In this document: one piece after another, positions 1 through 24,329 of the stretch
Numbering within the stretch: the stretch's first letter is position 1
Layout: each line of letters starts with the position of its first letter
Source: Candidatus Bathyarchaeia archaeon
Lineage (GTDB): Archaea; Thermoproteota; Bathyarchaeia; 40CM-2-53-6; RBG-13-38-9
Reading direction: 5' to 3'
Length of the DNA stretch: 24,329 nucleotides
Assembly (NCBI GenBank): GCA_038850385.1
Contig: JAWCLX010000001.1
Location: 31,670 to 55,998 of the forward strand
Notes under the pieces: generated by a model
The model's database searches: none
What the model saw: only the letters and a program-made list of their open reading frames with translations
Told to the model about the DNA's origin: nothing
Translations under genes and position numbers: made by a program

Positions 1-146
1 GCATAGTTTTGAGAGTCATTGTCTTTAGGTCTGTTTCTTTTTGGTTGCAAGATCAGCGCGCGGGGGACGCGAGCCTTACCAGATCTGTCTTGAGCAATAA
101 AGAGATATCTGGGATTACTGATCTAGAAGCTAGGTCGTGACCAAGT

Positions 147-1061
147 GTGCATGTCCTTAAGATGGCTTTGCCTAAGGGTCACCTCTGGGATGTTGTGAAG
201 GCGCTGCTCGACCGGGCAGGCTACAACATCTCTGTTAAAGGTGAACGATCTTACAGGGTTGAGTCAAGAGACCAAGACCTTGAACTGAGGATACACAGAG
301 CCCAGAACATCAGCCTGCTGGTGGAGCAGGGTCGATACGACCTCGGCATCACTGGACTAGACTGGATTCTCGAGCCTCAGGCCGATGTCGTGGAGTTGAC
401 TGACCTGAAGGTTGGCAGGGTCTATGTGGTGGCGGCCACACCTGAAAGATACGGCTTAGACGAGAGTCTAGGCCTCGAGGTCTTCTCAAGATTTCAAGAG
501 AGGATACGCCAAGACAAGAAGGAAAGGATCGTCGTCGCTTCCGAGTATGAGAATCTTACAAGGAGCCTCTTCGAGACTCGTATGCCGAGTATGGCATACA
601 GGTTCATCCGCTCATACGGTGCGACAGAGACATTTATCGAGGTGGCTGACCTAATAGTAGACTGCACAGAGACTGGGGCGACGCTCAGAGAGAATGGTTG
701 GGCGATCATCCATAGACTCTTCGAGTCGACTGCCCGGTTGATAGCAAACAAGACGAGTCTGGAGGATCCTTGGAAGAGAGAGAAGCTTGACGGGCTGCTA
801 TCGCTGATCGAGGGTGCAAGAGACGCAAAGGGCCTTCGACTACTGAAGATGAATGTCCCTGAGGATTGCATGAGCAAAGTGATGAGCATCCTACCTGCGA
901 TGAAGAGCCCCACCGTCTCCAAGCTCTACGGTGACGATGGATCCGGCTATGCTGTAGAAGTTGCTGTGGAAGAGGCGCAGATCGTTCAGCTCATCCCCAA
1001 ACTCAAGAGGGCTGGAGCAGCAGACATCCTTGAACTTCAGATAGAGAAGGTTGTAAGATAG
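147..1061 (+). CDS. hisG: ATP phosphoribosyltransferase, long form with C-terminal regulatory domain
   Basis: Motifs MALPKG, YDLGITGLDW, ADLIVDCTETGATLRENG; C-terminal LPAMKSPTVSKL...KLKRAGAADIL domain; GTG start. Confidence 0.95.
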   Translation: MHVLKMALPKGHLWDVVKALLDRAGYNISVKGERSYRVESRDQDLELRIHRAQNISLLVEQGRYDLGITGLDWILEPQADVVELTDLKVGRVYVVAATPERYGLDESLGLEVFSRFQERIRQDKKERIVVASEYENLTRSLFETRMPSMAYRFIRSYGATETFIEVADLIVDCTETGATLRENGWAIIHRLFESTARLIANKTSLEDPWKREKLDGLLSLIEGARDAKGLRLLKMNVPEDCMSKVMSILPAMKSPTVSKLYGDDGSGYAVEVAVEEAQIVQLIPKLKRAGAADILELQIEKVVR

Positions 1062-1077
1062 CCGAGTTCTCGTTAGC

Positions 1078-1503
1078 TCAGGTTTCAGTCGAAGTCCTAG
1101 GTGAGGAGACAGTAATCTTAACCTTTGGTGGATCCCTCAGAGTATTATGGACAGTGCAGTGCTTAACCATTCTCAGTAGGCCCTCAGCAAGGTAAGGATC
1201 TATATCCCCGCTCAACGCGATCTTCGCTTTGACCTCACTGACCCTGGAAGGATTCTTCGCCATCTTCCATTCAAAGTCTATCTTCATGCCTTCAAGAGGA
1301 ATCTTGTGGCGTTCGCAGAACAGCTTGGCGTAGACGCCGATACAGCAGCCCAGTGATGAGGAGAAGAGCTCCACAGGGGTCATCCCTGCATCCTCACCCT
1401 CCTCCTCAAGAGGCTGATCCGACGTCAGGCTGTGCCCTCTGCATCTGGCTTCGAAACGCCATCCCCCCAAGTATTGTATCTCCATACTCATAGCCTCGAA
1501 CAC
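1078..1503 (-). CDS. OsmC/Ohr family protein
   Basis: DQP...G.DAGMTPVELF.SSLGCC and second Cys in KHCTVHNTL, the OsmC two-Cys signature. Confidence 0.9.
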   Translation of the reverse strand: MFEAMSMEIQYLGGWRFEARCRGHSLTSDQPLEEEGEDAGMTPVELFSSSLGCCIGVYAKLFCERHKIPLEGMKIDFEWKMAKNPSRVSEVKAKIALSGDIDPYLAEGLLRMVKHCTVHNTLRDPPKVKITVSSPRTSTET

Positions 1504-1561
1504 TCCTCAACCAGAAAGCTTGATGAGACTTAAAGAATTATTCTAGACCGGAACAATATGA

Positions 1562-2293
1562 ATGTCTGAGTCTGACATCACGCATCGTCTAAAAGAGAGT
1601 ATCAGGAGAAGGGTCTGGAATCTGATGGAGGCGCAGGCGGTAGCCAGACCGCCCAGACCTGTCCACGGCCGGATACCGAACTTCAAGGGTGCTGAGAGGG
1701 CTGCTGAGCACCTTCAGGAACTGGAGGAGTTCAAGGCGGCCAAGATAGTGAAGGTGAATCCTGACTCGCCACAGAGGCCGGTCCGTGAAGCCGTACTGAA
1801 TTCTGGGAAGACTCTGCTGGTGCCTACACCGAGGCTAAGGGGAGGCTTCATGCTAATCGACCCCGAGTCTATATGTAATAGCGATTATTGTTTTGCTGCT
1901 ACGATAAGAGGCATATTCGAATATGGCATTGGAGTCGACCTGCCGAGTCTTCCGAGGCCAGACATGCTGGTTATGGGCTCCGTCGCCGTATCACGTGACG
2001 GCTCAAGACTGGGTAAGGGCGGAGGCTACAGTGAGTTAGAGTATGCCATACTCTCAGAGCTTGGGTTAGTAAGCGACAAGACTCCGATCTTAACTACGGT
2101 TCACGAGGTACAGGTCGTCGAGTATGTCCCGATGGAGAGCCACGATCTCAGAGTGGACATCATAGCCACACCTGAAGGCACTCTTAGGACGAACGCGGTG
2201 AGAGGTCAAGCTGGGAGGCTGATCTGGAACTTGGTGACGGAGCGGATGATCAGTGAGATTCCTGTTCTCAGGCAGCTTAAGCGGAAAGAATAA
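1562..2293 (+). CDS. 5-formyltetrahydrofolate cyclo-ligase family protein (archaeal/MTHFSD-like)
   Basis: GRIPNFKGAE, KVNPDSPQ, LLVPTPRL, GSVAVSRDGSRLGKGGGYSELEY, HDLRVDIIATP motifs. Confidence 0.88.
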   Translation: MSESDITHRLKESIRRRVWNLMEAQAVARPPRPVHGRIPNFKGAERAAEHLQELEEFKAAKIVKVNPDSPQRPVREAVLNSGKTLLVPTPRLRGGFMLIDPESICNSDYCFAATIRGIFEYGIGVDLPSLPRPDMLVMGSVAVSRDGSRLGKGGGYSELEYAILSELGLVSDKTPILTTVHEVQVVEYVPMESHDLRVDIIATPEGTLRTNAVRGQAGRLIWNLVTERMISEIPVLRQLKRKE

Positions 2294-2314
2294 AATGGCG
2301 GCTGATCCTATTGT

Positions 2315-2545
2315 GTGCTGGTGTCGCTCATGAGCTACTATGATCCCAACTATTGGAGGCAGTTTAGGCGATTCCAACCATACGTATGGCCGAACATACA
2401 TGCTTACAGGCCTGATGACCCGATTACGCAGCTGGGCCTGACCAGAAATGAACCCGCAATCTACACGATATGTAGCTTCTGCGGGGCAACCTATTCAGCA
2501 GGATTCCAGCAGTGCCCAGTATGCGGATGGGCAAGAGGCTTCTAG
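2315..2545 (+). CDS. Small protein with C-terminal zinc ribbon; true start may be ATG at 2330
   Basis: CSFCG-x8-CPVCG motif; co-oriented immediately after the cyclo-ligase gene. Confidence 0.6.
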   Translation: MLVSLMSYYDPNYWRQFRRFQPYVWPNIHAYRPDDPITQLGLTRNEPAIYTICSFCGATYSAGFQQCPVCGWARGF

Positions 2546-2558
2546 AGGGGGGATTCCA

Positions 2559-2636
2559 GTGGCTTCATACCTCAAGATAGTGGAGATCGGTGGGAGACAG
2601 TACGTCTTCGAGCAGATAGTCTTCAAGCCTGACTAA
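2559..2636 (+). CDS. Putative 25-aa small protein (MASYLKIVEIGGRQYVFEQIVFKPD)
   Basis: GTG at 2559, 13 nt after the previous stop, preceded by a G-rich SD-like GAGGGGGGA; beta-hairpin-like sequence; stop at 2636. Below the ORF-track size cutoff for this start. Confidence 0.35.
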   Translation: MASYLKIVEIGGRQYVFEQIVFKPD

Positions 2637-2690
2637 CAGAGCCGCCGCTCCTGGACGAGTAAGGAAAGACTGAATAGGCATTCGCCGACA

Positions 2691-2702
2691 CAATCTTTAT
2701 TT
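2691..2702 (+). promoter_or_regulatory. TATA-like element for the tRNA-Tyr gene
   Basis: TTTATTT at 2696..2702. Typical archaeal spacing would put the transcription start near the G run at 2726-2728. Confidence 0.5.
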
Positions 2703-2738
2703 GGATTCCTCTTTGAGTCACCTCTGGGTCCCGCGGAA

Positions 2739-2954
2739 CCCGCGGTAAGGTGGAGGCGACCGCCCCGTAAGCTCAGCCTGGTAGAGCTTCCGATCACGCC
2801 AGTAACGTGAGGAGACGCTGTAGAGCTGCACCCAAGGTGCGGCCATCCAGCCTATCAGGCTAAAGACAGAGACCGGAGTGTCGCTGGAGAGCCTGAGAAG
2901 GCTCGGCGAATTCAAAATAGGCTTATGCCTATGAAACTCCGGCCCGCGGGACCA
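2739..2954 (+). tRNA. tRNA-Tyr(GUA) with five introns and genome-encoded CCA
   Basis: Exons 2739-2747, 2771-2792, 2817-2823, 2872-2887, 2911-2916 and 2938-2954 join to CCCGCGG UA GCUC AGCCUGGUA GAGC U UCCGG CU GUA GA CCGGA GUGUC GCUGG UUCAAAU CCGGC CCGCGGG A CCA. This is a complete 77-nt cloverleaf with the archaeal Tyr identity elements C1:G72 and A73. Anticodon at 2820-2822. Each intron ends in a 4-nt segment complementary to the upstream exon plus a 2-nt bulge. Confidence 0.93.
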
Positions 2955-3159
2955 CCAACAAGACTACTCCCCCCTGCCAGTTTGGAAGTCTTCATTGATA
3001 TGTACAGGCTGCGTGGGGTCGGCATATCAGTGCTCAGGTCTGACCTTTGATTACGACTATGAAAATTTGGAGACGAGTTCTTGAGTGAAAGTATCAACAG
3101 GAATAGAGAATGACTACAGCCCCATTGAATTCAGTCTGAACAAGGGTTGAGTGGGGATT

Positions 3160-3254
3160 TGGCGGGCCCGGTGGGATTCGAACCCACGATCTCCGGCTGC
3201 CCTCCCTCTATGGACCGAAGGCCAGCATCTTGATCCTGACTAGACTACGGGCCC
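3160..3254 (-). tRNA. tRNA-Arg(UCG) with one 16-nt canonical 37/38 intron
   Basis: Minus strand reads GGGCCCG UA GUCU AGUCAGGAUCA AGAU G CUGGC CU UCG G|UCCAUAGAGGGAGGGC|A GCCGG AGAUC GUGGG UUCGAAU CCCAC CGGGCCC G CCA. A20 and G73 fit Arg. Intron at 3199-3214, with GAGG pairing C32-C35. TTTAT on the minus strand near 3296-3300. Confidence 0.95.
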
Positions 3255-3497
3255 AGTGTCTGTATGTGCACAACTAGACTCCTATCAGCAGGACCATAAA
3301 GGTAACCCTCGCCCTGAATGAAGACAACTCCTCGTCCCATCGTCCTGTGAGGCATAACCAGATCAGACTAGTTCATCTCGAGGAGTTGCAGGAATGATGG
3401 TGTTGACTCTGGATCCTGAAGATGAGAAGACTTCGAATCTACGGAAAGATTTAAGGGAAGAACAGATTATTTTCGGTCTCTTCACCGGTGATCTTGG

Positions 3498-3962
3498 ATG
3501 GCGGTACCTGACACAGAGATCAGAGAGCTTGTGAGGAGCGGTCTATTGAGGATCGATCCGTTCGATGACTCGAATCTTCAACCGGCGGGCTACGATCTGA
3601 AAGCGGCTCAAGAGGTCACTATAGGATCAGGAGAGCAGAGACTCCTCGCCGCAAGTGAGACGATTGAACTCCCGTCGTGTCTCTTGGGTTTACTCCATCT
3701 GAAATCCTCATTCGTCAGAGAAGGGCTCTACGCAAGCCTTGCCCTCGTCGATCCAGGATTCCGCGGGCAGCTGACCGTTTCGCTCCTGAACGCTGGGAAA
3801 GATGCCGTAAGGATGAAGTGTGGAGAGCCTTTTCTCCAGTTAACGTTCATACGCCTCTCTTCTCTTCCTGAAAGACCATACAGTGGGAAGTATCAAGGAA
3901 GTATCGGAGTGGTTAAGAGTAGACGGCAGCTGCATGGCAAGGATGAATCAAACTCACGATAG
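3498..3962 (+). CDS. dUTPase / dCTP-deaminase superfamily protein (short form, probably dUTPase)
   Basis: IDPFDDSNLQPAGYDL, KSSFVREGL, LVDPGFRGQLTVSLLN, GEPFLQLTF, YSGKYQG motifs. Confidence 0.85.
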   Translation: MAVPDTEIRELVRSGLLRIDPFDDSNLQPAGYDLKAAQEVTIGSGEQRLLAASETIELPSCLLGLLHLKSSFVREGLYASLALVDPGFRGQLTVSLLNAGKDAVRMKCGEPFLQLTFIRLSSLPERPYSGKYQGSIGVVKSRRQLHGKDESNSR

Positions 3963-4009
3963 AAAGTATTATACACTTTACATTTCAATGTATAGACGAG
4001 GTCTCTTTC

Positions 4010-4753
4010 TTGGCAGGTTCGAGGATCACAGACTTGAAGTACAAGCTGATGGTCGCCGAGCTCCTCAACCTGGCCAAGAACTACTACACCTACCGTGAAC
4101 TCTCACAGCTCATCGGTCTGCCGGAGACGGTCCTGAGCAGATACGTTAAGGGACATGTTCTACCGACGATAGAGAGAGCCCGCGACATCAATAACAAACT
4201 TGAAAGCATAATGCGTCTGGAGTCCGAGATCCAACGTAGAATAAGATTTGATGAGCTAGGTTACTTCGACAACACGAAGATCATATCCGACACGATGCTT
4301 CTTGAACGTGCAGTACAGCAAGCCGTCAACAGATTCGCTGGTCAGCGAATAACAAAGGTCCTGACACCGGAGACTGACGGGATACCGCTGGCGACACTCC
4401 TCGCGAACAGGCTGAGCATACCTTTAGTGATAGCTAAGAAGAGCAGAGAGGTAGGTGTTGGGGAATTCATAGAGGAGGCATACATACCATCGAAGTCAGC
4501 TATGATAATGAGTTTCTACGTGCCCCGCAGCATATTCAAGAAGGGTGACTGCGTACTGATAATCGACGACGTCATCGACAGCGGCGAGACCCAGAGAGCA
4601 CTCATAAACATCGTACGCAAAGCCAAGGCAGAGGTGGCGGGAATATACGTCTTGATGTCGATCGGTCTGGAATGGAAGAACAGAATAGAAGAGGTGACGA
4701 ACTGCCCCATAGAGATCGCTTATGAAGTCCCACAGAAGCTGAGGCCTGACTAG
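4010..4753 (+). CDS. N-terminal HTH plus type I phosphoribosyltransferase (archaeal PurR-like regulator/PRTase)
   Basis: TYRELSQLIGLPETVLSRYVKGHVLP HTH; PRPP-binding VLIIDDVIDSGET; TTG start. Confidence 0.85.
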   Translation: MAGSRITDLKYKLMVAELLNLAKNYYTYRELSQLIGLPETVLSRYVKGHVLPTIERARDINNKLESIMRLESEIQRRIRFDELGYFDNTKIISDTMLLERAVQQAVNRFAGQRITKVLTPETDGIPLATLLANRLSIPLVIAKKSREVGVGEFIEEAYIPSKSAMIMSFYVPRSIFKKGDCVLIIDDVIDSGETQRALINIVRKAKAEVAGIYVLMSIGLEWKNRIEEVTNCPIEIAYEVPQKLRPD

Positions 4754-4758
4754 ATCCC

Positions 4759-5805
4759 TTAAACCCCATGAATGAACTGCATAATACTCTCCTGATTTGG
4801 ATGATCTAAGACTCCCTTCTCAGAGACTATGGCGTCAACCAGATTGATAGGTGTAAAGTCAAAAGAAGGATTAAGAACCCCTACCTTCCTTGGAACGACA
4901 CGAACCCCAGATATGCATGTGACTTCACTGGGGCTCCTCTCCTCGATCCTAACCGCCTCACTAAGATTAGAGGAGTCGAAGGTCGATGTTGGTGCAGCTA
5001 CATAGAAGGGTATTCTGTGGTACCGCGCTGCGATCGCGATCGTGTAGGTCCCGATCTTGTTGAAGACGCCGTCCCTGACAATCCTGTCAGCGCCTACAAT
5101 TACCTTCTGGACGAGGCCTCGAGACATAACGTAACCCACCATCCCGTCAGTTATCACCTTCACCGGTATCCTGTCCCTTGAAAGCTCGAAGGCTGTCAAC
5201 TTGGCACCTTGAAGTCTGGGCCTGGTTTCAGTCGCGATCACCTTCACGCGTTTTCCTTTCTTCACAGAGGTCCTTACAGGCGCCAGAGCTGTCCCATAAC
5301 CTACGGTCGCTAACGCTCCTGCATTACAGTGGGTGAGGATAGTGTCCCCGTCAGCTATCAAGGGAGCTCCGTACTCACCTATCTTCAGATTCGCTTGGAA
5401 ATCATCTTCAGCCATCTTGATCGCTCTCTCTATAACCGCGATTCTCATAGCCTCAGGATCATCTGCCGACCGTCTCGCAGTCTCAAGGATCACTGAGAGG
5501 GCCCACGTCAGATTCACGGCCGTTGGTCTGGTTGATCCAAGCCTCTTCGAGGCTAACTCCATCTCCTTGAGGATCTTATCTTTGGTCTCTGCCCTGCTCC
5601 TGTAGGCAACCAACGCCAAGCCCATGGCCGCGGCGACCCCTATGGCGGGAGCCCCGCGAACAACCATCCTCCGGATTGCCTGAGCAACCTCGCCCACAGT
5701 CCTACACTTGACGTACCTCAGTCTCCCAGGAAGCAACGTTTGGTCTATCATCAAGACTGCCCCACTTCGCCACTTCACGGTTCTCAGGTTGAAGAAGTCC
5801 TCCAC
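4759..5805 (-). CDS. mtnA: S-methyl-5-thioribose-1-phosphate isomerase (eIF2B-alpha-like family)
   Basis: IDQTLLP, MVVRGAPAIGVAAA, TRPTAVNL, LTHCNAGALATVGYGTA, ETRPRLQGAKLT, GADRI, NKIGTY motifs. Confidence 0.9.
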   Translation of the reverse strand: MEDFFNLRTVKWRSGAVLMIDQTLLPGRLRYVKCRTVGEVAQAIRRMVVRGAPAIGVAAAMGLALVAYRSRAETKDKILKEMELASKRLGSTRPTAVNLTWALSVILETARRSADDPEAMRIAVIERAIKMAEDDFQANLKIGEYGAPLIADGDTILTHCNAGALATVGYGTALAPVRTSVKKGKRVKVIATETRPRLQGAKLTAFELSRDRIPVKVITDGMVGYVMSRGLVQKVIVGADRIVRDGVFNKIGTYTIAIAARYHRIPFYVAAPTSTFDSSNLSEAVRIEERSPSEVTCISGVRVVPRKVGVLNPSFDFTPINLVDAIVSEKGVLDHPNQESIMQFIHGV

Positions 5806-5920
5806 AGCGAGGCGCCTCGACCACGTTAGGCGGTCAGACCTAGATGTATGCTCAAGAACATCTATAACTCACCCTAAATAGATTATCTGTCTCTGTCTGA
5901 CGGCCTAGTGGTGCAGAGGC

Positions 5921-6262
5921 TTGATCGAATCATTTGAGGCTCAGTACAGACAGGAGACTTGGATAAGATACTTGGTCTACAGGGATCTCAGGGACAGGGG
6001 GTACATCGTCCGTGAATCCCGTAAGGTCGACTTTGAGATCTATGGGAAGGGGGCTGAGAGGCGGCTTGTCCATATAGTCTATGAGGGTGGAGAAGCCAGT
6101 CTTCGAGAGCTGACAACCCTCGTAAGATACGCGGCAAAGCAACATAAGGAGCTGATACTTGCGGTCATAGACAGGAGAACTGACCTCGTATACTACTCTG
6201 TAGGGGAGATGGACTTCCATAGAAGACCGGCTGGTTCAGGCTGGTTCAGTCAGGGTGTGTGA
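5921..6262 (+). CDS. tRNA splicing endonuclease (EndA) C-terminal-domain protein, probably a non-catalytic structural subunit
   Basis: YLVYRDLRDRGYIV, DFEIY and KELILAVID...DLVYY fit the EndA C-terminal fold. The KYG Tyr and the post-DFxVY His are not visible. An in-frame TAG at 5906 excludes an N-terminal domain. Confidence 0.8.
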   Translation: MIESFEAQYRQETWIRYLVYRDLRDRGYIVRESRKVDFEIYGKGAERRLVHIVYEGGEASLRELTTLVRYAAKQHKELILAVIDRRTDLVYYSVGEMDFHRRPAGSGWFSQGV

Positions 6263-7575
6263 AGCTGTTGGCTGAACCACAATCCTTCACAACCCCTAGA
6301 GGGATGAGGGATATCGATCAGGTCGAGATGGCTAATCGTTCTTGGATGTACCAGAAGATCAAGGGGACGATGAGGCTGTACGGCTTCCAGATGGTTGAAC
6401 CTACCGCCATGGAGAACCTGGCAACACTGGAGGCCAAGGCGGGACCTGACATCAGGAAGGAGATCTACTGGTTCGAGGACAAATCTGGAAGAAAACTCGG
6501 CCTGAGGTTCGACCTCACAGTTGGAATGACCAGGATGGTGTCGAACCGCCTCGAACTCCCAGAACCGATAAAGTTGTGCGCAATATCAGAGATGTGGAGG
6601 TATGATGAGCCGCAGTTCGGCCGGTACAGAAACTTCTCCCAGTGGGACGCAGAGATCTACGGGTCCGGAGGTCAGGAAGCCGACGCTGAGGTAATCTGTC
6701 TAGGGATGGACATCCTCGAGAGTCTGGGCCTCTCAGACTATGAAGTGCGGATCAGCAACCGCAAACTGACAGAGGGATTCCTCAAAGCAAGGGGCCTACG
6801 ATCCAAGGAGAAGATCGAGGCATCCATCAGGGTCATAGACAAGCTTGGAAAACTATCCAGTGAACAGGTGATGAGTGAACTCAGGGCTATAGGCCTCCAG
6901 GAAGATCTAGTCCAGCAGACAATGGAGTTCGCCAGTCTGAGAGGAAGACCGGACGAGGTCCTTTCAGAATCCCCCAGAATGCTTGAGGATGAGGGGAGGA
7001 AAGGTCTCGATGAGCTCAGAAAACTCGCTGATATTCTGGAGGCGTTCGACAAGATAGGTCGATGCGTCTATGACTATAGAATAGTCAGAGGAATAGGCTA
7101 CTATGACGGCATAGTCTTTGAGGCCTATGACAGGGTGGGTGAGGATATCGGCGCGATCTTTGCCGGAGGAAGATATGATGGGCTCTGCAGAGTATATGGG
7201 AAGAGGGATATGCCGGCTACAGGTGTTGCAGGGGGAGTTGAGAGGATAATGATCTCGATGGAGAGAGCTAACCTCCTCCCGAAGATCAGTCAGGCGCCCA
7301 CAGTCTTCGTCGTAGCAGTGAATGATGCTGTCAGAAGAGATTGCTGGAATATTACGCGACAGCTCAGGAGGATGGGTGTCCCCGCCGATTTCGACCTAAA
7401 GGGCCGCACATTCAACAAGCAGCTGGAATACGCGGATTCGATCGGTGTTCCATACACCATTATTATTGGCCGGAGAGAGCTTGAGAGAGGAGTTGTCAAG
7501 CTTAGGGATATGACTAAACGTATCGAGAAGGAGCTGACACTTCAAGAGGCTGTCAAGACCATCGGAAAGACCTGA
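6259..7575 (+). CDS. hisS: Histidine--tRNA ligase
   Basis: PRGMRD, LRFDLTV, WRYDEPQFGRYRNFSQ, RGIGYYDGIVFE, GGRYDGL, AGGVERI motifs and a C-terminal anticodon-binding domain; GTGA overlap with the upstream gene. Confidence 0.96.
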   Translation: MKLLAEPQSFTTPRGMRDIDQVEMANRSWMYQKIKGTMRLYGFQMVEPTAMENLATLEAKAGPDIRKEIYWFEDKSGRKLGLRFDLTVGMTRMVSNRLELPEPIKLCAISEMWRYDEPQFGRYRNFSQWDAEIYGSGGQEADAEVICLGMDILESLGLSDYEVRISNRKLTEGFLKARGLRSKEKIEASIRVIDKLGKLSSEQVMSELRAIGLQEDLVQQTMEFASLRGRPDEVLSESPRMLEDEGRKGLDELRKLADILEAFDKIGRCVYDYRIVRGIGYYDGIVFEAYDRVGEDIGAIFAGGRYDGLCRVYGKRDMPATGVAGGVERIMISMERANLLPKISQAPTVFVVAVNDAVRRDCWNITRQLRRMGVPADFDLKGRTFNKQLEYADSIGVPYTIIIGRRELERGVVKLRDMTKRIEKELTLQEAVKTIGKT

Positions 7576-7697
7576 ACAGCAAAGCTTGAACACAGTTGCT
7601 CAGCGCATACATCTGTCAAAGAGATTGCGGAGAAGCTCTGATGTTGCTTTGCAGAGATGGGTCTGAGAAGTGGCCTCAACAGAATCCGAGCGTCTCG

Positions 7698-7907
7698 CTA
7701 CTGGGTCTTTCTCCTGAATAGAAAGATGTAGGCAAGCTCAAGTATCCCGATAGTGTTCAATACCAGAACCGCTACGAACCAGGCTTTCTGTGATGCACGG
7801 GCTGAATACCATAATGCTATACCCTTCACAACTATCGACCAAGTCACTAAGGGTATCAGGACGTACGGATTCATGATCCATTGAAGGGGCTCCTGCAACG
7901 CCTGCAT
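7698..7907 (-). CDS. Small membrane protein, DUF5652-like
   Basis: W...KGIALW.SAR..QKAWF...LVLNT.GIL...YI pattern; two to three hydrophobic helices. Confidence 0.75.
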   Translation of the reverse strand: MQALQEPLQWIMNPYVLIPLVTWSIVVKGIALWYSARASQKAWFVAVLVLNTIGILELAYIFLFRRKTQ

Positions 7908-8012
7908 AACTCTTCACGAAATTCTCTATCGAAGTCGATAATAAGACTTTGAGCACGAACCAGTCGAATACTCTATCTTGAAGCGCTGCGCATCTTCTGT
8001 CTGAAGCCGAGG

Positions 8013-8282
8013 ATGGAAAGAGCTAAATCAACTCCAGACAAGCATACGAGTATGACTGAGAAAGAGGCGAAGCCGATCCCTCCGGGACTAGGATCAAGAG
8101 TTGCAGCATCCATAATAGTTGTCTTCGCTTGGCTAATCTACGCGATAGTTCACGTCGTCTTCCTCTGGGGGTACTTCAGCACTGTACAGAACATCTCTCT
8201 TCTGGTAATATCGTTCCTTCTCTGTGTGGCCATCCTCGGAGCCATGTGGGCTTCATGGGGCATCAAGCTCAGCAGGGAATAA
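8013..8282 (+). CDS. Hypothetical small membrane protein (two TM helices)
   Basis: Two long hydrophobic segments separated by FSTVQNI. Confidence 0.7.
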   Translation: MERAKSTPDKHTSMTEKEAKPIPPGLGSRVAASIIVVFAWLIYAIVHVVFLWGYFSTVQNISLLVISFLLCVAILGAMWASWGIKLSRE

Positions 8283-8479
8283 CGTGAGATCATAACGAGT
8301 GTCAGCATCGATTGCCGACGGAACAAGCTGCTGTCGATGAGACATATCCGCGAGAAGACTAGAACACCAGGTGCGTATCTGCCAAACCGCGCCAGTGAAA
8401 ACATCCTCGTTTTTGCAAGTACTCCAAAGCACCTATCGCTTGCCGCCAAGGGAATGAACTATTCCGGAGGTGCTTGACG

Positions 8480-8738
8480 ATGGCTACCAACCCAAGAGCG
8501 TTCGAGCGTCTAATATGGTGGGTTGTTGCCGGAACCAGAGGCGGCCCTACCCGAGCGAAAATTATCGAGTGTCTGAAGGAGCGGCCGACATCATATCGAA
8601 TTTCTATTGGAGAATAGGTTTCTGGTGAGGGTGGGAGGCAAATATGGAGCGACTTATTTCCTCTCCCCTGAACTCGAACTGAACTACGATAGATTCAGGA
8701 AGATCTGGGAGAAAACTGGGAAAACAAAGATAGAGTAG
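8480..8738 (+). pseudogene. ArsR-like winged-HTH regulator with internal deletion and frameshift
   Basis: SD GGAGGTG at 8466. Frame 1 (8480-8587) reads MATNPRAFERLIWWVVAGTRGGPTRAKIIECLKERP. After one extra base, frame 2 (8589-8738) reads HHIEFLLENRFLVRVGGKYGATYFLSPELELNYDRFRKIWEKTGKTKIE*. The usual intervening NANQL...LDYKTV segment is missing. Confidence 0.8.
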
Positions 8739-8774
8739 AATGGTCTACATGTAGAATCAGGCTTAATCAATGAG

Positions 8775-9071
8775 GTGAAACCTATGTCTGAAACACTCTT
8801 GAATATTATGGGCGCACTTACAGTGGTAAATACGGTTTTGGTTGCCTTGATCATGTACAATTTCGTACAGAGTTACAAGGCGGTCAAATCAAGATTCACA
8901 CTGGGCCTGCTGCTGTTCTCCTCTATTCTTCTTGTGCAGGTAGTCTTCTCATTACCCGTCATAGTGCTCTCAGGAATCGCCTACCCGCCTGAGGCATTGA
9001 TCTTTGATATCATAGCGGGCAGCTTTGAATTCGTAGCTCTTCTCATCTTCCTGAGGATGACCATAAAGTAA
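8775..9071 (+). CDS. Hypothetical membrane protein (about three TM helices) of the type seen downstream of this archaeal HTH family
   Basis: Hydrophobic helices; SRFTLGLLLFSSILLVQ motif; directly follows the HTH gene. Confidence 0.75.
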   Translation: MKPMSETLLNIMGALTVVNTVLVALIMYNFVQSYKAVKSRFTLGLLLFSSILLVQVVFSLPVIVLSGIAYPPEALIFDIIAGSFEFVALLIFLRMTIK

Positions 9072-9137
9072 AGTTTCTAATGTGAACGCCCGGATTCTTG
9101 ATCTGGGCTTGAAATATTAACTCCGTCTGGTAGCTTT

Positions 9138-9176
9138 TGGGATAGAAATGGATCAAAATCTGGAAATCACTTATAT
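9138..9176 (+). promoter_or_regulatory. Putative operator plus BRE/TATA upstream of the 9213 gene
   Basis: TGGGATAGAAATGG at 9138-9151 and TCTGGAAATCACTTATAT at 9159-9176; both are echoed on the minus strand at 11745-11796. Confidence 0.5.
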
Positions 9177-9212
9177 CGCCTTTACAGCATCACTTCAGAC
9201 GGTGCTACCGAA

Positions 9213-9485
9213 ATGGATGAGAAGGCCGTCGCGGGCATAGCCTTGATAGTAATCGGCCTTTTCGGTCTCGTGTTCTTTTTTCCAATATACTCCCCAATGA
9301 TATATGGCGGTTGGGGTTGCCCAATGATGGGTCGATGGGAGTTTGGCGGCTTAAGGTCAAGAATACTGCCCCAACATCGAGGTCTCTACGGATACCCAGC
9401 TATGATATTCCTGTTCGACGCCCTTTTCTTGGCAATACTTTTCTTCGGAATCTACCTTGTCTGGAAGTCAACAAAAACGACATGA
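9213..9485 (+). CDS. Hypothetical small membrane protein with a GGWGCPMMG motif
   Basis: Two TM helices flanking a Gly/Met-rich loop. Confidence 0.7.
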   Translation: MDEKAVAGIALIVIGLFGLVFFFPIYSPMIYGGWGCPMMGRWEFGGLRSRILPQHRGLYGYPAMIFLFDALFLAILFFGIYLVWKSTKTT

Positions 9486-9801
9486 CACGATCCTCAGCTG
9501 CCTTAGGCTGAAGACCTAGCGCAGGCTCGTAGATTCACTGTTCAGATCTGAGGAGAGTCCTCCTCTTATCGACAGGAACAGTGGGGGTGCATGAGGATGG
9601 TATAGAACTCTCAGAGCCTTGCCGGCATTTTGCATGGGCTAGGTTGTAGTCAGACACAAGCCGATACATGTTATCGTAAGCCTTTAATCTCTGCGTGATC
9701 GGCAAGCCTTCCAAGCAACATCGACCGGGCGGTCCCAACTGAACATATCACCAAACCTAAGGCAGCAAGTCCGTCTGTTTCTGCGCAACTACGTTGGCTA
9801 C

Positions 9802-9990
9802 TTGGAGTCACCGAAGATCCAAGACCTCTACCTCTCCCTTGTTGAGAAATCAAGAGATCTTGCTGATCTTGAGGAGAACGTCAAGAGAGCGGTTGCGGAT
9901 GCAAAATCCAGGGGTGAACACAGACTTGCTGAGACGATGGCAGCGCTCAACGAGAAGGTCAGAGAAACTGTTCAGGCAAGGCTCAAATAG
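9802..9990 (+). CDS. Hypothetical small helical/coiled-coil protein
   Basis: 62-aa charged amphipathic ORF (TTG start); no family recognised. Confidence 0.4.
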   Translation: MESPKIQDLYLSLVEKSRDLADLEENVKRAVADAKSRGEHRLAETMAALNEKVRETVQARLK

Positions 9991-10607
9991 TTAGGTCGAC
10001 AGAACGTAGCAAGCAATATCAGCTACCAATACGATTTGCTCCAATCTGGTTCGCCGCAGCGTCAGTCAAACTTTTCACTATTCATGCATATGTTGGTGAG
10101 CTCTGGGCTACACAGTTCTTGTGAATGCTAAGAACCTTTTCAAACTCTTCTCTCAGCTCCTGCTCTGAACGCACACCTTGAGGGTTAACGGGTTCTTGAC
10201 CAAGCACATGGATACTAGCGTGGCTTCTCCCACCATCCACTATCACTATTCGTTTGAGAACCCTTCTTTTGCGCAGCGTTCCCTCGGATATCAAAGGTTA
10301 TTTCGCTGCAGGAGCCTATTCAAGTTCAATGAAGAGTGGGGATGCTCCAGTATCGCATAGAGTCTGGGTTGGTTCCCCATCTGCCCCGATAACAGAGGAA
10401 ACCAGCAATTCAGTGAGACTTACTTTTTGATAGGATCTCTGGCCGTGAATTGTGCTCTGCCAGCTTGGAAGGGATATTCGCCGGTTACACCTTTCTCCTT
10501 CAGCGTCTGCGTTAGATCTCTCTTTTCACTCGACGAAATTCTGTTTCTGTTCAAGGTTGACGTTGCCTGCTGTCTCTATTCCCCAGTGGTTGATGGTATT
10601 CTGGCTT

Positions 10608-11342
10608 CTAGCCAAGCTCTTTCATCTGTATGAATGCTCCATGCCAGGTATGATACCATACCTGACCGTTGTAGCCGTTGACGCTCAGCATCCCATATAT
10701 CTTACCCTCCCTGAGGATGTGTATTGTGTAGTATCCATAGAAAGTGACTACATCTTCTACGGATGATCCTGGCAGGTAGGAGTCCAAGTAGGCTTGGGCT
10801 ATCTGCTCGGCATCACTTGCTGTAACTGGCATCTCAGCAGTTGGGATATCGCTGTATGGTCTTGGTTTGTAGCCCCACCATCTGCCATCCATCATCCCGC
10901 CCATTCGGCCCCAGCCAGCCATGTGGCTGTACTTCGTGTTCCACATCATGCTCGGTCCCTGTTCCGGATGAACTATGCCCATCATCCACCCCATGCCGCT
11001 GAGGCCTATCTCCTTCTCGATCACGCCCTCGAAGGCTCCTATTCCAGTATTCTTTTCGTACGCTATGAAGTAGTAGTTGTACTGGAACTCCATTATCTCC
11101 TTAATGTCGAGGTCACTATACCCCAGTGAGCCCAAATACCTCCTAGCCAGTTCAGCTGCCTCATCTATACTCGTCGGTGCCAGCTGCTGAGGTCTGTATG
11201 GCCTTGGGGCTGCCGGTGTCTCGGGGTAGGGTGAGGGCGTAGGCCAGGTGTACGTTGGGGTCAAATGGAATGTTGAGACTGCTGCCAAACCCACTATGCC
11301 TATTACGATTAGAACGACTGCAAGAAACCCTGTTCTCTTCAT
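10608..11342 (-). CDS. Secreted/membrane-anchored PepSY-like, Met/Gly-rich protein; true start is ATG at 11342 (MKRTGFLAVV...)
   Basis: Signal-peptide-like N-terminus after SD GGGGGAG. Two 'A.ELA..YL' repeats, GPSMMWNTKYSHM, and a C-terminal FYGYYTIH...GMLSVNGYNGQVWYHTWHG. The 24-codon upstream extension in the ORF track overlaps the preceding gene. Confidence 0.75.
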   Translation of the reverse strand: MKRTGFLAVVLIVIGIVGLAAVSTFHLTPTYTWPTPSPYPETPAAPRPYRPQQLAPTSIDEAAELARRYLGSLGYSDLDIKEIMEFQYNYYFIAYEKNTGIGAFEGVIEKEIGLSGMGWMMGIVHPEQGPSMMWNTKYSHMAGWGRMGGMMDGRWWGYKPRPYSDIPTAEMPVTASDAEQIAQAYLDSYLPGSSVEDVVTFYGYYTIHILREGKIYGMLSVNGYNGQVWYHTWHGAFIQMKELG

Positions 11343-11346
11343 CTTG

Positions 11347-11709
11347 CTACTCCCCCTTTGAGAGCTCCTGCTTGATTCGCTCATACTCCTCCTTTGATAT
11401 CTCACCCTTGGCATATCGTTCCTTCAGGATCTCAAGTGCTCTGCCGCCGGCTGCCGGTTTTGTCGCGCCCACTAAGTAGTATATTCCGAATGCTATCAGA
11501 GCCAGGAAGATGATTACCAGAAGTATTCGCAGAAGTGCACCGAGCCAGCTTAATCCGTATCCGTAGCCATATCCCCGCCAACCCATCATTCCTGGCCCCA
11601 TCATGCCGGGGCCCATAAACCATCCTCCCATGAAAACTAACGGTCCGACCAGCAGAATCAAGACCAGAACTACTGCAAGGATTATCCAGGCGCCGTTTCT
11701 ATCACTCAT
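11347..11709 (-). CDS. SHOCT-domain membrane protein with GPGMM repeats
   Basis: Two TM helices, MGPGMMGPGMMGW, and C-terminal ALEILKERYAKGEISKEEYERIKQEL (SHOCT). Confidence 0.88.
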   Translation of the reverse strand: MSDRNGAWIILAVVLVLILLVGPLVFMGGWFMGPGMMGPGMMGWRGYGYGYGLSWLGALLRILLVIIFLALIAFGIYYLVGATKPAAGGRALEILKERYAKGEISKEEYERIKQELSKGE

Positions 11710-11744
11710 ACTAATTTCACTAACGTAGTTGTTGATTTCGGAAC

Positions 11745-11796
11745 TATTTATGTAGTTTCCAGAATCCTACCCACTTCAATACCAAATTCTATCCCA
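11745..11796 (-). promoter_or_regulatory. Putative operator plus BRE/TATA upstream of the SHOCT/PepSY operon
   Basis: Minus strand reads TGGGATAGAATTTGG (11782-11796) and TCTGGAAACTACATAAATA (11745-11763), matching the elements at 9138-9176. Confidence 0.5.
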
Positions 11797-11988
11797 GTCA
11801 AAGCCGAATAGTAGATTCTGATCTCTGCAGACGAATCACAGAGTTACCGGGAGAATCAAGCATGCCTTGGGGATCGATGGCTGAGACGACGACGGATATG
11901 TGAGATCAGATGAGCCTTTTCCAGTTTACTTCAAATAGTAGCTGAGGTCTTAACCGACCGGTATCGCCTTGCTGGGGACTCAAGACAT

Positions 11989-13353
11989 TTGTCTAAGACA
12001 AACGAAGAGGCCAAGCAGATAAGAAGAGTGGTGAATGAAACAAGGTTGATCGACACGCATGAACACCTCCAGAGAGAAGACAACAGAGTCAAAGGCGAAG
12101 TGGATGTTCTAGCAACCTTCCTCCTTCAGTATGCATCTTCTGATCTGATATCTTCAGGACTCAGCTACCGTGACTACCAGACCATCCTAGACCCCCATCA
12201 ACCGCTAGAGAAGCGCTGGGAGATTTTCTCGCCATACTGGGAGAGAATGAAGAATACCTCCTATGCAAGAGTGCTTGACATAGCAGCCAGGGACTTGTAT
12301 GGATACGAGATCAATGACCAGACATACAAGAAGATCAGTGATAAGATGAAGGAGGTGAACAAGAAAGGTCTTTACAGGTGGGTTCTCAAGGAGAAGGCCG
12401 GGATCGAGATATCCCTTCAGGATACGCTCCTCAAACCCAAGAGCTACGCATTCTGGAAGACACCTTCCACTGAGAGACTGCTTGACGTAGATAGAGAGTT
12501 CTTTGTGCCTGTTCACAGGTTTGAGGACTACCTGCTTCTTCAAGACCGGATTGACATCGAGAGTATTGGTCAGCGGAGGAGTGCAAGAATCCATTCGCTC
12601 TCTGATCTCGTCAAGAATCTTGAGGCAGAGTTTCATGAATTCTCAATGACTATAGCTGCTGTCAAACTCTGGCTTGGGTACAGGCGCCCTCTGAAATTCG
12701 AGAAGGCAACGTTCTCCGAGGCTGAGCAGGTATTCAACAACATATGTTCACAGAAGACTTTCGTTAGAGTGGATGCTGAGGGGGTCAGGATCACAGCGCC
12801 GTCAGGGATAAGTCTCGATGAGGCTAAGCCACTGCATGATTTCATGGTTCATAAGGTTATTCAGCTTGCAGGAGAGTATTCCGTACCAGTCCAGATTCAT
12901 ACAGGATTTCATGAAGGGAACGAGAACCTCATAGCGAATACTAACCCGCTAAACCTGACTAACCTCTTCATGGAATACAGGGAGGTGAAGTTCGACATCT
13001 TCCACGGCGCATATCCTTGGATCGGGGAATGTTCCGCGTTAGCCAAGACCTTTCCAAACGTCTACTTGGACCTAGCCTGGCTTCACGTAGTCTCACCGTA
13101 CATCGCTAGGGAGGCTCTTTCAGAATGGCTTGAGACAGTGCCTGCCAACAAGATTCTTGGCTTCGGCGGAGACTATGTATTTGTGGAGGGTAGCTACGGG
13201 CACTCCGTCATCGCCAGGGACAACATAGCTCGTGTATTGACACAAAAGGTTGAGGACGGTGACCTGAAGCTTGAGGAGGCGAAGGCTCTTGCGAGAAAGA
13301 TCCTCAGAGAGAATGCGAAGGAATTGTTCCTGAAAAGGATCGGCATCCAGTAG
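11989..13353 (+). CDS. Amidohydrolase family (TIM-barrel metallohydrolase) protein
   Basis: IDTHEH, VQIHTG, FDIFHGAYPW, NVYLDLAW, KILGFGGD metal-ligand motifs. Confidence 0.88.
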   Translation: MSKTNEEAKQIRRVVNETRLIDTHEHLQREDNRVKGEVDVLATFLLQYASSDLISSGLSYRDYQTILDPHQPLEKRWEIFSPYWERMKNTSYARVLDIAARDLYGYEINDQTYKKISDKMKEVNKKGLYRWVLKEKAGIEISLQDTLLKPKSYAFWKTPSTERLLDVDREFFVPVHRFEDYLLLQDRIDIESIGQRRSARIHSLSDLVKNLEAEFHEFSMTIAAVKLWLGYRRPLKFEKATFSEAEQVFNNICSQKTFVRVDAEGVRITAPSGISLDEAKPLHDFMVHKVIQLAGEYSVPVQIHTGFHEGNENLIANTNPLNLTNLFMEYREVKFDIFHGAYPWIGECSALAKTFPNVYLDLAWLHVVSPYIAREALSEWLETVPANKILGFGGDYVFVEGSYGHSVIARDNIARVLTQKVEDGDLKLEEAKALARKILRENAKELFLKRIGIQ

Positions 13354-13485
13354 ATTTAGGTCCTGCAGAGACCAGACTGATCCTAGGAAACGTCACGCAG
13401 ATCTATCATTCCTAGTAGTCAAACAGGCATAAGAGCGAAATAGTGAATCTGTATTGATGAGGACTGAGAGCCGAGGGATCAAACG

Positions 13486-14535
13486 ATGAAGATCGGCATG
13501 ATGAGTTCCTGGAATGAGACTTCCGGCGTTGCGATACATGCAGAGCTCGTCGGCAGAGAATGGATCAGGCAGGGCCACGAGCTGAGGGTCTTCACCTTCA
13601 TCGAAGACGATCATCATGGCCGCGCCCTCATAGGCCAAGATGAGAACTACGTAACAAGATGCTTCGGCACAGCTCAGAGGACTAACTATCTGAACCCAAT
13701 ACCCATCCTGGAAGCAGATTACGAGTTCTTTGCTGTTCAAGACTTGAATATGCTCCCAAGAGAGAGACTGTCAAGCATTTTTCACATGATCAAGCGGAAA
13801 AGTAAGACGATCCACATTGTCCATGAGAGCCGGCTGTCAGAGGATCCAACATTCTATGAACATGACTGGGACGCACTAGTCTGTTTTGATGAGAGATACA
13901 AGACTTTTCTCTCAAAGGTGTACCCGCCTGAGAAGATCTCCATAATACCTTTCCCATGTTCATCCTGGACAGAGGGTGACAGGGAGGATTCCAGAAGGAA
14001 GATTGGGTTACCGCTCGATAAGAGGATAGTGCTTGTCTTCGGTCAGAAATGGAGACACTTAGGGGAGGAAGAGATCAGAGTTCTGAGAAGGCTAAACTCC
14101 AGATATTCAATACTCTTACTCATAGTGAGTGAGACCCAGAGAGTCGACGGTAACCTTCTCCGTGGCCTCAACTGCCTATTCAAGAAGGAAGTCTTGGAGC
14201 GGGGGGAACTTCTCAGTTATCTACATGCTTCAGACACATGGTTGTTCCCGAAGAGATCGATCGATAATGCAGCCATCCTCTCCAGCACAATACATTTGTC
14301 AATGGGGTCAGGCTGCATACCTGTTGCCAGAGACTCAAACTTCCTGTATGGAGTGAGAGATACGGTCCTCCACTACAACAGCGAGACTGAGTTCGAGGAG
14401 AAGTTGATTCAGGCATTCGAACAGGGGGAGGAGTGGATGCGTGCAAGATCCGCAGCCAAGAGATTTGTGGAGGAACATAACGCCACGCATATCGCGAAGC
14501 AGTTCATATATCTTTTCGAGTCTATGCGAGACTAG
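13486..14535 (+). CDS. GT-B fold glycosyltransferase (family 4-like)
   Basis: MKIGMMSSWNETSGVAIH N-terminus, IIPFP, VLVFG, and a C-terminal donor-binding region (SSTIHLSMGSGCIPVARD). Confidence 0.8.
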   Translation: MKIGMMSSWNETSGVAIHAELVGREWIRQGHELRVFTFIEDDHHGRALIGQDENYVTRCFGTAQRTNYLNPIPILEADYEFFAVQDLNMLPRERLSSIFHMIKRKSKTIHIVHESRLSEDPTFYEHDWDALVCFDERYKTFLSKVYPPEKISIIPFPCSSWTEGDREDSRRKIGLPLDKRIVLVFGQKWRHLGEEEIRVLRRLNSRYSILLLIVSETQRVDGNLLRGLNCLFKKEVLERGELLSYLHASDTWLFPKRSIDNAAILSSTIHLSMGSGCIPVARDSNFLYGVRDTVLHYNSETEFEEKLIQAFEQGEEWMRARSAAKRFVEEHNATHIAKQFIYLFESMRD

Positions 14536-14541
14536 CTCGCG

Positions 14542-15009
14542 CTAGGCCACGAAGGCTATGAAGAAGTTTAGGAGACCGGCAAAAGAAACCCAGACGAGAT
14601 AAGGAATCAAAAGGCACGCTGCCGCCCTCGACCTACCCCAGGCCAAAGCTATCAGAAATACGATCGTAATCCAGAGGGCCACAAGCTCCACAAAAGCCCC
14701 TCCGGGGCTCCTCATCCCGAAGAATATCAGGCTCCAAAGGAAGTTTAGGACCAGATTTGCTCCATAGATTATGAAGAACTTCTTACTGCGGTCTGTTTGG
14801 GTGTACATCAGCCACCCAGAGACTGCGATGAGAAGATAGAGGATGTTCCACACGATCGGTATTACCCAGTTCGGTGGCGTGAAGGAAGGTTTGCGGAGGT
14901 TCTGGAACCAGGGCCCCGTGTCAGTGAATATGCCGCCTGACAAGCCTATGGCGTATACTAGGATGAGAAAGACGGCCAGCGACAGGTAGCCTTTAGGCAG
15001 TGTCAACAT
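14542..15009 (-). CDS. tspO: TspO/MBR family tryptophan-rich sensory protein
   Basis: WFQNLRKPSFTPPNWVIPIVWNILY, LNFLWSLIFFG, LLIPYLVWVSFAGLLN motifs. Confidence 0.93.
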   Translation of the reverse strand: MLTLPKGYLSLAVFLILVYAIGLSGGIFTDTGPWFQNLRKPSFTPPNWVIPIVWNILYLLIAVSGWLMYTQTDRSKKFFIIYGANLVLNFLWSLIFFGMRSPGGAFVELVALWITIVFLIALAWGRSRAAACLLIPYLVWVSFAGLLNFFIAFVA

Positions 15010-15156
15010 CCAGACCTCTAATCCTAGTATTCACCATGTACGATGGAGATATCTCTTTTCATCCGTCTACTGTAGATAGCTGGATCAGTCTTTTGTCTCT
15101 TCGAAAAGAGATTTATGAGGTGGAGTCCTCTTTGTCCGTGGAACAAGGTGATCTAT

Positions 15157-16350
15157 CTGTCAGCTGTGAAGATAGTTGAAGGCATATACTGGGTTGGAGC
15201 TGTAGACTGGGATGTCAGGAATTTTCACGGCTTCAGCTATTCCACCCATCGCGGAACAACCTACAACGCCTACTTGATAATAGACGATAAGACCGCCCTA
15301 ATAGACAGCGTCTACAGACCCTTCGCAGAAGAGATGATAGAGAAAATCAAGGAAGTGGTTCCACCTGAGAAGATCGACTACATTATCGCAAATCATGTTG
15401 AGACAGACCATTCAGGCGCGATCGCCGAGGTTCTTAGATTGGCGCCTAAAGCCAAGGTCTATGGAACAGCCAGATGCAGACAGGGACTCCTCAAACATTA
15501 CTTCGGAGACTGGGATTTCCAAGTTGTGAAGACCGGTGACCAACTCAGTCTTGGCAGGAGGACTCTGAGCTTCATAGAGGCTCCGATGCTGCACTGGCCT
15601 GACAGCATGTTCACCTACGCAGCCGAGGACGCTCTACTCATGCCGAACGACGCCTTCGGGCAGCACCTAGCAACATCACAAAGGTTCGACGATGAGGTTG
15701 ATGAGGAGATCATAATGCAGGAGGCTGCAAAGTACTACGCTAACATCCTCTGGCCACTCAGCTCTCTGGTAACTAGGAAGATCGAGGAGATCCAGAAACA
15801 GAAAGTCAAGATCAATATGATAGCGCCCAGCCATGGCATCATCTGGCGCAGCAACCCCATGAAGATCGTCGATGCCTATCTCCGCTGGGCGAATGGATTG
15901 GCTCGAAACAAGGTCTTGGTCGTCTATGATACTATGTGGGGGAGCACGGAGAAGATGGCTCGAGCGATAGTCGACGGGTTGACGAGCATGAATGTTGAGG
16001 CCAGACTCTACCGTGTACCATACTCAGATCGCGGAGACATAGTAGCTGATCTTCTTGAGGCCAAAGGCATACTCGTCGGTTCATCGACAATAAACAACAG
16101 CATAATACCGACGCTCGCCCCACTCCTTGAAGATCTCGCAGGCCTGAAGCCGAAGAACAAGATAGCCGCCTCATTCGGTTCTTACGGATGGGCTGGTGGA
16201 GCGGTGAAGAGCATAGAGGAGGCATTCATGAGAGCAGGACTCGAGACGGTCACGCCTGCACTGACGGTTAACTGGGTCCCGACAAAGGAAGAGATCCAGA
16301 AGTGCTTCGACTTTGGAAAGGCGTTCGCTCAAAGAGTGATTGCCCGCTGA
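15157..16350 (+). CDS. fprA: FprA family flavodiiron protein (A-type flavoprotein); open frame extends to ATG 15115 but the likely start is CTG 15157
   Basis: GTTYNAYLI, NHVETDHSG, PMLHWPDSM, DAFGQH, APSHG and a flavodoxin domain (DTMWGSTEKMA, FGSYGWAGGA). SD AGGTGAT lies 4 nt upstream of CTG 15157. Confidence 0.93.
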   Translation: MSAVKIVEGIYWVGAVDWDVRNFHGFSYSTHRGTTYNAYLIIDDKTALIDSVYRPFAEEMIEKIKEVVPPEKIDYIIANHVETDHSGAIAEVLRLAPKAKVYGTARCRQGLLKHYFGDWDFQVVKTGDQLSLGRRTLSFIEAPMLHWPDSMFTYAAEDALLMPNDAFGQHLATSQRFDDEVDEEIIMQEAAKYYANILWPLSSLVTRKIEEIQKQKVKINMIAPSHGIIWRSNPMKIVDAYLRWANGLARNKVLVVYDTMWGSTEKMARAIVDGLTSMNVEARLYRVPYSDRGDIVADLLEAKGILVGSSTINNSIIPTLAPLLEDLAGLKPKNKIAASFGSYGWAGGAVKSIEEAFMRAGLETVTPALTVNWVPTKEEIQKCFDFGKAFAQRVIAR

Positions 16351-16485
16351 GAATTGTTGGATGAACCCTATCCGACGGTTAAGCAGTGGGTTCCCGAGAG
16401 TGCAGAAGGACTGCTCAGCCACGAAAGTTCACTTAAGTACACCTCAGCTAGATCCGGCTGCTGGAAGCCGCCGGGGAAATGCTCT

Positions 16486-17580
16486 ATGCATAGAATCGTA
16501 ATGCATGTTGACCTGGACTCATTCTATGCATCCTTGGAGGAACTACGTAACCCGAAGGCCAAGGGAAAGCCGATAGTGATCTGTGTCTATTCAGGCCGTT
16601 CAGCAGACAGCGGAGTTGTCAGCACCGCCAACTACAAAGCACGTGAGCTAGGGATAAAGGCGGGGATGCCGATCGCCTTTGCCAAGCGCCTCGCCAGAGA
16701 CCGGGACGTCGTTTTCTTGCCGAATGACATAGAGCACTACCGGACTGCCTCAGAGAGAATCATGGAGCTTCTGTCGGAGGAGGGTGACTCTATTGAACAG
16801 GTCAGTATCGACGAGGCATATCTGGATGTCACAGCTAGGTCAGGGGACGATTGGGGGAACGCCGAGAAGATCGCGGAGGAGATAAAGAGAAGGCTCAAGC
16901 AGGAGGAGGGCCTCACATGTTCTGTCGGTATCGGCCCGAACAAGTTCATAGCCAAGATGGCTTCAGATTATAAGAAGCCTGATGGACTGACCGTCGTCAG
17001 AGATGCTCAGGTGAGTGAATTCCTAAGCGGCCTTCCTATCTCAGAGCTTTATGGTGTAGGGGAGAAGACGACGAGAGCGCTTAACGATCTAGAAATAAGG
17101 ACTGTGAAAGAGTTAGCTGGCTTCGATAGGCTCGAATTGGAGAAGGTCTTTGGAAAGAACAGGGCGAGGCTGCTTCAGGAGAAGGCGAAGGGAATAGATG
17201 ACTCTCCTGTCCAGCAGTCTGAGGTAAAGCAGATATCCAGAATAGGAACATTGAAGGAAGATACAGCCGATCTTCCGACCATCACTGAGAAACTCATGGA
17301 GCTAACAGCAGACCTGAAATCGAGGATCGAGAAGAAGAGAGTCATGTTTCGCACGGTCTCGATAATAGCCATCGACACCGATCTCAAGACACAGACGAAG
17401 AGTGAGACAGTTCCTGAGACGGACAATCTGGAAGTGCTTTCGAGCACTGCAAGATCATTGCTTGAGAGATATCTTAAAGAGAATCTTGGAAGAACGCTCA
17501 GAAGAGTCGGCGTAAGAGTCTCCGGTCTAATTCCCAAGGATGAGAAGGGAGAAAAGGGTCTTGACATATACCTGAGCTAG
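16486..17580 (+). CDS. dinB: Y-family DNA polymerase IV; start ATG 16486
   Basis: HVDLDSFYASLE, VSTANYKAR.LGI.AGMP, SIDEAYLD, NKFIAKMASDYKKPDG, GVGEKT, little-finger domain ending RRVGVRVS. Confidence 0.95.
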   Translation: MHRIVMHVDLDSFYASLEELRNPKAKGKPIVICVYSGRSADSGVVSTANYKARELGIKAGMPIAFAKRLARDRDVVFLPNDIEHYRTASERIMELLSEEGDSIEQVSIDEAYLDVTARSGDDWGNAEKIAEEIKRRLKQEEGLTCSVGIGPNKFIAKMASDYKKPDGLTVVRDAQVSEFLSGLPISELYGVGEKTTRALNDLEIRTVKELAGFDRLELEKVFGKNRARLLQEKAKGIDDSPVQQSEVKQISRIGTLKEDTADLPTITEKLMELTADLKSRIEKKRVMFRTVSIIAIDTDLKTQTKSETVPETDNLEVLSSTARSLLERYLKENLGRTLRRVGVRVSGLIPKDEKGEKGLDIYLS

Positions 17581-17613
17581 ACGGGTGCGGATAGTGTATC
17601 ACGATACTCACAG

Positions 17614-17970
17614 GTGACTCAGTTGATAAACTCCTACAGCTTCGGAGTCATAGTGATAGACGGCAAGAGGTACACAGCCGACGTCATCATATGTCCGAAC
17701 AGGGTTCATGAGGGATGGTGGAGAAAGGAGGGGCATCGTCTACACCTAGGAGACCTGCAAGAAGTACTGGACTTCAAAGACTCAATGGATTCACTGGTCA
17801 TCGGGACTGGCTACTCAGGCATAATGCAAGTTCCTGATGAAGTGATTAGAGAGCTAACGACAAGGAATATCAAGGTAACAGTAGAGCCCACGAAACAGGC
17901 ATGTAGCACCTTCAACGAGTTGCTCAAATCCGGCAGGAGAGTCGTGGCAGCGCTACATCTGACATGCTGA
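17614..17970 (+). CDS. Mth938-like domain protein
   Basis: INSYSFGVIVIDGKRY..DVII, WWRKEGH, LVIGTG.SG, AC.TFNEL, AALHLTC motifs. Confidence 0.9.
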   Translation: MTQLINSYSFGVIVIDGKRYTADVIICPNRVHEGWWRKEGHRLHLGDLQEVLDFKDSMDSLVIGTGYSGIMQVPDEVIRELTTRNIKVTVEPTKQACSTFNELLKSGRRVVAALHLTC

Positions 17971-18054
17971 GAAACGGCCTGAATCTATTGCAAGCCCTGA
18001 TGAGACTCTCCTTCCTAGTAAGTTATTTTAGGGTAGCCAGATAGATTCTGGCAC

Positions 18055-19383
18055 ATGAATGATCGAGCAACGCTTGAACGTGCCGAGAAGGACAATGTGA
18101 AGTTCGTGAGCCTACAGTTCACTGATCTACTAGGCGTCATCAAGGAGGTTATCATACCTGCAAGGCAGCTGAGGGATGCGCTGACTGACGGAGTCTGGTT
18201 CGACGGTTCCTCTATTGAGGGATTTGCGAGAATACAGGAGAGCGACCTCTACTTGAAGCCGGACGGTTCGACCTATTCACTAGTCCCATGGTTGACAGGC
18301 GATGGGAAGACCGCGAGATTAACTTGTGATATCTGTAGGCCGGATGGAAAGCCCTTCGAGGGAGATCCAAGATTCGTCCTCAAGAGGGTGTGTGAAGAAG
18401 CGGCTGAGATGGGGTTCAGGTACGATGTCGGTCCTGAACCGGAGTTCTATCTGTTCAAGAGAGACGGCTTAGGCGAGAGGTTCCTGGTTGATCGTGGCGG
18501 CTACTTTGATCTATCCTCCCATGAAGGATACAAGCTACTTGAAGAGATCAGCACAGCGCTTGAGAGTTTCGGGATAAGCACTGAAGCATCCCACCATGAG
18601 GTTGGCCACGGACAGTACGAGATCGATTTCACTTATGGACCCGCTCTGAATATCGCCGATAAGCTGCTTACGCTGAAGTATAGTGTGAAGAAGATCGCGC
18701 AGGCTCATAATCTGCAGGCAACCTTCATGCCGAAGCCAGTGATGGGAGCCGCAGGTTCTGGAATGCATATTCACCAGAGCCTATTCGATAACAGAGTCAA
18801 GAGAAACGCATTCTACGACAATAATGATAGATACAGGCTGTCGGAGATCGCCTACAGCTTCATCGCAGGTCAGATGAAATACATCAAGGAAATATGCGCG
18901 ATACTATGCCCAACCGTAAACTCCTACAAGAGACTTGTCTCAGGATTTGAGGCCCCTGTCTACGTTACTTGGGCAAGCATGAACAGATCCGCTCTCATAA
19001 GAGTCCCTCAATGGTTCAATCAGAGACCGTCCTCAGCAAGGGTTGAGCTGCGATGTCCTGACCCAACCTGCAACCCCTACCTAGCGTTCGCCGTCATGCT
19101 CAAGGCAGGCCTTGAAGGCATCAAAGGCAACTTGACCCCCCCTGAACCAGTGGAGGAGAACGTCTACCAATTCGACGATGCAAGACTGACCGAGAAGAAG
19201 ATCGAGGTCTTACCGACGTCACTACAGGAAGCGTTGGATCACCTGAGGAGGTCTGAGGTTGTGCGCGGTGTTCTAGGCGATCACCTATTCGAGAGATACG
19301 TTTCTGTCAAGACGAAAGAATGGAATGAATTCAAGGCATATGTGACGGCATGGGAACTTGATAGATACGTCGACATGTACTAG
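18055..19383 (+). CDS. glnA: Glutamine synthetase type I
   Basis: QFTDLLG, FDGSSIEGF, GPEPEFYLF, HHEVGHGQYEI, FMPKP..G.AGSGMHIHQS, NSYKRLVSGFEAP, NRSALIRVP, RVELRCPDP motifs. Confidence 0.97.
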   Translation: MNDRATLERAEKDNVKFVSLQFTDLLGVIKEVIIPARQLRDALTDGVWFDGSSIEGFARIQESDLYLKPDGSTYSLVPWLTGDGKTARLTCDICRPDGKPFEGDPRFVLKRVCEEAAEMGFRYDVGPEPEFYLFKRDGLGERFLVDRGGYFDLSSHEGYKLLEEISTALESFGISTEASHHEVGHGQYEIDFTYGPALNIADKLLTLKYSVKKIAQAHNLQATFMPKPVMGAAGSGMHIHQSLFDNRVKRNAFYDNNDRYRLSEIAYSFIAGQMKYIKEICAILCPTVNSYKRLVSGFEAPVYVTWASMNRSALIRVPQWFNQRPSSARVELRCPDPTCNPYLAFAVMLKAGLEGIKGNLTPPEPVEENVYQFDDARLTEKKIEVLPTSLQEALDHLRRSEVVRGVLGDHLFERYVSVKTKEWNEFKAYVTAWELDRYVDMY

Positions 19384-19662
19384 CTTGTGTACACCGATCC
19401 TGTTCAACCTTGGCAACTCCCCAACTTGATAGACAGCGTAGAATTTGCCCAGTATCAGACGTTGAAGACGCACTACAAATCTTCAGGTCAAATGCCAGCG
19501 ATTTGAACAATGCGTGCTGGCGCATCTAAAACCTACGCCCTAAGCAACCAAGCGTGCGTAGGGTCTGAGACACCTTCACACTATCTTCTCAAGGAGAACA
19601 AGTGACAATGACATCTCGAATATCCCGGCGATATTTTCGACGGCCTCTTGACCCTGACTCTA

Positions 19663-19789
19663 GGCTGTCGGAAAATTCGCTTCATGCTAATCTGTGACTT
19701 GCCATTAGGATCTAAACCTTGCCTTTAACACCTAATGGAAAGCCTAGCCGATTGAAAACTACATAGAAAACTAGAATTTTCCGATACTA
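19663..19789 (+). mobile_element. MITE-like element, copy 1 (right end decayed)
   Basis: Left end GGCTGTCGGAAAATTC preceded by TA; partial right inverted repeat GAATTTTCCGA at 19774-19784; first 38 nt are 36/38 identical to copy 2. Confidence 0.7.
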
Positions 19790-19992
19790 AGACTCTGGTG
19801 GAGCGGGTAGCTTCAAACTATTGTTTGAAACCGTCAATCAAGCAGATCTTAAGCTGAGAAAGAACTTGAAGAGAGTTGATAGTCAGTCGAAAATCAGCGC
19901 AATTTGTTTATTTGAGATGATTGAGCAGGTTGGACTCGTAGCATCATTGTTACTCGAAATGAGCTTGACATAGGGAAACATTAAATTTCTGA

Positions 19993-20238
19993 ATGCCCAA
20001 TCAACCAACGACCGATATGTCAAAAGTCTTGACGTTCACAGTCGCGTTGAGAAAGGAGCCGGGTGACGGATATTCAGCAAGGTGTGTTGAGCTGCCAGCA
20101 GCTATAAGTCAGGGCGAGACCGAGGAAGAAGCTCTCAGGAACATTAGGGAAGCCATAGAATTAGTCTTAGAGGAACTCGAAGCCCGCGCCCAAGCCCAAA
20201 AACCCGACAAGCTGGAACTGATAACTGTCACAGTCTAG
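19993..20238 (+). CDS. hicB: HicB family antitoxin (short form)
   Basis: FTVALRKEPGDGYSARCVELPAAISQGETEEEALRNIREAIEL, the HicB signature. Confidence 0.92.
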   Translation: MPNQPTTDMSKVLTFTVALRKEPGDGYSARCVELPAAISQGETEEEALRNIREAIELVLEELEARAQAQKPDKLELITVTV

Positions 20239-20449
20239 GCTCCCCACCCTGTCTTGGCGAGACGTTCTAAGAGCTCTCCAGAAAGTTGGCTTCAGGCCCG
20301 TCAGGCAACGTGGAAGTCATATTCTTTTAAGCGACAACGGAAATATCGTCGTCATTCCACGTCATGATGAGATCAAACCCGGTACATTGTTAAGCATAAT
20401 CGACCAAGCAAAGCTCACTAGAGAGGAGTTTCTCAAACTCATAAAATAG
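20225..20449 (+). CDS. hicA: HicA family toxin; no ATG/GTG/TTG start (CTG 20225 is the first sense codon after an in-frame TAA)
   Basis: My translation: LSQSRLPTLSWRDVLRALQKVGFRPVRQRGSHILLSDNGNIVVIPRHDEIKPGTLLSIIDQAKLTREEFLKLIK*, with intact RQRGSH, VVIPRH and GTL motifs. Absent from the ORF track. Confidence 0.88.
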   Translation: MSQSRLPTLSWRDVLRALQKVGFRPVRQRGSHILLSDNGNIVVIPRHDEIKPGTLLSIIDQAKLTREEFLKLIK

Positions 20450-20524
20450 CATCAACGGCAAGAGTTTGAAATGGAGGAAAAATGGTTACGCTACGTCCCA
20501 TCAAACAAGGTGAAAATGTGGTTA

Positions 20525-20654
20525 GGCTGTTGGAAAATTCGCTTCATGTTAATCTGTGACTTAAGCCATTAGGGCCTAAAAGCTTAAGCCTTTAGCACCC
20601 ACACGAAAACTTAAACCTTAAAGCGTAACAGGAAATTTGAATTTTCCGACAGCC
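20525..20654 (+). mobile_element. MITE-like element, copy 2 (130 bp, 16-bp terminal inverted repeats, TA on both sides)
   Basis: TA-GGCTGTTGGAAAATTC ... GAATTTTCCGACAGCC-TA (15/16 inverted repeat); no coding capacity. Confidence 0.8.
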
Positions 20655-20664
20655 TAGGGGTAAT

Positions 20665-20770
20665 TGGTGGACCGGGCGGGATTTGAACCCGCGACCTTCC
20701 GGTTTCTCGGCATAGCATGCGAACCGGACGTTCTTTGGCCGAGATGTATACCAAGCTGAACTACCGGCCC
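20665..20770 (-). tRNA. tRNA-Ala(CGC) with two 14-nt introns (21/22 and 37/38)
   Basis: Minus strand reads GGGCCGG UA GUUC AGCUUGGUAU|ACAUCUCGGCCAAA|GAAC G UCCGG UU CGC A|UGCUAUGCCGAGAA|A CCGGA AGGUC GCGGG UUCAAAU CCCGC CCGGUCC A CCA. G3:U70 is the Ala identity pair. Introns at 20734-20747 and 20704-20717. Confidence 0.94.
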
Positions 20771-20951
20771 AAACGGATTCACCTAATCCCACATTCCACA
20801 AGGATACAATCCTGAAAGAGATAAAGTCGCTGGTGATCGCAGTTCAGCCTGCTTCTGGGTTGGGGCCAGGCTTGCAGTCTAAGAGGTTGTGGGTACATAC
20901 TGCTTTTCAATATCGAGCCGCAATAGATACTATTCATGTTGTTGATGCTAA

Positions 20952-21620
20952 ATGGGTAGACCTCATGTGATTGTAGGCGGTTTCATGAGTGTTGACGGCA
21001 AGACCGCACCTGCCAGCAGGCAGGGGAGGCTCTTCATCCCTCTTATGAGTGAAAAGTTGCTCAAGCGCCTCCATCAACTTCGAGCAGAGGTTGATGCTGT
21101 GCTGGTCGGTGTTGGCACGGTCCTCGCCGATAATCCTAAGCTGACTGTTAGAGCTGTTCAAGGGAAGAATCCTTTGAGGATAGTTCTTGATAGTTTGGCT
21201 GCCATCCCGCTGGAGTCAGAGGTTCTCAAAGCCAATGACGCGCCGACCATAATCGCGGTCTGTAAGAGTGCACCGAAGGAGCGGACTGATATGCTAGTCG
21301 AGAAGGGTGCGGAGATCATGCGTTTCGACTGCGAAAGATACGTCCCTCTTGAAGAGTTGCTTGAAAGACTTTACCGTAGAGGTGTCAGGAAGCTTCTTGT
21401 GGAGGGAGGCTCGGAAGTCAGATGGAGTTTCGTGAAGAACAGGCTGTTTGATGAGCTCTTCGTCTGGATCACGCCTTCAATATGGGGTGGTCGTGATGCG
21501 CCTTCCCTCGTCGGTGGAGAAGGCTGTCTCGAGAGCTCATGTTCACTTAAGCTTCAAATAGGAAAAGTCGAAGTTGAGGACGGCACAGTCATCCTGGAAT
21601 ACAAGGTTGTTAAAGATTGA
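20952..21620 (+). CDS. RibD C-terminal-domain reductase (2,5-diamino-6-ribosylamino-4(3H)-pyrimidinone 5'-phosphate reductase-like, ArfC/Rib7 family)
   Basis: MSVDGKTA, LHQLRAEVDAVLVGVGTVLADNPKLTVR, NPLRIVLDS, LLVEGG motifs. Confidence 0.9.
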   Translation: MGRPHVIVGGFMSVDGKTAPASRQGRLFIPLMSEKLLKRLHQLRAEVDAVLVGVGTVLADNPKLTVRAVQGKNPLRIVLDSLAAIPLESEVLKANDAPTIIAVCKSAPKERTDMLVEKGAEIMRFDCERYVPLEELLERLYRRGVRKLLVEGGSEVRWSFVKNRLFDELFVWITPSIWGGRDAPSLVGGEGCLESSCSLKLQIGKVEVEDGTVILEYKVVKD

Positions 21621-21650
21621 GGTACTAGAGTCACGTTCGTATCTCGCCAG

Positions 21651-22727
21651 TCAATGGCGACGGCGAAGCTCTGCGAGTCTGGCTGCATCTCCACGGCTGC
21701 AACTGACAAGTTCCTCAACCTTCCTTAATGCCCTACCATCTTCGATGGCGTTGGAGGCAAGCTCGTACCCTTCCCGAAAGGAAGAGGCCTCGTCTGCAAG
21801 GTAGAGTATCGCTGCAGCGTTTATCGCGATGAGATCTCTTCGACTGCTCTTGTCTCTTCCTGATAGAACGTCTACAGCAACCTGAGCGTTCTGCAAATGA
21901 GTCTCCTTGGCAAGAATCTCGTCAGGGTTTCCTTTTGAGATTCCGAAGTCTTCACATTCAACCTCGTAGGTCTCGATCTTCCCGTTGGAGAAAAGTTCAG
22001 AGACAGAGGTCTTTCCTAGATTCGAGAACTCATCTATCCTTATGCTCTCGTTACTGCCGTATCCCAGGGGCACGAGCGCCCTCTCATAACCGACTCTTGA
22101 GAAGACCTCAGCCACAAGATGAGTTTGCGGTGTAGAGATGCCTCTGACTTGGCGTCTGGTTGAGAAAGGGTTCAGGGAGGTCGCTATCATCAGTCTTAAG
22201 GATCCCATCAATGGGAAGAGTACAGGCGCACAAGGTTTGTTCCTCAAGTCAACTAGAGGGCTCATCCAAGGGTAGGTTTCAGCCGAAGCCCATACCGCTG
22301 TCCCGATCTTCTCAACGCACTCCTTGACGACTCGAGGTTTCGACTCGACATTTATACCCATGTTTAATGCAAGGTCTGTTGCTCCGGTCTTTGAGCTGAA
22401 GGCTGCAGCGCCTGACTTCACAGCGACAGCTCCGGCTGATGCTGCCAAAAGGACTGCGGGAGTAGTCACATTGATAGTCTTGAGAGTGTCGCCTCCGGTT
22501 CCGCCGGCTGCTACGATAGGCTTCTTGACTGAGAAGCTGAATCTCACCTTCTTCGTCTTCTCCATGGCTGAGTGCATGCCGGCGAGCTCTTCGACGGTCG
22601 GGGTCTTTGAGCTGAGGCCTCCGAAGAAGCCGGCCATCACCAAGGGCACCTCTGGATCCTTCCTCTCAAGGAGTTTCAGGATTCTGACGGTTGCTTCCTC
22701 AGCCTCATCGAAGGTTAGGTCTCTCAT
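21651..22727 (-). CDS. Anthranilate phosphoribosyltransferase (TrpD)-family protein, divergent
   Basis: GGTGGDTLKTINVTT, SSKTGATDL, LNP, IDEFS and DLIAINAAAILY fit the TrpD fold. The canonical KHGNR motif is replaced by KSGAA. Confidence 0.85.
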   Translation of the reverse strand: MRDLTFDEAEEATVRILKLLERKDPEVPLVMAGFFGGLSSKTPTVEELAGMHSAMEKTKKVRFSFSVKKPIVAAGGTGGDTLKTINVTTPAVLLAASAGAVAVKSGAAAFSSKTGATDLALNMGINVESKPRVVKECVEKIGTAVWASAETYPWMSPLVDLRNKPCAPVLFPLMGSLRLMIATSLNPFSTRRQVRGISTPQTHLVAEVFSRVGYERALVPLGYGSNESIRIDEFSNLGKTSVSELFSNGKIETYEVECEDFGISKGNPDEILAKETHLQNAQVAVDVLSGRDKSSRRDLIAINAAAILYLADEASSFREGYELASNAIEDGRALRKVEELVSCSRGDAARLAELRRRH

Positions 22728-22979
22728 TTTGGTTAACTTCTCTAGTACTGGGGCCCACCAGGAATACTTGGCTGGATAATGGGGCTTCTCTGAGGATATG
22801 GCCGGTCGTCGACGTCCCGTCTCTGGTCACCTTTCCTGCTGCTCTGCATCCGCCGCCGGGCCTATTATTTCTTACTCGAGAGCCTGTACCTACTCACATA
22901 TGGGTAGAAAACTTCAGACCGAACTGCAGACCAGATTCAGGAGTGAACACCAAAGCATTAAAGTCCATTCCACACCAAG

Positions 22980-23938
22980 ATGTCAGGCGTGAGTTCCTTG
23001 CCTGTCGTCTCCATAGTCCAGGGTGAAGAACCCTCCAGAGCAGTACCCAAAGCCATAGACCTGATCGGAGGCCCAACAAGGTTCTTCAGCGAACAAGATT
23101 TCGTCTTCATAAAGCCTAATGTCTGCGGCGGCGTTCCTGGTAAACGTGGAACATTCACCAGCCTTGAGTTGTTATCTGCAATAGTGTCGGTGCTGAAGTC
23201 AAGAGTGAAACGAGTGGCTATAGGTGAAGCAGACTCCTCCATGTATCTGGCGGAGAGGATGTTGAAGGAGAACGGGATCATCGATTCTGCCAGCAGAATG
23301 GGAGTCGATATCGTAGACCTGAGCAAAGGAGACATGGTGGAGGTAGCGGTGTCGAACGGCTGTGCGCTTGACTCAATAAGGGTCAGCCGCACACTGAGAG
23401 AAGCCACCAAGATAATCTCTGCACCGGTAGCCAAGACACATATTACAACAGATGTGACTCTCAGCATCAAGAATATGTTTGGGGTATTGCCTGAGAGGAA
23501 GAAGGGCAGGCTCCACTCAAGGATCGACAAGATCCTAGTCGATATCGCAAAGACCTTCCCTCCCACACTGTCGTGGACGGGGTGACGGCCCTCGAGGGCA
23601 TGGGGCCATTCCACGGAGACCCCGTGAATCTGGGACTCGTTGTTGTGGGCGACAACGCTGCGGCAGCCGACGCCGTCATGTCTAGCATAATGGGGTATGA
23701 CCCAAAGAAGATAAAGCACCTCAAATTAGCATCAGCGAAAGGCGTAGGGCCGATCAACCTGGATGAGATAGAGGTCGTGGGAGAACGGATAGAGGACGTG
23801 AGAAGGAAGTTCAAGAAGGCTCCAAGAGAACCGTTCACAAGGCCTATATCCAGAATCCCGGGGCTTGGCCATCTCTTCTGTCACCTAACCTATGAATCTG
23901 CGGTCAGAGCTTGGAAGAGGAAGGCCATAGCCAAGTAG
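22980..23938 (+). pseudogene. DUF362 family protein split by a frameshift near 23571
   Basis: First ORF (22980-23585) has VFIKPN, IGEADS, APVAKTH...VTLSIKNMFG and LHSRI. The second frame from 23573 continues VDGVTALEGMGPFHGDPVNLG...AADAV. Junction reads CTG TC GTG GAC. Confidence 0.85.
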
Positions 23939-24045
23939 ACTACAGCTGCGATCAGCGATCAAAGTTACCCCATCACAGAACCCGCCTGCCAGCTCATAGG
24001 TACTCTTCCGCAAAGCGTAAGGGCTGATTTGTACAGGTTCAGGTT

Positions 24046-24329
24046 ATGGCCTCCACTTGGATCATGGAAAAAATGACATGGAAGGAGGTTGAGCAAAGGT
24101 TCAACCAAACCAAGACGGTCCTCATACCTTTCGGTTCGACTGAGGAGCATGGGCATCACCTCCCGTTATCCACAGACTGCAAGATATCGTACGAGGTGGC
24201 TAAGCTCGTTAGCGAGAAGACATCGGCTCTGGTTACGCCACCTGTATGCTACGGGGTTTGCAGGCGAGGCTCAACTTTTCCTGGAACGATAACGATCAGC
24301 TTTGAAACAATGAAATCCTTAGCTACCGA
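24046..24329 (+). CDS. Creatininase/creatinine amidohydrolase family protein (5' part, runs off the window)
   Basis: My translation: MASTWIMEKMTWKEVEQRFNQTKTVLIPFGSTEEHGHHLPLSTDCKIS...PPVCYG...FPGTITIS, containing the MTW.E, P.GS.E.HG.HLP..TD and FPGTI signatures. Absent from the ORF track (no stop in window). Confidence 0.92.
   Translation, partial: MASTWIMEKMTWKEVEQRFNQTKTVLIPFGSTEEHGHHLPLSTDCKISYEVAKLVSEKTSALVTPPVCYGVCRRGSTFPGTITISFETMKSLAT

Follow-up and report, generated by a model that had tools for sequence, protein, structure and literature searches.

A tRNA-Tyr(GTA) gene with five introns is preceded, in a genome of the Bathyarchaeia, by a short leader that carries a second copy of the 5' strand of its own acceptor stem. 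Such copies accompany introns at positions 8/9 to 10/11 in five tRNA genes of this genome, and among tRNA-Tyr orthologs a copy was found at every locus with the 9/10 intron. We propose that the leader is an acceptor-stem decoy, which lets the BHB motif of the first intron (intron 1) form. This is the explanation we consider likely; it is based on strong comparative evidence and on thermodynamic evidence of moderate weight, and both the transcription of the leader and its effect on splicing are inferred, without RNA data.

The tRNA-Tyr gene and its leader

The window, that is, the whole stretch of DNA analysed (24,329 nucleotides), belongs to a metagenome-assembled genome from hot-spring samples (1.13 Mb, 69% complete), whose relatives carry the labels Bathyarchaeia or Bathyarchaeota. 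The tRNA-Tyr gene and its surroundings are composed of the following features.

2696-2702, + strand: TATA-like box TTTATTT (direct reading; conserved in the family's orthologs)
2726-2727, + strand: predicted transcription start, GG, at the pyrimidine/purine step T2725/G2726 (from TATA spacing only)
2727-2736, + strand: putative leader decoy, GGT followed by the copy of the acceptor 5' strand; complementary to positions 66-75, with predicted pairing P ~1 in the full precursor
2737-2738, + strand: AA linker that separates the decoy from the true +1
2739-2954, + strand: tRNA-Tyr(GTA) gene with five introns (gene model; orthologs 71-95% identical over the gene)
2739-2747, + strand: exon 1, C1 to A9; its G4-G7 form the central helix of the BHB of intron 1
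2748-2770, + strand: intron 1, position 9/10, 23 nt; hairpin 2749-2753/2760-2764, central-helix strand 2765-2768, bulges 2746-2748 and 2769-2771
2793-2816, + strand: intron at position 30/31
2824-2871, + strand: intron at position 37/38
2888-2910, + strand: intron at position 53/54
2917-2937, + strand: intron at position 59/60
2944-2954, + strand: acceptor 3' strand (66-72), A73 and encoded CCA (gene model, complementarity, folding); the acceptor 3' strand is contested between leader and exon 1

The shortest exons are only 6-7 nt long. Removal of all five introns yields a 77-nt tRNA-Tyr(GTA) with C1-G72, A73 and encoded CCA; ARAGORN accepts the fold of this spliced 77-mer, and 2944-2953 therefore correspond to positions 66-75 of tRNA-Tyr. 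In the raw window the gene was detected neither by ARAGORN nor by Infernal/Rfam. Orthologs with four or five introns are present in several families.

Three samples of a single study, of which one may be the window's own source, yielded DNA contigs that agree with the window throughout the region of the leader and tRNA-Tyr; the leader region is therefore not an assembly artefact. Two differences among samples were observed. The C-run of the 3' trailer (2967-2968) shows an indel of 1-2 nt against the window in contigs of two samples. The possible source sample of the assembled genome (run X1) also has a contig with a relative's allele of this gene region (noted at position 2764), whose leader and exon 1 are as in locus L010; related Bathyarchaeia thus coexist in that sample.

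Across the whole genome, Infernal returned 18 tRNA matches at E<=1, nearly all of them either 90-130 nt long or short fragments of multi-intron genes. Matches of 90-130 nt are, by their length, intron-bearing; examples are listed here.

3163-3254, - strand: long Infernal tRNA match
20668-20770, - strand: long Infernal tRNA match

No ordinary intron-free tRNA gene of ~75 nt stands out among these 18 matches. The Tyr gene, and the Lys, Asn, Thr and contig C79 tRNA genes described below, are missed by Infernal or matched only in part.

Just upstream of the gene, GGTCCCGCGG (2727-2736) is the exact reverse complement of 2944-2953, giving a duplex of 10 bp. It is composed of GGT and a copy of the 7-nt acceptor 5' strand. 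The duplex is not a chance match, because GGT together with the acceptor-strand copy recurs in every ortholog that has the 9/10 intron. The linker, counted in orthologs from the first 8 nt of the copy to +1, is 0-7 nt long and variable in sequence. The acceptor strand of this gene also contains a palindrome, CCGCGG, which allows the leader copy to fold onto exon 1 as a hairpin (2731-2745) with 6 bp in the stem and 3 nt in the loop.

The first T of TTTATTT lies 31 nt before G2727, a spacing equal to that from the TATA box to approximately -3 in plain tRNA genes of this genome. In the genes with a leader copy, the box starts 30-34 nt before the first nucleotide of the copy (a scan gave -34 for Tyr, Lys and Asn and -30 for an untyped tRNA); Thr was left out of this range, as the crude scan chose another 8-mer, and by eye its TATA lies ~29 nt before the copy. 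For about half of the plain tRNA genes, the distance from the start of the box to the mature +1 is 33-36 nt. GGT stands directly before +1 in the Tyr genes of relatives, in the initiator tRNA gene of this genome and in one further tRNA gene. Since the spacing from TATA to copy resembles that from TATA to +1 in plain genes, the copy occupies the ancestral place of +1, and the transcript should begin at GG. Transcription of the leader from 2726-2727 is inferred from this spacing alone, in the absence of RNA data; in one metatranscriptome of the same study, no contig over the tRNA-Tyr gene was found.

A sequence-only reading of the window had claimed that 2727-2736 is the exact reverse complement of 2944-2953, taken as positions 66-75, and this held both by sequence and by the gene model. 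It had also claimed that a TATA-like element at 2696-2702 puts the start at about 2726; the element held, and the transcribed leader remains an inference from spacing. The position of the copy at the ancestral +1 had been missed.

Plain A73 tRNA genes often have GGT directly before +1, which gives a predicted 3-nt leader fully paired with A73-C74-C75. Examples are the following.

C1:57603, - strand: initiator tRNA, genome G000
C5, ~9046-9170, - strand: tRNA gene
L045, L055 and L081: Tyr loci of relatives

If a GGT leader is paired in this way, RNase P of this lineage must cut inside a 10-bp helix.

Intron 1 and the acceptor stem

Intron 1 has the structure of a BHB: two 3-nt bulges on opposite strands, a 4-bp central helix (2742-2745/2765-2768) between them, and cut sites behind the second nucleotide of each bulge, which give the junction A9/G10. 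The exon-side outer helix is absent, so that the motif is of the relaxed form. The hairpin of the intron has undergone compensatory changes among orthologs. Removal of the intron restores the canonical cloverleaf, and the junction is identical in relatives that have no such intron. Because G4-G7 belong both to the BHB central helix and to the acceptor stem, these two structures are mutually exclusive.

An apparent third copy at the 3' end of the intron, considered as a sign of triple duplication, was rejected. It is the strand complementary to G4-G7 and is copy-like only through the CCGCGG palindrome (compare the Lys and Asn introns).

Leader copy and 9/10 intron in tRNA-Tyr orthologs

The order comprises 105 genomes. 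A recognisable tRNA-Tyr D-arm is present in 85 of them, from which 88 loci were read, and 20 further tRNA-Tyr loci were taken from named public genomes. Every locus with the 9/10 intron has the leader copy (38/38). In the 86 order loci whose 3' end was readable, the upstream 40 nt were scored for Watson-Crick pairing with that end. Intron-bearing loci of the order have 8-10 contiguous pairs in 17/18 cases, the exception being a locus with C>U at a central position of the copy. Loci without the 9/10 intron (n=68) have at most 5 pairs in 60 cases and a partial match of 6-7 nt in 8. The orthologs are related to each other, so these counts do not present independent events. Two genera each include a species in which intron and copy occur together and another that has neither, the remaining four introns being common to both species. 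Intron and copy have therefore been gained or lost together.

Among 22 unique Tyr orthologs, mean pairwise identity is 0.97 over the copy's first 8 nt and 0.38 over the preceding 16 nt; the nucleotides that follow these 8, together with the linker, vary in both sequence and length. The Tyr copy occurs in three variant forms: two with C>U, in which a G.U pair with the 3' strand is kept, and one in which T replaces the first G. When the Tyr, Asn and Lys sets are counted together, four variant copies arise through C>U and none through G>A, other changes being found at end positions only. A duplicate of the 5' strand automatically complements the 3' strand; the match between leader and 3' end across families is, on its own, no proof of selection for pairing.

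A different arrangement was observed in the 45 nt upstream of Tyr loci of family f2 (L016, L024, L039 and others), which have no 9/10 intron. Between a TATA-like TCTTAACTA and +1, these loci contain a hairpin like that of intron 1 in other lineages, a sequence that repeats part of the locus's own acceptor strand (CCGGGG, GTCCCGG) and, immediately before +1, CCGT-GT, which resembles the 3' half of a BHB. It is possible that these features are a relic of a lost module of decoy and intron, or they may be something else.

The same arrangement in other tRNA genes

The leaders of four further genes in this genome also contain such a copy of the acceptor 5' strand.

Contig C46: tRNA-Lys(CUU), intron at 9/10, leader copy GGC+GGGCC
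Contig C5: tRNA-Asn(GUU), intron at 8/9, leader copy GGT+GCCGCCG, 9-nt linker
Contig C3: tRNA-Thr(CGU), intron at 8/9, full 7-nt leader copy, 5-nt linker
Contig C79: untyped tRNA, intron at 10/11, GGT and copy with one C>T, 12-nt linker

In each of them the central helix of the intron uses acceptor 5' nucleotides, and the leader matches the gene's own, different acceptor strand. No leader copy is present in the 16 other tRNA genes of the genome, whose introns are located in the D-loop, anticodon arm or T-arm. Within this genome, a leader copy is thus found in 5/5 genes with an 8/9-10/11 intron versus 0/16 others. A looser first scan for double copies gave only noise, and a strict genome scan, which disallowed truncated and overlapping copies, found only Tyr; the other cases were found by a relaxed scan. 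The Lys, Asn, Thr and untyped genes were parsed by hand, because automatic BHB removal followed by ARAGORN gave many ambiguous solutions.

Orthologs of two of these genes were followed further. Intron and copy are both present in 28/28 readable Asn loci across the order, representing six families; the three nucleotides before the Asn copy vary freely (GGT, AAA, CTT, GAC, GTT) and the linker measures 5-13 nt, the copy itself being kept. For Lys, the copy is present in 14/14 loci with the 9/10 intron and in 0/10 without it. In the Asn and Lys sets the copy is 95-96% identical and the flank 39-40%.

Predicted folding with and without the leader

Folding of the tRNA-Tyr precursor without its leader (ViennaRNA) predicts the acceptor stem with P ~1 and the BHB central helix with P 0. 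With the leader included from 2726, the leader pairs with the 3' end at P ~1, the acceptor stem falls to P 0 and the central helix rises to P ~0.8. The criterion for a two-state switch is met in these predictions: the leader and exon 1 are alternative partners of positions 66-72, and the ensemble flips fully between the two when the leader is present or absent. The mean P of the central helix with versus without the leader is 0.68 versus 0.00 for 22 unique Tyr orthologs, and that of the BHB helix of 13 Lys orthologs is 0.56 versus 0.00. When the Tyr central helix is enforced, the cost is 0.0 kcal/mol if the leader is present and 6.7 if it is absent; over all five genes with a leader copy the corresponding values are 0-2.8 kcal/mol versus 6.7-9.3. 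The BHB helix of Asn has P ~0 even with the leader and lies only 2.8 kcal/mol above the optimum. In a control with shuffled leaders, 45/200 12-nt shuffles also brought the cost to <=1 kcal/mol, as the leader is GC-rich and composition alone can compete with the acceptor strand in the model. The folds, being predictions of a model, thus support the switch with only moderate specificity.

Folds of nascent Tyr fragments give the hairpin of leader and exon 1 a P of 0.7-0.95 and the BHB a P of 0.02-0.26; the Tyr BHB is predicted to be favourable only once the 3' strand exists. As this hairpin blocks the BHB in the nascent transcript, the leader could also delay splicing. The hairpin is specific to tRNA-Tyr, since no palindrome is present in the other acceptor strands. 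Once splicing is complete, the 10-bp decoy helix has a predicted advantage of 13 kcal/mol over the cloverleaf; its release therefore requires an extra step, which is only inferred.

The sequence-only reading had further proposed that the leader holds the 3' strand and frees G4-G7 for the helix of the 9/10 intron. This is supported by comparison and folding, not by experiment: co-occurrence with the 9/10 intron in relatives, put forward there as a check, was confirmed (38/38, with 60/68 intron-less loci having no match longer than 5 nt), and folds with and without the leader agree with the proposed switch. The claim that the leader shields the RNase P site until splicing is done was not shown. 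The fallback offered there, a neutral 9-nt tandem duplication, fails against copy conservation of 95-97% beside flanks of 38-40%. The problem of releasing the 10-bp decoy helix after splicing had not been noticed.

Proposed mechanism

The analysis shows how leader and tRNA sequences relate, how far they are conserved, that leader copies go with such introns in five tRNA genes, and what energies the folds are predicted to have. The mechanism that we build on them is a proposal. The first 10 bases of the pre-tRNA-Tyr transcript would serve as an acceptor-stem decoy. The BHB of intron 1 would require G4-G7 to be paired with the 3' part of the intron, which would be impossible while the 7-bp acceptor stem is closed. 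The leader, composed of GGU and a spare strand, would pair with 66-75 and displace the real 5' strand, and the full-length precursor would thereby be kept in a form that the splicing endonuclease can cut. Splicing would remove the intron partner of the real strand, which would then retake the 3' strand, and the leader would subsequently be removed by RNase P. A first RNase P cut may take place after GGU (2729/2730), leaving two copies of equal strength, and a second, after strand exchange, at the true +1 (2738/2739). The first cut is placed after GGU because the helix formed by GGU and copy is identical to the one that plain genes offer to RNase P. In Asn orthologs without GGT the copies are equal from the start, suggesting that the copy, not GGN, is the essential part. 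Both the sites and the order of RNase P cleavage are inferred.

Genes for the enzymes concerned were found. RNase P RNA is present at full length on contig C7 (RF00373, 155 bits), and two proteins match the EndA family.

5921-6262, + strand: small EndA-family protein, 113-117 aa (Pfam PF01974, E 1.6e-16)
Contig C23, 2175-2411, - strand: second, longer EndA homolog (PF01974) in a 194-aa ORF

Two such proteins are consistent with a heteromeric splicing endonuclease of broad specificity, which is a possibility drawn from family matches; catalytic residues and subunit type were not examined.

A bolder reading, for and against which we see comparable reasons, is that acceptor-strand decoys are a general, lineage-wide device in Bathyarchaeia, accompanying any 8/9 to 10/11 intron. 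With a transcribed spare acceptor strand at its very beginning, each such precursor would alternate between the cloverleaf and a fold competent for splicing. The intron would tip the balance before splicing, and tertiary structure afterwards; RNase P would cut twice, and the device would permit introns where the acceptor stem otherwise forbids them.

Alternative explanations

One alternative, which we hold to be unlikely, explains the copy as what was kept of a partial self-duplication: after the 5' module had been doubled, the old +1 region was left at the promoter, where it is needed for initiation or for a first RNase P cut on the native helix of GGN and acceptor stem, freeing of the 5' strand being a side effect. 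The placement of the copy relative to TATA, which matches that of +1 in plain genes, speaks for it, as does the GGT directly before +1 in plain genes (Tyr of relatives, initiator and another tRNA). However, this explanation gives no account of why copies are restricted to genes whose intron uses the acceptor 5' strand (5/5 versus 0/16), nor of the joint loss of copy and intron, and the copy is kept in Asn genes even though the three nucleotides before it vary. Against a role in initiation, no requirement for sequence at +4 to +10 is known for archaeal promoters.

Also unlikely is a leader that acts as a timer or quality control more than as a helper, keeping the acceptor stem open and thus excluding RNase P, CCA and other 3' enzymes and the synthetase until splicing is complete; in Tyr, the hairpin would in addition block exon 1 until the 3' end is made. 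In its favour are the predicted nascent hairpin of leader and exon 1 (P 0.7-0.95, against 0.02-0.26 for the BHB) and the acceptor stem at P 0 in the full precursor with leader. The hairpin, however, needs the palindromic CCGCGG, and the Lys, Asn and Thr strands are copied although they are not palindromic. Quality control would be equally useful for introns located elsewhere, yet genes with such introns have no copies. This reading overlaps with the decoy explanation, and the two are not mutually exclusive.

It is very unlikely that the copy is a functionless relic of a 9-nt tandem duplication. The copies are adjacent and in the same orientation, and slippage could produce them. Against this, the copy is 95-97% conserved versus 38-40% for its neighbours, in several families and three tRNA families; its internal changes are only those compatible with pairing, it is lost with the intron, and there are five parallel cases in one genome.

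In another conceivable gene model the tRNA begins with the upstream copy, and linker, second copy and intron 1 are excised together as one larger intron. This model can draw on the ancestral distance of +1 from the TATA box and on the stronger helix with the 3' end, but is all but excluded, as inspection by hand found no BHB with a 5' cut after the first copy and no U8 following it, the linker varies in length and sequence, and U8(A9) with a proper BHB always follow the second copy, removal giving a canonical tRNA.

Relation to known systems

The proposed acceptor-stem decoy resembles the flanks of split tRNAs (Nanoarchaeum equitans, Caldivirga) and permuted tRNAs (Cyanidioschyzon, Thermofilum), in which a transcribed flank outside the mature tRNA likewise pairs within the precursor and enables splicing by the BHB endonuclease (PMC4090602, PMC4033280). 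In split and permuted tRNAs one flank pairs with the other, the BHB is located at the boundary of flank and exon, and the endonuclease removes the flanks. The tRNA-Tyr leader, in contrast, pairs with mature positions 66-75 and not with the trailer, would act by competition, and would have to be removed by RNase P. Inspection of both strands at 2737-2739 revealed no second bulge or flanking helix, and MFE folds contain a continuous 10-bp helix.

Archaeal tRNA introns at non-canonical positions (for example 3/4, 20/21, 30/31, 53/54 and 59/60) have been reviewed, with up to three introns per gene (2014 review; PMC4033280). Intron 1 shares with the multiple and non-canonical BHB introns of Thermoproteales its relaxed motif and non-canonical position, and two EndA-family proteins are present here as well (PMC4033280); tRNA-Tyr has five introns, compared with the reviewed maximum of three. 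Neither positions 8/9-10/11 nor a leader element that resolves the clash of BHB and acceptor stem is mentioned in the open-access reviews searched.

RNA switches, such as attenuators and the expression platforms of riboswitches, and the leader-assisted folding of rRNA precursors employ one strand with two partners, a transient interaction with the leader deciding the fold. The proposed tRNA-Tyr switch differs from RNA switches in that it involves no ligand or ribosome, would be reset by an irreversible cut (splicing), and its output would be tRNA processing, not gene expression. Ordinary leaders removed by RNase P likewise precede +1, and this genome encodes an archaeal RNase P RNA; but they have no conserved acceptor-strand copy and do not outcompete the acceptor strand, and plain genes here have the 3-nt GGN. 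No published leader decoy was found in the open-access literature searched, most subscription papers, including the primary Thermoproteales surveys, being outside its scope. The arrangement is best filed as a variant of leader-assisted BHB splicing outside any described family, with the reservation that it is untested at the RNA level.

Significance of the proposed acceptor-strand decoys

How the splicing endonuclease gains access to BHBs that are incompatible with the folded tRNA is a question that dates from the cataloguing of non-canonical introns. A conserved competitor strand acting in cis would be, if true, a concrete answer to it. The leader copy also provides a rule for gene finders, flagging a hidden 5'-proximal intron in genes that standard tools miss, such as that of tRNA-Tyr. 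If the proposal is true, unusual processing intermediates are predicted, with a 5' end at 2730 before the final one at 2739, and the leader would present a simple natural case of strand displacement ordering the steps of RNA maturation. Decoys of this kind would then explain which positions of a tRNA accept introns.

Follow-up and report, generated by a model that had tools for sequence, protein, structure and literature searches.

A Bathyarchaeia tRNA-Tyr(GUA) gene interrupted by five introns and preceded by a leader element complementary to its 3′ end

The stretch of Bathyarchaeia DNA analysed here, 24,329 nucleotides in length and referred to as the window, contains at positions 2739–2954 of its plus strand a tRNA-Tyr(GUA) gene broken into six exons. 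We conclude with high confidence that this gene is functional and probably the only one of its kind in the genome, that its five introns are spliced by proteins at 9/10, 30/31, 37/38, 53/54 and 59/60, and we propose that the module at 9/10 is aided by a leader. These positions follow standard numbering, the mature tRNA having one extra D-loop base, and the boundary of the first intron is ambiguous by one base (9/10 or 8/9).

Removal of the five segments in silico yields a 77-nt tRNA. The introns (23, 24, 48, 23 and 21 nt) occupy 139 of the 216 nt of the gene, and the exons measure 9, 22, 7, 16, 6 and 17 nt. Joined together, these form a standard cloverleaf with the anticodon GUA, a C1-G72 pair, A73 and an encoded CCA; C1-G72 and A73 are the identity elements of archaeal tRNA-Tyr. 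The spliced 77-mer is called tRNA-Tyr(gta) by ARAGORN, which makes no call on the raw gene, and a search of the window with Rfam RF00005 recovers both neighbouring tRNA genes, but not the tRNA-Tyr with its five introns. An earlier note, made from the letters alone, had given the coordinates of this gene with the lengths of its exons and introns, and had suggested that standard annotation could miss it; sequence reading and in-silico splicing reproduce every one of its boundaries, and ARAGORN and Rfam do both pass over the raw sequence. The features of the locus, in window coordinates, are listed below.

2688..2703, plus strand: BRE/TATA-like promoter, with a TTTATTT core at 2696-2702
2727..2736, plus strand: 5′ leader element GGTCCCGCGG, 10 nt, two bases before +1, complementary to the tRNA 3′ end
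2739..2747, plus strand: exon 1, tRNA positions 1-9, invariant in 13 distinct orthologues
2748..2770, plus strand: intron 1 (23 nt, 9/10), relaxed BHB with G4-G7:CCGU central helix and 5-bp hairpin
2771..2792, plus strand: exon 2, positions 10-30, a single match per genome in relatives
2793..2816, plus strand: intron 2 (24 nt, 30/31), C25-C28:GGAG central helix and 5-bp hairpin
2817..2823, plus strand: exon 3 (7 nt), positions 31-37, including the anticodon GUA
2824..2871, plus strand: intron 3 (48 nt, canonical 37/38), C32-U35:ACAG central helix and 8-bp hairpin, relaxed
2872..2887, plus strand: exon 4, positions 38-53
2888..2910, plus strand: intron 4 (23 nt, 53/54), C48-U51:GGCG central helix and 5-bp hairpin
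2911..2916, plus strand: exon 5 (6 nt, TTCAAA), T-loop positions 54-59, invariant
2917..2937, plus strand: intron 5 (21 nt, 59/60), U54-A57:UGAA central helix and 5-bp hairpin
2938..2954, plus strand: exon 6, positions 60-76, including the encoded CCA, a single match per genome in relatives

Every intron presents the same core splice motif, a 4-bp central helix in which an exon strand pairs with the 3′ portion of the intron and which has a 3-nt bulge on either side. The exon strand always comprises the four bases two positions upstream of the 5′ splice site, and a cut after the second bulge nucleotide gives the exact mature junction in all five cases, both by direct reading and by splicing in silico. 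The four short introns share one layout, with one bulge nucleotide, a 5-bp hairpin, a 4-nt central-helix strand and two bulge nucleotides, as the earlier note had described, and its five proposed central-helix pairings, that of the 37/38 intron included, are likewise borne out. An inner helix h′ is present throughout, formed by the 5-bp hairpin in introns 1, 2, 4 and 5 and by the 8-bp hairpin in intron 3, which begins directly after the 5′ bulge but is separated from the 3′ strand of the central helix. The outer helix h is absent for introns 1 and 4 and amounts to only 2 bp for intron 2. For intron 3 it is the anticodon stem, which is available only once intron 2 is removed, and for intron 5 it is the T-stem, available only once intron 4 is removed. 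A strict hBHBh′ motif, as judged by the outer helix, was found for none of the five tRNA-Tyr introns, and all five motifs belong to the relaxed HBh′ class. The precursor as a whole has a minimum free energy (MFE) of -112 kcal/mol, with a z-score of -6.25 against 200 shuffles (RNAfold), and the predicted fold has the central helix of intron 2 shifted by one base.

The same architecture recurs in related genomes. The neighbouring hisS gene (HisRS, 6259-7575) shares 69-73% identity with its counterparts in MAGs of uncultured Bathyarchaeia, and two of those hisS loci carry the same five-intron tRNA-Tyr in synteny. By pattern searches in 60 relatives, followed by spliced alignment, we found the same five intron positions in 13/13 recovered genomes of the window's family, its own included, representing 7 genera, and also in one genome of a sister family. 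An alignment of 13 distinct five-intron sequences (12 from the family and 1 from the sister family) gives a pairwise identity of 98.5% in exon columns and of 67.4% in intron columns. Standard pairs fill 96.5% of the cells of the BHB structure, against 34-43% when the partners are slid by 1-3 columns, and 20 helix pairs show double changes that preserve pairing; the observed values were reached by 0/500 column shuffles. Compensatory changes are seen at four of the five hairpin pairs in each of introns 1, 2 and 4, at three hairpin pairs in intron 5 and at five pairs in the 8-bp hairpin of intron 3. Across the 13 sequences the central helices are paired to 98% in intron 1, to 96% in intron 3, where one-sided changes keep pairing, and to 100% in introns 2, 4 and 5; they are nearly invariant, as would be expected of helices with one strand in an exon. 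Conserved exons together with covarying introns form, on the evidence of this alignment, the pattern that selection for splicing competence would predict. The identification as a tRNA-Tyr(GUA) with five introns, put forward in the earlier note, is thus supported by the BHB-type structures, by their conservation and covariation and by the ARAGORN call on the spliced sequence.

Intron 3 contains a further conserved segment, CTATCAGGCT (2852-2861), which is complementary to D-arm bases 14-22, AGCCTGGTAG (2775-2784). RNAalifold prefers the resulting 10-bp long-range helix, and two genomes carry a C-to-T change in the exon together with a G-to-A change in the intron, a combination that fits the long-range helix and breaks a local hairpin. 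The local hairpin itself (AGCCT/AGGCT) was considered as a candidate and rejected: it shows no covariation, and the D-arm pairing fits the two variant genomes better.

The genome encodes candidate proteins for splicing such motifs. Two genes have an EndA domain (PF01974). The product of one, encoded on contig C23 (minus strand) and 183 aa long, finds its best matches in the crenarchaeal catalytic subunits 2cv8, 3p1z_B and 2zyz_B (E ~1e-42), which are Sulfolobus, Aeropyrum and Pyrobaculum enzymes, and it has the Tyr/His/Lys motifs as well as a Lys-rich loop where crenarchaeal enzymes have their specific loop. The other, a 113-aa paralogue, is encoded in the window at 5921-6262 (+), 3 kb downstream of the tRNA-Tyr gene and adjoining hisS, and weakly matches the Pyrobaculum structural beta subunit 2zyz_A. 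A Tyr, a His and a Lys of this paralogue align with the catalytic-triad columns of the M. jannaschii enzyme, and it may not be a purely structural subunit. An RtcB ligase is also encoded (583 bits). Relaxed HBh′ motifs located away from the canonical position are known substrates of heteromeric (alpha-beta)2 endonucleases (PMC4090602, PMC5829648), and the host, judged from its gene content, appears to encode an endonuclease of a type that accepts relaxed motifs, either (alpha-beta)2 or epsilon2, together with RtcB.

Upstream of the gene, the sequence ACA(C/A)ATTTAT(T/C)T recurs at one and the same distance from +1 (-44 to -38) in the majority of 16 five-intron loci. From the usual archaeal spacing between TATA element and start, transcription is predicted to begin at about 2725-2727, approximately at the first base of the leader element. 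This element, GGTCCCGCGG, is exactly complementary to tRNA positions 66-75, which take in the 3′ acceptor strand together with A73 and C74-C75. Of 18 tRNA-Tyr genes with the 9/10 intron, 17 carry it and one (G005) has a degenerate version that still pairs through G.U; among genes lacking the intron it is found in 0/31, within-genus contrasts included. A similar association holds among the tRNA genes of the window's own genome: all four with an intron at 8/9 or 9/10 carry a leader matched to their own 3′ end, which covers the discriminator and CC in three of them, and leader complementarity is at most 5 nt in some 17 other tRNA genes. Besides Tyr, the genes concerned are Lys-CUU, Thr-CGU and one more (C46:14-134 (-), C3:17769-17875 (+), C5:9315-9488 (+)), with leaders of 6-11 nt. 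Among tRNA-Lys(CUU) genes, leader complementarity extends over 6-11 bp in 18/18 with the 8/9-9/10 intron; where that intron is lacking the median is 4 bp, and 2/17 reach 6 bp or more. Since the Lys genes bear this intron in other families than the Tyr genes do, presence of the leader goes with the intron rather than with the lineage.

Folding predictions suggest what the leader might do. In RNAfold, the intron-1 central helix has a probability of ~0.8 when the leader is included; the value falls to 0.016 if the leader is reversed and to 0.00 if it is left out. The MFE structure with the leader has it paired to the tRNA-Tyr 3′ end, and without the leader the acceptor stem wins. From this model and from the distribution of the leader we infer that the tRNA-Tyr leader assists the folding of the 9/10 intron; the same RNAfold calculation for the Lys, Thr and C5 loci did not reproduce the clear Tyr result. 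We also considered, and rejected, a structure in which the leader copy itself forms a BHB cut at -1/+1, as its inner helix does not pair. A wider proposal is that 8/9-9/10 introns in Bathyarchaeia depend on a folding switch in cis, in which a leader complementary to the 3′ acceptor strand, discriminator and CC would form a pseudo-acceptor helix and so free the 5′ acceptor strand for the splice motif. We advance it tentatively, as a possibility that we would not yet call probable.

Taken as a whole, the locus most probably works as follows. Transcription directed by the TATA promoter would begin ~13 nt upstream of +1 and produce a precursor of ~230 nt, in which each intron and the six nucleotides at the end of the exon before it would fold into a relaxed bulge-helix-bulge (HBh′) module. 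A heteromeric endonuclease of the crenarchaeal type would cut at the bulge sites, giving the exact mature junctions, and RtcB would join the six exons. The 37/38 and 59/60 modules would lack a full outer helix until the 30/31 and 53/54 introns have been excised, so that a preferred order of splicing is likely, though not obligatory. The 9/10 module would need G4-G7, which otherwise belong to the acceptor stem; by pairing with positions 66-75, the 10-nt leader would sequester the 3′ acceptor strand and allow this module to fold.

For the 9/10 segment there is an alternative. The gene might be functional without all of its segments being EndA introns, the 9/10 segment being removed by another route or only with the leader. 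Such a reading would accommodate the competition of the 9/10 module with the acceptor stem and its zero central-helix probability when the leader is left out, the lack of outer helices in introns 1 and 4, and also the fact that leader and 9/10 intron are strictly coupled, which suggests unusual processing. We nonetheless consider it improbable, since the 9/10 segment is the same module as the other short introns, down to the 4-bp helix, the 3-nt bulges and the 5-bp hairpin with its compensatory changes, and relaxed HBh′ motifs are cut by (alpha-beta)2 endonucleases (PMC4090602, PMC5829648). We therefore retain the reading of five introns spliced by endonuclease and ligase.

The earlier note had proposed a search of the genome for another tRNA-Tyr(GUA), arguing that this gene must be functional if there is none. 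Across the entire 1.13-Mb assembly (69% complete), a spliced search returned no second tRNA-Tyr locus: the gene scores 118, the next score is 90, and the background lies near 80-88. At this completeness such an absence counts for little by itself. In nearly all relatives the exon 2 and exon 6 patterns each match once per genome, and BLAST with a one-intron tRNA-Tyr of another family as query detected no compact tRNA-Tyr paralogue in five genomes of the family with a completeness of 93-98%. On these searches, the five-intron gene is apparently the only tRNA-Tyr gene of the genome. Were it instead a decaying pseudogene with accumulated insertions, the cell using another tRNA-Tyr, the silence of generic finders at the locus would be expected, and in a genome that is 69% complete the second gene could be unassembled. 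Against this, the exons are 98.5% identical over seven genera while the introns, at 67%, vary with compensatory changes; the promoter is conserved; and relatives have one locus per genome, with no compact paralogue in the five at 93-98% completeness. A pseudogene is thus very unlikely, and the gene is best regarded as functional.

To gauge chance, we used an intron finder that looks for a 4-nt exon strand, two exon bulge nucleotides, one intron bulge nucleotide, a hairpin, a 4-nt complementary strand and two bulge nucleotides, splices out the candidates in every combination and submits the resulting sequences to ARAGORN; the control was the genome reversed but not complemented. Single BHB candidates numbered 6199 in the real genome and 6242 in the reversed one. 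After splicing, the real genome gave nine tRNA loci, of which one, the tRNA-Tyr, has five introns, one has four and two have three, and the reversed genome, put through the same BHB and ARAGORN pipeline, gave 0. The tRNA-Tyr structure is not due to chance, since a similar number of BHB candidates produced no tRNA call in the reversed genome. Common as BHB-like candidates are (~6200 in real and reversed genome alike), a chance assembly of unrelated fragments, or a metagenomic misassembly, is effectively refuted by the lack of tRNA calls in the reversed genome and by orthologues of the same architecture in 13 independently assembled genomes.

We surveyed the distribution of tRNA-Tyr introns in ~50 genes from the window's order and in ~40 that belong to other Bathyarchaeia families. 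The number of introns per gene ranges from one to five, and none of these ~90 genes has more than five. Introns at 30/31 and 37/38 are nearly universal in the tRNA-Tyr genes sampled, those at 53/54 and 59/60 occur in several families, and the 9/10 intron occurs in four; some families have introns at 45/46, at a D-loop position, at 56/57 or at ~60/61. One sister-family genome has a different set of five (30/31, 37/38, 45/46, 53/54, 59/60). Apparent introns at 3/4 and 70/71 in other orders proved false, the spliced alignment having forced the query's own acceptor sequence onto them. A search for intron transposition, in which the five introns were compared with the genome by blastn-short, returned only the introns themselves and chance matches of 11-16 nt.

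Interruption in this genome extends to other tRNA genes. All 13 Rfam tRNA matches above the family cut-off span ~60-130 nt, compared with ~75 for an intact gene; they are either interrupted or matched in part only. An incomplete enumeration by BHB search and ARAGORN assigns five introns to Tyr, four to tRNA-Met and two or three to several other genes, and several of the enumerated loci have 'mature' lengths of 88-100 nt or ambiguous anticodons. The tRNA-Met(CAU) gene, at C1:10938-11136 (-), is ~200 nt long and gives a 77-nt tRNA after removal of four segments (24, 21, 59 and 18 nt). Two more interrupted genes lie in the window: tRNA-Arg(UCG) at 3160-3254 (-), with a 16-nt intron and an Rfam score of 53.8 bits, and tRNA-Ser(GCU) at 20668-20770 (-), with a 19-nt intron and 50.1 bits. 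Both are named by ARAGORN in intron mode only. In tRNA-Thr(CGU), at C3:17769-17875 (+), the 8-nt first exon is tandemly duplicated (GCCCCGGT, GCTC, GCCCCGGT), and either choice of 5′ exon leads to the same mature tRNA with the same ARAGORN score. Further tRNA-like 3′ ends, with a T-loop intron at 59/60 followed by an acceptor strand and CCA, lie on C11 (-), C30 (+) near 4880 and C79 (+) near 5378. These three were missed by Rfam, ARAGORN and the strict BHB pipeline and are visible only through the T-loop intron; they probably carry several introns.

Multi-intron tRNA genes are a known archaeal class. The tRNAscan-SE 2.0 paper puts the maximum at three introns per archaeal tRNA gene (PMC8450103), the figure also given in the earlier note. 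The note's further inference, that five would exceed what is known, is correct with respect to this peer-reviewed figure, but not with respect to an October 2026 preprint that reports up to five intervening sequences per tRNA gene in three Asgard families. With five introns, the present tRNA-Tyr apparently equals the largest number so far published for a tRNA gene. Full-text literature searches turned up no publication on introns of Bathyarchaeia tRNAs, nor any that describes a comparable leader element; in the literature found, the multi-intron class is undescribed for Bathyarchaeia, and the leader-assisted splicing feature is possibly new.

Among the closest parallels are the multi-intron tRNAs of the Thermoproteales (Pyrobaculum, Thermofilum and Caldivirga; Sugahara 2007, 2008, summarised in PMC8450103 and PMC4090602). 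These have short introns of ~20 nt, located at non-canonical positions as well as at 37/38, with relaxed BHB (HBh′) motifs, some of which reach their full form only on loss of an adjacent intron, and their endonuclease is of the (alpha-beta)2 type. They differ in their published maximum of three introns per gene (PMC8450103), against five in the Bathyarchaeia tRNA-Tyr, and in their hyperthermophilic hosts, the Bathyarchaeia host lineage coming from soils and sediments; intron transposition has been described in the Thermoproteales, whereas related intron copies were not found in this genome. Most tRNA genes of Asgard genomes have been reported as interrupted (PMC11291895). The October 2026 preprint describes nearly all tRNA genes as interrupted there, with a median intron length of ~22-23 nt and up to five introns per gene, many of the genes being missed by standard annotation; the present genome appears to share all of these features. 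However, the Asgard archaea belong to another phylum, and the preprint includes neither Bathyarchaeia nor a leader element coupled to intron position. The multi-intron nuclear tRNAs of the red alga Cyanidioschyzon merolae (PMC3728597, PMC9602550) can also be compared; they are eukaryotic, have at most three introns per gene, and some of the genes are permuted. In the split and permuted tRNAs of Nanoarchaeum equitans and C. merolae (PMC4090602), as in the Bathyarchaeia gene, sequence flanking the mature tRNA pairs to build the structure for the endonuclease. There, however, the leader-trailer duplex itself forms the BHB, whereas the Bathyarchaeia leader pairs with the mature 3′ end and would thereby free the 5′ acceptor strand for an internal BHB.

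An essential RNA of 77 nt can thus be encoded in six pieces, down to 6 and 7 nt in length, and kept in this state throughout a family, which pushes the known tolerance of archaeal splicing. Extreme interruption of tRNA genes extends from the hyperthermophilic Thermoproteales and a few Asgard families to the Bathyarchaeia, which are among the most abundant archaeal groups of soils and sediments. Tools of the ARAGORN and Rfam type would undercount tRNAs in such genomes, with a bearing on estimates of completeness and on inferences about decoding. The range of one to five tRNA-Tyr introns in close relatives offers a natural series in which to study intron gain and loss. The coupling between leader and intron provides a concrete and testable hypothesis for how a splice motif forms inside the acceptor stem; if true, the leader switch would represent a previously undescribed class of pre-tRNA maturation element, one that ties 5′-end processing to splicing.

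Follow-up and report, generated by a model that had tools for sequence, protein, structure and literature searches.

The tRNA-Tyr(GUA) gene of a hot-spring Bathyarchaeia archaeon was found to be interrupted by five insertions (positions 2739-2954, plus strand, of the window, i.e. the whole stretch of 24,329 nucleotides that was analysed). One of these, at positions 2748-2770, is very probably a genuine intron between A9 and G10 of a functional tRNA, with a relaxed HBh' motif that would form with the aid of the leader or co-transcriptionally and be processed by the splicing endonuclease EndA and the ligase RtcB. We infer cleavage and ligation from the geometry of the motif, from how it is conserved and covaries, from orthologues that lack the intron and from the enzymes encoded in the genome.

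The six exons (2739-2747, 2771-2792, 2817-2823, 2872-2887, 2911-2916 and 2938-2954) are collinear on one strand within 216 bases, and the gene is thus neither split nor permuted. Exon 1 (2739-2747) spans C1 to A9 and comprises the 5' strand of the acceptor stem, U8 and A9; its sequence, CCCGCGGTA, was invariant in all 19 intron-bearing genes described below. It is separated from exon 2 (2771-2792; G10 to G30, with the D arm and the larger part of the 5' anticodon stem) by the 23-nt intron 1 (2748-2770). The other insertions are located at 30/31 (2793-2816, 24 nt; absent from the related genomes L007 and L018), at the canonical site 37/38 (2824-2871, 48 nt), at 53/54 (2888-2910, 23 nt) and at 59/60 (2917-2937, 21 nt). 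The last exon carries the 3' strand of the acceptor stem (2944-2950), A73 (2951) and an encoded CCA (2952-2954), and positions 2944-2953 pair with an element of the leader in the predicted precursor fold. Excision of the five insertions resulted in a 77-nt tRNA-Tyr(GUA) with a C1-G72 pair, for which ARAGORN predicted a full cloverleaf. We applied the standard bulge-helix-bulge (BHB) rule, by which the exon bases just ahead of bulge 1 form a 4-bp helix with the intron bases just ahead of bulge 2, and each of the two 3-nt bulges is cleaved after its second base. At the assigned cuts, all four central pairs and both 3-nt bulges were present for each of the five insertions, and cuts shifted by one base failed.

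The gene at 2739-2954 was called by neither ARAGORN nor Rfam, and a second tRNA-Tyr gene was not found in this genome. Hot-spring metagenome DNA contigs from public runs of one study matched the gene with zero differing letters, and a single contig of run X1 alone covered positions 2600-2985. Because these DNA contigs match without a difference, the 9/10 insertion is not an assembly artefact. Loose ends at window position 2764 were observed in runs X2 and X4 and point to a second, related strain in the same hot-spring samples, whose tRNA-Tyr hinge intron is of the sequence type of genomes G006 and G012.

The central helix of the 9/10 motif is formed by G4, C5, G6 and G7 of the acceptor strand (2742-2745) and the intron bases CCGT (2765-2768), with the pairs G.U, C-G, G-C and G-C. 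Bulge 1 consists of U8, A9 and the first intron base A (2746-2748), and bulge 2 of the last two intron bases A and A followed by G10 (2769-2771). Between them lies the inner hairpin h' (2749-2764), in which GGTGG (2749-2753) and CCGCC (2760-2764) form a 5-bp stem around a loop of 6 nt (2754-2759). An outer helix does not form because C3 (2741) opposes C11 (2772). With zero outer pairs the insertion is a relaxed HBh' BHB motif and not a strict hBHBh' motif; introns of the strict type are substrates of alpha4 or alpha'2 enzymes. When the 23 intron letters were shuffled, an inner helix of at least 5 bp together with four central pairs was obtained in 4 of 100,000 shuffles. The central helix takes up four of the seven bases in the acceptor strand, so that the acceptor stem and the BHB cannot form at once. 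The minimum free energy (MFE) fold of the precursor (2727-2954; -112 kcal/mol, z = -6.8), in which the inner hairpin also appears, holds the BHB together with a 10-bp helix between the leader and the 3' end.

The relatives of its hisS gene identify the organism as a member of Bathyarchaeia. We compared a sample of 301 genomes across this class, in 132 of which the tRNA-Tyr pattern was matched. The uninterrupted sequence, GGTA directly followed by GCTCAG, was present in 113 tRNA-Tyr genes, with full gene models for 23 of them, and 19 genes carried an insertion of 18-29 nt at the 9/10 point. The 19 carriers were the 13 matched genomes in the window's family, without exception, three genomes from a second family, one genome each from two further families of the same order and one genome from another order. 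In two of those families there were sister species without the tRNA-Tyr insertion, and one tRNA-Tyr gene of this type per genome was found in the relatives. Four central pairs were formed in 18 of the 19 insertions and three in the remaining one, the inner helix had 4-6 bp in all of them, and the CCG(T/C/A) element (CCGT, CCGC or, once, CCGA in relatives) as well as both bulges were kept throughout. An alignment of 16 distinct intron sequences showed pairing in 97% of cells, and in 98% of the cells of helix 1. All five inner-helix pairs had changes on both sides (e.g. G-C to A-U or U-A to C-G), and none of 500 column shuffles reached the observed pairing and covariation. When the partner was slid by 1-3 columns as a control, pairing dropped to 26-56%. 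The central helix is unable to covary because its exon side is fixed, and its only variable pair is G.U, G-C or, once, G/A.

These comparisons bear on a reading of the window made from sequence only, which had proposed an intron between A9 and G10 with a relaxed BHB on G4-G7 that lacks an outer helix and cannot coexist with a folded acceptor stem. Intron-less orthologues show the exact junction of CCCGCGGTA and GCTC, and the predicted junction is therefore the one actually present in them. The relaxed motif agrees with the covariation of the inner helix and with the precursor MFE fold, and this fold and the geometry uphold the incompatibility with the acceptor stem. The sequence-only reading had also named the tRNA-Tyr of relatives as the place to look for the same intron, and 19 genes there carry the insertion at exactly that point. 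Its range of 2746-2771 spans U8 to G10; the intron proper is 2748-2770, and G10 is 2771. Among about 340 genomes from other classes of Thermoproteota we found no case with a narrow intron-type pattern, the single extra match being a chance match upstream, and as the pattern was narrow this is a weak negative for lineages outside Bathyarchaeia. The sets of tRNA-Tyr introns differed widely among related genomes (L007, L008, L016, L018 and others), with gene lengths of 120-234 nt. The gene of L007 lacked the introns at 30/31, 53/54 and 59/60 but contained an insertion in the variable loop. Such differences are good material on intron gain and loss.

As exon 1 and the intron both end in A, a cut by EndA one base earlier, at 8/9, would lead to an identical mature sequence. 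The BHB rule, applied by hand, does fit 8/9 in the tRNA-Phe of relatives, with the central helix on C3-G6. In tRNA-Tyr, however, the 8/9 cut leaves three of four central pairs and no adjacent inner helix, compared to four pairs and 5 bp at 9/10, and the 9/10 register holds across the 19 genes with the pairing given above; we therefore consider the earlier cut very unlikely in this gene. The missing calls by ARAGORN and Rfam could also be taken to mean that the 9/10 insertion is retained in the mature tRNA as an additional hairpin, or that the gene is a decaying pseudogene. Retained between A9 and G10, the insertion would disturb the conserved core of a tRNA. Against both possibilities stand the invariant exons, the compensatory substitutions within the intron and an exact BHB geometry that would be pointless in an unspliced arm, and the gene is the sole tRNA-Tyr found in a genome whose relatives likewise have one such gene each. 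We regard either outcome as extremely improbable.

Upstream of the gene the leader contains a copy of the acceptor 5' strand, GGT followed by CCCGCGG (2727-2736, plus strand), which is the perfect complement of 2944-2953 (tRNA positions 66-75). A spacer of two bases (2737-2738) separates it from C1. This spacer is AA here and AT, CT or TT in relatives, and since it varies between genomes it does not represent U8-A9 of the mature tRNA. The leader copy accompanied the 9/10 intron in all 19 tRNA-Tyr genes that carry this intron and was absent from all 23 genes without the intron. Duplex energies between leader and 3' end were -17 to -23 kcal/mol for the intron-bearing genes compared to about -9 for shuffled leaders, and the mean for intron-less leaders (-4.3) equalled that of shuffled ones. 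Substitutions in the copy were few and either wobble-compatible or shortened the helix at its inner end, and the copy persisted in families with otherwise unrelated upstream leaders. In the MFE fold of the precursor the leader copy takes the place of the acceptor 5' strand within a tRNA-like body, from whose hinge the true strand projects together with the intron as a hairpin. A strict scan for the same combination of leader copy and acceptor elsewhere in the genome recovered only tRNA-Tyr; tRNA-Phe is outside the assembled part.

By eye, a TATA-like sequence, CTTTATTTGG, was noted at window positions 2694-2703, about 25 nt upstream of the leader copy, and its position would place the transcription start at about 2726, with the leader beginning with the copy. 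In intron-less tRNA-Tyr genes (L011-L013 and L119-L132) the last three bases of the leader were mostly GGT, AGT or TGT. These bases complement A73-C74-C75, and the precursor acceptor stem could therefore be up to 3 bp longer across the RNase P site.

Both copies of CCCGCGG are identical in this genome, so that the mature sequence alone cannot separate them, and it could be the first one (2730-2736) that serves as the true acceptor strand, with a longer intron removing the second. The more stable helix that the leader copy forms with the 3' end would agree with such an arrangement. Yet the two bases that follow the first copy vary (AA, AT, CT, TT) while U8-A9 behind the second copy is invariant, several genomes have changes in the first copy that would mismatch the acceptor stem (the leader and acceptor copies differ in genomes such as G005 or G008), and no BHB with an adjacent inner helix could be drawn by hand, as C2740 faces C2764. 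An acceptor strand at 2730-2736 is in our view hardly credible. A far stronger case can be made that the leader copy is the scar of the event that created the intron, for example a recombination or integration with a second 5' end, and that it has no role in splicing, the BHB being formed co-transcriptionally. The motif precedes the 3' strand by about 170 nt, and a 5' tRNA fragment upstream of a gene that acquired its intron through a mobile element has been documented (PMC3293823). The copy moreover retains GGT, the triplet found immediately before C1 in many intron-less tRNA-Tyr genes; this fits an old 5' gene end that was left behind when a second 5' end arrived with the intron.

The tRNA-Phe(GAA) genes of relatives also speak for a scar. 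A hinge insertion of 18-27 nt was found in nine related genomes (L019, L026 and L133-L139) compared to 34 with uninterrupted genes. A good leader copy was present in five of these nine and a degenerate one only in the other four, which all belong to one genus. It also preceded five or six of 12 tRNA-Phe genes without the insertion. The Phe leader copies read GCCGAGG in both groups. The occurrence of copies without an intron, and of introns with little copy, weakens a role of the leader as a helper of splicing; in tRNA-Tyr, copy and intron may simply be inherited jointly. What stands against a mere scar is that the tRNA-Tyr copy retains 8-10 of its 10 pairing positions in families with otherwise unshared leaders, that its changes preserve pairing (C to T resulting in G.U), and that it is gone from both intron-less genes with intron-bearing sister species (G019 and G020). 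We give the scar without a splicing role somewhat less than an even chance, and note that scar and helper roles of the leader copy are not exclusive.

The enzymes to which processing is attributed in our preferred reading, splicing at A9/G10, are encoded in the genome. A catalytic alpha subunit of EndA (183 aa, with N- and C-terminal domains) is located on another contig (L111:1453-2004, minus strand) and is most similar to the catalytic subunits of Sulfolobus tokodaii, Aeropyrum pernix and Pyrobaculum aerophilum. Within the window, 3 kb from the tRNA-Tyr gene, a short EndA-like protein of 113 aa (5921-6262, plus strand) consists of the C-terminal domain only. It matched EndA C-terminal domains including the 116-aa beta chain of Pyrobaculum (2zyz_A) and probably serves as the structural (beta) subunit of the endonuclease. 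Judged from these similarities, the predicted pair is the two-subunit, crenarchaeal-type arrangement that is linked to the cleavage of relaxed motifs. In the literature, (alpha-beta)2 enzymes are described as cutting HBh' and hBH motifs at non-canonical sites (PMC3239211, PMC5829648). An RtcB ligase and a full-length archaeal RNase P RNA are also encoded in the genome.

In the precursor, G4-G7 would pair with CCGU close to the intron's 3' end, U8-A9-A and A-A-G10 would form the flanking bulges, and the remaining intron bases would fold into the 5-bp hairpin. Cleavage by the (alpha-beta)2 EndA is predicted behind A9 and ahead of G10, and ligation of the exon ends by RtcB, with CCCGCGGUA followed by GCUC as the mature junction. 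For the BHB to form, the acceptor 5' strand would have to be unpaired, and co-transcriptional folding and the leader copy would offer two ways round its incompatibility with the acceptor stem. Along the first route the BHB would be complete about 170 nt before the acceptor 3' strand is transcribed. Along the second, the leader copy GGUCCCGCGG would pair with the 3' end, resulting in a tRNA-like precursor with the BHB hairpin protruding at the hinge. The leader copy may hold the 3' end in this way during motif formation, for which we see about an even chance. After splicing, the true strand would have to displace the leader copy and RNase P would have to cut off the leader. In nearest-neighbour calculations on the fully spliced RNA, the conformer with the leader paired to the 3' end was more stable by about 9 kcal/mol than a cloverleaf whose leader is free, because of three extra GGU:ACC pairs. 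The leader conformer would thus still be favoured after splicing, and removal of the leader needs something more. We speculate that the two conformers would become equally stable if RNase P first cut ahead of the copy. Removal of the leader by EndA was also considered and rejected, since by hand no BHB could be drawn at the -1/+1 junction.

A more far-reaching, tentative and rather doubtful possibility is that the hinge intron and the leader copy are one co-evolved device with a pseudo-tRNA fold, a programmed strand swap and removal by RNase P. The leader would stand in for the acceptor strand, the true strand and the intron would be displayed as a self-contained BHB hairpin, and RNase P might remove the copy in two steps. 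If true, maturation would here pass through an obligatory alternative acceptor stem, a pathway that to our knowledge has not been described for any tRNA.

Archaeal tRNA introns are said to occupy 'seemingly random' positions, and nearly all known to us leave the acceptor stem free to form. Non-canonical sites listed by Yoshihisa 2014 (PMC4090602) are 20/21, 22/23, 25/26, 29/30, 30/31, 45/46, 53/54, 56/57, 59/60, 'etc.', with an extreme case at 3/4 in the acceptor stem (Sugahara 2008, as cited therein). Neither 9/10 nor 8/9 is contained in this list, which ends with 'etc.', and neither was met in the available parts of PMC4033280, PMC3218864, PMC3239211 and PMC8450103 with a text search that is blind to the slash form. 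The available part of a preprint (10.64898/2026.10.13.758758) mentions 'junctions' without positions. Measured against these reviews, 9/10 is an intron site that is listed seldom if at all and is probably new, which the sequence-only reading had raised as a possibility. A literature search found no paper on tRNA introns in Bathyarchaeia. Three introns per gene are given as the archaeal maximum in two reviews (PMC4033280, PMC8450103).

Mechanistically the 9/10 intron is an ordinary BHB intron; its unusual features are the site, a central helix that draws on the acceptor strand, and the leader copy that accompanies the intron. It resembles the non-canonical BHB introns of Thermoproteales and other Thermoproteota, which are short (about 20-25 nt) with relaxed HBh' or hBH motifs and an EndA of the heterotetramer type, can occur several per gene and are missing from related species. 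It differs from them by its position at the acceptor/D-arm hinge, by a central helix built from the acceptor 5' strand and by the leader copy, as well as by its occurrence in Bathyarchaeia with five introns in one gene. As far as the available text on them goes, multi-insertion tRNA genes of a different phylum share up to five insertions per gene, and there too the usual annotators overlook many insertions around the D arm. That text names no 9/10 site and describes no leader copy, whereas here we find family-wide conservation and covariation. Split and permuted tRNAs (Nanoarchaeum, Caldivirga, Staphylothermus and Thermofilum; PMC3218864) are similar in that sequence outside the tRNA pairs to set the fold that presents the BHB. 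In contrast to these, the tRNA-Tyr gene is contiguous and in normal order, and its leader copy, which is no part of the BHB itself, pairs with the 3' end of the same tRNA and not with another transcript. For tRNA-Thr(GGU) of Caldiarchaeum subterraneum (Sugahara 2012, PMC3293823), a 5' tRNA copy likewise lies upstream of the gene version that gained an intron, and gain by recombination with an intron-carrying copy was suggested. In that case, however, the fragment is 1.8 kb upstream with a mobile element in between, whereas here the copy is 10 nt long and 2 nt from the gene with no element visible.

In the genome of the window (1.13 Mb, estimated to be 69% complete) 14 tRNA genes were detectable with Rfam and 15 with ARAGORN, and all but one had an insertion. 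It is probable that many multi-intron tRNA genes are hidden in this genome, as tRNA-Tyr was. Another Rfam tRNA match in the window (20668-20770, minus strand) showed two insertions, one in the D loop (21 nt) and one in the anticodon loop (17 nt), and was read by ARAGORN as tRNA-Ser(GCT) with one intron; one of the two calls is probably wrong. A tRNA-Arg(TCG) gene with an anticodon-loop intron of 16-19 nt was observed on the opposite strand (3163-3254, minus strand), downstream of tRNA-Tyr by about 200 bases. On a further contig (C44:3954-4060, minus strand) ARAGORN reported a 'tRNA-Stop (tta)' with an intron, most likely from a misread anticodon of an interrupted gene. Bathyarchaeia are a very abundant and uncultured group, and where much of their tRNA set is hidden from standard tools, genome quality scores and codon-usage inferences would be affected.

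With a splicing signal that is built from the acceptor strand, the endonuclease would be able to act on a precursor that is not yet tRNA-shaped, and the conserved leader copy points to a simple way in which the cell might handle such a precursor. The presence and absence of hinge introns among close relatives, in two different tRNAs, further provides material on tRNA intron gain and loss.
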